From an uncultured Gammaproteobacteria bacterium (GTDB lineage: Bacteria > Pseudomonadota > Gammaproteobacteria > Pseudomonadales > JAHEGP01), in the NCBI GenBank assembly GCA_963792875.1, contig CAWBXV010000001.1:116661-180660 (forward strand): a DNA stretch of 64,000 nucleotides, written 5' to 3'. The position numbers and the translations under genes are program-made. Shown here piece after piece: positions 1-64,000 of this stretch. Numbering within the stretch: the first letter of the stretch is position 1; each line of letters starts with the position of its first letter. The notes beneath the pieces are model-generated. The model saw nothing but the letters and a program-made list of their open reading frames with translations. It was not told where the DNA came from and made no database searches.

Positions 1-1
1 G

Positions 2-112
2 GTCGACGCTGACAGCGGCGTGGTCGCCGTTGCCGTCGAAGGTGTCAACAACGTCTGGGGCACGCATATGTCCGGCACCGTGCGTGTCGCCCTGCCCCGC
101 AACACGCAATAG
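2..112 (+). CDS. 3' end of a CDS running off the left edge (unknown; possibly the DUF35-type OB-fold partner that often precedes SCP-x-type thiolases)
   Basis: Frame open from the window edge (...VDADSGVVAVAVEGVNNVWGTHMSGTVRVALPRNTQ*), TAG at 110-112, 14 nt before the next ATG. AGGAG at 111-115 serves the next gene. Family guess is by context only. Confidence 0.35.
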   Translation, partial: VDADSGVVAVAVEGVNNVWGTHMSGTVRVALPRNTQ

Positions 113-126
113 GAGAAGCCCGCATC

Positions 127-1302
127 ATGGTCGCAAATATCACGGATAAAGCCGCGATTGTAGGCATCGGCACTACAGAGTTTTCGAAAAACTCCGGGCG
201 CTCGGAACTGTCCCTGGCGATCGAGGCGGTCAAGGCCGCACTGGACGACGCCGGCCTCAAGCCCACCGACGTCGACGGCATGGTGACCTTCACCATGGAC
301 ACCAATGAGGAGATCGAGGTCGCCCGCGCCCTGGGCTGTGACGAACTCACCTTCTACGGCCGCGTACCCTACGGCGGCGGCGCCGCCACCGGCACCCTGC
401 ACCAGGCGGTCATGGCCGTCGCCACCGGCATGGCCCAGACCGTGGTCTGTTACCGCGCGCTCAACGGCCGCTCGGGCTTCCGCTACTCCGATGGCGTATC
501 CGGCGACCTTATCACCGGCAGCGCCATCCACTACGGCTGGTACATGCCGTTCGGACTGCTCACTCCCGCCTCGTGGGTCGCCACCTACAGCCAGCGCTAC
601 ATGCACCTGTACGGCGTCACGCCGGACGCCCTGTTCGAGGTCGCCCACAGCACCCGCAATTACGCCGTGAACAACCCGGCCGCGTTCTTCTATCAGCGCC
701 CCTTCACGCGGGAGGAGTACGACAACGCCAAGATGATCAGCAGCCCGCTGCAGCTGTTCGACTGCTGCCAGGAGAGCGACGGCGGCTCGGCGGTCATCGT
801 CACCACGGCCGAGCGGGCCAGGGATCTGCGCCAGCCCGGCGTGCTGATCAAGGGCGTCGCGCAGTGCGCCGGCAAGAACATGGAGGAGATGACCTCATTC
901 TACCGTCCCGAGATCGCCTGCCTGCCGGAGATGGAGCGCGCTGCCAGTATGGCGTACGCGCAGTGCGGCCTCACCGCCGCCGACATCGACTGCGCCGTTA
1001 TCTACGATGCCTTTTCATCGATCGTGTTGTGGCAGCTTGAGGCCTGGGGCTTCTGCGGTCTCGGCGAGGCCGGCGACTTCGTGCTCGACGGTCACCTGCG
1101 GCCGGACGGCCGCCTGCCCACCAACACCCACGGCGGCCAGCTCTCCGAGGCCTATATCCACGGCGTCAACGGCATCGTCGAGGCGGTGCGCCAGGTGCGT
1201 GGCACCTCACTGAACCAGCCCGGCAAGACCGTCAACCACGCCCTGGTCACCTCCGGCGTGGGCGTGCCCACCGGCGGCGCCATTCTGGGTCGGATGGATT
1301 GA
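127..1302 (+). CDS. thiolase-family protein, SCP-x / lipid-transfer-type (acetyl-CoA acetyltransferase-like)
   Basis: 391-aa ORF with ATG preceded by AGGAG. N-terminus KAAIVGIGTTEFSKNSGRSELSL and overall layout are typical of nsLTP-type thiolases. Confidence 0.85.
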   Translation: MVANITDKAAIVGIGTTEFSKNSGRSELSLAIEAVKAALDDAGLKPTDVDGMVTFTMDTNEEIEVARALGCDELTFYGRVPYGGGAATGTLHQAVMAVATGMAQTVVCYRALNGRSGFRYSDGVSGDLITGSAIHYGWYMPFGLLTPASWVATYSQRYMHLYGVTPDALFEVAHSTRNYAVNNPAAFFYQRPFTREEYDNAKMISSPLQLFDCCQESDGGSAVIVTTAERARDLRQPGVLIKGVAQCAGKNMEEMTSFYRPEIACLPEMERAASMAYAQCGLTAADIDCAVIYDAFSSIVLWQLEAWGFCGLGEAGDFVLDGHLRPDGRLPTNTHGGQLSEAYIHGVNGIVEAVRQVRGTSLNQPGKTVNHALVTSGVGVPTGGAILGRMD

Positions 1303-1329
1303 CCCACGCCGGCAGTACCGGCGACCCGC

Positions 1330-1935
1330 TCAGCGCAGCATCAGCGCCTGGTCCAATGGCCGCTGGACCAACGCGCGCAGCGCCTGCTCGCTGCGCAGGC
1401 CGATGCCCTGCGGGCCGTTGCGCGTGTACAGCGTGATGTGCGGTGGCGGCGTCGGCACTGCCGCCGAGCGGGGCAGCAGCCGGCGCAACTGCCGGTAGAA
1501 TGCGGCCAGCTGCGGCACATCGACCATCTGCACGACGCTGACCTGCCGCCCGCCGCGCCCGGCCGCCGGGCGCGACAACAGGTAGCAGCGCGGCCTTGGC
1601 CGCAGCGACCAGTCGCCGGCCTCAAACAGCGCCGCCAACGCCGCCTCATCCAGCCGGCCGGCGTCGATCCACGCCAGCAGGCGGCGCCCCAAGCGGCTGC
1701 CGATCACGGTGAGATGAAACTCCGGCTTGCGCTGCAGCGAGCGACCGTCGATGAGCAGATGCGGCCGCAGCCCGCGACCGTAGCCCGGCACGCTGATCAC
1801 CTGCGTGGGCGCATCTGCGCACAGCGGGCGCCACTGCGGAACCAGGCGCCATCGCCGCCGCTGGAGAGGTCCGGCCTGGAGAGGTCCGGCCTGGAGAGGT
1901 CCGGCCTGGAGGGCTGCGTGCCCTGCCCGCGGCAC
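1330..1935 (-). CDS. hypothetical protein, 2H-phosphoesterase-like (LigT/CPDase-type double H-x-T-x motif)
   Basis: Two H-x-T-x motifs in hydrophobic context (EFHLTVIG at His74, PPHITLYT at His166). Same strand as, and 71 nt downstream of, the enoyl-CoA hydratase gene. Start uncertain: the N-terminus contains (AGPLQ)x3 from a tandem repeat, and GTG at 1800 is an alternative start. Confidence 0.5.
   Translation of the reverse strand: MPRAGHAALQAGPLQAGPLQAGPLQRRRWRLVPQWRPLCADAPTQVISVPGYGRGLRPHLLIDGRSLQRKPEFHLTVIGSRLGRRLLAWIDAGRLDEAALAALFEAGDWSLRPRPRCYLLSRPAAGRGGRQVSVVQMVDVPQLAAFYRQLRRLLPRSAAVPTPPPHITLYTRNGPQGIGLRSEQALRALVQRPLDQALMLR
1861..1914. repeat. perfect 15-bp tandem repeat, 3.6 copies (CTGGAGAGGTCCGGC)
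   Basis: Units at 1861-1875, 1876-1890 and 1891-1905 are identical. A partial copy CTGGAGGGC follows at 1906-1914. Confidence 0.95.
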
Positions 1936-2006
1936 TACCCTGCTCCCCCTCGGCGGCGCCCCAAGGCGCGCTCACCCACGGCGGGTCGGCGTCCGGCGTG
2001 GCGCCA

Positions 2007-2786
2007 TCATTCGAAGCGGCTGAAATCCGGCGCGCGCTTCTCGCTGAACGCGGTCATCGCCTCGAGGGCCTCGGGCGAGCTGAGCGCGCGCTGAAAGATC
2101 TGTGCCTCCACGCCGATGCGCGCTCTGAGCTCATCGACCGGACGCATCAGGCGCTTGCTGCTGCGCAGCGCCCGCTTCGGCTTGCGCGCCAGGCGCAACG
2201 CCACTGAGCGCGCCTGCACCAGCTCCTCACCGCCGGCGAACGCCGCGTTGACAACGCCGGCCTCGACCATCTGGGCGGCGCTGAAACGATCACCGAGCAA
2301 CAGCATCTGGGCCGCACGGCGATAGCCCATCTGGGACGGCATGGTCAACGAAGAGGCGGCCTCGGGCACCAGCCCGAGATCGACAAAGGGCGTGGCGAAC
2401 ATCGCGCGATCGCTGGCGTAGACGAAATCGCAGTGAAACAGCAGGGTCACGCCCACGCCGACCGCCGACCCGTTGACCGCCGCCACCACCGGCACATCGG
2501 TGCCGGCCAGGGCGTACAGAAAGCGCACCACCGGCGCGTCGGCGCCCGACTCAGCGGCATCCGACGCTGCCATCGCCAGAAAGTCGCCGATATCATTGCC
2601 GGAGGTGAAACTGTCGCCGGCACCGGTAATCAGCAGCACGCGCAAGCCGGGTTCGTTCTCCACCCGCTCCAGCGCCTGCAGCATGGCCTCGTACATCGCC
2701 TGCGTGAGGGCGTTCTTGCGCTCAGGCCGGTTTAGGGTCAATTCGAGTACACCCTCCGCTGTGGTGCACACAATATGCTCGCTCAT
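2007..2786 (-). CDS. enoyl-CoA hydratase/isomerase (crotonase family)
   Basis: Real start is ATG at 2786 (MSEHIVCTTAEGVLELTLNRPERKNALT...GAGDSFTSGNDIGDF), a crotonase-fold signature. The 514-aa ORF in the track is an upstream run-on. Confidence 0.9.
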   Translation of the reverse strand: MSEHIVCTTAEGVLELTLNRPERKNALTQAMYEAMLQALERVENEPGLRVLLITGAGDSFTSGNDIGDFLAMAASDAAESGADAPVVRFLYALAGTDVPVVAAVNGSAVGVGVTLLFHCDFVYASDRAMFATPFVDLGLVPEAASSLTMPSQMGYRRAAQMLLLGDRFSAAQMVEAGVVNAAFAGGEELVQARSVALRLARKPKRALRSSKRLMRPVDELRARIGVEAQIFQRALSSPEALEAMTAFSEKRAPDFSRFE

Positions 2787-2963
2787 GGCGCCAGACTCCT
2801 GCTCCGTGGGTTGCGTCCATGATGCCCGAATTACCCGCTTGGCAACCAATAATTTCTTTGACGGGCGGCCCGGCGGCGCGCGGAAGTTGGCATGCCTGGC
2901 GCCTTCGCGTTTAAGATAGACGGTGCCGGTCTCAGCCCCCTGTCCTGGAACCCCCCGTCGACG

Positions 2964-3581
2964 ATGACTAATCATAATCTGCTGGTGCTGTTTGCCCACC
3001 CCTCCATCGATCGCTCTGACGTCAATGCGCAGCTGCTGCAGGCCAGCCGCGCAGCGCCGGGCGTCACCGTCGTGGATCTCTACGGCGAGTACCCGACCTA
3101 CCAGATCGACATCGACAGAGAACAGCGGCGCCTGCTGGATCACGACGTCATCATCTTCATGTTTCCCCTGTACTGGTACTCCACGCCATCCATTCTCAAG
3201 GAGTGGCAGGACCTGGTGCTGGAGTATGGCTTCGCCTACGGCAGTCAGGGCAGCGCGCTGCACGGCAAGATCTTTCTGTGTGCCATCTCCGCCGGCGGGT
3301 CGGAGCAGGCCTATCGCCGGGAGGGCTACAACCACTACACCATCCGCCAGCTGCTGCAACCACTGGAGCAGATGGCGGCGCTCTGCGGTATGCGCTACCT
3401 GCCGCCGTTCGCCCTGTTCGGCTCGCGCACGGCGGCGGAAAACGGCCTGCTGGAGGCACATGTCGCCAAGTGGCAGCGCACGCTGCAGGCCCTGCGGGAG
3501 GGGCGGCTGGATGTCAGGCGGGCGCAGGCGCTGCCGCGCCTGGACGAGCATCTCGACAAACTGGTCGGGGCGGCGCCATGA
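2964..3581 (+). CDS. kefF: KefF/KefG-type flavodoxin-like NAD(P)H quinone oxidoreductase, ancillary subunit of the K+ efflux system
   Basis: MTNHNLLVLFAHP...FPLYWYSTPSILKEWQDLVLEYGFAYGSQGSALHGK...LPPFALF is collinear with E. coli KefF/KefG as recalled. Its stop overlaps the kefC ATG (ATGA). Confidence 0.8.
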   Translation: MTNHNLLVLFAHPSIDRSDVNAQLLQASRAAPGVTVVDLYGEYPTYQIDIDREQRRLLDHDVIIFMFPLYWYSTPSILKEWQDLVLEYGFAYGSQGSALHGKIFLCAISAGGSEQAYRREGYNHYTIRQLLQPLEQMAALCGMRYLPPFALFGSRTAAENGLLEAHVAKWQRTLQALREGRLDVRRAQALPRLDEHLDKLVGAAP

Positions 3582-5506
3582 CCGGCTACCTGATCACCGC
3601 CTTCATCTACCTCTGTGCCGCCGTCATCGCCGTGCCTGTGGCCAAGCGGCTTGGGCTGGGCTCGGTGCTGGGCTACCTCTGCGCCGGTGTGATCATCGGC
3701 CCGGTGCTGGGCCTGGTGGGCCAGGAAGCCGCCCGCCTGCAGCACCTGGGTGAATTCGGCGTGGTCATGATGCTCTTCCTGGTCGGCCTCGAACTGGAAC
3801 CCCGCATGCTCTGGCAGATGCGCCATCGTCTGCTCGGCCTCGGCGGCCTGCAGGTGGGCGGCACTGCGCTGGCGGTCGCTGCCATCGGCCTGCTGCTGGG
3901 GCTGGCCTGGCAGGTCGCGCTGTGCGTGGGGCTGATATTCTCGCTGTCCTCGACGGCCATCGTGCTGCAGACATTCAGCGAAAAAGGTCTGAGCCGCACC
4001 CCGGGTGGACGCACGGCATTCTCGGTGCTGCTGTTTCAGGACATCGCCGTCATTCCGATGCTGGCGCTGCTGCCGCTGCTGGCGCTGCCCGAGCTGGGCG
4101 CGTCGGCGCCCAGCGCCGCGGGCCACGGCGGCGAAGGCCACGAAGCCCTGAACCTGGTGGCTCATCTGCAGGGCTGGCAGCATGCCGCGGTGGTGCTGGC
4201 AAGCGTTACCGTGGTCGTGCTGGCCGGACACTATCTGGGCCGGCCGCTGTTCCGCATCGTGGCCGATACCGGCCTGCGGGAGCTGTTCACGGCGACATCG
4301 CTCGCCCTGGTCATCGGCGTGGCGGCGCTGATGAGCCTGGTCGGGCTGTCCCCTGCGCTGGGCACCTTCCTCGCCGGCGTGGTACTGGCCAACAGCGAAT
4401 TCCGCCACGAGCTGGAAAGCAATATCGAGCCGTTCAAGGGCCTGCTGCTGGGATTGTTCTTTATCACCGTCGGCGCCGGCATCCAGTTTGGCGTCCTCGC
4501 CGAACATCGCTGGCTGATCATCGGGCTCACTGCCGGCATCATGCTGCTCAAAGGTGCGGTGCTGTGGGGGCTGGCCGCGCTGTTTGGCGTGCGCGGCACC
4601 GATGGCTGGCTGCTCACCCTGAGCCTGGCGCAGGCCGGCGAGTTCGGCTTCGTGCTGCTGAGTTACAGCGTGCAGAACCAGGTGCTGCCCGCCGACCTGG
4701 CCCAGCTGCTGTCGCTGGTGGTCGCACTGTCGATGTTTCTCACGCCCGTGCTGTTCATCGTGTTCGACCGGCTGGTGGTGCCGCGCTATCAGCGACGGGG
4801 CGGCGAGCGCGAGGCCGACACCATCGACGAGCACGGCCCCGTCATCATCGCCGGCATCGGCCGCTTCGGCCAGATCGTCAACCGCATGCTGACCGCCAAC
4901 GACATCAGGACCGTGGTACTGGACCGCGAGATCGGGCAGGTCGACAACATGCGCAAGATCCGCATCAAGAGCTTTTACGGCGACGCCACCAGGCCGGCCC
5001 TGCTGCACACCGCCGGCATCGACGACGCCGCGCTGTTCGTCGTGGCCATCGACGAAGCGGAGCAGGCCGTCGAGCTGGTGCGCTATCTCAAGCACGCCCA
5101 CCCCCATCTGCGCGTCCTGGCCAGGGCCCGCGACCGCCTCCACCTGTATCATCTGCGCGACGCGGGCGCCGATTACATCGTCGCCGAAACCTACCACTCC
5201 GCGCTCAACATGGGCAGCGCGGTGCTGCGCGAGCTGGGCGTCCACCCCTTCAAGGCCGAACAGTTGCGGGCCGCCTTCGAGCAGATCGAACAGAACAGTA
5301 TCGATCAGCTCTATGGTGCCTGGCAGCAGCGGGGCGAGGGCGAACGGGTGGGCACCAACTACCTGCAGCTGTTCTTCGAGCTCGACGGCATTATCCGCCA
5401 GGCCATGCTGCGCGATCGCGACGATCGCCACCCGCGGTCAGCGCGGGGGTGGACGCCGCCGCCCAGGAACTACGAGGAAGTCATCGAGTTGCCGGACATC
5501 GACTGA
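3578..5506 (+). CDS. kefC: glutathione-regulated potassium-efflux system protein KefC/KefB (CPA2 antiporter with RCK domain)
   Basis: 642 aa. N-terminus MTGYLITAFIYLCAAVIAVPVAKRLGLGSVLGYLCAGVIIGP with a multi-TM exchanger domain, plus a C-terminal TrkA-N/RCK Rossmann motif (VIIAGIGRFGQIV). The ORF-track start at 3203 is a run-on. Confidence 0.9.
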   Translation: MTGYLITAFIYLCAAVIAVPVAKRLGLGSVLGYLCAGVIIGPVLGLVGQEAARLQHLGEFGVVMMLFLVGLELEPRMLWQMRHRLLGLGGLQVGGTALAVAAIGLLLGLAWQVALCVGLIFSLSSTAIVLQTFSEKGLSRTPGGRTAFSVLLFQDIAVIPMLALLPLLALPELGASAPSAAGHGGEGHEALNLVAHLQGWQHAAVVLASVTVVVLAGHYLGRPLFRIVADTGLRELFTATSLALVIGVAALMSLVGLSPALGTFLAGVVLANSEFRHELESNIEPFKGLLLGLFFITVGAGIQFGVLAEHRWLIIGLTAGIMLLKGAVLWGLAALFGVRGTDGWLLTLSLAQAGEFGFVLLSYSVQNQVLPADLAQLLSLVVALSMFLTPVLFIVFDRLVVPRYQRRGGEREADTIDEHGPVIIAGIGRFGQIVNRMLTANDIRTVVLDREIGQVDNMRKIRIKSFYGDATRPALLHTAGIDDAALFVVAIDEAEQAVELVRYLKHAHPHLRVLARARDRLHLYHLRDAGADYIVAETYHSALNMGSAVLRELGVHPFKAEQLRAAFEQIEQNSIDQLYGAWQQRGEGERVGTNYLQLFFELDGIIRQAMLRDRDDRHPRSARGWTPPPRNYEEVIELPDID

Positions 5507-5600
5507 ACACCACCGCGCCGCCGGGCGCGGCAAACCAGGGGCAGAACAATCCGCGCAGGCGGCCCGTGCCGGTGTCGCCATGCAGGAATGACGGCCATGA

Positions 5601-6485
5601 ATGACTTTGCAGTCTGCGCCATCCGCGCATAGGCTTAAGCCGATGGACGAATCGAGCGACAGCGGGCCATTATCGAGGCCGGCAGGCCAGCGATGCCGGC
5701 CCGCCGGGCTCCGCCTGCGTGCCAGCGCCATCAGCGACACCGGCCTGGTGCGCCGCAATAATGAGGACAGCTTCGTCGACGACGCCAGGCTCGGCCTGTG
5801 GCTGGTCGCGGACGGCATGGGCGGCGCGGGCGCCGGCGAAGTCGCGGCGGCCATTGCCTGCAGCGCGGTACACCGCGCCGTCGCCGAGGGCCGCACCCTC
5901 GCGGAGGGAATGCAGGCGGCGCATCGTGCGATCGGCGCAGCGGCGCTGGCTGGTGCCGGCGCGTTTGGCATGGGCACGACCGCGGTCGCCCTGACCAGCA
6001 GGGGGCGGCACTATGACGTCGCCTGGGTTGGCGACAGTCGGGCCTATCTCTGGGACCTGCGACAGCTCACCAGAGTCACCAGGGACCACTCCCTGGTACA
6101 GGAACTGGTCGATGCGGGCGTCATCGACGAGCAGGCGGCGCGCACGCACCCCCAGCGCAATATCATCACCCGCTCCCTCGGGGCCGGGCTGGCGATGGCG
6201 CCGAACGTCGGCCGCGCCCGCGGGCGCTGGTCACCTGGCCAGAGCATGCTGCTGTGCAGCGACGGCTTGTGCGGCGAGCTGAGCGACGAGGCGATGGCCG
6301 CGATCCTGGCCGCGAGCCTCGCTCCCGATGACGCCGTGCGCCAGTTGTGCCGTGCCGCTCTCGACCACGGCGGTCGCGACAATATCACCGCCATCCTGGT
6401 GTGCGCCCCTGCCCCCGCTGCGCCCTGGCGGCGGCTGGTCGGCTGCCTGCAGCGTACAGCGCGGTCGATCAGGTCGCGATGCTAA
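5601..6485 (+). CDS. PP2C-family serine/threonine protein phosphatase
   Basis: SDTGLVRRNNEDSF, VADGMGG and GGRDNITAILV motifs of PPM/PP2C phosphatases. Start uncertain (ATG 5601 or ATG 5643). Its stop overlaps the bcp stop by 4 nt on the opposite strand. Confidence 0.8.
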   Translation: MTLQSAPSAHRLKPMDESSDSGPLSRPAGQRCRPAGLRLRASAISDTGLVRRNNEDSFVDDARLGLWLVADGMGGAGAGEVAAAIACSAVHRAVAEGRTLAEGMQAAHRAIGAAALAGAGAFGMGTTAVALTSRGRHYDVAWVGDSRAYLWDLRQLTRVTRDHSLVQELVDAGVIDEQAARTHPQRNIITRSLGAGLAMAPNVGRARGRWSPGQSMLLCSDGLCGELSDEAMAAILAASLAPDDAVRQLCRAALDHGGRDNITAILVCAPAPAAPWRRLVGCLQRTARSIRSRC

Positions 6486-6958
6486 GCCATGTTTTCCCGC
6501 ACGTAGGCCAGGACGTCATCGTGGTGGGTCTTGGTCTTCACCTTGTCCATGATGTGCCTGAGGCGCCCGTCCTGATCGATGAAGAAGGTGGTGCGCAGGA
6601 TCCCCATCGACTCCTTGCCCATGAACTTCTTCAACGCCCACACCCCGTACTTTTCGGCAATGGCGTGGTCCTCATCGGACAGCAGGGTGAAATTGAGCCC
6701 CTCCTTCTCGATGAAGCGGCCCAGCTTTTTGACAGGGTCAGGGCTGATGCCCAGCACCACGGTGTCCAGCCCCGCCAGCGCCTGCTGACTGTCGCGGATG
6801 CCGCAGGCCTGCACCGTGCAGCCAGGGGTCATGGCGCGCGGGTAGAAATAGACCACCACGTTGCTGCGGCCCCGGAAATCCTTCAAAGACACCACCTTGC
6901 CATGCTGATCCGGCAGGGAAAAGGACGGGGCCATGTGGCCGACGATGGGAAAAGGCAT
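6482..6958 (-). CDS. bcp: thioredoxin-dependent thiol peroxidase (peroxiredoxin Bcp)
   Basis: 158 aa collinear with E. coli Bcp, including FYPRAMTPGCTVQAC (Cys-x4-Cys) and NFTLLSDEDH. Confidence 0.93.
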   Translation of the reverse strand: MPFPIVGHMAPSFSLPDQHGKVVSLKDFRGRSNVVVYFYPRAMTPGCTVQACGIRDSQQALAGLDTVVLGISPDPVKKLGRFIEKEGLNFTLLSDEDHAIAEKYGVWALKKFMGKESMGILRTTFFIDQDGRLRHIMDKVKTKTHHDDVLAYVRENMA

Positions 6959-6987
6959 ATTCTGATTCTCCTGTCACGGTAAAAAGT

Positions 6988-8397
6988 TCAGGTTTCATCG
7001 GCAAGCAGCTCACGCGGCAGCTGCTTGGTCGTCTTGGCACCCAGCTGATCCAGCTTGGCCGCCGCCAGCAGCAGGTTGCCGCGCCCGCTGCGCAAGCGCT
7101 CGGTGGTCTGGTGCCAGGAGTCCTGTGCCTTCCCCAGGTACTTGCCGACGTCCTGCAGCGACTCCGCCACGCGCACTATCTGATCGTGAATGCGGCCTGC
7201 CTGCTGGGCGATTTCCTCCGCGTTGCGATTCTGGTTCTCATAGCGCCAGATGCTCTGCACAGTACGCAGCGTAGCGAGCAATGTACCAGGGCTCACCACG
7301 ATAATATTCTTGTCGTAGGCGCGCCGGAACAGCGCCGGCTCGTGTTCGAACACCAGCAGAAACGCCGTCTCGATGGGGATGAAGATGAGCACGAAATCGA
7401 GGCTGCGGATACCCTCGAGATTTTCGTAGGACTTGACGCTGAGGCCCTCGACGTGGCTCTTCACACTGGCGATATGCGCCTTGAGGTGCGCCAGCTTCTG
7501 GCCGTCGTCCTCCGCCACGTAATAGCGCTCGTACTCGATCAGCGACACCTTGGCGTCGATCACGATGTCCTTGTTGTCCGGCAGGCGCACGATGACATCG
7601 GGATAGCGGCGCCGCCCATCCGCCGAACGCAGGGCCACCTGAGTCTCGTACTCGTGCCCCTTGCGCAGCCCCGACTCCTCGAGCAAGCGCTCGAGAATCA
7701 TCTCGCCCCAGTTGCCCTGCACCTTGTTGTCGCCCTTGAGCGCCTTGGTCAGATTGACCGCATCCTCGCTGATTCTTCGATTGAGGTCTTTCAGTTCGTC
7801 GATCTGGTTGATCAACGACATGCGGTCGCGCGACTCCTTGTCGTAGACGTCCTCGACCCTGCTCTTGAAATCCTTCAGCTGCTGGCGCAGCGGCACCAGG
7901 GTCTGATCGAGACTGGTCTTGCTGAGCTGGCTGAATTTCTCTGATTTTTCCTCAAAGATTTTCTGCGCCAGATTTTCGAACTCCTGCCCCATCTGCACCC
8001 GCGCCTCCTGCAGCATCTGCAGCTGCTCGGCAAAGCGCTTGCGCTCCTGCACGAGAGTCGCCTCGAGGCCGGCATATTCCGCCCGCAGCTGGCTGATCTT
8101 CTCGCTCTGATAGTTGATATGGCCGTTGAGTTCGGTGTTGATGTGCTCCTGACGTCTCAGCTGCTTGACGTTCTCGCGGCCGCGGGCCACCTCCTGCAGC
8201 AGTTCCTTCTGCTCGTCGTTGAACTCCTCCACCAGCGATTGCGCCAGCTCAAGCTCCTGCATGAGCTGCAGGCGCGAGCGGTGCTGCCAGACGAGCGTGA
8301 CCACGCCGAGCACGGCGAGCGATACGGCGGCGTAGGGCGCGCCCGATTTAACGTAGGGCATCGCCGCTTCCACATAGGGAATGACGACTTCAAGCAT
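6988..8397 (-). CDS. rmuC: DNA recombination protein RmuC
   Basis: 469 aa with an N-terminal TM helix, a long coiled-coil (LRRQEHINTELNG...) and a C-terminal RmuC domain (YPDVIVRLPDNKDIVIDAKVSL...VLIFIPIE). Confidence 0.88.
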   Translation of the reverse strand: MLEVVIPYVEAAMPYVKSGAPYAAVSLAVLGVVTLVWQHRSRLQLMQELELAQSLVEEFNDEQKELLQEVARGRENVKQLRRQEHINTELNGHINYQSEKISQLRAEYAGLEATLVQERKRFAEQLQMLQEARVQMGQEFENLAQKIFEEKSEKFSQLSKTSLDQTLVPLRQQLKDFKSRVEDVYDKESRDRMSLINQIDELKDLNRRISEDAVNLTKALKGDNKVQGNWGEMILERLLEESGLRKGHEYETQVALRSADGRRRYPDVIVRLPDNKDIVIDAKVSLIEYERYYVAEDDGQKLAHLKAHIASVKSHVEGLSVKSYENLEGIRSLDFVLIFIPIETAFLLVFEHEPALFRRAYDKNIIVVSPGTLLATLRTVQSIWRYENQNRNAEEIAQQAGRIHDQIVRVAESLQDVGKYLGKAQDSWHQTTERLRSGRGNLLLAAAKLDQLGAKTTKQLPRELLADET

Positions 8398-8614
8398 GGC
8401 CAGCGGGCAGAGGCAGCGGATTCGTTGAACGGATTATTGTTGTCTCATGCGGTTATTGCACTCGCCGTCTGACTGACAGGTTTGATCAGGGGACAACCCG
8501 GACGCGTTACCGCACTGGTCCGGTACAGCTGCCCCATGTGAAAAAGTATAGACGGCAATTTTCCCATCCGGCAATTTTTCGCTGGCTTTTTTTTCGCGGC
8601 AGCGAGCGGCGGCG

Positions 8615-9169
8615 CTAGCCGCTTCCCGGCGGATGCAGGCGACGCTGGATGACCTCGTGCCGCACCGGGAAATGGCCGCGCTGGCAGTCCTGGATCAGGT
8701 AGGTCAGGGTGTCGGTCACCACGGGAAAGGCCAGGGTATCCCACGGAATCTGCGCGAACTCGAACAGTTCGGCGTCGAGGCTTTCGACGCCCACCCCGAA
8801 TTTTCCCTCGACCACCCGGGCGCGGTAGAACATGTAAACCTGGGAGATATGGGGCAGATCGAACAAAGTATACAGCTGCAGATCGGCGACGTCGGCGCAG
8901 GCCTCCTCCAGGGTTTCGCGCCGGGCACCGTCGCTGCAGGCCTCTCCGTTCTCCAGAAATCCCGCCGGCAGCGTCCAGTAGCCCTTGCGGGGTTCGATCG
9001 CCCGCCGGCACAACAGCACCCGCCCCTCGTACAGCGGCACGCAACCCACGACGATCTTCGGATTCTGGTAGTGAATGACCTGACAGCGCTCGCACACGAA
9101 GCGCGGCCGGTTGTCGTTTTCCGGTATCCTGAGCGCGACAGCCGCGCCGCACACACTGCAGTAATTCAT
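8615..9169 (-). CDS. NUDIX hydrolase with N-terminal zinc ribbon
   Basis: Start at MNYCSVCG (ATG 9169). Has C-x2-C...C-x2-C and a Nudix box GFLENGEACSDGARRETLEEA (G-x5-E-x7-REuxEE). Confidence 0.85.
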   Translation of the reverse strand: MNYCSVCGAAVALRIPENDNRPRFVCERCQVIHYQNPKIVVGCVPLYEGRVLLCRRAIEPRKGYWTLPAGFLENGEACSDGARRETLEEACADVADLQLYTLFDLPHISQVYMFYRARVVEGKFGVGVESLDAELFEFAQIPWDTLAFPVVTDTLTYLIQDCQRGHFPVRHEVIQRRLHPPGSG

Positions 9170-9271
9170 GGGATAAGCACCACTGTTGGGAGTTGGAGCG
9201 CGACGCGCTGCCGGCACCATGCCCACCGCTCCACCTGAGCCGCTGCTGACGCCCCGCCAGCGCGCCCGCCC

Positions 9272-9748
9272 CTAGCGCAGGTGCCGGTACTGCCCACCGA
9301 AAAACACCAGCGGCTGCGCCGCGGCATGGCTGGCCATTTCCAGCACCCTGCCCACGATGATGGTGTGATCGCCGCCGTCATAGCGGCGCCACACCTCGCA
9401 CTCCAGCGACACCAGGCAGTCATCGAGCACGGCCTGGCCCGTCGCCCCCCGGCGAAAGGTGCCCGGTATCAGGGCGTGATGGCCCTTGGAGGCGTAGTGG
9501 CGCGAGACATCCTCCTGATGATCGCGCAGAATATTGACCGCAAAGCCGGCGGCGCCAGCAAAAACCTCGGCACAATCCGAATTATTCTGGATACTCCACA
9601 GTATCAGCGGCGGTGCCAGCGACAGCGACGAGAACGAGTTGACGGTCATGCCCTGGGGCTCACCGCCCTCCGGGCAGGTGGTGACGACGCTGATGCCCGT
9701 GGCAAACCGGCCCAGCGCATCGCGGAACGCACGCAGGTCCAGGCTCAT
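9272..9748 (-). CDS. flavin reductase family protein (NAD(P)H-FMN oxidoreductase, RutF/HpaC-like)
   Basis: FRDALGRFATGISVVTT...GMTVNSFSSLSLAPPLILW flavin-reductase-like domain. ATG overlaps the moaE stop (ATGA). Confidence 0.85.
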   Translation of the reverse strand: MSLDLRAFRDALGRFATGISVVTTCPEGGEPQGMTVNSFSSLSLAPPLILWSIQNNSDCAEVFAGAAGFAVNILRDHQEDVSRHYASKGHHALIPGTFRRGATGQAVLDDCLVSLECEVWRRYDGGDHTIIVGRVLEMASHAAAQPLVFFGGQYRHLR

Positions 9749-10296
9749 GCGCTGCCCTCCGCTGCATCCGGCCGCCCCGAGCCACCACCAGGGGCACCCC
9801 AGCGGCGCAGGGCCGCTTCATCGCTGTCGCGAGGCTCCACCCAGCGCTCCTCCCGCCCGCTGCACTCCTTCTTCCAGAACGGGGCGCGGGTCTTCAGGTA
9901 ATCCATGATGAACTCGCAGGCCGCAAAGGCATCGCCGCGGTGGGCACTGGCGACGCCGACGTAGACGATGCGGGCACCGGGGCCGAGTTCTCCGACGCGA
10001 TGCAGCACCGCCACCGCATGCAGCGCCCAGCGCCGCGTCGCCTCTTCGACGATGGCGCCGATCGCCCGCTCGGTCATACCCGGATAGTGCTCCAGCCACA
10101 GCCGCTGAATGTCCCCGCCTGCGCCCCGGCCGCGCACATAACCGGTAAAGCTCACGATGGCGCCGACGCCGCCATCCTCGCGCTGCAGCCAGCGCTCCAG
10201 TTCGCCGACGTCGATATCCTCGGCCAGCACCCGGATTCTCACCGGCGGTGCCGCAGCAGAGCCGGTCTCAGCCGCCCTCGAGCCCATCGCCGCCAC
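9745..10296 (-). CDS. moaE: molybdopterin synthase catalytic subunit MoaE
   Basis: LEHYPGMTERA...VLHRVGEL.PG...FIMDYLKTRAPFWKKE matches E. coli MoaE. GTG start at 10296 sits 8 nt after GGGAGG. Confidence 0.9.
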   Translation of the reverse strand: MAAMGSRAAETGSAAAPPVRIRVLAEDIDVGELERWLQREDGGVGAIVSFTGYVRGRGAGGDIQRLWLEHYPGMTERAIGAIVEEATRRWALHAVAVLHRVGELGPGARIVYVGVASAHRGDAFAACEFIMDYLKTRAPFWKKECSGREERWVEPRDSDEAALRRWGAPGGGSGRPDAAEGSA

Positions 10297-10300
10297 GCCG

Positions 10301-10552
10301 TCAGCCTCCCGTCACCGGCGGAAAGAACGCCAGCTCATCGCCGTCCTCCAGCACTTGCTCGCGCGAGCTGACGCTGTGATTCACGGCTATCACCAGATTT
10401 TCCGCGGCCAGCGCCCGGCGCCAGGCTTCACCACCCTGCGCACCGAGGCGCTCGATGACGTCGCCCACGGTAGCGGGCGCGGACCAGCCAAGACTCAGCT
10501 CACCGGTCCCCAGATCCTCGCGCAGACGAGCGAACAGGCGAACGGTCAGCAT
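10301..10552 (-). CDS. moaD: molybdopterin synthase sulfur-carrier subunit MoaD
   Basis: 83 aa, [12 protein letters not shown]...[11 protein letters not shown] with the C-terminal Gly-Gly. The start overlaps the moaC 3' end by 7 nt. The 176-aa ORF in the track is a run-on. Confidence 0.88.
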
Positions 10553-11037
10553 GTTTGCTCCGCTGCGAGCCAGCTTCCGGACTTGCCGCCATGCTTCTCC
10601 AGCAGGCGGACCTGTTCGATCACCATGCCCCTGTCGACGGCCTTGCACATATCGTAAATGGTCAGTGCCGCCACCGAGGCAGCGGTCAGCGCCTCCATCT
10701 CGACGCCGGTCGGTCCGGCGACCTTGCAGCAGGCGCGAATAACGACCGACGGCGGCTCCCGCTCGGTGCTGATGTCCAGCTTGACCGAGGTGAGCATCAG
10801 CGGGTGGCACAGCGGTATGAGCTCCGCGCACTTCTTGGCGGCCTGAATCCCTGCTACCCGGGCCACCGTGAGCACATCGCCCTTGGCGTGCATGCCCTCC
10901 TCGATCATCGCCAGCGTCGTGGCGCTCATGCGGACGCTGGCCGCGGCCACGGCTTCGCGCCCGGTGGCGGGCTTGGCGGTGACGTCCACCATGCTGGCGT
11001 TGCCAGCGGCGTCGAGATGGGTCAATTGTTGGCTCAT
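10546..11037 (-). CDS. moaC: cyclic pyranopterin monophosphate synthase MoaC
   Basis: [19 protein letters not shown]...[14 protein letters not shown]...[23 protein letters not shown], the canonical MoaC sequence. Confidence 0.93.
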
Positions 11038-11076
11038 AGGCAGGGCATCGGGTGACGACGGTGGAATGAGGCGGCC

Positions 11077-11082
11077 ATTATA
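11077..11082 (-). promoter_or_regulatory. candidate -10 hexamer (TATAAT) for the moaCDE operon
   Basis: Perfect TATAAT on the minus strand, 40-45 nt upstream of the moaC ATG, in the 97-nt gap after the upstream gene. No convincing -35 element. Confidence 0.3.
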
Positions 11083-11134
11083 GCCAATTTACGGCGCAAT
11101 AGTGGCGGTCGCTTGCCCGCAGGCGACCATCCGC

Positions 11135-12169
11135 TCACGCGCCGACCGGATCGCAGCTGCGAAAATGATAGACGTCATCGATGAGCAGCCGCTCCAGCTG
11201 CCCCCGCGCCATCAGGTAATGCAGGTGTGCGATACACTCTCCGATGGCGAGATTGATCTGCTCGGCGCCCAGCTCGCGCTTGAACAGCACCGGCAGCAGC
11301 TCCATCGGATTGCGCGGTTCCCGACAGGCCGACTCCAGCGCCTGCAGATGCCCCTCGTGGTGGGCGATCAATTGCCGCAGACGCGTGCGTGCCCCCCTGA
11401 ACGGCAGCCCATGGGCCGGCAGCACCAGGGTGTCCTCGTCCAGCGCGTCCAGGCCGAGCATCTTGTCGTGCGACGCCAGCCACAACTTGAGCGGATTGGC
11501 CTCCGGCTCGATGGCGAGCACGCTGACATTGGAACTGATCGTGGCGATGATCTGATCGCCGGAGAACAGTACGCCGCGTTCAGGGTCCAGCAGACAGGCG
11601 TGCTCCGGTGAGTGCCCCTGACCGACCACCACCTGCCAGCGGGTGTCGCCCAGACACAGCTCGTCGCCCTCGACGATGCGGATAAACGCCCCCGGCATCG
11701 GCTCCACGACCCGGGAAAAACCCGACGCCCGCGCCCGGATCTGCTCGAACGACTGCGGCGGCATCCCCGCACGCTGATAAAACTGACGGATCATGAACGA
11801 AACGCTGTCGCCCGGACCCGCCGCGAAGGTGCGGCCGGTATAGTATTCGCCCTGCGTCATGTACAGCGGCGCCTGCCAGCGCTCGCTCAGCCAGCCCGCC
11901 TGCCCCACGTGGTCCGGGTGCATGTGAGTGACGACGATGCCCAGCACCGGCCTGCCCCCCAGGCACTGGGCGAACACCTGCTCCCAGAGGCGCTGTACTT
12001 CACCGCCCCTGAGGCCGGTATCGATGATGTACCAGCCATCGCCGCCGTCCACCAGGTAGAGGTTGATGTGATCCAGCGCCAGCGGCAGCGGCATGCGCAG
12101 CCAATGTATCCCGGGCTTGACCTCGATGGTGGCGCCAAAAGCCGGCGGCTCGGTGAAGGGAAACTGCAT
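11135..12169 (-). CDS. MBL-fold metallo-hydrolase
   Basis: Start at MQFPFTEPP (ATG 12169). H-x-H-x-D-H motif in VVTHMHPDHVG, later GHSPEH. Confidence 0.85.
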   Translation of the reverse strand: MQFPFTEPPAFGATIEVKPGIHWLRMPLPLALDHINLYLVDGGDGWYIIDTGLRGGEVQRLWEQVFAQCLGGRPVLGIVVTHMHPDHVGQAGWLSERWQAPLYMTQGEYYTGRTFAAGPGDSVSFMIRQFYQRAGMPPQSFEQIRARASGFSRVVEPMPGAFIRIVEGDELCLGDTRWQVVVGQGHSPEHACLLDPERGVLFSGDQIIATISSNVSVLAIEPEANPLKLWLASHDKMLGLDALDEDTLVLPAHGLPFRGARTRLRQLIAHHEGHLQALESACREPRNPMELLPVLFKRELGAEQINLAIGECIAHLHYLMARGQLERLLIDDVYHFRSCDPVGA

Positions 12170-12423
12170 GTCCTCTGCCCCCTGTCTTTCATGCACTCCT
12201 ACCCACGTCTGGCCGCCGCAGTGCTGCGACCGCTGCTGGCTCACGCAGGCCTGCCAGCGGTGTTATACGTGGAGCATACAACAGCCGCTCACTGCGGCGG
12301 TGACTTTTCTCGCTACCCGGCCCGCAGGCAGGAGCGGGGCACCATAGCGGTATTATTCGGCTTGAACATCCCGGCCACTTATTGAAAACTGCCCGCAAGC
12401 CCTTACCAGAGAGAGCCAGCGCA

Positions 12424-12615
12424 ATGCCGACCGACATCTTTGACGATCGCAGGACCGCCTCAGACCGCCGCGGCACCTTCGGGGTGAACGGCCACATACA
12501 TTGCCGCCGGCGCACGGGCAACCGCCGCTGCAGGAGCAGTGACGCGCGCAAGACATGCTGGTGGCTGCAGACCAACTATGTCGACAAGGAGCACATCGTG
12601 TTCAGCCATCGCTGA
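12424..12615 (+). CDS. small arginine-rich hypothetical protein (DRR-motif / WW), paralogue of 31320..31505
   Basis: 63 aa (MPTDIFDDRRTASDRRGTFGVNGHIHCRRRTGNRRCRSSDARKTCWWLQTNYVDKEHIVFSHR). Shares M-x4-F-x2-RR...DRR...I-x-CRR...(D/N)RR...WW with the 61-aa ORF at 31320..31505. Weak RBS. An upstream TTG at 12382 is possible. Confidence 0.5.
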   Translation: MPTDIFDDRRTASDRRGTFGVNGHIHCRRRTGNRRCRSSDARKTCWWLQTNYVDKEHIVFSHR

Positions 12616-12822
12616 GCACTGCCGCGGCCGCTGGCGGCTGGCAACCGACCCGCCAGGAGGTCGCTGCGACGCGCAGCCCGACTGCCCGCGGCTCGGCCGT
12701 GTTAATTGATGTCCGGAACCGTCCGCGACCGATTGCCGCGCGGACGATCACCGGGGCGCCAGCAGCAGGCAACCACTACGCTACAGCCACCCGGGTCAGC
12801 ACCCGATTACAGGAGACTCACG

Positions 12823-13188
12823 ATGAAAAAGTCGCTCACTCCGCTGTACCTCGCCCTTGCGACGGCCCAGGGCGCTCTGGGCCTCGGCCTGGGGGACCCG
12901 AGCCAGGCTTCGCACCTGGGCGAACCCCTGGACACGACCATACCGCTGCTGGATTCCGAAAACTGGAAGAGCGATCAGATCAGGGTCAGCGTCATCGCCG
13001 ACTCCGCAGCCCTGGCGCGCGATATCGACGCCTCGGTAGCCACCAGCGGGGGAAAAACCTACGTCCAGCTGCGCACCACCGGGCCGGTGCGCGAGCCCTA
13101 CCTGGGTTTCACGGTAGAGCTGCGCTGGCCGCAGGGAACGGTACAGCGCCAGTATCAGTTTCTGCTGGACCCACCCCCGAAACACTGA
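12823..13188 (+). CDS. secreted FimV N-terminal-domain-like protein (short paralogue of FimV)
   Basis: ATG 12823 with AGGAG 8 nt upstream and a signal peptide MKKSLTPLYLALATAQGALG. LGLGDPSQASHLGEPL...VREPYLGFTVELRWPQGTVQRQYQFLLDPP aligns with the FimV N-terminus in this window (LGLGEIELESSLNQPL...VREPFLDFVLEARWPEGRLLREYTVLVDLP). Confidence 0.7.
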   Translation: MKKSLTPLYLALATAQGALGLGLGDPSQASHLGEPLDTTIPLLDSENWKSDQIRVSVIADSAALARDIDASVATSGGKTYVQLRTTGPVREPYLGFTVELRWPQGTVQRQYQFLLDPPPKH

Positions 13189-13227
13189 CCGGCACCGCCC
13201 CGGGCACGGCAGGCGGTGCCCGGGCGC

Positions 13228-16092
13228 TCACCTGAGGCGGTCGATGCCTTCGCCCGGCAGCGGGGCGGACGGGCCCAGCCCGAACTGATCCTGGATGCCG
13301 ACTTCGAAATCCACATCGCGCAGCGCCCCGTCGATCTCAAAGACGTGCACATCGTCCAGCGTCGGGTAGGCGCCGCAGCTCTCCCCCGGCGTACAGATGA
13401 TGAAATCGTTGTCGATATCGGAGCCCGCGTACAGCCGGTAGCGGCGCTTGCCCGCAGCCCGCGGGAAGGCATAGGGGTACTCCCCGGACGGCGACCGCTC
13501 CACCTCGGTCTGCTGCACCACGTCCTGCGTGTCCGCATCGATCAGCAGCACATAAAGCCTGCCCGCGTCTCCCGCGCCCGCCGACTCGGTCGGCACCTCC
13601 AGGTATACCGGCAGCTCCAGCACCCTGTCATCGGACTGCCAGACCTCCACCCGGGCCCGGTAGACGGCCCCACCGAGTCCGCTGCGATCGACAGCGGCCA
13701 CATACTCGCCAAAGCCGCTGGCGTCGACGTCCGCTGCGGGGGTCACCGTGAGCCAGGGCTCGCTGGACACCACCTGGCGCACGGAGGGCGCGTTCTGCCC
13801 CACCCGGGTGAGCGAAAACCGGCGCGCTACCGTGCCGACCGGAAAATCCAGCGCCGTGGGTGTGGCGCTGATGAAACCGCCGACGGGTTCACCGGCGAGC
13901 GCCTGCGCCGCCTGCACCGCACGGTAGGCATCAATCAGACCAAAGCCATATTGTTTGTCTCTGCCGCTGGCGCCGAGGTCATCGACCATGACGCCGCTTG
14001 CCAGCACCGCTTCGAACTGCGCCGGTGACAACTGCGGATAGACCGCCTTCATCAGGGCGGCGACGCCGGTCACGTGGGGCGCGGCCATGGACGTGCCGCT
14101 GGACCAGCCGTAGCGGAACTCGATGGCGCCGGAGGAATCGTCACCCATGGTGCTGAGGATGCGGTCCGGATAGCCGTCGCCGTCGCGGTCGACGTCGTCC
14201 CCGCCGGGCGCCACCACATCGACAAAATCGCCGAAGTTGGAGTAACTGGCCCGCGCGGAACCCGAGGTGACGGCACCGACGGCCACCACGCCCTCGTACG
14301 CGGCCGGGTAGAATTGCACCTCGCTGCCGGCATTGCCCGCAGCCGCCACCACGATCACACCGGCGGCCCGCGCCGCCGTGATGGCATCCTGCAGCGCCTG
14401 GCTGTAACACTCGCTGCAGCCCAGGCTGAGATTGATGATGTCCGCACGGCGGGCGGGCAGCTTGCCGCTGGCGTTGTCCAGGCCCGCCGCATAGCGCAGG
14501 CCCTGCAGCAGATCGAAGGATGAGCCGCCGCCCAGGCCAAGCACGCGGATGGGCATGATGACAGCGCCCCAGGAGACACCCGCGACGCCACTGCGGTTGC
14601 CGGTCTGCGCCGCCACGGTGCCCGCGACGTGGGTACCGTGGAAACTGCTGAGCTTGGAGGGCCCGCGGCGATCACCGACGTCGTCGGGATTGGCATCGAT
14701 GCCGTCACCATCGGCCGCCACCGCAGGGTCGCTGATGAAGTCGTAACCCGCCGTCAGACTCCCGGCGAGGTCGGGATGCCCCAGCAATACACCCGTATCG
14801 ATGACGGCGACGGTCACGGCATTGCCGCTGCCGGCGACGCGCGCGACATCCCAGGCGGCGGGCAGCTTGATGAAGGGATAATTCCACTGGCTCGGGTACA
14901 GCGCGTCGTCCGGGACGGCCGCCGCCTGGACCCGGTAGTTGGGTTCGATGCTGGCGATGTCGCTGCGCCGCGACAGCGCTTTGAGCAGCTTGCGGGTCAG
15001 ATATTTGGGATTGCCCATACCCAGCGGATCGGCGGCGCCGTCGTACCGCCCGGCGCCAGGCGCCAGCCCCCGCAGGCCAGGGCGCCCTGCCAGCCGTTCG
15101 CCGTGGAGGCCGGCGCCCAGCATTGCCAGCAACTCGCGGGCGCTGCTGCCATCGCGCCAGCTCAGCAGCGCCGCTGCCCTCCCGCTCGCGTCGGCGGCGA
15201 GGCGCACATCGGGCACCCCCCGCAGCGCCGACAGCGTGTCATCCTGGGGGGCCAGCAGCGCCGAGGCCGCGTCGCGGAAACGCACGATCGCCTCATTGGG
15301 CCGGAAATCCGCCGAGCTGGCGGCCTGAGAACCAGCGGCCTGAGAGGCGATGCCCGCCGCTGCGCTGTTGCCGACGTACAGCACGTATTTGCTGATGCCC
15401 GCCGCGGCGTCCACCACGATGTAGTAGCTGCCCCCCTGCCCCGGCGGCACGCGCAGAATCTCGAACTCGCCCGTGCCGTCAGCATAGGACTGCAACGTCA
15501 TGTCGCTGTCGTAAAGAAACAGGTCCAGATCGTTGCGCAGCGGGTCATCGGCATCGTGATCCGATACCCGCAGGGTGATCTGCTGGCCCTCGAGCAGTTC
15601 GACGGCGTAGACGTCGCGCCAGTCCGGCACCGAGGCAAAGCGCCCGGCCCCGCTACCCGAGGGCTCTGCGCTGGCGAAACCATTGAGCACAGAGGGGTTC
15701 GACAGCGCCTGCGCGAACTCGCGCTCATCGTTGTAGGCGTAGGGCGCCTCCGGGTCGTTGACGTCGCCATCCACCCTGACGCTGTCCGCTACCCGGATAG
15801 TGCCGGCGAGCGACAGCACCTGCGGCAGCGGCTCCGGCTCGATAGCGCCACCCCCTCCGGTATCGGCGCCATCACCGCTGCCGCTGCCCCCGCCGCCGCC
15901 ACACGCTGGCAGCAGCGCAAACAAACCGGCCAGCGCGACGACGCGGGCGCACTGCGCCAGCCAGCGCTGCCCCGACCGGGCAGCACTGACGGCCGGCACG
16001 GTACGGCGCAGGGCCGCTGCGGGCTCCCCGGCAGACCGTTCGCCGCGGCCAGCGCCGCCGGGCGCGGCATCACCGCGATGCACCGCCTCCAT
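13228..16092 (-). CDS. S8-family (subtilisin-like) serine peptidase, probable lipoprotein
   Basis: Asp/His/Ser triad motifs VAVIDTGV, FHGTHVAGTVAA and GTSMAAPHVTGVAAL. Lipobox LFALLPAC followed by a Gly/Ser linker. N-terminal pre-peptidase-like domain. Start uncertain (ATG 16092 with GAGG 8 nt upstream, ATG 16110, or GTG 15999 giving a 33-aa signal). Confidence 0.85.
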   Translation of the reverse strand: MEAVHRGDAAPGGAGRGERSAGEPAAALRRTVPAVSAARSGQRWLAQCARVVALAGLFALLPACGGGGGSGSGDGADTGGGGAIEPEPLPQVLSLAGTIRVADSVRVDGDVNDPEAPYAYNDEREFAQALSNPSVLNGFASAEPSGSGAGRFASVPDWRDVYAVELLEGQQITLRVSDHDADDPLRNDLDLFLYDSDMTLQSYADGTGEFEILRVPPGQGGSYYIVVDAAAGISKYVLYVGNSAAAGIASQAAGSQAASSADFRPNEAIVRFRDAASALLAPQDDTLSALRGVPDVRLAADASGRAAALLSWRDGSSARELLAMLGAGLHGERLAGRPGLRGLAPGAGRYDGAADPLGMGNPKYLTRKLLKALSRRSDIASIEPNYRVQAAAVPDDALYPSQWNYPFIKLPAAWDVARVAGSGNAVTVAVIDTGVLLGHPDLAGSLTAGYDFISDPAVAADGDGIDANPDDVGDRRGPSKLSSFHGTHVAGTVAAQTGNRSGVAGVSWGAVIMPIRVLGLGGGSSFDLLQGLRYAAGLDNASGKLPARRADIINLSLGCSECYSQALQDAITAARAAGVIVVAAAGNAGSEVQFYPAAYEGVVAVGAVTSGSARASYSNFGDFVDVVAPGGDDVDRDGDGYPDRILSTMGDDSSGAIEFRYGWSSGTSMAAPHVTGVAALMKAVYPQLSPAQFEAVLASGVMVDDLGASGRDKQYGFGLIDAYRAVQAAQALAGEPVGGFISATPTALDFPVGTVARRFSLTRVGQNAPSVRQVVSSEPWLTVTPAADVDASGFGEYVAAVDRSGLGGAVYRARVEVWQSDDRVLELPVYLEVPTESAGAGDAGRLYVLLIDADTQDVVQQTEVERSPSGEYPYAFPRAAGKRRYRLYAGSDIDNDFIICTPGESCGAYPTLDDVHVFEIDGALRDVDFEVGIQDQFGLGPSAPLPGEGIDRLR

Positions 16093-16171
16093 CAACCTTA
16101 CCTCATCCATCGCGCACACCGCGCTTCGCTCCCGGGTCCCGACGACTGCACCATGGCGCACCCGGCGCTCA

Positions 16172-16636
16172 CTACATGTACATGAAGATCAGTTCGTAGA
16201 TCAGCGCGGGACGATCCTGGCCGACCACGTTGACCTGCTGCTCCATGACCACGGTGAGGCCCTTGGGCGACTGCGTCACTTCCTTCACGCGGCTGCGCGC
16301 GTGGATGCGGGAACCGACCGGGACGATGCCGGTGAAGCGCAGCTTGTTGGAGCCATAGTTCATCATATTGTTGAAACCCACGATCTCCCACTCCTGGGCG
16401 GCGCGCAGGCGCGGCAGCAGTATGAGGGTCAGAAATCCGTGGGCGATGGGCACCTTGAAGGGGCTCATCTGGCTGCATTTTTCCGGATCGGTGTGCAGCC
16501 AGTAGTCGTCGCCGCTGAGCGCGGCGAACTGGTTGATCATCTCCTGGGTCACTTCGAGCTCGGCCCCCCACTGGCCAAAATCCTCAGAGACGATGCCCTG
16601 CAAGGCTGCTATGTCGTCAAATCGGTACTGCTTCAT
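16172..16636 (-). CDS. MaoC-like (R)-specific enoyl-CoA hydratase (hotdog fold)
   Basis: 154 aa starting at MKQYRFDDI (ATG 16636). SGDDYWLHTDPEKC...PIAHGFLTL is the MaoC dehydratase motif. The 288-aa track ORF is a run-on. Confidence 0.85.
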   Translation of the reverse strand: MKQYRFDDIAALQGIVSEDFGQWGAELEVTQEMINQFAALSGDDYWLHTDPEKCSQMSPFKVPIAHGFLTLILLPRLRAAQEWEIVGFNNMMNYGSNKLRFTGIVPVGSRIHARSRVKEVTQSPKGLTVVMEQQVNVVGQDRPALIYELIFMYM

Positions 16637-16946
16637 GCTGAATCTCCTGTCGTAAAACACCGCATGCGGCCAGCCGCGGCCCACTGGGCGGGTATGGTAG
16701 CAAAAACCGTAGCGCCCTCCAGCAAAAAAAGCAGGCCGAGTGCGCCGGGCTGTGCGGCAGCGCCCAGGACCGGCCATGAACGCCCGCACAGTGCCAGCGC
16801 CGTGGTAATAACGGGCCACCTTTGCGCCCCGCTGCGGCCAGCTCTGTCCGCTTTCGCTATTGTCATTCTCGCGCCTTGCGGTAAGCTTAGCGCCCCGTAC
16901 CACCGCCCCTGCCCCCAGGTCAGGAGGCCCGTCTGTTTCCTCATAG

Positions 16947-18140
<1,194 letters not shown>

Positions 18141-18200
18141 TCCGCGGCGCGCGCCCGCGGCGGGCGCCGTATTGAATCCACGCAGTAGGGGAGACAAGCT

Positions 18201-19112
18201 ATGGGAGATTTAACCGGTAAGGTCGCCATCGTCACCGGCGCCGGGCGCGGACTGGGCCGCGAGGAAGCGCTGCAGCTGGCGCGCCAGGGCGCGCGGGTGG
18301 TCATCAACGACATCAACCTGCCCGCTGCCGAGGCCGCTGCACAGGCCACGGTGGAGGAGATCCGGGGCTTCGGCGGCGAGGCCATCGCCGTGTTCGGCGA
18401 CTGTGCCGACACCGGCGATTCCGAGAAGCTGTTCAGCACCGCCCTGGACACCTTCGGCAACGTGAATATCCTGGTCAACAACGCCGGCTTCTGCCGCGAC
18501 AAGACCATCTTCAGCATGAGCGACGAGGAGTTCGACTCCGTCGTCAGGGTTCACCTGCGCGGGCACTTCGTCAATATGCGCAACGCCACCAAGTTGTGGC
18601 GCGAGCAGGCCAAGGGCGGCCAGCCCATCTACGGCCGCCTGATCAGCACCTCGTCGGAGGCGATGATCTTCGGCTCAGCGGGCCAGCCCAACTACGCCGC
18701 AGCCAAGGCGGGCATCACCGCCATGACCATGGGCGCGGCGCAGCTCATGATCAAGTACGGCATCACCTGCAACGTGATCATGCCCCGCGCCCGCACCGAC
18801 ATGACCAACCAGGGCCCCACCGCGGCCCTGTTCAAGGCGCCCGATAACGGCTTCGACGCCTTCAATCCGGAGAATGTCGCGCCGCTGGTCGGCTACCTGG
18901 CCTCGCCCGAAGCCGGCCACATCGCCGGGGAAGTGTTCGTGGTGTGGGGCAGCCGGGTCAACATCCTGCAGCGGCCCCGCCTGGATGTGTTCTACGACAA
19001 CCCCGAGGGCGCCAGGAAGTGGAGCCTCGACGGGCTGCACAACACCCTGTCGGACTACTTCAACGCCGAGCACACCCCGGTGCTCGACGGCTTCTCCGTG
19101 CCGCCCCAGTAG
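18201..19112 (+). CDS. SDR-family oxidoreductase (MFE-2-type 3-hydroxyacyl-CoA dehydrogenase-like)
   Basis: TGAGRGLG cofactor motif, NNAG, and catalytic Y-x3-K (NYAAAKAG). 303 aa. Confidence 0.88.
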   Translation: MGDLTGKVAIVTGAGRGLGREEALQLARQGARVVINDINLPAAEAAAQATVEEIRGFGGEAIAVFGDCADTGDSEKLFSTALDTFGNVNILVNNAGFCRDKTIFSMSDEEFDSVVRVHLRGHFVNMRNATKLWREQAKGGQPIYGRLISTSSEAMIFGSAGQPNYAAAKAGITAMTMGAAQLMIKYGITCNVIMPRARTDMTNQGPTAALFKAPDNGFDAFNPENVAPLVGYLASPEAGHIAGEVFVVWGSRVNILQRPRLDVFYDNPEGARKWSLDGLHNTLSDYFNAEHTPVLDGFSVPPQ

Positions 19113-19133
19113 GCGCGCCGGCAGCGCGCGACC

Positions 19134-19162
19134 GGGCCGTGGGTAGGGTCTACCCGCGGCCC
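19134..19162 (+). other. GC-rich stem-loop between the SDR and thioesterase genes (possible terminator/attenuator)
   Basis: GGGCCGTGGGTAG-ggt-CTACCCGCGGCCC, a 13-bp stem (one G-U pair) with a 3-nt loop. No U-tract follows. Confidence 0.35.
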
Positions 19163-19191
19163 TGTGCCATACCCTGCCGCGGAGACCCGCT

Positions 19192-19590
19192 TTGGATACC
19201 CTTCCCGAGTATACCCGCCACCTGAAGATCGATGATCTGGGTCTGGACGAACGCGGACACTACTGCCTGCGGGTGGCGCTGGAAGACATACACCTGAGCC
19301 GCGCCCGCCAGGTTCACGGCGGCATGCTGTTCACGCTGCTCGACGCCGCCATGGGCAGAGTCGCCATGAGCCAGCTGGGCGGCGATTTTTTCTGCCCCAC
19401 CGTGGAAATGAAGATCAATTATTTCCGTCCCGCCGCCACCGGCGTCCTGCGCGCCCACGCCTGGGTGGTGAATACCAGCCGGCAGCTGCTGTACGCGGAG
19501 GGCGAAATCCTCGGCGACCGCGACCAGCTCATCGCCCGCGCCACCGGCACCTTCTTTATCAAGCCGCGCGACAGTTTCGTGAATAGTTAG
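19192..19590 (+). CDS. PaaI-family acyl-CoA thioesterase (hotdog fold)
   Basis: VHGGMLFTLLDAAMG...CPTVEMKINYFRP...ATGTF is typical of PaaI/YbgC-like thioesterases. The start codon is a TTG and is uncertain. Confidence 0.8.
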   Translation: MDTLPEYTRHLKIDDLGLDERGHYCLRVALEDIHLSRARQVHGGMLFTLLDAAMGRVAMSQLGGDFFCPTVEMKINYFRPAATGVLRAHAWVVNTSRQLLYAEGEILGDRDQLIARATGTFFIKPRDSFVNS

Positions 19591-19671
19591 CGCCCGCTGC
19601 ACGGTCCCCGCAGGCGGGATCTAGACTTGCCCCTGCAGTAACAGCACAACCGCCAGACTGACAGGGACGTC

Positions 19672-21858
19672 ATGCCTCACGCTATCGAGAACCGTGCCGG
19701 CACGCCGCCGGCAGATGCCGCTGCCGCGCCGCGCCGCCACCCGGATACCGGGCTTTCCTGCCTCGCACTGATCGCCCGCTACCACCGGGTCGCGGCGGAC
19801 TGCGAGCAATTGCACCACCAGTTCGGCACGCCACCTGCGCCGCTGGGGCCGACGGCGCTGCTGCGGGCAGCCCGCCACCTGCAGCTCAAGGCGCGCAGGA
19901 TCGCGCTGACCTGCGCGGACGAGCTGGCCGGACTGCCGCTGCCGGCAATCGCCCTGCAGCGAGACGGCCGCTGCGTGGTGATCGCCGGGCTGGCCAACGG
20001 CAAGGTGCTGGTGCACGACCCGCTGGAGCGCAGACCGCTGAGTCTGCCGCTGGCGCTGTTTCAGGAGTCCTGGAGCGGCGACCTGATACTGCTGGCCAGG
20101 CGCCGCCGGCTCGGCGCCCTCGACGGCCGGTTTGACATCAGCTGGTTCGTCCCTGCGCTGGCGCGCTATCGCCGGCAGTTCGGCGAGGTTCTGCTGGCGT
20201 CCTTCATGCTGCAGCTGCTGGCGCTGCTGACGCCCCTGTTCTTCCAGGTCGTGGTCGACAAGGTGCTGGTCCACGAGAGCCTCACGACGCTCAACGTGCT
20301 CGCGCTGGGGCTGCTGGTGGCGGCCGCGTTCGAGGTGCTGATGGGCGGCCTGCGCAGCTGGCTGTTCGCCCACACCACCAACCGCGTCGACGTCGCGCTG
20401 GGAGCGCGGCTGTTCAATCACCTGCTGGCGCTGCCCGCCAGCTACTTCCAGGCGCGCCGAGTCGGGGACACTATCGCCCGCGTGCGGGAGCTGGAGGGCA
20501 TCCGCCAGTTCATCACGGGGTCGGCCCTCACCCTCATCATCGACCTGTGCTTTGCGATGGCCTTTCTGGTGGTCATGTTCGCCTACAGCCCCCGGCTCAC
20601 GGCGATCGTCGCCGCGTCTATCCCCTGCTACGTGGCCATGTCCCTGACCCTGACGCCGCTGCTGCGCCGCCGGCTGCAGGAAAAATTCCAGCGCGGCGCC
20701 GAAAACCAGGCCTTTCTGGTGGAGGCGGTCAGCGGCATCGAGACGCTCAAGGCGATGGCCGTGGAACCGCACATCCAGCGGCGCTGGGAGGATCAACTCG
20801 CCGGCTACGTGAGCGCCGCCTTTGCCGCCACCAGCCTGGGCAACATCGCCAGTCAGCTCGCCGCCCTGGTCAACAAGGTGGTGACGGTGCTGATTCTGTG
20901 GGTCGGCGCCACGCTGGTCATGGCCGGCGACCTGTCGGTCGGGCAGCTCATCGCCTTCAATATGCTGGCCGGGCGCATCAGCGCCCCGATTCTGCGCCTG
21001 GTGCAGCTGTGGCAGGATTTCCAGCAGGCGGGTATCTCCGTGGCGCGGCTGGGCGACATACTCAACAGCCCGACCGAGCCGGGCCACGACCCCAACCGCA
21101 CCACCCTGCCCCCGCTGAAGGGACACATCCGCCTGGAGCGCGTCAGTTTCGGCTACCACCCCGATCGGCCCGACGCCCTCGATGGCGTCGAGCTGGACGT
21201 CCCGGCCGGTCAGGTGCTGGGGCTGGTGGGCCGCTCCGGTTCCGGCAAGAGCACCCTGGCCGGCCTGGTGCTGCGCCTGCAGACGCCGCAGCGCGGCCGG
21301 CTGCTGATCGACGGAGTGGATACCTCTCTGGTGCCGGCTGCCTGGCTGCGGCGACAGATCGGCGTGGTCCAGCAGGAGAGTTTTCTGTTCAACCGCAGCG
21401 TGCGCGACAACATCGCGCTGGGCGAACCGGGTGCCGACATGGCCGCCGTCATCGCGGCGGCAAAGCTGGCCGATGCCCACGATTTCATCCTGGAACTGCC
21501 GCAGGGCTACGATACGCCGGTGGGCGAGCGCGGCGCCGTGCTGTCCGGCGGCCAGCGTCAGCGCGTGGCGATCGCGCGGGCGCTGCTCACCGATCCGCGC
21601 ATTCTCATCTTCGACGAGGCCACCAGCGCCCTGGACTATGAGTCGGAGCAGCGCATTCAGCAGAACATGGGGCTCATCTGCCGCGACCGCACGGTGCTGA
21701 TTATCGCCCACCGCCTCTCCACCGTGCGGCAGGCCGATCGCATCGCCGTGCTCGACAACGGCCGCATCATCGAGTCGGGCACGCATCAGCAGCTGATTCA
21801 TGGCGGCGGGCTGTACGCGCGCCTGCACTCGCACCAGATCGGTCAGCACGTCGCCTGA
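19672..21858 (+). CDS. type I secretion system permease/ATPase (HlyB family) with N-terminal degenerate C39-like domain
   Basis: 728 aa. N-terminal DTGLSCLALIARYH...DGRCVVIAGL aligns to the HlyB C39-like domain (DYGLYALEILAQYH...DGRHFILTKV). Six-TM ABC exporter core, Walker A GRSGSGKST, signature LSGGQRQRVAIARAL, Walker B ILIFDEATSALD. Confidence 0.9.
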   Translation: MPHAIENRAGTPPADAAAAPRRHPDTGLSCLALIARYHRVAADCEQLHHQFGTPPAPLGPTALLRAARHLQLKARRIALTCADELAGLPLPAIALQRDGRCVVIAGLANGKVLVHDPLERRPLSLPLALFQESWSGDLILLARRRRLGALDGRFDISWFVPALARYRRQFGEVLLASFMLQLLALLTPLFFQVVVDKVLVHESLTTLNVLALGLLVAAAFEVLMGGLRSWLFAHTTNRVDVALGARLFNHLLALPASYFQARRVGDTIARVRELEGIRQFITGSALTLIIDLCFAMAFLVVMFAYSPRLTAIVAASIPCYVAMSLTLTPLLRRRLQEKFQRGAENQAFLVEAVSGIETLKAMAVEPHIQRRWEDQLAGYVSAAFAATSLGNIASQLAALVNKVVTVLILWVGATLVMAGDLSVGQLIAFNMLAGRISAPILRLVQLWQDFQQAGISVARLGDILNSPTEPGHDPNRTTLPPLKGHIRLERVSFGYHPDRPDALDGVELDVPAGQVLGLVGRSGSGKSTLAGLVLRLQTPQRGRLLIDGVDTSLVPAAWLRRQIGVVQQESFLFNRSVRDNIALGEPGADMAAVIAAAKLADAHDFILELPQGYDTPVGERGAVLSGGQRQRVAIARALLTDPRILIFDEATSALDYESEQRIQQNMGLICRDRTVLIIAHRLSTVRQADRIAVLDNGRIIESGTHQQLIHGGGLYARLHSHQIGQHVA

Positions 21859-21874
21859 GCCCCGGAGGAACCCC

Positions 21875-23257
21875 GTGACCCGCAGCAAGCCAGCACGCCG
21901 GCCCCCTATCCCGACCTACCCTGAATTTCTGCCGGCGGCCCTGGCGCTGGAACAGACGCCACCGTCGCGCAGCGGACGCCTGATCATCTGGTCCATCGCG
22001 CTGTTCGGCGCGCTCGCGCTGGCGTGGGCCTGCGTGGGCCGACTGGATATCGTTGCGGTCGCGCAGGGCAAGATCGTCCCCCGCGGCCAGTCGAAGATCA
22101 TCCAGCCTTTCGACCGCGGCACCGTGGCGGCGATCCACGTGCGGGAGGGGCAGCAGGTCAGCGCCGGCGACATCCTCGTCAGCCTCGACGCGACCAGCCA
22201 CGAGGCGGACCAACGCCGCGCCGCCGAGCAGCTGCGCAGCGCACGGCAGAGCTGGCTGGAAGAGCTGGCATTCAAGCGCTTCCTGGAGGCGCCGGACGGC
22301 GCCGTCCGCGTCACCGAGTGGGTCGCCGACGCCGCGGCCACGGTCGCCGCAGCGCTCGACCCCGACGCGGCCGCGCGGCACCAGCAATCCCTCGGCGCCC
22401 GCATTGCCGAATACCGCGCGCGGTTGCAGGCACTGCGCAACGAGCTGGCCACCCGCCGCGCACAGCAGGCGCAGGCCGAGGCCATGGCGCGCAAGTACCG
22501 CCTGCTGCAGCCCATCGTGCAGGAACGCCAGGCATCGATCGCCACGCTGTACGAGCGCCGCCTGGCCGCGCGCGATCAGTACCTGCAGGTCGAACAGCAG
22601 CGCATCGAGCTGGGACAGAATCTGGCAGCCGAAGCGGCCCGGGTCAGGGAACTCGGCGGCGAGGTCGAGCGGGCGCAGGCGCTGCTCGAGGCCACGCGCC
22701 AGCAGGCGCGGCACGACAACCTGACCCGGCTGAGCCAGGCCGAGGGCGACAGCCGCGCCGCTGAGCAGCAACTGCGCAAGGCGCGCCTGAGCGAGCGCCA
22801 GCAGACGCTGCTCGCGCCCATCGACGGCACCGTGGCGGGCCTGGCGGTGCACACCGTCGGCGGTATCGTCACACCGGCCCAGACCCTGATGACCATCGTC
22901 CCCCGCCACGAACCGCTGCTCATCGAGGCCTACCTGCCCAACCGGGATGTCGGCTTCGTCTGGAGCGGCCAGCACGCTGCGATCAAGGTGGACGCCTTCA
23001 ATTTCACGCGCTACGGCACCCTGCCGGGCATCCTGGAGTCGGTGTCGGAGGACTCGATACAGGATGCCGCCGGCGCGCTGGTCTACCCGCTGCGGGTCAG
23101 GCCGCTGAGCGAGCGGCTGCGCGTCGATGGGCGCTGGGTCAAGCTGAGCGCAGGCATGGCGGTCACCGTCGAGATCAGAACCGGAAGCCGGCGCGTCATC
23201 GACTACTTTCTGTCACCCCTGGCGAGGATGCGCAGCGACAGCCTGCACGAGCGCTAG
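21875..23257 (+). CDS. HlyD-family type I secretion periplasmic adaptor
   Basis: GTG 21875 with GGAGG 6 nt upstream, 17 nt after the hlyB-like stop. PEFLPAALALEQTPPS, a single TM, a long coiled-coil and a C-terminal beta-barrel ending IDYFLSPL. Confidence 0.88.
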   Translation: MTRSKPARRPPIPTYPEFLPAALALEQTPPSRSGRLIIWSIALFGALALAWACVGRLDIVAVAQGKIVPRGQSKIIQPFDRGTVAAIHVREGQQVSAGDILVSLDATSHEADQRRAAEQLRSARQSWLEELAFKRFLEAPDGAVRVTEWVADAAATVAAALDPDAAARHQQSLGARIAEYRARLQALRNELATRRAQQAQAEAMARKYRLLQPIVQERQASIATLYERRLAARDQYLQVEQQRIELGQNLAAEAARVRELGGEVERAQALLEATRQQARHDNLTRLSQAEGDSRAAEQQLRKARLSERQQTLLAPIDGTVAGLAVHTVGGIVTPAQTLMTIVPRHEPLLIEAYLPNRDVGFVWSGQHAAIKVDAFNFTRYGTLPGILESVSEDSIQDAAGALVYPLRVRPLSERLRVDGRWVKLSAGMAVTVEIRTGSRRVIDYFLSPLARMRSDSLHER

Positions 23258-23267
23258 CGCTGCCGCG

Positions 23268-26200
23268 TCAGCCCGCCCCGCCCTCGCGCTCGGCGAGAAA
23301 GGCTGCGGCCCGCTCCCTGGCGCGCCCGAAGTCGATCTTGCCGCTGCCAAGCTTGGGCACGTCGCTCACCGGCACGACGACCGACGGGATCCACAGCGGG
23401 TTCATGCGGCTGTGGCGCAGCACGGCGAGCAGCTCATCGGGATCGCGCTGCGAACCGCACAACAGCACGATGCGCTCCCCCTTTCTGGCATCCGGGACAC
23501 TCACGGCGGCGACATCCAGGGTCGGCTCAGCCAGCGCACGGCGCACCGCGTGCTCGACATTGCCAAGACTCACACTCTCGCCGGCGATCACGGCGAAGCG
23601 GGAATAGCGGTCGACGATATGGAGGAAGCCGTCCTCGTCCATGAAGCCCTTGTCGCCCGTGACATACCAGCGCACGCCACCCGCCTGCTGGATGACCTGC
23701 GCCGTGCCGTCGTGGTCCTTGAGGTAGCCCACCATCACCTGGGGACCACCGATCATTATGCGCCCGGCCTCCCCCACGGCTCGCTCCTGGCCGCTGTCGG
23801 GGTCGACCACCCTGAAGCTGGTTCCCGGCAGCGGCATGCCCACGCTGCCGGCCTTGTTGCCCTGCTGCACCGACCAGTAGTCGGTGTCGAGCTGGTCGGG
23901 CAGGTTGACGCTGGCGACCGGGGCGGTCTCGGTGGTGCCGTAGCCCTCCATGACATCCTTGTGGAACTTGAGCTTGAAGGCATCCCGCACGTCGGCACTG
24001 AGCTTTTCGGCGCCGGCGATGACCACCCGCAGCGGATCCAGCATCAGCGGGTGGACTTTGGGGTGTTTGATGTAGAGGCGCAGGAAGGTGGAGGTCGCGC
24101 ACAGCACGGTCGCATGGTAGCGCGCCACCGCCTTGGCCACACCGAGCGCATCGGTCGGGTCGGGGTGACAGATGACCGGCAGGCCCTCCACCAGCGGCAG
24201 AAACTGGCCGACCGTCAGCCCGAAGGCGTGGAACAACGGCAGCTGCGCCATCAGCACATCGTGCTCTTCCATATTGAGCACATCGGAGGCCTGCTTGATG
24301 TTGGCCATGATATTGCGGTGGCTCAGCATCACGCCCCGGGGCCGCCCCTCGCTGCCGCTGGTGAACAGGATGGCGGCGATCTCCGAACCCTCCGTTCGGC
24401 GGCAGCACAGCGGCTCGAGCACCATGGCAGGCAGCAGCTTCACGGCCACCAGCGCCGCGCGCCGCTCGGCTCGACCGATGCCGGCGCTGATGTCCTCGAG
24501 GTAGTGCACCTCGACCCGCTGCAGCAGCGCCTGCAGATCGACACCCCGCTCGCCCAGGCGCTTGATCACCTCGCGCGAGGTGAACACGCGGTCGAGCTCG
24601 GCCAGCATGACCGCGGCGCACAACGATTCGCCATCGGCCGTGAAATTCAGGTTGACCACCGTCTTGCCCGCCATCAGGGCGGCCATATTGGCCAGCATGC
24701 CATGCATGCTGGTGGGGAACAGCAGCCCGACGTTCTGCCGCGGATTCAGGCGCCGCAGGCGCCGCGACAGCACCATGCCGCCCGCCAGGGCGCGGCTGCC
24801 CGACAGGGATCTGCCGAACGCGTCGCGGATGGCCATGTCGCTGCCGAGCTTGCGCGACGCGCGGATCCACGCCTGGGGGATGCCCGGCAGCGACTTGGAG
24901 AACTCGGACCAGGCCTCGATCGACAGATCGAAGACCCGGTGCTTGAGCATCTCCGCATCGGTGGAAATCGGCAGCGGCGTCCCGAACGCCACGATGATAT
25001 CGCGGCTGGTGCCGGCGTTGCGGGCACTCCTGAGTTTGGCGCTGGCGCGGGAAAACTGGCTGCCCCACATGCCGCCGATATAGAACGGCACGATCACGCA
25101 GTCCTTCCGGGTCATCGCGGCGGCCCGCTCGAAGCCCTTGCGGAAGGTGGCCAGGTGGCCGGTGCGGCTGATGGTGCCCTCGGGAAACAGGCACACGACC
25201 TCGCCTTCATCGAGCAGCTTCGCCACGGTCTCCAGCGCCTGCTGGGCCGACGCACCCCGGCCGATGGGGACCACCTTGCCTATGCGGAAGAACCAGTTCA
25301 GGTACCACAGCTGGTAGATGTTCTTGGCCATGACGAAGCGAATGGGGCGCGGCGAGGCGATCTGCACCAGCCCCCAGTCCAGCCAGCTGATGTGGTTGCC
25401 CAGCAGCAGCACCCCGTTGGTCTCGGTCAGGTTGCGCATGCCCTGCACCCGGACCTTGTAGCGGCGCGAGATGAGATAGACCAGCAGGAAGCGCACCAGC
25501 GAGTAGGGCAGCGTATAGACCGTGTACAGGCTGCCGAAGAACGCCACCACGATCAGCAGGCTGAGGATGAGCACGGCGCTGGCCCCGGTCGACGACAGCG
25601 CGACGGTCATCACCAGAAAGCTGAGCATGCCGATGTTCTGGATCAGGTTGTTGGCGGCCAGCACCTGGCCCATCTCGCGATCGCCGGCGTGGAACTGTAT
25701 CAGCGCGTTGAGGGGCACGATAAAAAAGCCGCCCATGGTGCCGATAAACAGAAAATTGAGCACATGGGCCCCCTGCGAGCCCAGCTGCGGAATCATGCAC
25801 AGACCCAGCGTGATGCCGGCGGCGCCGATGGGAATCAGGCCGGTCTCGATGTGGTGCCGCGACCAGCGCCCGGCCACGAGGGAGCCGAGCATGATGCCGA
25901 TGCCGCTGGCCGCCAGCGTGCCCTGGATCATCACCGTGTTGGTCTCGCCCAGCGTCTCCTTGGCAAAGGCGGGAAAGGTCGCCAGCATCACCTGGCTGAT
26001 GGACCAGAACATGGTCAGGCCGATGATGGAGCGCATGATGACCGGCCGCGACACGGCCGGGCGCAGGCTGCCCTTGAAGCTCGACCCGGTCAGATAGCCC
26101 GTCCAGTCGAAATGGCGGTCCGTGGCCCGCTGCTCCAGCTGCGGTATGCGGTAGGCAAAAAACAGCTGCAACAGGCTGTTCGCCACCAGCACCCAGCCCA

Positions 26201-26750
26201 GCGGCGCGATCGCGCCGAGTATCGCCGCCTCGTCGTGCTGCACCAGCGGGTCATAGCGCGCCTCGAACAGGATCGAGTAGGCGAAGGTGCCCAGCAGAAT
26301 GGCGATGATGGTGGTGGCCTGCACGGCGCCGTTGCCCTCGCCGAGCCGCTCCTTGCCGACCAGCAACTTGATAAAGCCGTACTTGGCCGGCGAGTAGAAC
26401 GCCGACTGCACCGCCAGCAGGAAGGTCATGGCGAAGGCGGCAATGAACCAGCCCTGGTAATAGCAGGCCGTCACCCCCAGCGTCAGGCCGACGGCGGCCC
26501 ACGCGGCGGCCTTCATGACCTGGTTCTTGGGATACTTGTCCGAGATGAAACCCGACGGCAGAAACAGCAGGATGAACGGCAGCAGAATGAGCGCGTTGAC
26601 GACGGCGGTCAGCATGATCTGGGTGGTGCCGTCGTAGACCTTGAAGACCGTGTTCTGAACGACGATCTTGTGGCCCAGATCGATGAAGGCGTTGAGAAAC
26701 ACCACCGTGATGTACGCAAAAAAGCCGTGGATACCCAGCACGTTTCTCAT
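23268..26750 (-). CDS. aas: MFS lysophospholipid transporter / acyltransferase / acyl-ACP synthetase fusion (acyl-[ACP]--phospholipid O-acyltransferase, LplT-Aas type)
   Basis: 1160 aa. The N-terminal ~400 aa are a 12-TM MFS domain, followed by a PlsC-type acyltransferase motif NHISWLD (H-x4-D) and a C-terminal AMP-binding adenylation domain (TSGSEGRPRGVMLSH...YGTTET). Confidence 0.85.
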   Translation of the reverse strand: MRNVLGIHGFFAYITVVFLNAFIDLGHKIVVQNTVFKVYDGTTQIMLTAVVNALILLPFILLFLPSGFISDKYPKNQVMKAAAWAAVGLTLGVTACYYQGWFIAAFAMTFLLAVQSAFYSPAKYGFIKLLVGKERLGEGNGAVQATTIIAILLGTFAYSILFEARYDPLVQHDEAAILGAIAPLGWVLVANSLLQLFFAYRIPQLEQRATDRHFDWTGYLTGSSFKGSLRPAVSRPVIMRSIIGLTMFWSISQVMLATFPAFAKETLGETNTVMIQGTLAASGIGIMLGSLVAGRWSRHHIETGLIPIGAAGITLGLCMIPQLGSQGAHVLNFLFIGTMGGFFIVPLNALIQFHAGDREMGQVLAANNLIQNIGMLSFLVMTVALSSTGASAVLILSLLIVVAFFGSLYTVYTLPYSLVRFLLVYLISRRYKVRVQGMRNLTETNGVLLLGNHISWLDWGLVQIASPRPIRFVMAKNIYQLWYLNWFFRIGKVVPIGRGASAQQALETVAKLLDEGEVVCLFPEGTISRTGHLATFRKGFERAAAMTRKDCVIVPFYIGGMWGSQFSRASAKLRSARNAGTSRDIIVAFGTPLPISTDAEMLKHRVFDLSIEAWSEFSKSLPGIPQAWIRASRKLGSDMAIRDAFGRSLSGSRALAGGMVLSRRLRRLNPRQNVGLLFPTSMHGMLANMAALMAGKTVVNLNFTADGESLCAAVMLAELDRVFTSREVIKRLGERGVDLQALLQRVEVHYLEDISAGIGRAERRAALVAVKLLPAMVLEPLCCRRTEGSEIAAILFTSGSEGRPRGVMLSHRNIMANIKQASDVLNMEEHDVLMAQLPLFHAFGLTVGQFLPLVEGLPVICHPDPTDALGVAKAVARYHATVLCATSTFLRLYIKHPKVHPLMLDPLRVVIAGAEKLSADVRDAFKLKFHKDVMEGYGTTETAPVASVNLPDQLDTDYWSVQQGNKAGSVGMPLPGTSFRVVDPDSGQERAVGEAGRIMIGGPQVMVGYLKDHDGTAQVIQQAGGVRWYVTGDKGFMDEDGFLHIVDRYSRFAVIAGESVSLGNVEHAVRRALAEPTLDVAAVSVPDARKGERIVLLCGSQRDPDELLAVLRHSRMNPLWIPSVVVPVSDVPKLGSGKIDFGRARERAAAFLAEREGGAG

Positions 26751-26835
26751 CGCAGGTCCCTCATCGCATTCTTATTGAAGTTATAGTGACGGCATCACCC
26801 GCTGCAGCGCAAGCACCTCGCGCACGTGTGTCAGT

Positions 26836-28239
26836 CTAGCTCCTTTTCCAGACAGTGCCCTCGCGGGTATCTTCGAGGGCGACGCCCTGCTCGCCGAGCT
26901 CTACCCTGATGGCGTCGGCGCGGGCGAAATCCCGGCTCCGGCGCGCCTGCAGGCGTTCCTCGATCAGCGCCTCGATGGCGGCGTCGGCCAGCGCGCCGGC
27001 GGCGCCGGCTTGCAGAAAGGCCTCGGGCTCGGCCTGCAGCAGCCCCAGCAGGCCGCCGAGGCTCTTCAGCGTGCCCGCCATGTGCAGCAGCGCGTCCCGC
27101 TGCGAGGCGGCGCGCGCGACGTTCATGGCGGTGACCAGCTCGAACAGCACCGCCAGCGCCACCGGCGTGTTGAAATCGTCCTCCATGGCCGCGCGAAAGC
27201 GCAGCACGTAAGGGTCGGTCGGATCCAGCTCCAGCAGGGCGCGCGCCGACACCTCCGGCAGACCGCGCAGGGCCGTGTAGAAGCGGTTCAGCGCAGCGCG
27301 GGCATTGTCGAGGTTCTCCCTCGAATAATTGATCGCGCTGCGGTAGTGGCTGTTGACCAGCACATAGCGCACGGTTTCGGGGTGATAGTCGCCCAGGATG
27401 TCTCTGATGGTGAAAAAGTTGCCCAGCGACTTGGACATCTTTTCGCCATCGACGCGCACGGCGCCGGCGTGCATCCACACGTTGACGAACTGACAGCCGT
27501 TGGCGGCCTCGGACTGGGCGATCTCGTTCTCGTGGTGCGGAAAGGGCAGATCGGGCCCGCCGCCGTGGATGTCGAAATGCGCGCCCAGGCATTGCCGCGA
27601 CATCGCGGAGCATTCGATATGCCACCCTGGCCGCCCCGGCCCCCACGGCGACGGCCAGCTGACGTCGCCCTGCCCCGCGGCCTTCCACAGGGCGAAATCC
27701 CTCGGGTCGCGCTTGCGCTCGCCCACCTCGACGCGAGCGCCGGCCAGCAGCTCGTCGGGCTTCTTGCCGGACAATCTGCCGTACTCGGGGAAGCGGCTGA
27801 CCGCGTAATAGACATCGCCGTGGTCGGTCCGATAGGCGTAGCCCCGCTCCACCAGCGTGGCAATCATGGCGATGATGTCGCCCATGTGCTCGGTGGCCCG
27901 GGGCTCCTGGTCCGGCGGCAATACCCCCAGGCGCGCCTCGTCCTCGTGCATGCAGTCGATGAAGCGCGCCGTCAGCGCGGTGAACGGCTCGCCGTTGGCG
28001 GCCGCACGCTGCAGGATCTTGTCATCGATATCGGTGATGTTCCTGACGTACTCCACCGCGTAACCGACGGCGCGCAGGTAGCGGGTGATCACGTCGAAGG
28101 CCACCAGCACCCTGGCGTGCCCCAGGTGGCAGTAGTCGTAGACCGTCATGCCGCACACGTACATGCGGATGCGGTTGGGCTCGATGGGCGTGAAGCGCTC
28201 CTTGCGCCGGGTCAGGGTGTTATAGATGAACAGGGGCAT
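26836..28239 (-). CDS. cysS: cysteine--tRNA ligase
   Basis: [16 protein letters not shown]...[18 protein letters not shown] (HIGH-type) and KMSKSLGNF. Start at ATG 28239 by alignment to the E. coli CysS N-terminus. Confidence 0.95.
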
Positions 28240-28265
28240 GGGGCTTCCACTTGGCGCAGCGACGC

Positions 28266-29939
28266 TCACTGCGCGGACCAGGTTTCCTTGAGGCCGATGG
28301 TGCGGTTGAACACCGGGCGCTCGCTGCTGTGCAGGTGGCGGTCGGCCACAAAATAGCCCTCCCGCTCAAACTGGAACACCTGCTCGGGCTCGGCCGCGGC
28401 CAGCGCCGGCTCGACCCAGCAGCCCTCCAGCACCCGCAGCGAGTCGGGATTGATGTGCATCATGAAATCGGCGACACCGCTGCCCGGGCTCTCGTGCACG
28501 AACAGGCGATCGTAGAGGTTGACGGTAGCCTGCCGGCCCTCGCTGGCCGAGACCCAGTGGATCACGCCGCGGGGGCGCACCTCCGGGGGCGGCTCCTGGC
28601 CCACGGTGCCCTCGACCAGGCTGGCGCGCACCTCCAGCACCTCGCCCGAGGCATCCCTGACCACGCTGTCGGCGCGGATGACATAGGCGTGCCGCAGCCG
28701 CACCCACTCGCCCGGCACCAGGCGCTTGAACTTCTTGCGGGACAGGCTGCTGTCCTCGTTGAAGTCATCCCGATCGATATACAGCTCGCGCGTGAAAGGC
28801 ACCGTGCGCTCCCCCCACTCGGGGTGACTGGGGTGCACGGCACCGCTCAGGTGCTCGACCCGGTCGGCGGGAAAATTGTCGATCACGACCTTGAGGGGGT
28901 TGAGCACGCACATGCCGCGATGGGCGTGCTCGTTGAGATCGTTGCGGATGGCATACTCGAGCATGCCCACGTCGACCACGCCATCGGCGCGCGTCACCCC
29001 GATCATGTCGCAGAAGTGGCGGATGGCCGCGGGGGTGTAGCCGCGCCGGCGCATGCCCGCGATGGTCGGCATGCGCGGGTCGTCCCAGCCCGCCACCGCA
29101 CCCTCATCGACCAGTCGCTTGAGCTTGCGCTTGCTGGTGACCGAGTAGTTCAGGTTCAGGCGCGCGAACTCGTACTGGCGCGGCCGCGACGGCACCGGCA
29201 GGTTGTCGATCAGCCAGTCGTAGAGGGGGCGGTGGTCTTCAAACTCCAGGGTGCAGATAGAGTGCGTAATGCCCTCGATGGCGTCTTCCTGGCCGTGGGC
29301 GAAATCGTAGGTGGGGTAGATATGCCAGGCATCGCCGGTGCGGTGATGCGGTATGTTCTTGACGCGGTACAGCACCGGATCGCGGAGATTCAGATTGGGC
29401 GACGCCATGTCGATGCTGGCGCGCAGGGTGGCGCCGCCATCCGCCAGCTCGCCCCGGCGCATGCGCTCCAGCAGTTCCAGACTCTCCTCCGGGCTGCGGT
29501 CCCGATAGGGGCTGTTGCGACCCGGCTCGGTGAGCGTGCCGCGGTATTCGCGCATGGCGTCCGCGTCCAGCTCGCAGACGTAGGCCTTGCCCTGACGGAC
29601 CAGGTGCCGCGCCCACTCGAACAGCGTGGGGAAATAATCCGATGCGAAGCGCACCGGCCCCGCCCAGCTGAAGCCCAGCCAGCGCACGTCCTCCTCGATG
29701 GAGCGGACGAATTCGTCCTCCTCCTTCTCAGGATTGGTGTCGTCAAAACGCAGATGGCAGACGCCGCCGAATTGCTGCGCCAGACCGAAGTTGAGGCAGA
29801 TCGACTTGGCGTGGCCGATATGGAGATAGCCGTTGGGTTCCGGGGGAAATCGCGTGACCGGGGCCTCGACGGCGCCCCTGGCGATGTCATCGGCAATCAG
29901 CTGCTGCAGAAAATTCTGTGGTTTCTCGGGAGCGCTCAT
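28266..29939 (-). CDS. glnS: glutamine--tRNA ligase
   Basis: 557 aa. [30 protein letters not shown] and VTSKRKL class I signatures. Confidence 0.95.
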
Positions 29940-30072
29940 ACAGGGCAGACTTTCACACTCAAAGCCGGCGATTATAGCGGCAATCGGCCAACCTTAAAAA
30001 GCACCCCGCACTTTTCCTTTGGCGCCGGCAGCGCGTATCATAGTGCCACTCTTGCAACCATGGGGCACCGCA

Positions 30073-30582
30073 ATGATCACACTGCACACCAACCACGGCG
30101 ACATTGTCCTGGAACTCGACTTCGACAACGCGCCCGTGAGCGCCGCGAATTTTCTGCAATATGCGCGCGACGGTTTTTTCGACGGCACCATCTTCCACCG
30201 GGTCATCGATAACTTCATGATCCAGGGCGGCGGCTTCGATACCGGCATGAAACAGAAGCCCACCCGGGAGCCGATCGCGAACGAGGCGGACAACGGCCTG
30301 AAAAACGATGCCGGCACGGTCGCCATGGCGCGCACCATGGACCCGCACTCGGCCACCGCGCAGTTCTTCATCAACGTCAAGAACAACGACTTCCTCAATC
30401 ACAGCGGCAAGCACAGCCAGGGCTGGGGCTACGCGGTATTCGGCCGCGTCGTCGAGGGCATGGACACCGTCGACGCCATCAAGCGGGTGCGCACTGGCAA
30501 CAAGGCCGGCCACCAGGACGTGCCGCTGGAAGCCGTCATCATCGAGCGCACCAGCATCAGCGACGCCTACCTCGAGCAATGA
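30073..30582 (+). CDS. ppiB: peptidyl-prolyl cis-trans isomerase B (cyclophilin)
   Basis: [55 protein letters not shown], a cyclophilin. Start at ATG 30073. Confidence 0.93.
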
Positions 30583-31304
30583 CCGCGCTGTTCATCGCCG
30601 ATCTTCACCTCTCGCCCGACCGCCCCGGCACTACGCGCGCCTTTCTGGACTTTCTGGAGCGGCGCGCCAGCCGCGCCGAGGCCCTGTATATCCTCGGCGA
30701 CCTGTTCGAGGCCTGGATCGGCGATGACGACCCCTCTGAACTCGCCAGGACCGTCATCGACGCGCTGCAGCGGCTGAGCCGCGGCGGCACCGCGCTGTTT
30801 TTCCTGCACGGCAACCGGGATTTTCTGGTCGGCAGGCGATTCGGCCGCGAGACCGGCGCCCAGCTGCTGCCCGAGGTGCACGTGGCGAACCTGTACGGGC
30901 AGCCGGTGCTGCTCCTGCACGGCGACAGCCTGTGCCTCGCGGACGAGGCCTATCAGCGCTTTCGGCGCCGCGTGCGCAACCCGGCGGTGCGCTGGCTGCT
31001 GCGCCACCTGCCGCTGCGCAGGCGCCTGCAGATCGCCGCGGACTGGCGCCGCAAGAGCATGCAGTCCAACAGCAACAAGGCCGACCACATCATGGACGTC
31101 AGCGCCGCAGCGGTGGTCGAGCTGATGCGGCGCCATCGCGTGGCCACCATGATCCACGGCCACACCCACCGGCCGGCGGTACACGACTTGACGCTGAATG
31201 GGAGGGCTGCCCGGCGCATCGTGCTGGGCGACTGGGGATCACTCGGGTGGGCCGTGGAAGCCAGCCCCCACGGCCTGGAATTGCGGAGTTTTGCTATCGG
31301 ATAG
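30579..31304 (+). CDS. lpxH: UDP-2,3-diacylglucosamine diphosphatase LpxH
   Basis: [16 protein letters not shown]...[15 protein letters not shown]...LHGNRDFL calcineurin-like motifs of LpxH. ATGA overlap with the ppiB stop. Confidence 0.92.
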
Positions 31305-31319
31305 CGGCTGCGACCACGA

Positions 31320-31505
31320 TCACGCCCGGCGGCGCCACTCGCTTTCGGGGTTCAGGTGGTCGACGCCCTGCCACCAGAACACCTGGTTCTGGTGAGGGTT
31401 ACCGCGACGATCCGGTACGGTGCGGCGACAGATGATCTCATCGCGGTTGCACTCGACGCGGCGCCGGTCCTGTACTCTGCGCTCTTTGAAGACCTGCTCT
31501 TGCAT
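31320..31505 (-). CDS. small arginine-rich hypothetical protein (DRR-motif / WW), paralogue of 12424..12615
   Basis: 61 aa (MQEQVFKERRVQDRRRVECNRDEIICRRTVPDRRGNPHQNQVFWWQGVDHLNPESEWRRRA). Strong RBS GGGGAGGAG 7-8 nt upstream of the ATG. Alignable motif-for-motif with the 63-aa ORF at 12424. Confidence 0.6.
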   Translation of the reverse strand: MQEQVFKERRVQDRRRVECNRDEIICRRTVPDRRGNPHQNQVFWWQGVDHLNPESEWRRRA

Positions 31506-31653
31506 GGAATGACTCCTCCCCTTGGTGCCTTTCTAGTTATTATCGCCCGCAGATGGTCACCACCCACAGTGGTCGCCACGCTAGCAGATTTCGCGCGCGA
31601 TTACACCCCCAGCAAGCGGTTTTTTTACGGTTTTTTTTGCGGTGGGCGCGGCA

Positions 31654-32256
31654 TCAGGCCGGCACCCCGCTGTGAAAGCGGAAATCCGCATCCGCGGATG
31701 CGATCAGCTCAAACTCCAGCGCCCTGAAATGCTCGATGCGCGCCGCCACGGCAGCGCCCGCGGTGCGCTGCGCCAGCTCGAGGTAGTGCTGATAGTGCCT
31801 GGCCTCGGACCGCAGCAGCGAGGCATAGAACCTGCCGAGCCTGTCATCCAGGCGCGGCGCCAGCGCGGCAAAGCGCTCGCAGGAGCGTGCCTCTATAAAG
31901 GCACCGACGATCAGGGTATCGATGAGCCGGGCCGGCTCATGCGTGCGCACGTGCCGGCGCAACTCGCCCGCGTAGCGCGACGGCGACACGTGCACGTAGG
32001 CTATGGCCCGCTCAGCCATGATCGCCAGCACCTGCTCAAAGTGCCGCAACTCCTCCCTGGCCAGGCGCGACATGGCGTTCAGCAGCTCGGCATCGTCGAT
32101 ATACCGATACATCAGCTGCAGGGCGGTACTGGCGGCTTTCTTTTCGCAATTGGCGTGGTCGATGAGCAGCACGGGCAGGTTGTCCAGGGCGCAGTCCAGC
32201 CAGGCCCGCGGCGTCGGACCACCCAGGAAGGCATGGAGTTCGGCAAGGTCGGTCAT
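31654..32256 (-). CDS. miaE: tRNA-(ms2io6A)-hydroxylase MiaE (ferritin-like diiron)
   Basis: Start at MTDLAELHAF (ATG 32256). LIDHANCEKKAA...REELRHFE...GAFIEARSCERF...SEARHY are the diiron E/H ligand motifs of MiaE. Confidence 0.8.
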   Translation of the reverse strand: MTDLAELHAFLGGPTPRAWLDCALDNLPVLLIDHANCEKKAASTALQLMYRYIDDAELLNAMSRLAREELRHFEQVLAIMAERAIAYVHVSPSRYAGELRRHVRTHEPARLIDTLIVGAFIEARSCERFAALAPRLDDRLGRFYASLLRSEARHYQHYLELAQRTAGAAVAARIEHFRALEFELIASADADFRFHSGVPA

Positions 32257-32456
32257 GCGGGTCTCGCGGTGCTGAAGCGGCGGCCAAGTATACAACGGCG
32301 CGCCGCGCCCTGGCACCGCAGTCCCGGCCGGCCGCACGCTGAATCCTTAACTACGGCGGCCGCTTCCGGTACAATTCAACGGTTTTCACATCAACTGATC
32401 GAACCCACGGTCCCTGCGCGGCCATGCCGCCGGATCGTTCCTGTGGAGGTAGCAAA

Positions 32457-35051
32457 GTGCTTGAAGCGTATCGCGAACACGTAGCAGAACGGGCAGCCCT
32501 GGGCATTCCGCCCCGACCGCTGTCGCCCGAGCAGGTCGCCGAACTGGTCGAATTGCTCAAGTCTCCTCCCGCCGGCGAAGCAGAAACGCTGCTCGAGCTC
32601 ATCTCCGACCGGGTGCCGCCGGGCGTGGATGAGGCCGCCTATGTCAAGGCCGGCTTTCTTACCGCCATCGCCAAGGGCGAGGCCAGCTCGCCGCTGATCG
32701 ACCGGCAGGCTGCCATCAGACTGCTGGGAAACATGCACGGCGGCTACAATATCGCGACCCTGGTGGCGCTGCTCGATGACAGCGAGCTGGCGGCCGCAGC
32801 GGCCGAGCAGCTCAAGCACACCCTGCTGATGTTCGACGCCTTCCACGACGTCGACGAGAGGGCCAGGGCCGGCAACGAGCAGGCGCGCGCGCTGCTGCAG
32901 TCGTGGGCGGACGGCGAGTGGTTCACCAGCCGCCCCGAAGTGCCTCATTCCACGGTGGTCACGGTCTTCAAGGTCGCCGGCGAGACCAACACCGACGACC
33001 TCTCGCCCGCACCCGATGCCTGGTCGCGCCCGGACATTCCACTGCATGCCCTGGCCATGTACAAGATGCCCCGCGAGGGCATCACCAACGCCAAGTCGCA
33101 GATCGAGGAGCTCAAGGCCAAGGGACACCCCATAGCTTTCGTCGGGGACGTGGTCGGCACCGGTTCATCGCGCAAGTCGGCCACCAACTCCGTACTCTGG
33201 TACATCGGCGACGACATGCCGGGGGTGCCCAACAAGCGCAGCGGCGGCATCTGCATCGGCGGCAAGGTCGCCCCCATCTTCTACAACACGATGGAAGACG
33301 CCGGCGCCCTGGTGTTCGAGGCCCCCGTGGAGGCGCTCAATTGCGGTGACGTCATCGACATCCGCCCCTACGACGGCAAAATCCTCGATGCCCAGAGCGG
33401 CGCCGTGCTGTCGGAGTTCACCCTCAAATCCGAGGTGCTGCTGGACGAGGTGCGCGCCGGCGGACGCATCAACCTGATCATCGGCCGGGGCTTGACCGAA
33501 CGCGCCCGCGAAGCGCTGGGACTGGGGCCCTCCACGCTGTTCCGCGCGCCGACCCAGCCGCCGGATTCCGGCCGGGGCTATTCGACCGCCCAGAAGATGG
33601 TGGGTCGCGCCTGCGGCGTCGAGGGCGTGCGGCCGGGCACCTACTGCGAGCCGCGCATGACCACCGTGGGCTCCCAGGACACCACCGGCCCCATGACCCG
33701 CGATGAACTCAAGGACCTGGCCTGTCTGGGATTCTCGGCCGATCTGGTGATGCAGTCCTTCTGCCACACCGCCGCCTACCCGAAGCCGGTGGACATCGAT
33801 ACGCAGCACACCCTCCCCGACTTCATCATGACCCGCGGCGGGGTCTCTCTGCGCCCCGGCGACGGCATCATCCACAGCTGGCTCAACCGCATGCTGCTGC
33901 CGGACACGGTCGGCACGGGGGGGGATTCCCACACCCGCTTCCCGATGGGCATCTCCTTCCCCGCCGGTTCCGGCCTGGTCGCCTTCGCCGCCGCTACCGG
34001 CGTCATGCCGCTGGACATGCCGGAGTCCGTGCTGGTGCGCTTCAAGGGCACCATGCAGCCCGGCATCACCCTGCGCGACCTGGTCCACGCCATCCCCTAT
34101 TACGCCATCCAGCAGGGCCTGCTGACGGTGGAGAAGAAGGGCAAGAAAAACTTCTTCTCCGGGCGCATCCTGGAAATCGAGGGGCTGCCCGACCTGACCG
34201 TGGAGCAGGCTTTCGAGCTCTCTGATGCGTCCGCTGAGCGCTCGGCGGCCGGCTGCACCATTCAACTGTCGGAGAGTTCGATCGCGGAGTACCTGCGCTC
34301 GAATGTGACGCTGCTGCGCTGGATGATCAGCGAGGGTTACGGCGATGCCCGCACCCTGGAGCGCCGCGCCTGCAGGATGGAAGAGTGGCTGGCCAACCCG
34401 CAGCTGATCAGCGCCGATGCCGATGCCGAATACGCCGCCGTGCTGGAAATCGACCTGGACGGGATCCGCGAACCCATCGTGTGCGCCCCCAACGACCCGG
34501 ACGACGCCCGCCTGCTGTCGGAGGTCGCCGGAGACCGCGTGGACGAGGTGTTCATCGGCTCGTGCATGACCAACGTCGGCCATTTTCGCGCGGCAGGCAA
34601 ACTGCTGGACGCCAACAAGGGGGTGATCGCCACCCGCCTGTGGCTGGCGCCGCCCACCAAGATGGACGAACACATCCTGATGGAAGAGGGCTATTACAGC
34701 ATCTATGGCCGCTCCGGCGCCCGCACCGAGATGCCCGGCTGCTCTCTGTGCATGGGCAACCAGGCCCGCGTGGCTTCCGGGTCAACCGTGCTGTCGACCT
34801 CCACGCGCAATTTCCCCAACCGGCTGGGCGACGGCGCCAACGTCTATCTGACGTCCGCCGAACTCGCCGCCGTGGGCGCCATCCTGGGCCGGCTGCCGAC
34901 ACCCGAGGAGTACCTGGAGTATGCCGAGCGCATCGATTCCATGTCTGCGGATATCTACCGCTACATGAACTTCGATCAGATAGAGGCGTTTCAGGCAGGC
35001 GCGGAGAAGGGCAAGCGCATCGCGGCCACGGAGGTTGTCGAGGTCAGGTAG
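32457..35051 (+). CDS. acnB: bifunctional aconitate hydratase 2 / 2-methylisocitrate dehydratase
   Basis: Collinear with E. coli AcnB from (V)LEAYREHVAERAALGIPP to the C-terminus (e.g. VFKVAGETNTDDLSPAPDAWSRPDIPLHALAM, GSCMTNVGHFRAAGKLL, GCSLCMGNQARV). GTG 32457 with GGAGG 8 nt upstream. Confidence 0.96.
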   Translation: MLEAYREHVAERAALGIPPRPLSPEQVAELVELLKSPPAGEAETLLELISDRVPPGVDEAAYVKAGFLTAIAKGEASSPLIDRQAAIRLLGNMHGGYNIATLVALLDDSELAAAAAEQLKHTLLMFDAFHDVDERARAGNEQARALLQSWADGEWFTSRPEVPHSTVVTVFKVAGETNTDDLSPAPDAWSRPDIPLHALAMYKMPREGITNAKSQIEELKAKGHPIAFVGDVVGTGSSRKSATNSVLWYIGDDMPGVPNKRSGGICIGGKVAPIFYNTMEDAGALVFEAPVEALNCGDVIDIRPYDGKILDAQSGAVLSEFTLKSEVLLDEVRAGGRINLIIGRGLTERAREALGLGPSTLFRAPTQPPDSGRGYSTAQKMVGRACGVEGVRPGTYCEPRMTTVGSQDTTGPMTRDELKDLACLGFSADLVMQSFCHTAAYPKPVDIDTQHTLPDFIMTRGGVSLRPGDGIIHSWLNRMLLPDTVGTGGDSHTRFPMGISFPAGSGLVAFAAATGVMPLDMPESVLVRFKGTMQPGITLRDLVHAIPYYAIQQGLLTVEKKGKKNFFSGRILEIEGLPDLTVEQAFELSDASAERSAAGCTIQLSESSIAEYLRSNVTLLRWMISEGYGDARTLERRACRMEEWLANPQLISADADAEYAAVLEIDLDGIREPIVCAPNDPDDARLLSEVAGDRVDEVFIGSCMTNVGHFRAAGKLLDANKGVIATRLWLAPPTKMDEHILMEEGYYSIYGRSGARTEMPGCSLCMGNQARVASGSTVLSTSTRNFPNRLGDGANVYLTSAELAAVGAILGRLPTPEEYLEYAERIDSMSADIYRYMNFDQIEAFQAGAEKGKRIAATEVVEVR

Positions 35052-35074
35052 CCTGCCGGCAGGCGCCGGGACAT

Positions 35075-35110
35075 CCGCGGCCCCTCGGCATGCTGGCCGA
35101 GGGGCCGCGG
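35075..35110. terminator. perfect 15-bp GC-rich hairpin between convergent acnB and the TerB-like gene (putative bidirectional terminator / REP-like element)
   Basis: CCGCGGCCCCTCGGC-atgctg-GCCGAGGGGCCGCGG. No clear U-tract on either side. A second, shorter hairpin (CCGCGCCC..GGGCGCGG) lies near 35154-35172. Confidence 0.45.
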
Positions 35111-35201
35111 GCTTCGATCGCGGGCCGGCGCACAGTCGCTGGCAAGCGGCTGCCGCGCCCCCGGGCGCGGGGGAGCAGCCCGGGCCAGGTGTGCCGCTGC
35201 A

Positions 35202-35672
35202 TCAATCCATGATGCGTTCCAGATAGTGCATCAGGCGGCCGAACGGCCCCCGGGTCGCCGCCAGTTCCTGCTCGAACTGGGTGGCATCGGCGACGAGCTG
35301 CCGCCGATAGTCGGCGATATCAGCGCGAATGGCCGCCACGTCCAGCGTGGCCATGTGGGCCTCTTTGATCTTCTCATAGACCTCTCTCTCGCTATGGCAC
35401 ATGCTGCCATCCTCCCAGAAGATGACATCCGCGATATTGAGAAGGTGAGCCCGGTCCTGTAAATCGGTGATCTGCGGCCACACCTCGTCGAGCCTGACGG
35501 GGCGATCGACCTCCTCCCGGAGCTGCGCCTTCTGTGATGCCGACAGCTGCTTGTTGTGCTCGATGTAGACGAGGATGCGCTCTCGCTCACCGGCGTCCAG
35601 CTCGCGGTCTGCCCACGCCAGGGCGATGGTCGCGCGAAACATTGCATAATGGCTCTCAGTAGCCTCTGTCAT
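35202..35672 (-). CDS. TerB-like (tellurite-resistance TerB / DjlA-N fold) hypothetical protein
   Basis: 156 aa from ATG 35672 (RBS GGGAGA). Two-lobed pattern IALAWADRELDAGERERIL...LLNIADVIFWEDGSMCHSEREVYEKI resembles TerB-domain repeats (A-x-ADG-x-hydrophobic-x3-E). The 466-aa track ORF is a run-on. Confidence 0.5.
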   Translation of the reverse strand: MTEATESHYAMFRATIALAWADRELDAGERERILVYIEHNKQLSASQKAQLREEVDRPVRLDEVWPQITDLQDRAHLLNIADVIFWEDGSMCHSEREVYEKIKEAHMATLDVAAIRADIADYRRQLVADATQFEQELAATRGPFGRLMHYLERIMD

Positions 35673-35869
35673 GGTTATCTCCCGATAGGTGAAAAAAATC
35701 AGCCTCCATAGGCTTGATGAGGGCGCAGGGTATCGGCAACGGCCAGCGGCTGCCAGTGTCCACCCGCATGGGCTGCATCGGCCCCTGCTCGTCGGCACCA
35801 CGGCGCCAGGCCGTGCCGATGACCCGGGTCGGTGCGCCGGTGGGGGTCGGGGCTTCTGCGGGGCATCGT

Positions 35870-37975
35870 CTAGGTCGCCGGACCGCCGCCGTGCGCCTGC
35901 GGCGGCGGCAGGGGAGCCGCGCGGCCGTGCACCGGTCTGACCAGGCTCAGACGGAGCTGCAGCACGCGCAGCGCCAGCACCAGCACCAGCCCATGCAGGC
36001 GCTGGCGACGCGGCCAGTGGTAGCGCAGATCGGCGTAGGCCAGCGCCGAGTAGACGGCTGCGAAATCCGCCAGCAGGCCCTTCAATTGCGGCCAATCTTC
36101 CGCCACCCTGGCGCAATAGGCGATCATCGACTCCTGCGGGCGGCGCGCCGCCTGCTGACCAGCGCCAGCCTGCAAGCGACCGAGCAGCCAGACCACGGCG
36201 GCAGCCGCGAAGCTGGCGGGCGGCCGCCGGCGCAGGAGCAGGCCTCTTAGCAGCCACACCAGCAACAGCACACTGATGGCGACGAGCGACAGGACCAGCA
36301 CCTGCGCCAGCAGCCCGATGCTGGACCTCCCCAGCCAGTGATCCAGCCAGCGCAGCTGGTCCGCGCGGCTGTAATTGAGCACCCAGTTGTTCCAGCCGTA
36401 ATTCACCGCATCCCACCACAGGCGCACGCCCTGCAGCCAGGCCACATCGGAGTAGGCCATCCAGCCCAGCAGGCCATCCGGCCGGAACTGATCGCGCGCC
36501 AGCAGCACGCTCTCGATGCCGTTCAGCACCCGCTCCGGCGCGACCTGCGCGGTGGGATCGAAGCGCACCCACCCCGCGTCCTCCAGCCACACTTCGGCCC
36601 ACACGTGAGCGTCCATCTGACGAACGCTGAGATACGCCTCGAACGGGTTGACCTCACCGCCCAGGTAACCGCCCACCATGCGCGTGGGCACGCCGGCGGC
36701 GCGCAGCAGAAACACAAAGGCAGAGGCATAGTGCTCGCAATAGCCCTGGCGGCTGTCGAACAGAAAGCCATCGATGGCATTGCTGGCGAACGCCGGCGGC
36801 TGCAGCGTATAGACAAACGGCTCCTGGCTGAACCTGGCCAGCACGGCGTCGACGATGCGCCGGTCAGCGCCGAACTGGCTCCGCAGCTGCGCGCCCAGCG
36901 CGCGCGCCGCCGGGTTTTCCTGCCCCGGCAGCGACAGGTTCATCCGCCGCTGTTCCGGCGTCAGGGCTACCCGCAGGCTGTCGACGCGCTGGCTGGTGAC
37001 GCTGTAGGAAAAGCGCGCCCTCAGCGGCCGCTCCGACCTGAGCGTGAAATCGGCCGTCTCGATCACTCCCGGCTGTACCGAAACCGCCAGCGGCAGCGCA
37101 AACAGCCAGCGCTGATGGGTCGGCTCCACCACCACATCATACGAAAAGGCGCCACCGCCCGTCAGCTCGGGACGGGGCGCGGCCTGCATGGATGCGGGCA
37201 GTACCGTCCAGCTGCTGCCATCAAAGCCCTCCAGCACCAAGCCCCGCCAGTACAGGTCCGCGTTCGCCGGAACGCCGGCAGCGAAGGTGACGCGGAAGGC
37301 CACCTCCGCGGAGCGGGCAAACTGCCCGAAGCTGCCCAGCGACACCTTCTCGCTGATGCCCGCCTTGCGCTCCGCGCTGGGCATGGGCGCCAGCCACAGC
37401 GGGTCGACCCGCGGAAACAGCAGAAACAGCACCGCCAGCAGCGGCAGGCCCTGCAACAGGAGCCCCAGGGCGCGGGCCATGGCGGCGCCAGGACCATCCC
37501 CGCCCTCGTAATGCAGCGACAGCAGCGCCGCAGTCAGCAGCAGATAGCACAGCACCGCATAGACCGTTCCGACCAGCGACTGACCATAGAGCAAGGGCGT
37601 CGTCGCCACGAAGTAGCCCAGGAAGAGGGTGACATACATGTCGCGCGCGCGGCGGGTTTCCAGCAGCTTGAGGAAGAACACCAGGATGAGGAAGGTGACG
37701 GTGGCGTCGAGGCCGAGCTCGTCGAGAAAGCTCAGCAGCACCGCCAGCAGCGCGGCCCCGCTCAGCAGCGCCCGCATGGCACCGCTGGCAAATGGCAGCT
37801 TTTCGCGATAGATCTGCACGCGCCAGACCGCGCACAGCATGCACACGACGAACAGCCACGGCGGCAGCCCGCCGACGTGCGGCAGCACCAGGGCAAACTG
37901 TGCCAGCAGCAGCCAGTACAGGCTGGTCCGCGAGATTTGCGCCTCGTAACTCACCGCCGCGCGACCACCCTTCAT
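35870..37975 (-). CDS. tgpA: membrane transglutaminase-like protein (TgpA-type: N-terminal multi-TM domain + transglutaminase core + C-terminal TM/DUF4129-like region)
   Basis: 701 aa from ATG 37975 (ATGA overlap with the DUF58 stop). About 6 N-terminal TM helices. Cys-His-Asp triad motifs QGYCEHYASAF, DAHVWAEVW and WVRFDPT. Confidence 0.8.
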   Translation of the reverse strand: MKGGRAAVSYEAQISRTSLYWLLLAQFALVLPHVGGLPPWLFVVCMLCAVWRVQIYREKLPFASGAMRALLSGAALLAVLLSFLDELGLDATVTFLILVFFLKLLETRRARDMYVTLFLGYFVATTPLLYGQSLVGTVYAVLCYLLLTAALLSLHYEGGDGPGAAMARALGLLLQGLPLLAVLFLLFPRVDPLWLAPMPSAERKAGISEKVSLGSFGQFARSAEVAFRVTFAAGVPANADLYWRGLVLEGFDGSSWTVLPASMQAAPRPELTGGGAFSYDVVVEPTHQRWLFALPLAVSVQPGVIETADFTLRSERPLRARFSYSVTSQRVDSLRVALTPEQRRMNLSLPGQENPAARALGAQLRSQFGADRRIVDAVLARFSQEPFVYTLQPPAFASNAIDGFLFDSRQGYCEHYASAFVFLLRAAGVPTRMVGGYLGGEVNPFEAYLSVRQMDAHVWAEVWLEDAGWVRFDPTAQVAPERVLNGIESVLLARDQFRPDGLLGWMAYSDVAWLQGVRLWWDAVNYGWNNWVLNYSRADQLRWLDHWLGRSSIGLLAQVLVLSLVAISVLLLVWLLRGLLLRRRPPASFAAAAVVWLLGRLQAGAGQQAARRPQESMIAYCARVAEDWPQLKGLLADFAAVYSALAYADLRYHWPRRQRLHGLVLVLALRVLQLRLSLVRPVHGRAAPLPPPQAHGGGPAT

Positions 37976-38943
37976 GCCGGCGTCCCGCTGAACCCGTGGC
38001 GAGCCAGCTGCTCCAGCAAGCGGCGCCGGTGCTCCAGCCCCTGGGACGGAGCGATCTCCCTGCCCCCCAGGCGAAGCCCGAAGGGAGCGCTCTGCGCGCT
38101 CAGTTGCAGCACGGCGTAGCACAGCGCCGAGAGCCGGTCCTCCGGGTTGCTTGCCGGGACCAGCACCTCGTCGATCCAGAGCTCCTGCTGCTGCGCTTCC
38201 TCGAACTGCATCGTCATCAGCGGCTGCTGCTTGGCGAAGGCCTTCCACAACACCTGCCGCGGCGGATCGCTGGGCCGCCACGGGCGGATATTGCTGAACT
38301 CGTCGCGCTGCTGATCGCTGCAGCGGCCCGCGCCCAGAGCGCGCGCCGCCACCGGCAGCGGCCGCACCATGCGGGGCCGGGGGTACACCCAGCAGGCGAG
38401 CTGCAGATCCTGCCAGCTCCAGGCGCGGAACAGGCCCAGGGGGTAGACGGTCTCCACCCGGACGCGGCCGGGGCGCAGCAGTCCGCGCCGGGGGGCATCG
38501 TGGTACAACTCCACGACGGCTTCCGACTGCCCGTCGAGGCTGCTCCGCGCCACGCCCTGGCCGGGCCATCCCGCCGCGATGGCATAATGTCTGCGGCCGG
38601 CCTCGCGCTGCAGGTGCAGCCGGAACGCCACCCGGTCACCGGCAAAGGCGGGGACGCAGCTGCCGCGGCGCAGGCGCAGCCCGGCGAGATTGGCATACGT
38701 CAGGAACATCGCCACCACCAGCTGCCCAACCAGCAGAAAGGCCAGCAGGTAGATCGCGTTGTTCTGGTAGTTGATGGCCGTCACCAGCAGCAGCAGCACC
38801 AGCGCCAGATAGACCAGGCCGGCCCGCGTGGGAAAGATGAAGATGCGTCGATGGTCCAGGCGCACAGTCTCCGCCGGCGGATTGCGCCTCAGCAGCCAGC
38901 GCTCGACGTGAGGCTCCATGCGGACCCGGAGCGCCGCCAGCAT
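37972..38943 (-). CDS. DUF58 domain-containing protein (vWA-like MoxR partner)
   Basis: 323 aa. RIFIFPTRAGLVYLALVLLLLVTAINYQNNAIYLLAFLL (two TM helices) followed by a DUF58-type core. Starts 3 nt after the MoxR stop. Confidence 0.75.
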   Translation of the reverse strand: MLAALRVRMEPHVERWLLRRNPPAETVRLDHRRIFIFPTRAGLVYLALVLLLLVTAINYQNNAIYLLAFLLVGQLVVAMFLTYANLAGLRLRRGSCVPAFAGDRVAFRLHLQREAGRRHYAIAAGWPGQGVARSSLDGQSEAVVELYHDAPRRGLLRPGRVRVETVYPLGLFRAWSWQDLQLACWVYPRPRMVRPLPVAARALGAGRCSDQQRDEFSNIRPWRPSDPPRQVLWKAFAKQQPLMTMQFEEAQQQELWIDEVLVPASNPEDRLSALCYAVLQLSAQSAPFGLRLGGREIAPSQGLEHRRRLLEQLARHGFSGTPA

Positions 38944-38946
38944 CGG

Positions 38947-39864
38947 CTAGGCCAGCACGTCGACCGACGCGAGCACCCGGTGCACGATGGCGCCGTCGGC
39001 CGGCAGCAGGTGTGCACCATCGCGCAGGCGGTGGCCGGTGACGGCGGGAAAGACCTGCTGGACATCTTCGGGCACGACGTAGTCCCTACCCTCCATGGCC
39101 GCCCAGGCCCGCGCGCAGCGCAGCAACGCCAGCACGCCCCTGGGCGAAAGTCCGACGCCGATATCGCCGTCCTGGCGCGTGAAGCCGACCAGCCGCTGCA
39201 GATAATCCAGCAGGCTCTCGCTGGTCTTCACCGCGTCCGCCCGATCCTGCAACGCGAGCAGTGTCTCCCGACCGAGCGAGGGCTGCAGCTGCTGCAGGCG
39301 CTGTTCCCCCGGTATGCCCAGCAGAATCTCGCGCTCTGCGCGGGGGTCGGGATAGCCCAGCTGAATGCGCATCATGAAGCGGTCCAGCTGCGATTCCGGC
39401 AGGGGAAAAGTCCCGCCCTGGTAGTCGGGGTTCTGCGTGGCGATGACGAAATAGGGATCCGGCAGCTGCCGGGTGCGGCCGTCGGCGGTCACCTGCTGCT
39501 CGGCCATGGCCTCCAGCAGCGCGCTCTGAGTTTTGGGGGTGGCGCGGTTGATCTCATCGGCCAGCAGCACCTGGGTGAACACCGGGCCGGCATGGAATAC
39601 GAAGCGGCCATCGTCCTTGTCGAAGATGGATACGCCGATGATGTCACCGGGAAGCAGGTCGCTGGTGAACTGAATGCGCTGGAACTCCAGCCCCAGCGCC
39701 CGCGCCAGTGCCCGCGCCAGCGTGGTCTTGCCCATCCCCGGCAGGTCTTCGATGAGCAGATGACCGCGGGCGAGCAGACAGCACAGGGCCAGCCTGACCT
39801 GCCCCTCTTTGCCTACCAGCACGGTGCCGATGGCCTGCACCAGTTGATCGATCTGCTTCTGCAT
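38947..39864 (-). CDS. MoxR-family AAA+ ATPase
   Basis: Start at MQKQIDQL (ATG 39864). Walker A DLPGMGKTTLARALA, FTSDLLPGDIIG, Walker B LLADEINRATPKTQSALLEAM and VIATQNP are hallmarks of the MoxR/AAA_3 family. Confidence 0.9.
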   Translation of the reverse strand: MQKQIDQLVQAIGTVLVGKEGQVRLALCCLLARGHLLIEDLPGMGKTTLARALARALGLEFQRIQFTSDLLPGDIIGVSIFDKDDGRFVFHAGPVFTQVLLADEINRATPKTQSALLEAMAEQQVTADGRTRQLPDPYFVIATQNPDYQGGTFPLPESQLDRFMMRIQLGYPDPRAEREILLGIPGEQRLQQLQPSLGRETLLALQDRADAVKTSESLLDYLQRLVGFTRQDGDIGVGLSPRGVLALLRCARAWAAMEGRDYVVPEDVQQVFPAVTGHRLRDGAHLLPADGAIVHRVLASVDVLA

Positions 39865-39985
39865 GCATCCCCCCGCAGCACTGCCCCCGGCTGCCGTGCG
39901 GCGCCGGGAACCGACAGTGACCACAGTATAGACCACAGTTTCCGGGTCTATGCCCTGCCGGCGAAGCGTCCTGCGAGCCCGGGAG

Positions 39986-41203
39986 TCAAAGTGCCGCCAG
40001 GCCCCGCTGCAGATCGGCCCTGATGTCGTCCAGCGCCTCGAGGCCGACCGACACGCGGATCAGGTTCTGGGCGATGCCGGCCTGCTCCCGCTGCTCGTCG
40101 GTAAGCCGGCCGTGGGTGGTGGTGGCGGGGTGCACGATCGTCGACTTGGCGTCGCCGAGGTTGGCGGTAATCGACAGCATGCGCGTCGCATCGATGACGC
40201 GCCAGGCCTCTGCCCTGCCGCCTCGCACCTGGAAGGACAGCACGCCACCGAAAGCCGTCTGCTGCCGCGCCGCCAGCGCATGCTGCGGATGCGTGGGCAA
40301 GCCGGCATAGTAGACGCGCGTGACCGCCGGCTGCTGCTGCAGCCACAGGGCCAGCGCCAGGGCGCTCTCGCTGTGGGCCTGCATGCGCAAGCGCAGCGTC
40401 TCCAGTCCCTTGAGGAAGACCCAGGCGTTGAACGGGCTCATGGTGGGACCGCAGGAGCGCAGAAATCCCAGCACCTCGGCCATGTGGGCGGCGCCGCCCA
40501 CGACCACGCCACCGACACAGCGACCCTGACCGTCGAGATACTTGGTGGCCGAGTGCACCACGATGTCGGCACCGAGCTGCAGCGGCCGCTGCAGCGCGGG
40601 GGTACAGAAGCAATTGTCGACGATGAGCAGGCAGCCATGGCGGTGCGCGAGATCGGCCAGGCGCCGCAGGTCGACCACCTCGCACAGCGGATTGGAGGGG
40701 GTCTCGAGAAACAGCACGCGGGTCTGCGGCGTGAGCGCCGCCTCCCAGGCGCCCTCTTCGGTGGGTGCCACGAAGGTGGCGGCCACCCCGAAGCGCCCCA
40801 GGTACTTGGCCAACAGCGTGGTGGTCGTGCCGAACACGCTGCGCGAGCAGACGACGTGATCGCCCGCCTGCAGCAGCGACATGAAGGCGCTGAGGATTGC
40901 CGCCATACCCGACGCCGTGGCCACGGCGTCCTCACCGCACTCCAGGGCGGCGATGCGCCGCTCGAATATCCGCACCGTGGGATTGGTATAGCGCGAATAG
41001 ACGTTGCCGGGTTCGTCACCGGAAAAGCGCGCCGCCGCGCTCGCGGCGTCGCGAAATACGTAGCTGGAGGTGGTGAATATCGGCTCGCTGTGCTCACCCT
41101 CAGCGGTGCGCACCTGCCCGGCGCGCACCGCCAGCGTGTCCAGCTGCGCGCCCTCCAGAAAGGCCTCCCTCTCGAGCTGCTTGTCCCACTCGTCCACCGT
41201 CAC
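39986..41203 (-). CDS. metZ: O-succinylhomoserine sulfhydrylase (Cys/Met-metabolism PLP enzyme)
   Basis: PLP-enzyme motifs YSRYTNPT and SATKYLDGQG (Lys in the SxxK context). Position directly after purF, as in Pseudomonas. Start probably GTG 41203 (the upstream alternative overlaps purF). Confidence 0.85.
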   Translation of the reverse strand: MTVDEWDKQLEREAFLEGAQLDTLAVRAGQVRTAEGEHSEPIFTTSSYVFRDAASAAARFSGDEPGNVYSRYTNPTVRIFERRIAALECGEDAVATASGMAAILSAFMSLLQAGDHVVCSRSVFGTTTTLLAKYLGRFGVAATFVAPTEEGAWEAALTPQTRVLFLETPSNPLCEVVDLRRLADLAHRHGCLLIVDNCFCTPALQRPLQLGADIVVHSATKYLDGQGRCVGGVVVGGAAHMAEVLGFLRSCGPTMSPFNAWVFLKGLETLRLRMQAHSESALALALWLQQQPAVTRVYYAGLPTHPQHALAARQQTAFGGVLSFQVRGGRAEAWRVIDATRMLSITANLGDAKSTIVHPATTTHGRLTDEQREQAGIAQNLIRVSVGLEALDDIRADLQRGLAAL

Positions 41204-41208
41204 CCCCG

Positions 41209-42714
<1,506 letters not shown>

Positions 42715-42785
42715 CTCCTCGCTCCACCCGGTCCGCAGGACAGGCCGCCGCACGCCCTGCACCATTGACATTAAAGTTTGATTGA

Positions 42786-43298
42786 CTACTTGACGATCTC
42801 TCGAACCCACGCAGCCACCGGCTGCGACGTATCCTTGACCCAGTTCTCCATGAGCAGTAGATGCGGTACCAGCACCGAATCGGTGAACCATGGGGGCTGC
42901 GCTCCCGCTGCGTCCAGCGCCGCCCGCAGCACCATGGTCGCCACTACCGCAGCGACCACGCCTCGCAACGCGCCAAAGGCCATGCCCAGCAGCCGATCCA
43001 GAACGCCCAGCCCGGTCAGCTTGACCACGAGACCGGCCAGGTAGGTGACCAGCGACCCCATGATCAGGGTGGCAATGAACACCGCACCGAAAGCGGCGAT
43101 ACGGCGCACTTCCTCGCTGGCGATGACATCCGCGAGCAGCGCTTCCATGCCCGGGGAAAACATCGTGGCCACGAAAAACGCGGCCACCCAGACCACCAGC
43201 GACATCGCCTCCCTGACGAAGCCCCGCAGCAGTGAGGCCAGCACGGATGCCAACAGCACTGCCAGCAGCGCCCAATCCAGAACGGTGAACTCTGCCAC
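42786..43298 (-). CDS. cvpA: colicin V production protein CvpA
   Basis: [15 protein letters not shown]...[11 protein letters not shown]...[18 protein letters not shown] matches E. coli CvpA. GTG 43298 has GGAG 9 nt upstream, whereas the TTG at 43307 abuts the RBS. Confidence 0.88.
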
Positions 43299-43340
43299 TC
43301 TCGTCAACTCCTTCGCAGGCGGTTCCGGCCGCGGGTGCGG

Positions 43341-43862
43341 TCAGGGCTTGAAGCGCATCACCGCGGGTTGCAGCGCATATTTCGCCGCGATCTTGTTGCG
43401 GTCGCGCTGCGCCATGTACTTGTCGACATAGGGCCCCACGACGACGCGGTTGAGGGTGCCCTTCTGCGACGTCTGCTCCCTGATCTGAGCCCGGTAGCCA
43501 TCGCCCTTCAGGCGTTCGACCAGTTTCACGGCATTGTCGCGATTGCCGAAGCTGCCCACCTGTACCAGCCACGCCACCGGCAGCCCCGCCTTATCGAGAG
43601 ACGGCTTCTCCTCGTCGGCTTTTTCCGGCCGGCTCTGACCGCTGCTGATCTTTTCCTGATACTCCCCGACCGGCGACACGTCCTCGCGCGGTTTGGGCTC
43701 CTCAATGATGCTCGGCTCCGGTTCCGGTGCCTGCGGCAGGTCCGATTCGATCACAAACGATTGATCGCGCTGGGGACTCATCACCAGCGGCCACAGGATC
43801 AGCGCCAGTGCGACCAGTACGACAGCGCCGACCAGGCGCTGCCTAATGCGTTCATTCACCAT
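43341..43862 (-). CDS. dedD: SPOR-domain cell division protein (DedD-like)
   Basis: N-terminal TM ([18 protein letters not shown]), a Pro/Glu-rich linker and a C-terminal SPOR domain ([26 protein letters not shown]). Position between folC and cvpA. Confidence 0.8.
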
Positions 43863-45139
43863 CCAATCCCCGCAAAGCCAGGAACCGCAACGCGGCAGCT
43901 ACCGTGTAGAAGGAGCCCGTCACCACGACCCTGTCGCCGTCATTCATCTGTCCGAGCGCCGCTGCCACGGCATCTGCGACGCTACCGGACAACAGGCTGT
44001 CGACGCCCGGCAGCAGCGCCTGCAGTTGGCGCGGCGCCCGCGCCCGCTGCACGTCCAGCTGCGGCAGCCACCAGCGCCCCTCCGCCACGGGCGCCAGCAC
44101 AGCGCCGAAGCCCGGCGCATCCTTGTCCGCCATGATAGCCAGCACGACATGGGTGCGTCCGGCTACCGGCCTGCTGTGCAGGTACGCCGCCAGGTGCTGC
44201 GCGGCGGCCGGGTTGTGGGCGACGTCCAGCACCACCTCCCGGCCACCGCAGCGCACGGTCTGGCAGCGCCCCGTGAGGCTGGCCTCCGCGACCGCCCGCG
44301 CCAGCACCGCCGCCGCCGGGACATCGAGCAGCAGCGCGGCTGCCTGCAAGGCCACCGCCACCGCAGAGGGCTCCAATCGCAGCGGCTGCGCGCCGCTGAT
44401 CGCCAACGGGGCACCCTCCTGATCGAGGCCATGCCAGCGCCAGCCGCCGTCACCGTCCAGCGCCAGATCGAAGTCGGCGCCGGCCTGCAGCCAGCGGGCG
44501 CCGACTGCCAGCGCGGCCGCCCGCAGGCCCGGGGGTGGGTCGCGCTCCGCGCACAGCGCCGGCACGCCCGCGCGGAATATGCCGGCCTTCTCCCGCGCGA
44601 TGCTCTCCCGGTCCGGACCCAGCCAGTCCTGGTGGTCGAGCTGGATATTCGTCACCACGGCCACGTCGGGGTCCACGATGTTGACGGCATCGAGACGGCC
44701 GCCCAGGCCCACCTCGAGGATGCACCAGTGCGGGCGGTGGTGTTGAAAAAAGCGCAGGGCAGCCAGCGTGCTGAACTCGAAGTAGGTCAGCGACACATCC
44801 CCCCTGGCTCGCTCGACCTCCTCAAAGAGCTGACAGAGCGTCGCATCATCGAGCGCCTGGCCATCGATCCGGATGCGCTCGTTGAAGTGCAGCAGATGGG
44901 GAGACGTATAGCTGCCTACGGACAGCCCGTGGCTGCAAACCAATCGCCTGCAGCGCGGCCACCGTACTGCCCTTGCCGTTGGTGCCGCCCACGATCACCA
45001 CCCGGGATGCCGACAGGTCGAGCTGCATGCGCTCGGCGACACGGCTGACGCGAGCCAGGCCCAACTCGATCTCCCGCGGGTGCAGTGCCTGCAGCCGCGC
45101 CAGCCAATCGTCAAGCGTCAGCGCGTGGCTCCTCCGCAA
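43852..45139 (-). pseudogene. folC: folylpolyglutamate synthase / dihydrofolate synthase FolC, split over two reading frames (apparent 1-nt frameshift near 44929-44963)
   Basis: N-terminal part ([25 protein letters not shown]...VVIVGGTNGKGSTVAALQAIG) lies in ORF 44846..45139. The continuation (HGLSVGSYTSPHLLHFNERIRIDG...to the C-terminus) lies in ORF 43852..44943, one nucleotide out of phase. The two ORFs overlap by 98 nt. Confidence 0.8.
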
Positions 45140-46001
45140 AAGCCGGCTGCCTGGTCAGCTTGCGCAGCAGCTCACCCACTTTGGGCTTGATGTCGTGACG
45201 ATGCAGAATCATGTCGATGGCGCCGTGAGCCAGCAGAAATTCGCTGCGCTGGAACCCCTTGGGGAGCTGCTGGCGGATCGTCTGTTCGATGATATTGGGG
45301 CCGGCAAAACCCGCCCGGGCTCCCGGCTCGGCGATGTTGATATCGCCCAGCATGGCGAGGCTGGCTGACACGCCACCGTAGGTGGGATCGGTAATGACCG
45401 ATATGTAGGGGACCCCGTTGCGCTTCATGCGCTCCAGTACGGCACTGGTCTTGGACATCTGCATGAGGGAGATCAGCGCCTCCTGCATGCGCGCACCGCC
45501 GGTTGCCGAAAAGCACACCAGCGGCATCCGCTCCGCCAGCGCCAGCTGCGCCGCGCGGGTAAAGCGCTCACCGACCGCATAGCCCATGGAGCCACCGTGG
45601 AAATTGAATTCGAAGGCCACGGCCACCAGCGGCAGGCCGTTGACCGTGCCCCGCTGAGCGATCAGCGCGTCCTTTTCTCCGGTCGATTTCTGCGCCGACG
45701 CGAGCCGATCCCGATACTTCTTGACGTCCTTGAACTTGAGGATATCCCTGGGTTCAACGTCGCCCGCGACCTCGGCACGCCCCTCGCCGTCCAGAAAGAT
45801 ATCCAGGCGCCGGCGCGCCCCGATACGCATGTGGTGATCGCACTTGGGGCACACGTCCAGATTGCGCTCGAGCTCGGGACGATACAGCACCGCTTCGCAT
45901 TTGACACATTTCTTCCACAGCCCTTCCGGAATCGTCACCCCTGGACTCGCGCCGGGGTCGTTCTTGACGATCGAGGGCAGAATTTTGTCTATCCAGCTCA
46001 T
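45111..46001 (-). CDS. accD: acetyl-CoA carboxylase carboxyltransferase subunit beta
   Basis: [10 protein letters not shown]...[28 protein letters not shown] (C4 zinc ribbon), then the carboxyltransferase domain [11 protein letters not shown]. Confidence 0.95.
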
Positions 46002-46036
46002 TGAAACTTGTTTCCGTGGCTATCAGACCGCCGATT

Positions 46037-46855
46037 TTACACGTTGTCGACGGCGCGGCGAATAGATTCGACCAAAGAAACGGCCGGCGCGATAAGCTCC
46101 TGCGTCGATGCCGCACCGCGGGCGGCTTCGCCGGCGATGCTGTCGACGATGGCGCTGCCGATCACCACCCCGTCACAGTAGCCAGCGACAACCTTGGCAC
46201 TGACGGCATCCTTGATGCCGAAGCCTACCGTTACGGGCAGTTCGGTGCGCTGCCGGATCAGCGCCATTTTGTCCCGCACGGACTCGGTGTCGAGGTGTCC
46301 GGCCCCGGTGACGCCCTTGAGGGACACGTAGTACAGATAGCCCGAGGCGTTGTCACAGACCGCGCTGAGGCGCTCCGGCGCCGTCGTCGGCGCCAGCAGC
46401 ATAATGGTATCGATGCCGCGCGCCGCCAGCAGGTCGCGCAGCTGCCCGCCCTCCTCGGGCGGCAGGTCGACCGTGAGCAGACCGTCGATCTGGCTGGCGG
46501 CGGCGTTCTCGGCAAAGCGCTCATAGCCCATCGCCTCCACCGGGTTGGTATAGCCCATCAGCACCACCGGCGTGTCGGCGTCACCGCGCCTGAACTCGCT
46601 GACCATCTGCAGCACCTGGCGCAGGCTGACGCCGTGCTCCAGCGCACGCTCGTGCGCCTGCTGGATCACCGGCCCCTCCGCCATGGGGTCGGAAAACGGC
46701 ACGCCCAATTCGACAATGTCCGCGCCCGCCGCGACCAGCCCGTGCATGATCGCCACGGTGTGTTCGGGCGCTGGATCGCCCGCCACCAGGTAGGGCACTA
46801 CGGCCTTGCGCTGCTGCTCCTTGAGTCGCCTGAATGTTGCTGCAATTCGAGACAA
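46037..46855 (-). CDS. trpA: tryptophan synthase alpha chain
   Basis: VPYLVAGDP...IVELGVPFSDPMAEGPVIQ...YYVSLKGVTG are TrpA signatures. Starts on a TTG preceded by GGGAGAAGG. Confidence 0.93.
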   Translation of the reverse strand: MSRIAATFRRLKEQQRKAVVPYLVAGDPAPEHTVAIMHGLVAAGADIVELGVPFSDPMAEGPVIQQAHERALEHGVSLRQVLQMVSEFRRGDADTPVVLMGYTNPVEAMGYERFAENAAASQIDGLLTVDLPPEEGGQLRDLLAARGIDTIMLLAPTTAPERLSAVCDNASGYLYYVSLKGVTGAGHLDTESVRDKMALIRQRTELPVTVGFGIKDAVSAKVVAGYCDGVVIGSAIVDSIAGEAARGAASTQELIAPAVSLVESIRRAVDNV

Positions 46856-46887
46856 AGGCCTTCTCCCGTCGATAGTTGCGGTGCTGG

Positions 46888-48096
46888 TCAGAAAGTAATA
46901 CCGTCGATGTCGGCGACCGTGAGGATATCCTTGTCGCCGCGGCCGGACAGGTTCACCACGATGGTCTGCTCCGGGCTCATGCGGCTGGCCAGTTTGCCGG
47001 CGTAGGCAACGGCATGGCTCGACTCCAGGGCCGGCATGATGCCCTCCTCCCGCGTGAGCTGGCGGAATGCCGACAGCGCCTCGGCGTCGGTGACCGAGAC
47101 GTAGTTGGCACGCCCGGCATCTTTCAGCCAGGCGTGCTCAGGGCCGACGCCCGGGTAATCCAGACCCGCCGAGACGGAATGCGTGTGGATGATCTGGCCG
47201 TCGGCATCCTCCATCAGATAGGTGCGGTTGCCGTGCAGCACGCCCGGCCTGCCTGCGCTCAGCGGCGCGGCGTGGCGGCCGGTCTCGATGCCATCGCCGG
47301 CAGCCTCGACGCCGTAGATGCCGACCGAGGCATCGTCCAGAAACGGGTAGAACAGGCCGATGGCGTTGGACCCACCGCCGACGCAGGCGACCAGAGCGTC
47401 CGGCAGGCGGCCGGTCATCTCCAGGCACTGCTGGCGCGCCTCGCGGCCGATGATGGCCTGAAAATCCCTCACCAGCATCGGGTACGGATGCGGTCCGGCC
47501 ACGGTGCCGATGATGTAGAAGGTGTCATCGACGTTGGTGACCCAGTCGCGCATGGCCTCGTTGAGGGCATCCTTGAGGGTCCTGGAGCCGGAGTTCACCG
47601 GCACCACTTCCGCGCCGAGCAGTTTCATGCGATAGACGTTGAGCGACTGGCGCTTGACGTCCTCCGCCCCCATGTACACCTGGCACTCCATACCGAGCCG
47701 CGCCGCTATGGTGGCCGTCGCGACCCCGTGCTGCCCGGCGCCGGTCTCGGCGATCACGCGCCGCTTGCCCGAATACTTGGCCAGCAGCCCCTGCCCGACC
47801 GTGTTGTTGATCTTGTGCGCGCCGGTGTGGTTCAGATCCTCGCGCTTGAGATAGATGCGGGCGCCGCCGATGCGCTCCGACCAGCGCTGCGCATAGTACA
47901 GGGGCGACGGCCGCCCCACGTAATGCGCAAGATCGCGATCCAATTCCGCGATGAAGGAGGGCTTGTCCTTGAGTTCGCGATAACTGCGCTCGAGCTCGTC
48001 GAGCGCAAAAATCAGGGTTTCCGAGACGAAGCGCCCGCCGTAGGGGCCAAAATGGCCGCGTGCGTCGGGTTGTGTCTTGTAGCTTTCCAGTGTCAT
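46888..48096 (-). CDS. trpB: tryptophan synthase beta chain
   Basis: [15 protein letters not shown]...[16 protein letters not shown] (PLP lysine)...GGGSNAIG. 402 aa. Confidence 0.96.
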
Positions 48097-48758
48097 GCGC
48101 TTCCCACTCCCAGCTGCGATCCAGCGCTCGACTGGACCTGTTCGATAAATTGCCTGATCTTGGCGCGATCTTTGATGCCCTTGCGCTGCTCGACGCCGCC
48201 GCTGACATCCACGGCATAGGGTTGCACGCGGTGGATGGCCTCGGCGACGTTGCCGGGAGTCAGTCCGCCCGCAAGAACGATGTGGTTACGGAGGCGCGCG
48301 GGGATCAGATCCCAGTCGAAGGTGGTGCCGGTGCCGCCCGGCACGCCGGGGCGGTAACTATCGAGCAGCAGGCCGCGGGCGTCGCCATAGGCGTCGGCCT
48401 GCGCCAGCAGGGAGACCTGGTCGGAGCCCCCCTCGCGCACGGCGATCGCCTTGAGGTACGGACGACCGAAGCTGCGGCAGTAGGCTGCCGTCTCAGCGCC
48501 GTGAAACTGCAGCAGGTCCGGCCGCACGCGGTCGATGACGGCCGCCACGCTGGCCTCGGGCGCATCCACGAACAGCGCCACCACGCTGACAAAAGCCGGT
48601 ACCTCGCGGGCGATCTGCGCGGCCGTTTCGATATCGACGCAGCGCGGGCTGGGCGCATAAAACACCAGCCCCAGCGCGTCCACGCCCTCCTCGACCGCGG
48701 CCACGGCATCCGCCGTACGAGTGATACCGCAGACCTTGATGCGAGTGCGATGCGCCAT
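48093..48758 (-). CDS. trpF: phosphoribosylanthranilate isomerase
   Basis: [12 protein letters not shown]...[12 protein letters not shown]...LQFHGAE...[10 protein letters not shown]. The stop overlaps the trpB ATG (ATGA). Confidence 0.92.
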
Positions 48759-48835
48759 GAGTCCCGTGCTGTTGACTGCCCCCGAAATGGCCGCTAATGG
48801 TAGCAGAAAGCAGCGGCAATGGGGGCGATGCCGCG

Positions 48836-49657
48836 TTAAAAAACGGCGCAGTCGCCAACCTGAGCCCAGCCGGGCAATCCGAAGCGATCGGGGTAGAGCG
48901 CGCCGACAAAGTAGAGTCCGTCCGGCGGCGCGGTGACACCACCGGCGCGCCGGTCGCGCGCCTGCAGCACCTGCGCCGTCCAGCCCGGCGCGCGCCTGCC
49001 GCTGCCGACAGCCATGAGGACGCCGGCAATATTCCTGATCATGTGCATCAGAAAGGCATTGGCCTGGATGTCCAGCACGACGAGGTGATCGCGGCGAGAT
49101 ACCGACAGCTGATGGACGTCGCGCACCGGCGTGCGGGACTGGCAGGCGACGGCGCGGTAGGAGGTGAAGTCGTGCGAACCGACCAGGCTTTGCGCCTCGC
49201 GGTGCATCAACTGGTGATCCAGCGGCAGGTGGTGATGGGTGACTTTGCCGGCCATCACCGCGGAGCGCTCCGGCCGGTTGTCGATGAGATAGCGATAGCG
49301 GCGGGCGTGGGCCCGATGGCGGGCATGGAAGCCGCCGTCGACCTCCCTCACCCAGCGCACCACGATGTCGTCGGGAAGGTAGCTATTGCCACCCCGCTGC
49401 CAGGCGCTGAGGGGGCGGCGCGCCGCGGTATCGAAGTGGATGACCTGGCCGAGGGCATGCACGCCGGTATCGGTGCGGCCGGCGCAGTGCACTCTGACCG
49501 GGTGATTCGCCACCCGGGACAGCGCCCGCTCCAGCTCACCCTGCACCGTGCGGGTCGCCGGCTTCGCCTGCAGCTGCCAGCCGTGAAAGCCGGCGCCGTC
49601 GTATTCGACGCCGAGCGCCAGCCTGACCCCGCCGCTGGCTTCGCCCGGATCCGGCAC
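48836..49657 (-). CDS. truA: tRNA pseudouridine(38-40) synthase TruA
   Basis: LALGVEYDGAGFHGWQLQ...VHCAGRTDTGVHALGQV (catalytic Asp). GTG start 7 nt after the fimV stop. Confidence 0.92.
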   Translation of the reverse strand: MPDPGEASGGVRLALGVEYDGAGFHGWQLQAKPATRTVQGELERALSRVANHPVRVHCAGRTDTGVHALGQVIHFDTAARRPLSAWQRGGNSYLPDDIVVRWVREVDGGFHARHRAHARRYRYLIDNRPERSAVMAGKVTHHHLPLDHQLMHREAQSLVGSHDFTSYRAVACQSRTPVRDVHQLSVSRRDHLVVLDIQANAFLMHMIRNIAGVLMAVGSGRRAPGWTAQVLQARDRRAGGVTAPPDGLYFVGALYPDRFGLPGWAQVGDCAVF

Positions 49658-49664
49658 CCGGGCC

Positions 49665-51848
49665 TCAGCTCGCCAACGCCCTGATCATGTCACCGGCCTC
49701 ACGCTGATGCTCCTCGGAACCTTCCGCCAGCACCTCTTCGAGGATATCGCGGGCGCCGTCTTCGTCACCCATATCCATATACGCCCTGGCCAGATCGAGC
49801 TTGGTGGCCACTTCGTCACCATCCGTCAGATCCACCAGCGCGCCATCGTCATCGGCCTGGTCGAGCATCTCGCTCAGCACAGAGGTATCGAGCTGCAGCA
49901 CGCCGCCGTCATCGGCACGCTCACCCTGCAGCTTGAGGGCGCCGCCAAAATCCTCGTCCTCTCCCTGCGCACTGCTGTCTGGCAACTGCAGATCAAACTC
50001 CAGCGGCTCGACGTCGGCCTCAGCACTCTCCCAGGCCAGATCGAATGCGCCGGACTGATCGGCGGCGCGCGCCGGCGCGGCAGCGGCGCCCTGGCCGCGT
50101 GCGGGCTCAAGGGCCTCGGCGGCGTCCTCCAGCCAACCCTTGTCGGACACCAGATGCTGCACCAGCATCAGCGCATCTTCGTCGCCGGCAGCCTGCAGGC
50201 CGGCATAGGCGCTGAGAAAGTCCTCCCGGCGCTCCAGTTCGGCCAGAATGCTCAGCAGTTTGATGTGCAGTTCGGCGCGATCGGCATCTTCACGAATGGC
50301 TTTGCGCAGCATGCCGATGGCCTCTTCGTGGCGCCCGTAGCTGCAATAGATCTCTGCCTCGGCCACCGGATCGAAGGTGGATTCGGCAGCCTCCCACGAC
50401 TCGTCCCGGGTCTGCTCCTCGGCTTCGCTGTCGTGCTGCTGCAGCGCAGCCAGCAGTTCCTCGGTATCGCCCGCCAGCGCCTCGGCGCCAGACGCCCTCG
50501 GGGCGGATGCCGGCTGCGCGTCGTCCAGCATCGGGTCACCGTCATCCTCGTCACCGCGGCGACGCCACGCCAGCGCCGCAGCGCCGGCCGCAGACAGCAG
50601 CCCCAGCAGACCCAGGCCGGGCCAACTCACCACGCGATCGAGCAGACTGTCTGCCGCCATGGCCGCCTCGACCGGCGCTGGGGCGGCGGCATCGGCCTGA
50701 TCCTCGCGGAAATTGAGGTCGACGCCAGCCGGGTTGGCGCCGTCTGCGGCCAGCTCGCTCTGGAGCGATGCCAGCTGCTGATCCTTGAGCTGAATGAGCT
50801 GCTCGAGCGTGGCGATCTGATCCTGCAGGTCATCCACGCGGGAATCGAGCTCGGCGTTATCGCGCTCTGCCCGGTCGAGTTTCTCCTCGGTCGCCACCAG
50901 GTCGTTCTGCAGTGTGGCAACCGCCCCGCTGACGGCGCCGGTCCCATCTTTGCGCCCGACCACATCCGCCGCGGCCTGGGCCTGGGCGTCGCCGCCGGCG
51001 AGCTTCATATAGCTCTCCTCGGAGGCGGCTGGCGCCGTGGTGCTGGCGACATTGCCCGCCCGCAGCGGCACCGCTTTCGCCTCACGCCATGCGTCGTTCT
51101 GCACGGCCACCGCATTGATGGCCTGCTGGCGCGTCAGCGAGGCATATTCCTCATTGGTCGGCAGGCGCAGCACCTGCCCCTTGCGCAGGCCGTTGATATT
51201 CTGCTCATCAAAGGCGGCCGTATTCTTGGTATAGATCGCCATCATCGCCTGTTGCATGGTGACGCTCTCGGGCTTGACCTTCTCCGCGATGCCCCATAGC
51301 GAGTCATTGCGCCGGGTCGTCACCTCGCTCGGCAGCGCGGCAGCGCTCGGCGCCGGCGCCGGGGCGCGGTAGGCGACGCGAGCCACCGGTGCCACCCTGC
51401 CGGCCCTGGCAGCCACGGCTGCCGGGGCCGGCTTCGCGGCAGGCTCATTGGAGAAAGTCGGCAGGTCGACCAGCACGGTGTATTCGCGCAGCAGCCTGCC
51501 CTCCGGCCAGCGGGCCTCCAGCACGAAATCCAGAAACGGCTCGCGCACCAGCTTTTCCGAGGTGATCTTGACGAAGCCGCCGCCCTTGCCATCGAGGGTC
51601 ACGGCGAACTTGAGGTCGCTGAGGAAAATGACGCGCTCCACGCCGGCGCGCTCGAAGTCCCTGAGCCCCGCCAGTCTGACGGCGATCTGCTGGTTATTCA
51701 GGTCGCCGACGTTGTTCAGCTCGATGCGGGCTGACAGCGGCTGATTGAGACTGGATTCAAGCTCTATCTCGCCCAACCCCAGCGCAGCCAAAATTGATGA
51801 ATGCAACGCACTGACCGCAAATACGACACCGGCAAGCTTTCGAGCCAT
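49665..51848 (-). CDS. fimV: FimV-family peptidoglycan-binding protein (LysM, acidic repeats, C-terminal TPR-like FimV motif)
   Basis: 727 aa. Signal/anchor, FimV N-domain, LysM (TTRRNDSLWGIAEKV...GLRKGQVLRLP), a coiled-coil, a TM (GLGLLGLLSAAGAAALAW) and an acidic C-terminus ending LDLARAYMDMGDEDGARDILEEVL. Position between asd and truA, as in Pseudomonas. Confidence 0.88.
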   Translation of the reverse strand: MARKLAGVVFAVSALHSSILAALGLGEIELESSLNQPLSARIELNNVGDLNNQQIAVRLAGLRDFERAGVERVIFLSDLKFAVTLDGKGGGFVKITSEKLVREPFLDFVLEARWPEGRLLREYTVLVDLPTFSNEPAAKPAPAAVAARAGRVAPVARVAYRAPAPAPSAAALPSEVTTRRNDSLWGIAEKVKPESVTMQQAMMAIYTKNTAAFDEQNINGLRKGQVLRLPTNEEYASLTRQQAINAVAVQNDAWREAKAVPLRAGNVASTTAPAASEESYMKLAGGDAQAQAAADVVGRKDGTGAVSGAVATLQNDLVATEEKLDRAERDNAELDSRVDDLQDQIATLEQLIQLKDQQLASLQSELAADGANPAGVDLNFREDQADAAAPAPVEAAMAADSLLDRVVSWPGLGLLGLLSAAGAAALAWRRRGDEDDGDPMLDDAQPASAPRASGAEALAGDTEELLAALQQHDSEAEEQTRDESWEAAESTFDPVAEAEIYCSYGRHEEAIGMLRKAIREDADRAELHIKLLSILAELERREDFLSAYAGLQAAGDEDALMLVQHLVSDKGWLEDAAEALEPARGQGAAAAPARAADQSGAFDLAWESAEADVEPLEFDLQLPDSSAQGEDEDFGGALKLQGERADDGGVLQLDTSVLSEMLDQADDDGALVDLTDGDEVATKLDLARAYMDMGDEDGARDILEEVLAEGSEEHQREAGDMIRALAS

Positions 51849-52044
51849 GATTCCCTACCCTTGAATTATTCGCTACCGCCTGCAGAGACCCGCCATCGAT
51901 CGGCGCAGGCGCCCAAACGCGCCCATCCGCCCCTCCCAACGAAGCCGGTCATCGACCGCTGCAGAATCGAAATAAAGTATTCATTACCAATGGGGGTTGC
52001 GCAAGAAAATAGGCGCGACAAGCGGCGGAATGAGAACCGCTACG

Positions 52045-52070
52045 AAAAAAGACCGCGGGCACTGTGCGTC
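52045..52070 (-). terminator. weak candidate intrinsic terminator after asd
   Basis: Minus strand GACGC-acagtgccc-GCGGTC (5-bp stem with one bulge) followed by TTTTTT, 4 nt after the asd stop. Confidence 0.35.
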
Positions 52071-52073
52071 GGC

Positions 52074-53183
52074 TCAGAGACGCCCGCGCAACAGCGCCAG
52101 CATGCGCCGCAGAGGCTCCGCCGCCCCCCACAACAGTTGATCCCCGACGGTGAATGCGGACAGATAGTCCGGCCCCATGCTGAGCTTGCGCAGGCGCCCC
52201 ACCGGGATGCTCAAGGTACCGGTCACCGCCGCAGGCGTCAGCGCCGCCAGCGTATCGGGGCGGTGGTTCGGCACCACACTGACCCACGGGTTGCCGCCGG
52301 CGATGAGCGCTTCGACCTCGTCCAGGGCTACCGCGCGCTTCAGCTTGATGGTGAGAGCCTGGCTATGGCAGCGCATGGCGCCAATGCGCACACAGTTGCC
52401 ATCAACGGCGACCGGCGAGGCCAGCCCCAGGATCTTGTTGGTCTCGGCCTGCCCCTTCCACTCCTCGCGGCTCTGACCGTTGGGCAGTTCCACGTCGATC
52501 CAGGGCAGCAGGCTGCCCGCCAGCGGCGCACCGAATTGCTGCACCGGAAAGTCCGCAGCGCGCATGGCCGCCGCGACCCGCCGATCGATTTCCAGTATGC
52601 TGGACGCCGGGTCCTGCAGGGGCTGCGCCACGGCTGCGTGAATCGCCCCCATCTGCGCGATCAGCTCGCGCATATTCTGGGCTCCGGCGCCGGAAGCCGC
52701 CTGATAGGTCTGCGAATTCACCCACTCCACCAGCCCGGCCCTGAACAGGCCGCCGATCGCCATCAGCATCAGGCTGACGGTGCAGTTGCCGCCCACAAAG
52801 GTCTTGACGCCGCTCGCCAGCGCGCGCTCGAGCAGAGGTCCGTTCACCGGGTCGAGCACAATGACGGCGCTGTCATCCATGCGCAGGGCCGAGGCCGCAT
52901 CGATCCAATAGCCCTGCCAGCCACGCTCGCGCAGCTGCGGATAGACCGCCTTGGTGTAATCGCCGCCCTGGCAGGTCACCACCACATCCTGCGCCTGCAG
53001 CGCGTCGAGGTCGTCGGCAGCGCGCAAGGCGCTGCAGCCCTGCCCCACGTCGGGCCCGGCGCCGCCGACGTTGGACGTGGTAAAAAACGTGGCGTCCAGC
53101 CCTGCGAAGTCACCCTCGGCGCTCATGCGCTCGAGCAGCACCGAGCCCACCATGCCGCGCCACCCTACGAATCCGGTCTTCAC
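52074..53183 (-). CDS. asd: aspartate-semialdehyde dehydrogenase
   Basis: Collinear with E. coli Asd ([14 protein letters not shown]...[11 protein letters not shown]...QAETNKIL...[13 protein letters not shown]). GTG 53183 aligns with the E. coli Met1 and has AGAGG 9 nt upstream. Confidence 0.95.
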
Positions 53184-53234
53184 TCTCAATCGCCTCTGAT
53201 TACCTGACTGTCAATTGGACAACTTACCCGGGCG

Positions 53235-54317
53235 TCAATTAGACAACGCCGCGACCACGGCGTCACCCATTTCCTGCGTCGACACCAGCCGGGTACCGGG
53301 CGTGTGGATGTCCGCCGTGCGCAGGCCCTGCTCCAGCACCCGCCCCACCGCGGCTTCGACCGCGTCCGCCGCCGGCGCCGCCCGCAGCGAATAGCGCAGC
53401 AGCATCGCCGCGGACAGCACGGTCGCCAGCGGATTGGCCTTGCCCTGTCCGGCGATGTCGGGCGCCGAGCCGTGACAGGGTTCGTACATGCCGCGTCCGC
53501 GCTCGTCCAGGGACGCCGACGGCAGCATGCCGATGGACCCGGTCAGCATGGCCGCCTCGTCAGAGAGAATGTCGCCGAACAGGTTGCCGGTCAGGATGAC
53601 ATCGAACTGCTTGGGGGCGCGCACCAGCTGCATGGCGGCATTGTCGACGTACATGTGGCTCAGCTCGACATCCGGATACTCGCGCGCGCCCAGCTCCGCG
53701 ACCACCTCCCGCCAGAGCGCCGTGACCTCCAGCACGTTGGCCTTGTCCACCGAGCACACCCGGCCGCTGCGCTGACGCGCCGAGGTAAAGGCGAGGCGGG
53801 CGATGCGGCGGATTTCCGACTCGCTGTAGACATAGGTGTTGTAGCCCTGGCGCTGGCCGTCCTCCAGAGTGCGCACGCCGCGCGGCTGCCCGAAGTAGAT
53901 GCCGCCGGTGAGTTCACGCACGATCAGGATGTCCAGTCCCGCCACGACCTCCGGCTTCAGCGAGGAGGCGTCGGCCAGCTGTGGATAGAGAATCGCCGGC
54001 CGCAGATTGCCGAACAGGCCCAGGCCCGCGCGCAACTGCAGCAGGCCCTGCTCCGGCCGGATCTCGCGCGGCAGCTGGTCCCAGGCGGGGCCGCCGATGG
54101 CGCCGAACAGGATGGCGTCCGCCTGCGCCGCCGCGTCGAGCGTCGCCGCCGGCAGCGGCACGCCGCAGGCATCGATGGCCGCGCCGCCCAGCTTCGCCTC
54201 ATCGTAGCTCAATTGCAGCCCGTGCAGGCCCGCCGCCGCATCCAGCACCCGGTGGGCCTGGGCGAGCACCTCCGGCCCGATGCCGTCGCCGCCGATCAAC
54301 AGAATTCTGTGCTTCAT
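53235..54317 (-). CDS. leuB: 3-isopropylmalate dehydrogenase
   Basis: [17 protein letters not shown]...[26 protein letters not shown]...HGSAPDIAG. Start at ATG 54317. Confidence 0.95.
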
Positions 54318-54350
54318 CTGACTCGCTCCCGTCACCAATAGACCGCTGGG

Positions 54351-54998
54351 CTAGCGGATTGCGCCGAACAGCCAGGGCGCCTGCTCCCGCCAGCGCTGCT
54401 CGAAGCCCCGGATGGCATCGGCATCCTGCAAGGTGATGCCGATATCGTCCAAGCCTTCCAGCAGGCACTCGCGCCGGAACGCATCGACCGCAAAGGGCAG
54501 TTCGGCGCCATCGGGGCTGCGCACGACCTGCTCGCGCAGATCGACCGTCAGCCGAAACCCGGGGCGCCGATAGAGCTCGCCGAACAGTTGCTCGACGGCC
54601 GCCTCGTCCAGCACCACTGGCAGGATGCCGTTCTTGAAACAGTTGTTGTAAAAGATATCGGCGAAACTGGGGGCGATCAGGCAGCGGATGCCGAAGTCCT
54701 CCAGCGCCCAGGGCGCGTGTTCCCGGCTGGAGCCGCAGCCGAAATTCTCGCGCGCCAGCAGGATGCTCGCGCCCCGATAGCGCTCCTGGTTGAGGGCGAA
54801 GTCCGGGTTCAACGGACGCCTGCTGCAGTCCTGGCCGGGTTGCCCCTCGTCGAGATAGCGCAGCTCGTCGAACAGATTGGGACCGAAGCCGCTGCGCTTG
54901 ATCGACTTCAGGAACTGCTTGGGGATAATCATATCGGTATCGACGTTGGCGCGATCCATGGGCGCCACGATGCCATCGAGTACGGTGAATGCCTTCAT
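54351..54998 (-). CDS. leuD: 3-isopropylmalate dehydratase small subunit
   Basis: [31 protein letters not shown]...[16 protein letters not shown]. Start at ATG 54998. Confidence 0.95.
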
Positions 54999-55011
54999 TG
55001 CCGCTGCTCCC

Positions 55012-56433
55012 TCAAATCCAGTCGCGCACATCGACGAAATGGCCCGCGATAGCCGCTGCCGCCGCCATCGGCGGGCTGACCAGGTGCGTGCGCCCGCCAA
55101 AGCCCTGGCGCCCCTCAAAATTCCTGTTGGACGTCGACGCGCAGTGCTCGCCCGCTCCCAGCTTGTCGGCATTCATCGCCAGGCACATCGAGCAGCCGGG
55201 CGCCCGCCACTCCAGCCCGGCTTCGGTAAAGACCCGGTCCAGCCCCTCCGCCTCGGCCTGCGCCTTGACCAGGCCGGACCCCGGCACCACCATGGCCTGC
55301 AGCACGGTCGACGCGACCCGCTTGCCGGCCACGACCGCCGCGGCGGCGCGCAGGTCCTCAATGCGTGAATTGGTGCAGGAGCCGATGAACACCCGGTCGA
55401 CGCGGATATCGGTCAACGCCGTGCCCGGCTGCAGCCCCATGTACTCCAGCGCCCGGCGGGCGGCCTCGCGCTTGACCGGCTGCTCGAAATCTTCCGGCGA
55501 CGGCACCCGCGCGTCCACGGGCAGCACCATCTCCGGGGAAGTGCCCCAGGTCACCTGCGGCGCGATCGCCGCCGCATCGAGCTCGACCACCGCATCGAAT
55601 GCCGCCCCGGGGTCGCTGTGCAGCGTCCGCCAGAAGGCTTCGGCGCGGTCCCAGGTCGCCCCGGTCGGAGCGAACGGCCGCCCCCTGACGTAGTCGATGG
55701 TGGTCTGATCGACCGCCACCATGCCGACCCGCGCGCCCGCCTCGATCGCCATATTGCACACCGTCATGCGGCCCTCGACGGACAGGCTGCGCACGGCGCT
55801 GCCGGCAAACTCGATGGCATAGCCGGAGCCACCGGCGGTGCCGATCCTGCCGATCACCGCCAGCACCAGGTCCTTGGCGGTGACGCCGGGCGCCAGCGCG
55901 CCCTCGACCCGCACCAGCATGTTCTTCATCTTTTTCTGGATGAGGCATTGCGTGGCCAGCACGTGTTCGACCTCGGAAGTGCCGATGCCGTGCGCCAGCG
56001 CACCCAGCGCCCCGTGGGTGGCGGTGTGCGAATCGCCGCACACCACGGTCATGCCCGGCAGCGTCGCGCCCTGCTCTGGCCCCACCACGTGCACGATGCC
56101 CTGGCGCCGATCATTGATGGCAAATTCCACCACGCCGAAGTCATCGCAGTTGGCGTCCAGCGTCTCGACCTGGATGCGCGAGATCTCGTCGGCGATGCCG
56201 GCCACGCCGGCGCTGCGCTCGACCAGGGTGGTGGGCACGTTGTGATCGGGCGTGGCCAGATTGGCGTCCCGTCGCCAGGGCCGGCGGCGCGCCAGACGCA
56301 GGCCCTCGAAGGCCTGCGGCGACGTCACCTCGTGGATCAGATGGCGGTCGATGTAGAGCAGCGCGGTGCCGTCCTCGCGCTGCTTGACCAGGTGGGACGC
56401 CCAGAGCTTGTCGTACAGGGTTTGCGCGGCCAT
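55012..56433 (-). CDS. leuC: 3-isopropylmalate dehydratase large subunit
   Basis: [16 protein letters not shown]...[15 protein letters not shown]...VCGDSHT...[11 protein letters not shown]...GCSMCLAMN (Fe-S ligands). Start at ATG 56433. Confidence 0.96.
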
Positions 56434-56533
56434 TGGACTCTCCTTTGCGCCTGTCGCGGTGGCGACTATCGCCGCAGGGACTATCGCCCCGGGACGATCG
56501 CAGCGCCAGCCGGGTGGCAAGAAACTTGCGGGC

Positions 56534-56555
56534 ATTGTAAAACCGCCATTACAAT
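56534..56555. promoter_or_regulatory. perfect 7-bp inverted repeat ATTGTAA-N8-TTACAAT (candidate LysR-type operator) in the leuC / LysR divergent intergenic region
   Basis: ATTGTAAaaccgccaTTACAAT at 56534-56555. A third half-site ATTGTAAT at 56592-56599 abuts the regulator start codon. Embedded in the only AT-rich stretch of the 167-bp gap. Confidence 0.5.
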
Positions 56556-56600
56556 AAAACAAATTCATATTATTTATCGACCCCATAACTAATTGTAATA

Positions 56601-57479
56601 GTGGATATTCAAGCCCTCATCGCCTTCATCGAGATCGCAGAATGCGGCTCCTTCTCGCTGGCGGCGCAGAATCTGCACCTGACGCAGCCGGCGGTGAGCA
56701 AGCGCATCGCCGGGCTGGAGAGCAGGCTGGGGGCCCGCCTGCTGGATCGGATCGGGCGCCGGGCCCGCCTGACTCAGGCGGGCGCACTGCTGCTGCCGCG
56801 CGCGCGGGCGATCGTGCGGGCGATGCAGCTGGCGGAGCAGGAGATCAGGGATCTCTCCGACACGGTGAGCGGCACGCTGCACCTGGCGACCAGCCACCAC
56901 ATCGGCCTGCACCGGCTGCCGCCGGTGCTGCGGGCATTTTCCGACCGCTACCCCGCGGTGCGGCTGAACATCGAGTTCACCGATTCAGAGAAAGCCCACG
57001 ACGCCGTATCCAGGGGCGAGATCGAGCTGGCGGTCATCACCTTGTCGCCGGAGGAATCCAGCCGCGTGGACGCCCGGCTGCTGTGGCACGATCCGCTGAG
57101 TTTTGTCGCGGCGCCCGATCACCCGCTGGCCGCGGCGGCGGCACTGAGCCTGCAGCAGCTGAGCGAGCACGCCAATGTGCTGCCGGGGCTCGACACCTAC
57201 ACCGGCCAGATCGTCAAGCGCCTGTTCGACGCCCATGGGCTGCCGCTCGATACGCTGATGGCCAGCAACTACATGGAGACCATCAAGATGATGGTGTCGG
57301 TGGGCCTGGGCTGGAGCGTGCTGCCGCGCAGCATGCTGGACAGCAGCCTGGCGGAGCTGCCCGTGCTGACCCCGGCCCTCAGCCGCCAGCTGGGCTATAT
57401 CAGCAACCGGCGCCACTCGCTGTCCAACGCCGCCAGCGCCTTCATCCAGCTGCTGCGGACCGCCGCGGCGCCGTCATGA
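56601..57479 (+). CDS. LysR-family transcriptional regulator (divergent from leuCDB)
   Basis: N-terminal w[45 protein letters not shown] and a C-terminal LysR substrate-binding domain. GTG start. Confidence 0.9.
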
Positions 57480-57883
57480 TCCACCCGCAGATCGCAGCAG
57501 CGGCCGCCCGGCGCCGGTACCGCTGAGGTCACGCTCCCCGGGGCGTGGATTTCAGGCGTCGATACCCGTAGTCCAAGGGAGTCCGGGGCTGCGCCTGAGC
57601 GCCGGTCGGACGCGCGCAGCTTCACGATACCGCGACGCCGAATAAAGCATAACGCGCGGGAACAGAAACGACGGCACGCCGCTCACCCGAGTCATCGAGC
57701 CTCGCCGGAGCTGCAGGCGAACTCTGGTCCTGGGGTATCGCGCGCGGTCATGTGAGCTCCCTCCGGTTGGTGGTATTGGCCGTGTGCCGTGGTGGGACAT
57801 ATGCGGGATAAACAGTCGGCTTGTCGACTGTCTGCAGCGAAGCACAATTCCCGGGTGCGGGCAATGGCCGCTCGTCTCGGGGT

Positions 57884-59266
57884 TTAGCGCGCCCGCCATC
57901 TACCAGCGGTGACGCGCCACAAGCCGGTGAGCAGCATGGCCAGCAACAGGGCGGCGGCGGACAGGGGAAAGCACAGGGCAATGGCCAGCATCACGCACCA
58001 CACCAGCCAATAGTCGAAGGGGCGCGCTGTGGGGGGCGTTAACGAAAAGCGGCCGCTGGATGGACGGCGTTGCCACCACATCGTCACGCCACTGCCAATC
58101 AAGGCGATAACCAGCAGAACCAGCAACAGATTGAGGCACCAGTTCCACAGCCCCAGGTCGCCCTGGTGCAGGGGGATGGACGCCGCCATGGCCATGCCCA
58201 GCGCGGGGTAGTCCGCAAAGGCCAGCGTCGCCAACACCCTGCCGCTGGCCGGATCGAGGTGTACGGTGCGTTCCCGCCAGGGATTGGTGATGTCGCCGGC
58301 AATGGTGGTCGCGGATATCGTCCAGACACCGTGGGCGCCCTGTGGCAGGTGTACGCGGTAGTGGTCGAAACCCCGCTGGCGGGCAACGCGCACCACCGCG
58401 TCCAGGTCGAGGGCGGGTGCCGCCCCGCTGCCCAGGGGCATCGGGGTTTGCTCAACGGCCCAGGGCACCCGGTGCACACCGTGTTGGTTCATCGACTGGT
58501 GGGATTGTTCGGCCTGCGGCTCGAAGCGCGTACCGGGTACCGAGTTCCAGGCCTGTACCAGTTTGCCGCCCCAGAGATTGGTCCAGGCGAGGCCGGACGC
58601 CAGAAAAAACAGCAGCGGTAGCGCGACACCGAAGCCGATGAGCCGGTGCAGTCGCCGCCAGCGGTTGCGCCGCGCGACCGGCTGGACAGTGTCGCTTGGC
58701 CGGGGATTTCCGTTGCAGGCGAGGTAGAGCCCGGTGATGAGCATCAGGATGCCCAACCCGGCGGCCGTCTCGAGCAAGGCGTCGCCGAGATCGCCCAGCA
58801 ACAGGCTGCCGTGGAAGGCCTTGAACCGTGCATACCAGGACTGTGCCGCATCCAGGGTGCCGAGTACTTCGCCGCTGTACGGGTCCACGTATACCGTGGT
58901 GCTCGCTGCGTCGTGTCCACCGTGCCCCCCGTGATCACCGTCGACCAGGCTGAATCGCGCCGCCTGGGTCGCCGCGTGCCCCGGCAGGTAGAGTTGCACG
59001 GTGGCATCCGGGAACTGCTTGCGCACCGCGGCGTGTAAGGCCGACGCGGGACGTGGTTCCCCCGAGGCTTGCACGGTGCTCAGGTCCCGCTGCAGGTAGT
59101 GCTCCGCGGGCTTGCTGAGCAGCATCAGCAAGCCGCTGATCGAGAGCGTCAGCAAAAACGGAATCACGAACAGTCCGGCGTGGAAGTGCCAGCGCCACAC
59201 CGCTCGGTAGAATCCCTCGTGCTGCGTGACCGGGGCGTTGTTTGGGGTATGCGTCGCGTTGTTCAC
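57884..59266 (-). CDS. PepSY-associated TM-helix protein (PiuB-like inner-membrane protein)
   Basis: 460 aa. FYRAVWRWHFHAGLFVIPFLL is the typical N-terminus of PepSY_TM proteins, with four TM helices. Immediately downstream of a TonB-dependent receptor gene. GTG start. Confidence 0.8.
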   Translation of the reverse strand: MNNATHTPNNAPVTQHEGFYRAVWRWHFHAGLFVIPFLLTLSISGLLMLLSKPAEHYLQRDLSTVQASGEPRPASALHAAVRKQFPDATVQLYLPGHAATQAARFSLVDGDHGGHGGHDAASTTVYVDPYSGEVLGTLDAAQSWYARFKAFHGSLLLGDLGDALLETAAGLGILMLITGLYLACNGNPRPSDTVQPVARRNRWRRLHRLIGFGVALPLLFFLASGLAWTNLWGGKLVQAWNSVPGTRFEPQAEQSHQSMNQHGVHRVPWAVEQTPMPLGSGAAPALDLDAVVRVARQRGFDHYRVHLPQGAHGVWTISATTIAGDITNPWRERTVHLDPASGRVLATLAFADYPALGMAMAASIPLHQGDLGLWNWCLNLLLVLLVIALIGSGVTMWWQRRPSSGRFSLTPPTARPFDYWLVWCVMLAIALCFPLSAAALLLAMLLTGLWRVTAGRWRAR

Positions 59267-59330
59267 AGTCTCGACCCTGCCGGAATGCGGTGTGGTGCGG
59301 CGTTCTGGCGGGACACCGTGCCACGCCCGT

Positions 59331-61421
59331 CTAGAATTGCAGTTTCACACCCACGTAGGCCGCGCGAGGCTCTCCAGGGATCAGGATGGCGGCGTCTGGC
59401 GCGGCCGTATCCTTGACACTGAACTGCGACACATAGTCCTCGTCCGTCAGGTTGCGGAATTCTCCCCACAGTTCCCAACGCTCCCGGGTGTAGCCGATCC
59501 GCAGCCCCAGCAGTTCGTAGCCGTCGACCTCGTAGGTGTTGCTGAAGTCCGCGTAGCGCTCGTCGACGATGTCGATGGTCGGGCCCATGAAAAATCCGCT
59601 CACGTGGCGGTACAGGAGCTGGCCATTGACGAAATAGCCCGGCGCCGCGGGCAGCTCGTTGTCCCCGTAGAGGGGGTCGTCGTCGAAGTAAAAGTGGTTG
59701 ATAGTCAGGTTGAGCCGGGGTTCCAGACGGTGCACTGCACCGGCGCCCAGCGCGAAACTGGCGCCGAACAGGGTCTCCAGGCCGGCGTGGATGGTCGTGT
59801 CCACATTGGTGGAGAGGCTGGTGCCCGGCGCGGCGGGGTCGTCCTTGGAGAGAATCTCGTCCTTCAGGTCCGCGTAGTACAGGGCGACGTCCCAGTACCA
59901 ACTGCTGGCGCGACCGAAGGCCTGGTTGCCCCGGCTGCCGATCTCGTAGACGATACCGTGCATGGCGTCGAGGGTTTCCTCGTTACCGCGCGCGTCGTCT
60001 TCCAACTCGTAGTTGGTCGGAGGCTCGTAGAGCTTGCTGACGTTGGCGAACAGTTCCACGTCGGGGGTCGGCTGGAAGATCAAACCCGCGCGGGGATTGA
60101 TACTGTCGTAGTCCGCGTCGGGATTGCGTACCTCGCCGGAGGGCACAGCGGTGTTGTGCACCTCGCGGTTGGCCCAAACCACCTGAGCACCGTAAACCGC
60201 AGTCCAGCGGGGCGCGAACTGCCAGCGATCCACCAGGAACAACTCCAGGCTGTCGGCACTGTTGTCGACCCGGGTCGAGAGGTCGAGGCGGCGGCCGTCC
60301 TCGTGGCTGTAGTTGCCGCCTTCCACCTCGCTCTGGCCGTAGTCCAGGCCCAGCAGCAGGTCGTGAGGGCCCGCGAGCAGGTTGTAGCGCACCGACACGC
60401 CGGCGTTGCGCTGCTCGGTGTCGATCAACAGGCTGAAGAACGGGCTGTAGACGATGGGGTGATAGAGATCCTGCTCCTCGTAGGACAGGCCCAGGGTCAG
60501 GCTGCTGTTGGCGGTGGGCTCCCAGGTGGTGCGATTAGCGATGCGCCAGGTCTCGACGTTCAACTGGAAGTTGCCGAGCAGGTTGTCGGGATTGGCCTGC
60601 TCCGGGTCGTCCTCCCACTGCGCCCGGGTCAGGCCCCCGGGCAGGTCCTGGTCGTTATTGATGTAGCTCAGGTAGAGGCGGGTATTGGCCGTGTCGGCGA
60701 ATTGCCAGCCGCCGTTGGCGTAGACGCTCTGGCGGTCCTGGGTCTGGTGTTCCCGGTAGCCGTCCCAGTGCCGGGCCTCCACGGTGACCAGGCCATCGAA
60801 ACTGCCCGCCACGGTGCCCGCGCTGACCTGGCCCTGTACCTGGTCGAAGCTGCCTCCGGTCAGGTAGAGTTCCAGCGGCGCCTTGTCCCGGGCCGTGGGC
60901 GTAATGAAATTGATTGCGCCGCCCAGGGTGCTGGCCCCGTAGCTCAGGGCGTTGGCGCCCCGGGCGACGAGGGCATAGCTGGTACTCAGGGGATCGACGT
61001 CGCGGTTGTGGTTGTTGCCGTCTGCGGCAGTGATCGGCAGGCCGTCCTGCAGCAACTTGACACCATTGCCGTCGTAATTGGTGGCATCGAGGTTGGAACC
61101 GCGGATCGACAGGTAGGTGGAGTCCCCGGTGGAGCCGCTGGTGGCCCAGACCCCGGGCACGTAACGCAGCATATCCGCCATGTTCGATGCGTTGCGCTGG
61201 TACAGCTCCGCGCTGTCGATCAGCGATACACCCCCCGGGATCAGTGCCTGCTCGGCTGCCAGTGTGCTCCTGGGCTGTTGTGCGTAGACGTGCACGGTTT
61301 CGAGACGGGTGGAGTCCTTGGCCTGTTTGGCGTCGTGATTGGCAGGATCAGCGAACGCAGTACCGATGGTGAGGCAGAGTACGATCCAGGTGCCGCGTCG
61401 TACAGGGTGGCATAACCGCAT
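59331..61421 (-). CDS. TonB-dependent outer-membrane receptor (metal/siderophore-type)
   Basis: 696 aa. Signal peptide ending TAFA-DP, plug domain (LETVHVYAQQ...GGVSLIDSAEL...RYVPGV...LSIRGS), a beta-barrel and a terminal aromatic residue (VGVKLQF). Confidence 0.9.
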   Translation of the reverse strand: MRLCHPVRRGTWIVLCLTIGTAFADPANHDAKQAKDSTRLETVHVYAQQPRSTLAAEQALIPGGVSLIDSAELYQRNASNMADMLRYVPGVWATSGSTGDSTYLSIRGSNLDATNYDGNGVKLLQDGLPITAADGNNHNRDVDPLSTSYALVARGANALSYGASTLGGAINFITPTARDKAPLELYLTGGSFDQVQGQVSAGTVAGSFDGLVTVEARHWDGYREHQTQDRQSVYANGGWQFADTANTRLYLSYINNDQDLPGGLTRAQWEDDPEQANPDNLLGNFQLNVETWRIANRTTWEPTANSSLTLGLSYEEQDLYHPIVYSPFFSLLIDTEQRNAGVSVRYNLLAGPHDLLLGLDYGQSEVEGGNYSHEDGRRLDLSTRVDNSADSLELFLVDRWQFAPRWTAVYGAQVVWANREVHNTAVPSGEVRNPDADYDSINPRAGLIFQPTPDVELFANVSKLYEPPTNYELEDDARGNEETLDAMHGIVYEIGSRGNQAFGRASSWYWDVALYYADLKDEILSKDDPAAPGTSLSTNVDTTIHAGLETLFGASFALGAGAVHRLEPRLNLTINHFYFDDDPLYGDNELPAAPGYFVNGQLLYRHVSGFFMGPTIDIVDERYADFSNTYEVDGYELLGLRIGYTRERWELWGEFRNLTDEDYVSQFSVKDTAAPDAAILIPGEPRAAYVGVKLQF

Positions 61422-61659
61422 GGGGTGGTCCAGTTCCTGTTTCCGGGGATGGGCTTCGATGGGTGCGCAAGTCTAGCGGAATGGCCGTGCCGCCAACATG
61501 TGACAAATGGTCGCAGTGGCCGCCCGATAGAAGCGATTGCGCAGATGCCGGAACTGGCCTGTGGACAGGGGGTCGCAAGCGTTGCAAATCCAGCAATAGT
61601 CATAGTCGATTGCCCCTTGAGTCGATTGAGACCGGTAAACGGCATGCACCATTATCCGG

Positions 61660-62170
61660 GGGCAATCTGAAATCAATCTGAACGTAAGGCGTTGTGCTGC
61701 GGCGTCAAGCGGGTTCCAAATTGACGAACAATTGGTCGTAGCGCCGTACTTGCAGGCTTCGCACCCAACGTGGGGGCCGCCTGGGGTCAAGGGTGATCGA
61801 GCGCGTGCGATCCAGCCGGATCGCATCGGGCTGCTCGAGCTTGTCCGGGTCGCGATTGCCCGCCGCCCAGAACAGCAGCAGCATTGCACCCGCCGGGATG
61901 TCGGCCCCGCCAAGGCTCGCGCTTGCGGGAACAGCGCGCAAATGACCGGAACGGCGTCTCCAGGCGCAGTACTTCCTCGACGAAGGCGGCGACCTGTACC
62001 GGGTTGTCGCGCAGCGTCGCTTGCAAGGACTGCTCCCGGGCCAGGGTCTGTACCGCGCTGCCGATCAGGCTGGTGGTCGATTCGCCGCCTGCCGCGAGAA
62101 GCAGGAACAATAGCGCCACCGCGACGTCACTGGTGGTCGCCCGGGTTTCCACAGCGATCCGGAGTGCCCC
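61660..62170 (-). pseudogene. cytochrome P450 remnant (C-terminal half only, multiple frameshifts, 5' part removed at the IS boundary)
   Basis: P450 motifs are spread over three minus-strand frames: I-helix LLLAAGGESTTSLIG and K-helix FVEEVLRLETPFR (ORF 61787..62152), GGADIPAGAMLLLFWAAGNRDP (ORF 61705..61941), and a degenerate heme loop PGGPHVGCEA (ORF 61473..61913). The lower boundary is approximate. Confidence 0.6.
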
Positions 62171-63808
62171 CAGGATACTGTCACTCTATTCCGCAGTTTT
62201 TCTTGCTTGACTGATGGGCGGGCCTGCGGGTAGTGGAGAGGGCTGGACTGCCATCACGACTCCTCCGCCTCGCTCTGCAAGGCATTATCAACATGGCAAT
62301 GGCAGACCAGCATGGTAAGATTCGCGCGATTTTCGCCCAATGGCAATATCCCCCGTGCTGATTGACTCCCTTCCCTGCGCGAAGCAGTATGTTCTCCATC
62401 TCAATGACACACTGAAGTCCAGCAAGGCCTCTGCCGGGCTCACCGCTTGTCAGTGCACCTGGCTGATCACAGTGCTGGTCGGCATTCTGGTCACCGGTAC
62501 GCTCAATTGGGCGGCTTATGAGCGCCGCAGCTTGAAAGTGTATCGGCAAAGCCGCCTGCGCTGGATGTTTTACCACGCCAAGATTGCCTGGCCGCTGCTC
62601 CTGCAGTCCAGTATTGGCTACCTGCTGATGTATTACGCGATTCATCAGGGTGTCCTGATCATCGATGACACCGACAAGCGCCGCTCGAAGCGAACGATGA
62701 GAATCGCCGGCGCCCACAAAGTCAAAGACAAGAAGACCGGCGGCTATTTCAATGGGCAGGAACTGATCTTCGTAGTGCTGGTAACCGACGTGGTCACGAT
62801 TCCCGTCGCCTTTCGATGGTATACCCCCGATCCGGCGTTGTCGGCCTGGCGCCAGGAAAACCGCCGCCTGAAGGCGCTGGGTATGCCGGCGGAGGCGCGC
62901 CCGAGAAAGCCCAACGCTCATCCGGGCTACCCCACGAAGCAGGCCTTGGCACAAGCAATGCTCCGGGAGTTTACTGCGCGCTTTCCTGGTGTGAGGATCC
63001 AATCCGTCCTCGCTGATGCGCTTTATGGTACCGGCGAGTTCATGGACCTTGCGGCCTCGGTGACGGGAAACGCACAGATTGTCAGCCAGCTGCGCGGTAA
63101 TCAGCTGGTATTCAGTCGTGGCCGGAAGGTCGACCTGGCGACCTATTTCTCCCGTCAGGCAGGTGCCGCGACCCTGCTGCCCATCAGGGGTGGCGAGAAG
63201 AAGCAGGTCACGATGCTGGCGGCGCGCCTGCCGGTCAAGGCGCACGGGAAGCGACGCTTTGTGATCGCCTTGAAATACGAAGGGGAGACGGCCTACCGGT
63301 ATCTGGTGGCTTCGGACCTGTCCTGGCGCCATCAGGACATCGCCGAGTTGTATACCTTGAGGTGGCTCGTGGAGGTTTTCATTCAGGACTGGAAGTGCCA
63401 TGCAGGCTGGAACAAGCTGACCCAACACCAGGGCATCGAGGGGTCGACGCGGGGCGTGATCCTGAGCCTGCTGTGCGATCATCTGTTGCTGCTGCATCCG
63501 ACGCAATCGGCCCGACTGAAGAACAAGCAACCCGGCCTGTCGGTGGGTTGTCTCATCGAGTCCATCAAGGCAGAAGCTCTCGTGGGCACCATGGAAGCCA
63601 TCGTTCAAGCCGAACATCCCGGCGCAGCCCTCAAGGTATTCACAAGCGCGATACGGGCTACCCTGGAGGAACGATTATCGCGCAAACACCTGGCCGGCGT
63701 TGACTTGGGAAGAATGGAAGCGTCGCCTTCGCTCCGCTATCGCCAATAGCCGAGCGGGGGCGCCCACGTCAACGGTAAAAAACTGCGGAATCGAGTTTTA
63801 GGATCATG
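62171..63808 (+). mobile_element. IS4-superfamily insertion sequence (1638 bp) with 31-bp imperfect terminal inverted repeats
   Basis: IRL CAGGATACTGTCACTCTATTCCGCAGTTTTT (62171-62201) versus the reverse complement of 63778-63808, CATGATCCTAAAACTCGATTCCGCAGTTTTT (25/31 identical; inner 19 bp 18/19). 5'-CA...TG-3' ends. Single transposase ORF. Lower GC than the surroundings. No flanking direct repeat. Confidence 0.8.
62340..63749 (+). CDS. IS4/IS701-like DDE transposase
   Basis: 469 aa. DDE candidates in VLIIDDTDK and LADALYG, and an exact Y-x2-R-x3-E-x6-K signature (YTLRWLVEVFIQDWK) typical of IS4-family transposases. Confidence 0.85.
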   Translation: MAISPVLIDSLPCAKQYVLHLNDTLKSSKASAGLTACQCTWLITVLVGILVTGTLNWAAYERRSLKVYRQSRLRWMFYHAKIAWPLLLQSSIGYLLMYYAIHQGVLIIDDTDKRRSKRTMRIAGAHKVKDKKTGGYFNGQELIFVVLVTDVVTIPVAFRWYTPDPALSAWRQENRRLKALGMPAEARPRKPNAHPGYPTKQALAQAMLREFTARFPGVRIQSVLADALYGTGEFMDLAASVTGNAQIVSQLRGNQLVFSRGRKVDLATYFSRQAGAATLLPIRGGEKKQVTMLAARLPVKAHGKRRFVIALKYEGETAYRYLVASDLSWRHQDIAELYTLRWLVEVFIQDWKCHAGWNKLTQHQGIEGSTRGVILSLLCDHLLLLHPTQSARLKNKQPGLSVGCLIESIKAEALVGTMEAIVQAEHPGAALKVFTSAIRATLEERLSRKHLAGVDLGRMEASPSLRYRQ

Positions 63809-63919
63809 GGGGGCCTCGGCTTCGCCACGGTGCTGACGCTGATCGTGGTGCCCGTGCTGTACATAACCTTTTTCCGCATCCCCTACCGGCGCCCCTCGGC
63901 GGGCGGGAGGACGGCCTGA
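63809..63919 (+). pseudogene. 3'-terminal fragment (about 37 codons) of an RND efflux transporter permease gene, truncated by the IS
   Basis: Reading straight out of the IS end: GGLGFATVLTLIVVPVLYITFFRIPYRRPSAGGRTA*. This is the characteristic last TM helix of AcrB/RND-type permeases. No upstream part of the gene is present. Confidence 0.55.
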
Positions 63920-64000
63920 TCATTCACCGCGGCCAAGCGGCGATAAGGGGCAGAGGGCATCCCGCCGGCATGCGTGGGCCCGGCGGCCAGTCCGCGCCCA

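Follow-up and report, generated by a model that had tools for sequence, protein, structure and literature searches.

The window analyzed here was a 64,000-nt stretch of DNA, and the locus under study comprises four genes on its minus strand. In the order of transcription, these encode a MoxR-family AAA+ ATPase (305 aa; 38947..39864), a membrane-anchored, truncated protein of a DUF58 subfamily (323 aa; 37972..38943), an ortholog of the transglutaminase-like protein TgpA (701 aa; 35870..37975), and a stand-alone protein of the TerB superfamily (156 aa, pI 5.0; 35202..35672). The genes, their junctions, and the motifs within them were read from the sequence and were found at all of the positions given in an initial annotation of this DNA. 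The ATG of the MoxR gene, at 39864, is preceded by GGGGGGA. A 3-nt gap (TAG-ccg-ATG) separates this gene from that of the DUF58-like protein, which in turn shares an ATGA overlap with tgpA; the three genes are translationally coupled. The TerB-like gene follows 197 nt after tgpA and has a ribosome-binding site (GGAGA) 5 nt upstream of its ATG. Pfam matches for MoxR and TgpA, and the numbers of homologs for the DUF58-like and TerB-like proteins, established that the four genes are real and not chance open reading frames.

The order MoxR-DUF58-TgpA was present in all 11 of the other TgpA loci that were examined (from Shewanella, Pseudomonadales, Burkholderiaceae, P. aeruginosa, and several metagenome-assembled genomes). 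The closest syntenic relatives, loci L016 and L017, have cvpA-purF-metZ-moxR-duf58-tgpA in common with the window, followed by a convergent acnB. The unit thus lies between purF-metZ and acnB, within a conserved housekeeping synteny. Identities of MoxR, DUF58-like protein, and TgpA to these relatives were 74, 60, and 53–55%, respectively, and the 4-nt overlap of the latter two genes recurs in both, as it does in the P. aeruginosa locus (L018).

The three-gene core is an ordinary ortholog of the operon PA2875-PA2874-tgpA (PA2873), which is co-transcribed in P. aeruginosa (Milani et al. 2012, PMC3507681); the initial annotation had read the core correctly, and that reading is not new. The two operons are alike in gene order, in the lengths of the products (305/317/668 aa in P. 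aeruginosa vs. 305/323/701 aa here), in their overlapping or tightly coupled genes, in the TgpA_N and Transglut_core domains with an aligned catalytic triad, in the truncated DUF58 protein, and in the layout of transmembrane (TM) segments. They differ in that the identities are merely 62, 43, and 39%, and in genomic location, which is after pyrF in P. aeruginosa and after metZ here.

MoxR was matched by the Pfam profiles AAA_3 (1.2e-61) and AAA_lid_2 (6e-22). As had been claimed, the Walker A (GMGKTT, from residue 43) and Walker B (LLADEINR, from residue 100) motifs are intact; judged by its sequence, the protein is a soluble AAA+ ATPase.

The DUF58 label held for the lineage of the second protein, not for the protein itself, whose score against PF01882 (E=0.13, 11.8 bits) lies below the cut-off of 23.4 bits. 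Homologs numbered 563 at E<=1e-3. Half of the ortholog set (21/42) matched PF01882 at E<=0.01, in every case only at profile positions 3-117 of 216, and the DxSxS motif was present in a single member of the 42. Identity to the P. aeruginosa protein P0101 was 43%. An AF2 model (pLDDT 87.7) combined a TM hairpin at the N-terminus with a beta-sandwich and a small alpha/beta remnant; the model and hydropathy both confirmed the two-helix membrane anchor of the initial annotation, at residues 33-61 and 61-89. Foldseek matched the model solely to Ig-like, MG, and CARDB sandwiches, and no vWA fold was among the matches. The protein is therefore a member of a C-terminally truncated DUF58 subfamily, with half of the domain missing and without the canonical DxSxS. 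Because the N-terminus is Arg-rich and is followed by the TM hairpin, the beta-sandwich and the alpha/beta remnant probably face the cytoplasm.

For TgpA, the Pfam matches were TgpA_N (2.3e-69) and Transglut_core (7.8e-23), and residues 189-504 were matched to PDB entry 6g49 (E=1.6e-80). The motifs expected for a Cys-His-Asp triad were present: GYCEHYASAF (Cys413), DAHVWAEVW (His457), and RFDPT (Asp473). In the alignment, these residues correspond to the catalytic Cys404, His448, and Asp464 of the solved TgpA domain (6G49; the periplasmic domain of the P. aeruginosa protein is available as 6G49/6G4H). A profile search for DUF4129 detected nothing in the C-terminal 210 residues, which fall below that model, while P. 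aeruginosa TgpA scores 43.7 bits against it. The six or so N-terminal TM helices of the initial annotation had to be revised, as hydropathy yielded about seven, plus one C-terminal helix at roughly residues 548-580. TgpA is hence an 8-TM protein with its transglutaminase-fold domain between TM7 and TM8.

The orientation of this domain was approached using hydropathy and the positive-inside rule, with residues 19-51 assumed to form two helices. Lys and Arg residues are concentrated in the N-terminus, in the loops at 52-65 and 103-112, and after TM8; the loops at 35-38, 85-90, and 131-133 contain none. With the N-terminus inside and seven helices ahead of the domain, the catalytic domain would be periplasmic, and the cytoplasmic parts of TgpA would consist only of short loops and of a tail that is about 120 aa long and rich in Arg. 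In P. aeruginosa, TgpA is membrane-localized, its catalytic domain is predicted to be periplasmic, TMHMM and a screen of PhoA fusions indicate export, and the protein has Ca-independent transglutaminase activity in vitro, the purified domain acting as a transamidase (PMC3507681).

This placement is contrary to that predicted for the family by Zhang & Aravind (2012, PMC3495828), who described the three-gene operon of MoxR, vWA protein, and YebA-like transglutaminase-like (TGL) protein as “very common” in bacteria and archaea. They proposed, for exactly such operons, an ATP-dependent degradation near the membrane in which substrates recruited by the vWA/DUF58 protein are unfolded by MoxR and then cleaved by a cytoplasmic TGL domain in the TM7-TM8 loop. 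The present locus has the same three components, and the eight TM segments and the position of the domain agree with the hydropathy of its TgpA; moreover, the transglutaminase fold belongs within the papain-like cysteine peptidases (PMC10318531), and pairings of AAA+ proteins with peptidases recur in other systems. However, the charge distribution in TgpA favors a domain outside of the cytoplasm, as do the export and transamidase data from P. aeruginosa, and in the place of the vWA partner there is here a half-length DUF58 remnant without the canonical DxSxS, which would make a poor metal-dependent substrate receptor. A degradative role was accordingly considered unlikely.

The contiguity of a MoxR-type AAA ATPase, DUF58, and transglutaminase is also a feature of the PFNA cluster of Bifidobacterium (pkb2-fn3-aaa_atp-duf58-tgm). 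As reported in PMC8430577 and PMC6803598, both as cited in PMC12067865, that cluster also encodes a secreted FN3 protein along with a Ser/Thr kinase, and sensing of host signals has been proposed for it; neither a kinase nor an FN3 gene was found near the operon in the window. A conflict or defence system of the MoxR-vWA type, comparable to the bpMoxR ternary systems or to the Esr pathway of Actinobacteria and using the transglutaminase as anchor or effector, was deemed highly improbable. MoxR did match the bpMoxR profile weakly (2.7e-08, 33.6 bits), and in Actinomycetales MoxR-vWA modules with a transglutaminase (EsrD) take part in threat sensing (bioRxiv 10.64898/2026.09.08.750141). Yet PADLOC returned nothing beyond a generic P-loop match, genes for beta-propeller, kinase, FHA, and effector proteins are absent nearby, the unit sits in housekeeping synteny, and the viability of P. 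aeruginosa depends critically on it (PMC3507681).

The TerB label of the fourth protein stood at the level of the superfamily. The protein itself scored below the gathering thresholds of DUF533 (26.5 bits vs. 29.6) and TerB (16.8 vs. 24.4); among 57 members of its family, however, PF05099 was matched by 49 and PF04391 by 46. An AF2 model (pLDDT 85.1) was all-helical, and its best fold matches were 2h5n and 2ou3, the latter being a COG3793 tellurite resistance protein. The protein is acidic, as had been noted (pI 4.98, with 30 Asp and Glu vs. 19 Lys and Arg), and carries paired acidic motifs (WAD..L...E and EDG.....E) that were seen across the family. W65, D73-R74, H76, N79, C92, and H106 are invariant in the close set of homologs. 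The protein is thus a genuine member of the TerB/DUF533 (YebE) superfamily (PF05099/PF04391), with which it shares the all-helical fold and the paired acidic motifs; it differs in forming a small, separate family (13 word-indexed homologs; 448 representative clusters among 1.84 billion proteins) and in lacking the TM segment that YebE-type DUF533 proteins have.

The initial annotation had further suggested a possible four-gene functional unit, in which the TerB-like protein would be an accessory component that senses stress or metals for MoxR, DUF58, and TgpA. Besides superfamily membership, the shared strand and the 197-nt spacing speak for such a unit, as do the retention of the arrangement in the conspecific contig L019, where the gene likewise adjoins tgpA, and a consensus scan that located no promoter in the gap. 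Co-occurrence, however, did not extend further. The gene is missing from L016 and L017, where tgpA and acnB lie 116–120 nt apart, and from within 10 kb of 8/8 more distant TgpA loci. Homologs with 60–67% identity adjoin genes for an aminotransferase, a glycosyltransferase, a permease, TraT, or a sulfotransferase (in five lineages with informative flanks), and those with 42% identity are located either between clpP and clpX or after infA. A CHAD gene that overlaps tgpA by 4 nt takes the fourth position in P. aeruginosa, and this gene, PA2872, is transcribed independently (PMC3507681). The composition of the TerB-like gene (GC 61.4%, GC3 78%) is lower than that of its neighbors (67–71% and 85–90%).

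A weak terminator-like hairpin (AGCCT-ATGG-AGGCT with a T7 run; 35691..35714, minus strand) was identified by consensus scan inside the 197-nt gap, ahead of the TerB-like ribosome-binding site and 28 nt upstream of the ATG. It is a putative terminator only; the gap folded no better than shuffled sequence (z=-1.3). The hairpin is kept in L019, there with T8, and no counterpart was found upstream of TerB-like homologs elsewhere. On the other side of the gene, in the spacer that separates it from the convergent acnB, an inverted-repeat search located a GC-rich hairpin (35075..35110) with a perfect 15-bp stem and a loop of 6 nt. The folding energy of this spacer was -99.4 kcal/mol (z=-3.4), and no further copy of the hairpin was found in the window.

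Given the absence from relatives and from other TgpA loci, the unrelated contexts of homologs, the CHAD gene of P. aeruginosa, the lower GC and GC3, and the terminator-like site, the TerB-like gene was judged to be a lineage-specific neighbor that is adjacent to the operon and not a component of it. The lack of co-conservation largely refutes the four-gene unit, which we regard as very unlikely, and leaves the proposed sensor role unsupported. This lineage gained the gene at a site between tgpA and acnB. Its product is a cytoplasmic protein separate from the system, and the gene has a ribosome-binding site of its own. Because the terminator-like hairpin is weak, read-through from tgpA may nevertheless co-transcribe it in the source organism.

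The region is best explained as a conserved housekeeping module of three genes, the ortholog of PA2875-PA2874-tgpA, with a TerB-superfamily gene inserted independently downstream; the probability of this explanation was put at roughly 80%. Were the catalytic domain periplasmic, the active site could not receive unfolded substrate from MoxR. In P. aeruginosa, TgpA is critical for viability, and disruption of PA2875, the MoxR gene, is tolerated while that of tgpA is not (PMC3507681); the essential role of TgpA thus does not strictly require MoxR. The most likely mechanism, we infer, is control of TgpA driven by MoxR and the DUF58-like protein. [quoted passage not shown] The outcome would be control over a periplasmic transamidase or isopeptidase activity of TgpA, the target of which may be an envelope protein or a substrate linked to peptidoglycan or LPS.

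All four of the minus-strand genes described in the initial annotation were found at 35202-39864, with the positions and junctions reported there. They encode MoxR (38947-39864, 305 aa), a DUF58-like protein (37972-38943, 323 aa), TgpA (35870-37975, 701 aa), and, downstream of tgpA, a TerB-like protein (35202-35672, 156 aa). The moxR and DUF58-like genes are separated by a 3-nt gap (TAG-ccg-ATG), and the DUF58-like gene and tgpA share an ATGA overlap. The ATG of the TerB-like ORF is preceded by a 197-nt gap, with GGAGA located 5 nt before it. The Walker A, Walker B, and Cys/His/Asp motifs noted earlier were all present. No NCBIfam equivalog was assigned to any of the four proteins, and nothing credible was returned from Rfam within 34900-40100.

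MoxR was matched in Pfam by AAA_3 (206.8 bits, E=1.2e-61) and AAA_lid_2 (77.6 bits, E=6e-22), and both its Walker A (GMGKTT, from residue 43) and Walker B (LLADEINR, from residue 100) motifs are intact. As judged from its sequence, it is unambiguously a MoxR-family AAA+ ATPase. Its gene adjoins that of the DUF58-like protein, an adjacency that was repeated in 11/11 other TgpA loci. In P. aeruginosa (L018), the same three genes occur with overlapping junctions, and the identities of MoxR, DUF58, and TgpA are 62, 43, and 39%, respectively. The closest genomic relatives (L016 and L017) have identities of 74, 60, and 53-55%; they share with the window the order trpFBA-accD-folC-SPOR-cvpA-purF-metZ-moxR-duf58-tgpA, followed by a convergent acnB. 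These two contigs were reached through homologs of the DUF58-like protein and the contigs encoding them, outside the TgpA word scan. That scan of genome contigs, which required exact 8-residue words, yielded eight further TgpA loci (35-39% identity) that keep MoxR-DUF58-TgpA; they are from Shewanella, Pseudomonadales, Burkholderiaceae, and gammaproteobacterial MAGs.

The initial reading of the three genes as an operon was thus right but not new, as the arrangement had already been published (PMC3507681, PMC3495828). The P. aeruginosa genes (PA2875-74-73) are co-transcribed (Milani et al., PMC3507681), TgpA from that organism has Ca-independent transglutaminase activity in vitro, and tgpA is critical for viability; the activity and viability role are reported for P. 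aeruginosa only (PMC3507681). The MoxR-vWA-TGL operon has been called “very common in prokaryotes” (Zhang & Aravind, PMC3495828), and the same MoxR-DUF58-TGase triad is found in the bifidobacterial PFNA cluster (as summarized in PMC12067865). The triad is widespread. Reports of TgpA as critical for viability in P. aeruginosa go back more than a decade, and the window contributes just one more ortholog, from an uncultured gammaproteobacterium.

The TerB-like gene had been proposed as an accessory component of this unit, and that role was refuted by its lack of co-conservation with the three-gene core. It was absent from all 11 non-conspecific TgpA loci (within 10 kb of tgpA in those other than L016 and L017), and TgpA was nearby in 0/7 TerB-like lineages with informative flanks; elsewhere, the two genes were side by side only in the conspecific contig (L019). 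In L016 and L017, 116-120 nt separate tgpA from acnB with no gene within, compared to about 820 nt in the window, and no intergenic similarity was detected between these intervals. The gene that follows tgpA varies: it encodes a CHAD protein in P. aeruginosa and a 1,211-aa ORF in Shewanella, with others elsewhere. TerB-like homologs of 60-67% identity adjoin genes for an aminotransferase, a glycosyltransferase, a permease, TraT, or a sulfotransferase on contigs of 48 to 67% GC, and those of 42% identity are found between clpP and clpX or after infA. The GC content of the TerB-like gene is 61.4% (GC3 78%), versus 67-71% (85-90%) for its neighbors. A scan of metagenome contigs with the TerB-like alignment found one conspecific contig and one 31% fragment only. 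PA2872, the fourth gene in P. aeruginosa, was rejected as a TerB-like homolog because it is a CHAD protein. In contig L014, the TerB-like gene is preceded by an ORF of 323 aa, exactly as long as the DUF58-like protein, but the two are not similar, and the ORF has no Pfam match.

It was concluded that the TerB-like gene was inserted, in this lineage specifically, between the convergent tgpA and acnB; as a by-product, it is clearly excluded as a component of the MoxR-DUF58-TgpA unit. Signs of a mobile insertion around it were limited to low-identity repeats (26 nt, 73%), which were taken as chance in DNA of 67% GC. A weak hairpin that resembles a terminator and is followed by a T7 run lies 28 nt before the start of the gene, inside the 197-nt gap, and no promoter consensus was found in that gap. 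Read-through transcription from the operon is possible in this organism. The non-homologous fourth gene of P. aeruginosa is transcribed independently (PMC3507681). The upstream regions of the TerB-like homologs had no common motif beyond the RBS. Between L019 and the window, MoxR, DUF58, and TgpA are 99.3-99.7% identical and the TerB-like proteins 97.4% identical (4/156 residues differ); the numbers are small, but the difference would fit a TerB-like gene under weaker constraint.

The label “TerB-like” proved correct at the superfamily level. The protein itself scored below the thresholds for both TerB (PF05099; 16.8 bits vs. 24.4) and DUF533 (PF04391; 26.5 vs. 29.6), and a PDB search with its sequence gave no meaningful match. 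A profile search, however, collected 448 representative clusters, and in the sampled family 49/57 members matched TerB and 46/57 matched DUF533 (E≤0.01). The top Foldseek matches of the AF2 model (pLDDT 85.1) were 2H5N and 2OU3 (probability 0.99-1.0, TM-scores 0.45-0.55, E about 0.06); the latter is a COG3793 tellurite resistance protein, and it also ranked first when the profile was compared to the PDB (E=0.046). It was on these family-level and fold matches that the label was retained. Among the 14 closest members (alignment of residues 16-106), W65, D73, R74, H76, N79, C92, and H106 are invariant. They come in addition to the generic TerB acidic motifs and could mark a site, particular to this small family, that binds a ligand or metal. 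In two contigs (L012:9354-11797 and L013:2214-4681), a 42% homolog sits between clpP and clpX with about 33 nt on each side; this insertion is unusual, as clpP and clpX are normally contiguous. One of the two contigs is from a Rickettsiales MAG.

Several features of the surroundings were also recorded. In L016 and L017, a pair of genes encoding XpaC-like (PF10112) and TelA (PF05816) proteins lies between acnB and miaE (L016:13137-19367, L017:13130-20657). In the window, acnB directly adjoins miaE (31654-35051), and XpaC-like and TelA are absent throughout the 64 kb. Both flanks of acnB thus differ between these lineages: the relatives carry a pair of tellurite-associated genes on one side, and the window carries a TerB-superfamily gene on the other, perhaps by coincidence. 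A perfect, GC-rich 15-bp hairpin (35075-35110) is located 24 nt past the acnB stop codon, in a spacer between acnB and the TerB-like gene that folds at z=-3.4. It has no T-run and no repeat elsewhere within the window, and it may serve as a terminator for the two convergent genes. In L017 (13130-17362), the acnB call is split into ORFs of 694 and 168 aa, pointing to a frameshift or an error in assembly, and about 1 kb away, at 16724-17362, there is an ORF for a reverse transcriptase (RVT_1). Finally, a minus-strand ORF of 1,160 aa (23268-26750) is a fusion of an MFS transporter with acyltransferase and AMP-binding domains, and resembles the LplT-Aas lysophospholipid transport/re-acylation system as a single polypeptide.

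The DUF58-like protein fell below the gathering threshold of PF01882 (11.8 bits vs. 23.4, E=0.13), as did PA2874 of P. aeruginosa (15 bits). Among 42 orthologs (36-65% identity), 21 matched this profile at E≤0.01 (best 2.5e-11), and orthologs carry the DUF58 name at NCBI and JGI; at the level of sequence, the protein is homologous to bona fide DUF58 proteins. The matches span at most positions 3-117 of the 216 in the profile. The AF2 model (pLDDT 87.7) combines a TM hairpin with a beta-sandwich and a small alpha/beta unit, and Foldseek returned Ig-like sandwiches alone, with no vWA domain. A PDB search with the sequence gave no meaningful match. DxSxS occurs in 1/42 members; the window protein reads WIDEVL at the position where we infer that the MIDAS motif would fall. 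From the profile coverage, the Foldseek results, and the distribution of DxSxS, the TgpA-linked “DUF58” proteins, PA2874 included, are a truncated subfamily, mostly without the canonical DxSxS metal site, which is a modest by-product of this work. Because the N-terminus is Arg-rich and the anchor is a hairpin, the soluble part is predicted to be cytoplasmic.

TgpA was identified by TgpA_N (PF11992, formerly DUF3488; 234.4 bits vs. a cut-off of 30, E=2.3e-69, residues 21-333) and Transglut_core (PF01841; 81.3 bits vs. 23, E=7.8e-23). Residues 189-504 match 6G49, the structure of the periplasmic part of TgpA from P. aeruginosa (E=1.6e-80). Cys413, His457, and Asp473 correspond to chain positions 243, 287, and 303 of that structure in an ungapped part of the alignment; thus, they occupy transglutaminase catalytic positions, as had been anticipated. 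The construct begins at residue 180, and this offset maps the triad to Cys404/His448/Asp464, in agreement with the numbering of the P. aeruginosa catalytic triad. No match to DUF4129 (PF13559) was found at E≤10 in the last 210 residues; the P. aeruginosa and L016 proteins score 43.7 and 23.6 bits, respectively. The tail still aligns with those of L016 and L017 up to residue 676, and the DUF4129 tail is an accessory feature that does not define the TgpA family.

Hydropathy analysis of TgpA gave seven N-terminal TM helices and one at about 548-580, a revision of the earlier estimate of about six N-terminal helices. Lys and Arg are concentrated at the N-terminus, within loops 52-65 and 103-112, and beyond TM8, and there are none in loops 35-38, 85-90, and 131-133. 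This distribution, with the hydropathy, favors a predicted topology in which the N-terminus is inside and the catalytic domain is periplasmic; TMHMM and PhoA evidence that has been cited for TgpA of P. aeruginosa agrees with this. With MoxR and the DUF58-like protein in the cytoplasm, the ATPase and the active site would be on opposite sides of the membrane. In a published model of the MoxR-vWA-TGL operon, the ATPase is coupled to the enzyme in an “unfold-and-cleave” scheme (PMC3495828). The predicted topology argues against this model and favors switching of TgpA by MoxR and DUF58; the conflict of the published model with a periplasmic catalytic domain is a further modest by-product.

In such switching, cytoplasmic MoxR would dock on the DUF58 adaptor and, through it, assemble or switch TgpA via the cytoplasmic tail and loops; this remodeling would activate or inactivate a transamidase or isopeptidase in the periplasm. 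The DUF58 partner in TgpA-type operons would be a distinct, half-length adaptor that lacks the usual metal site and is no metal-dependent substrate receptor, and MoxR would work “inside-out” on TgpA. We consider this reading tentative, with a probability of roughly one in five. A weaker addition is that the TerB-like gene may be read through and co-opted as a modulator in this lineage only. No defense-system assignment for the unit was obtained with PADLOC. PA2875 is dispensable in P. aeruginosa (PMC3507681), which shows that MoxR is at most a modulator of the essential role of TgpA. If true, the inside-out action of MoxR would resolve the topological conflict between two published models.
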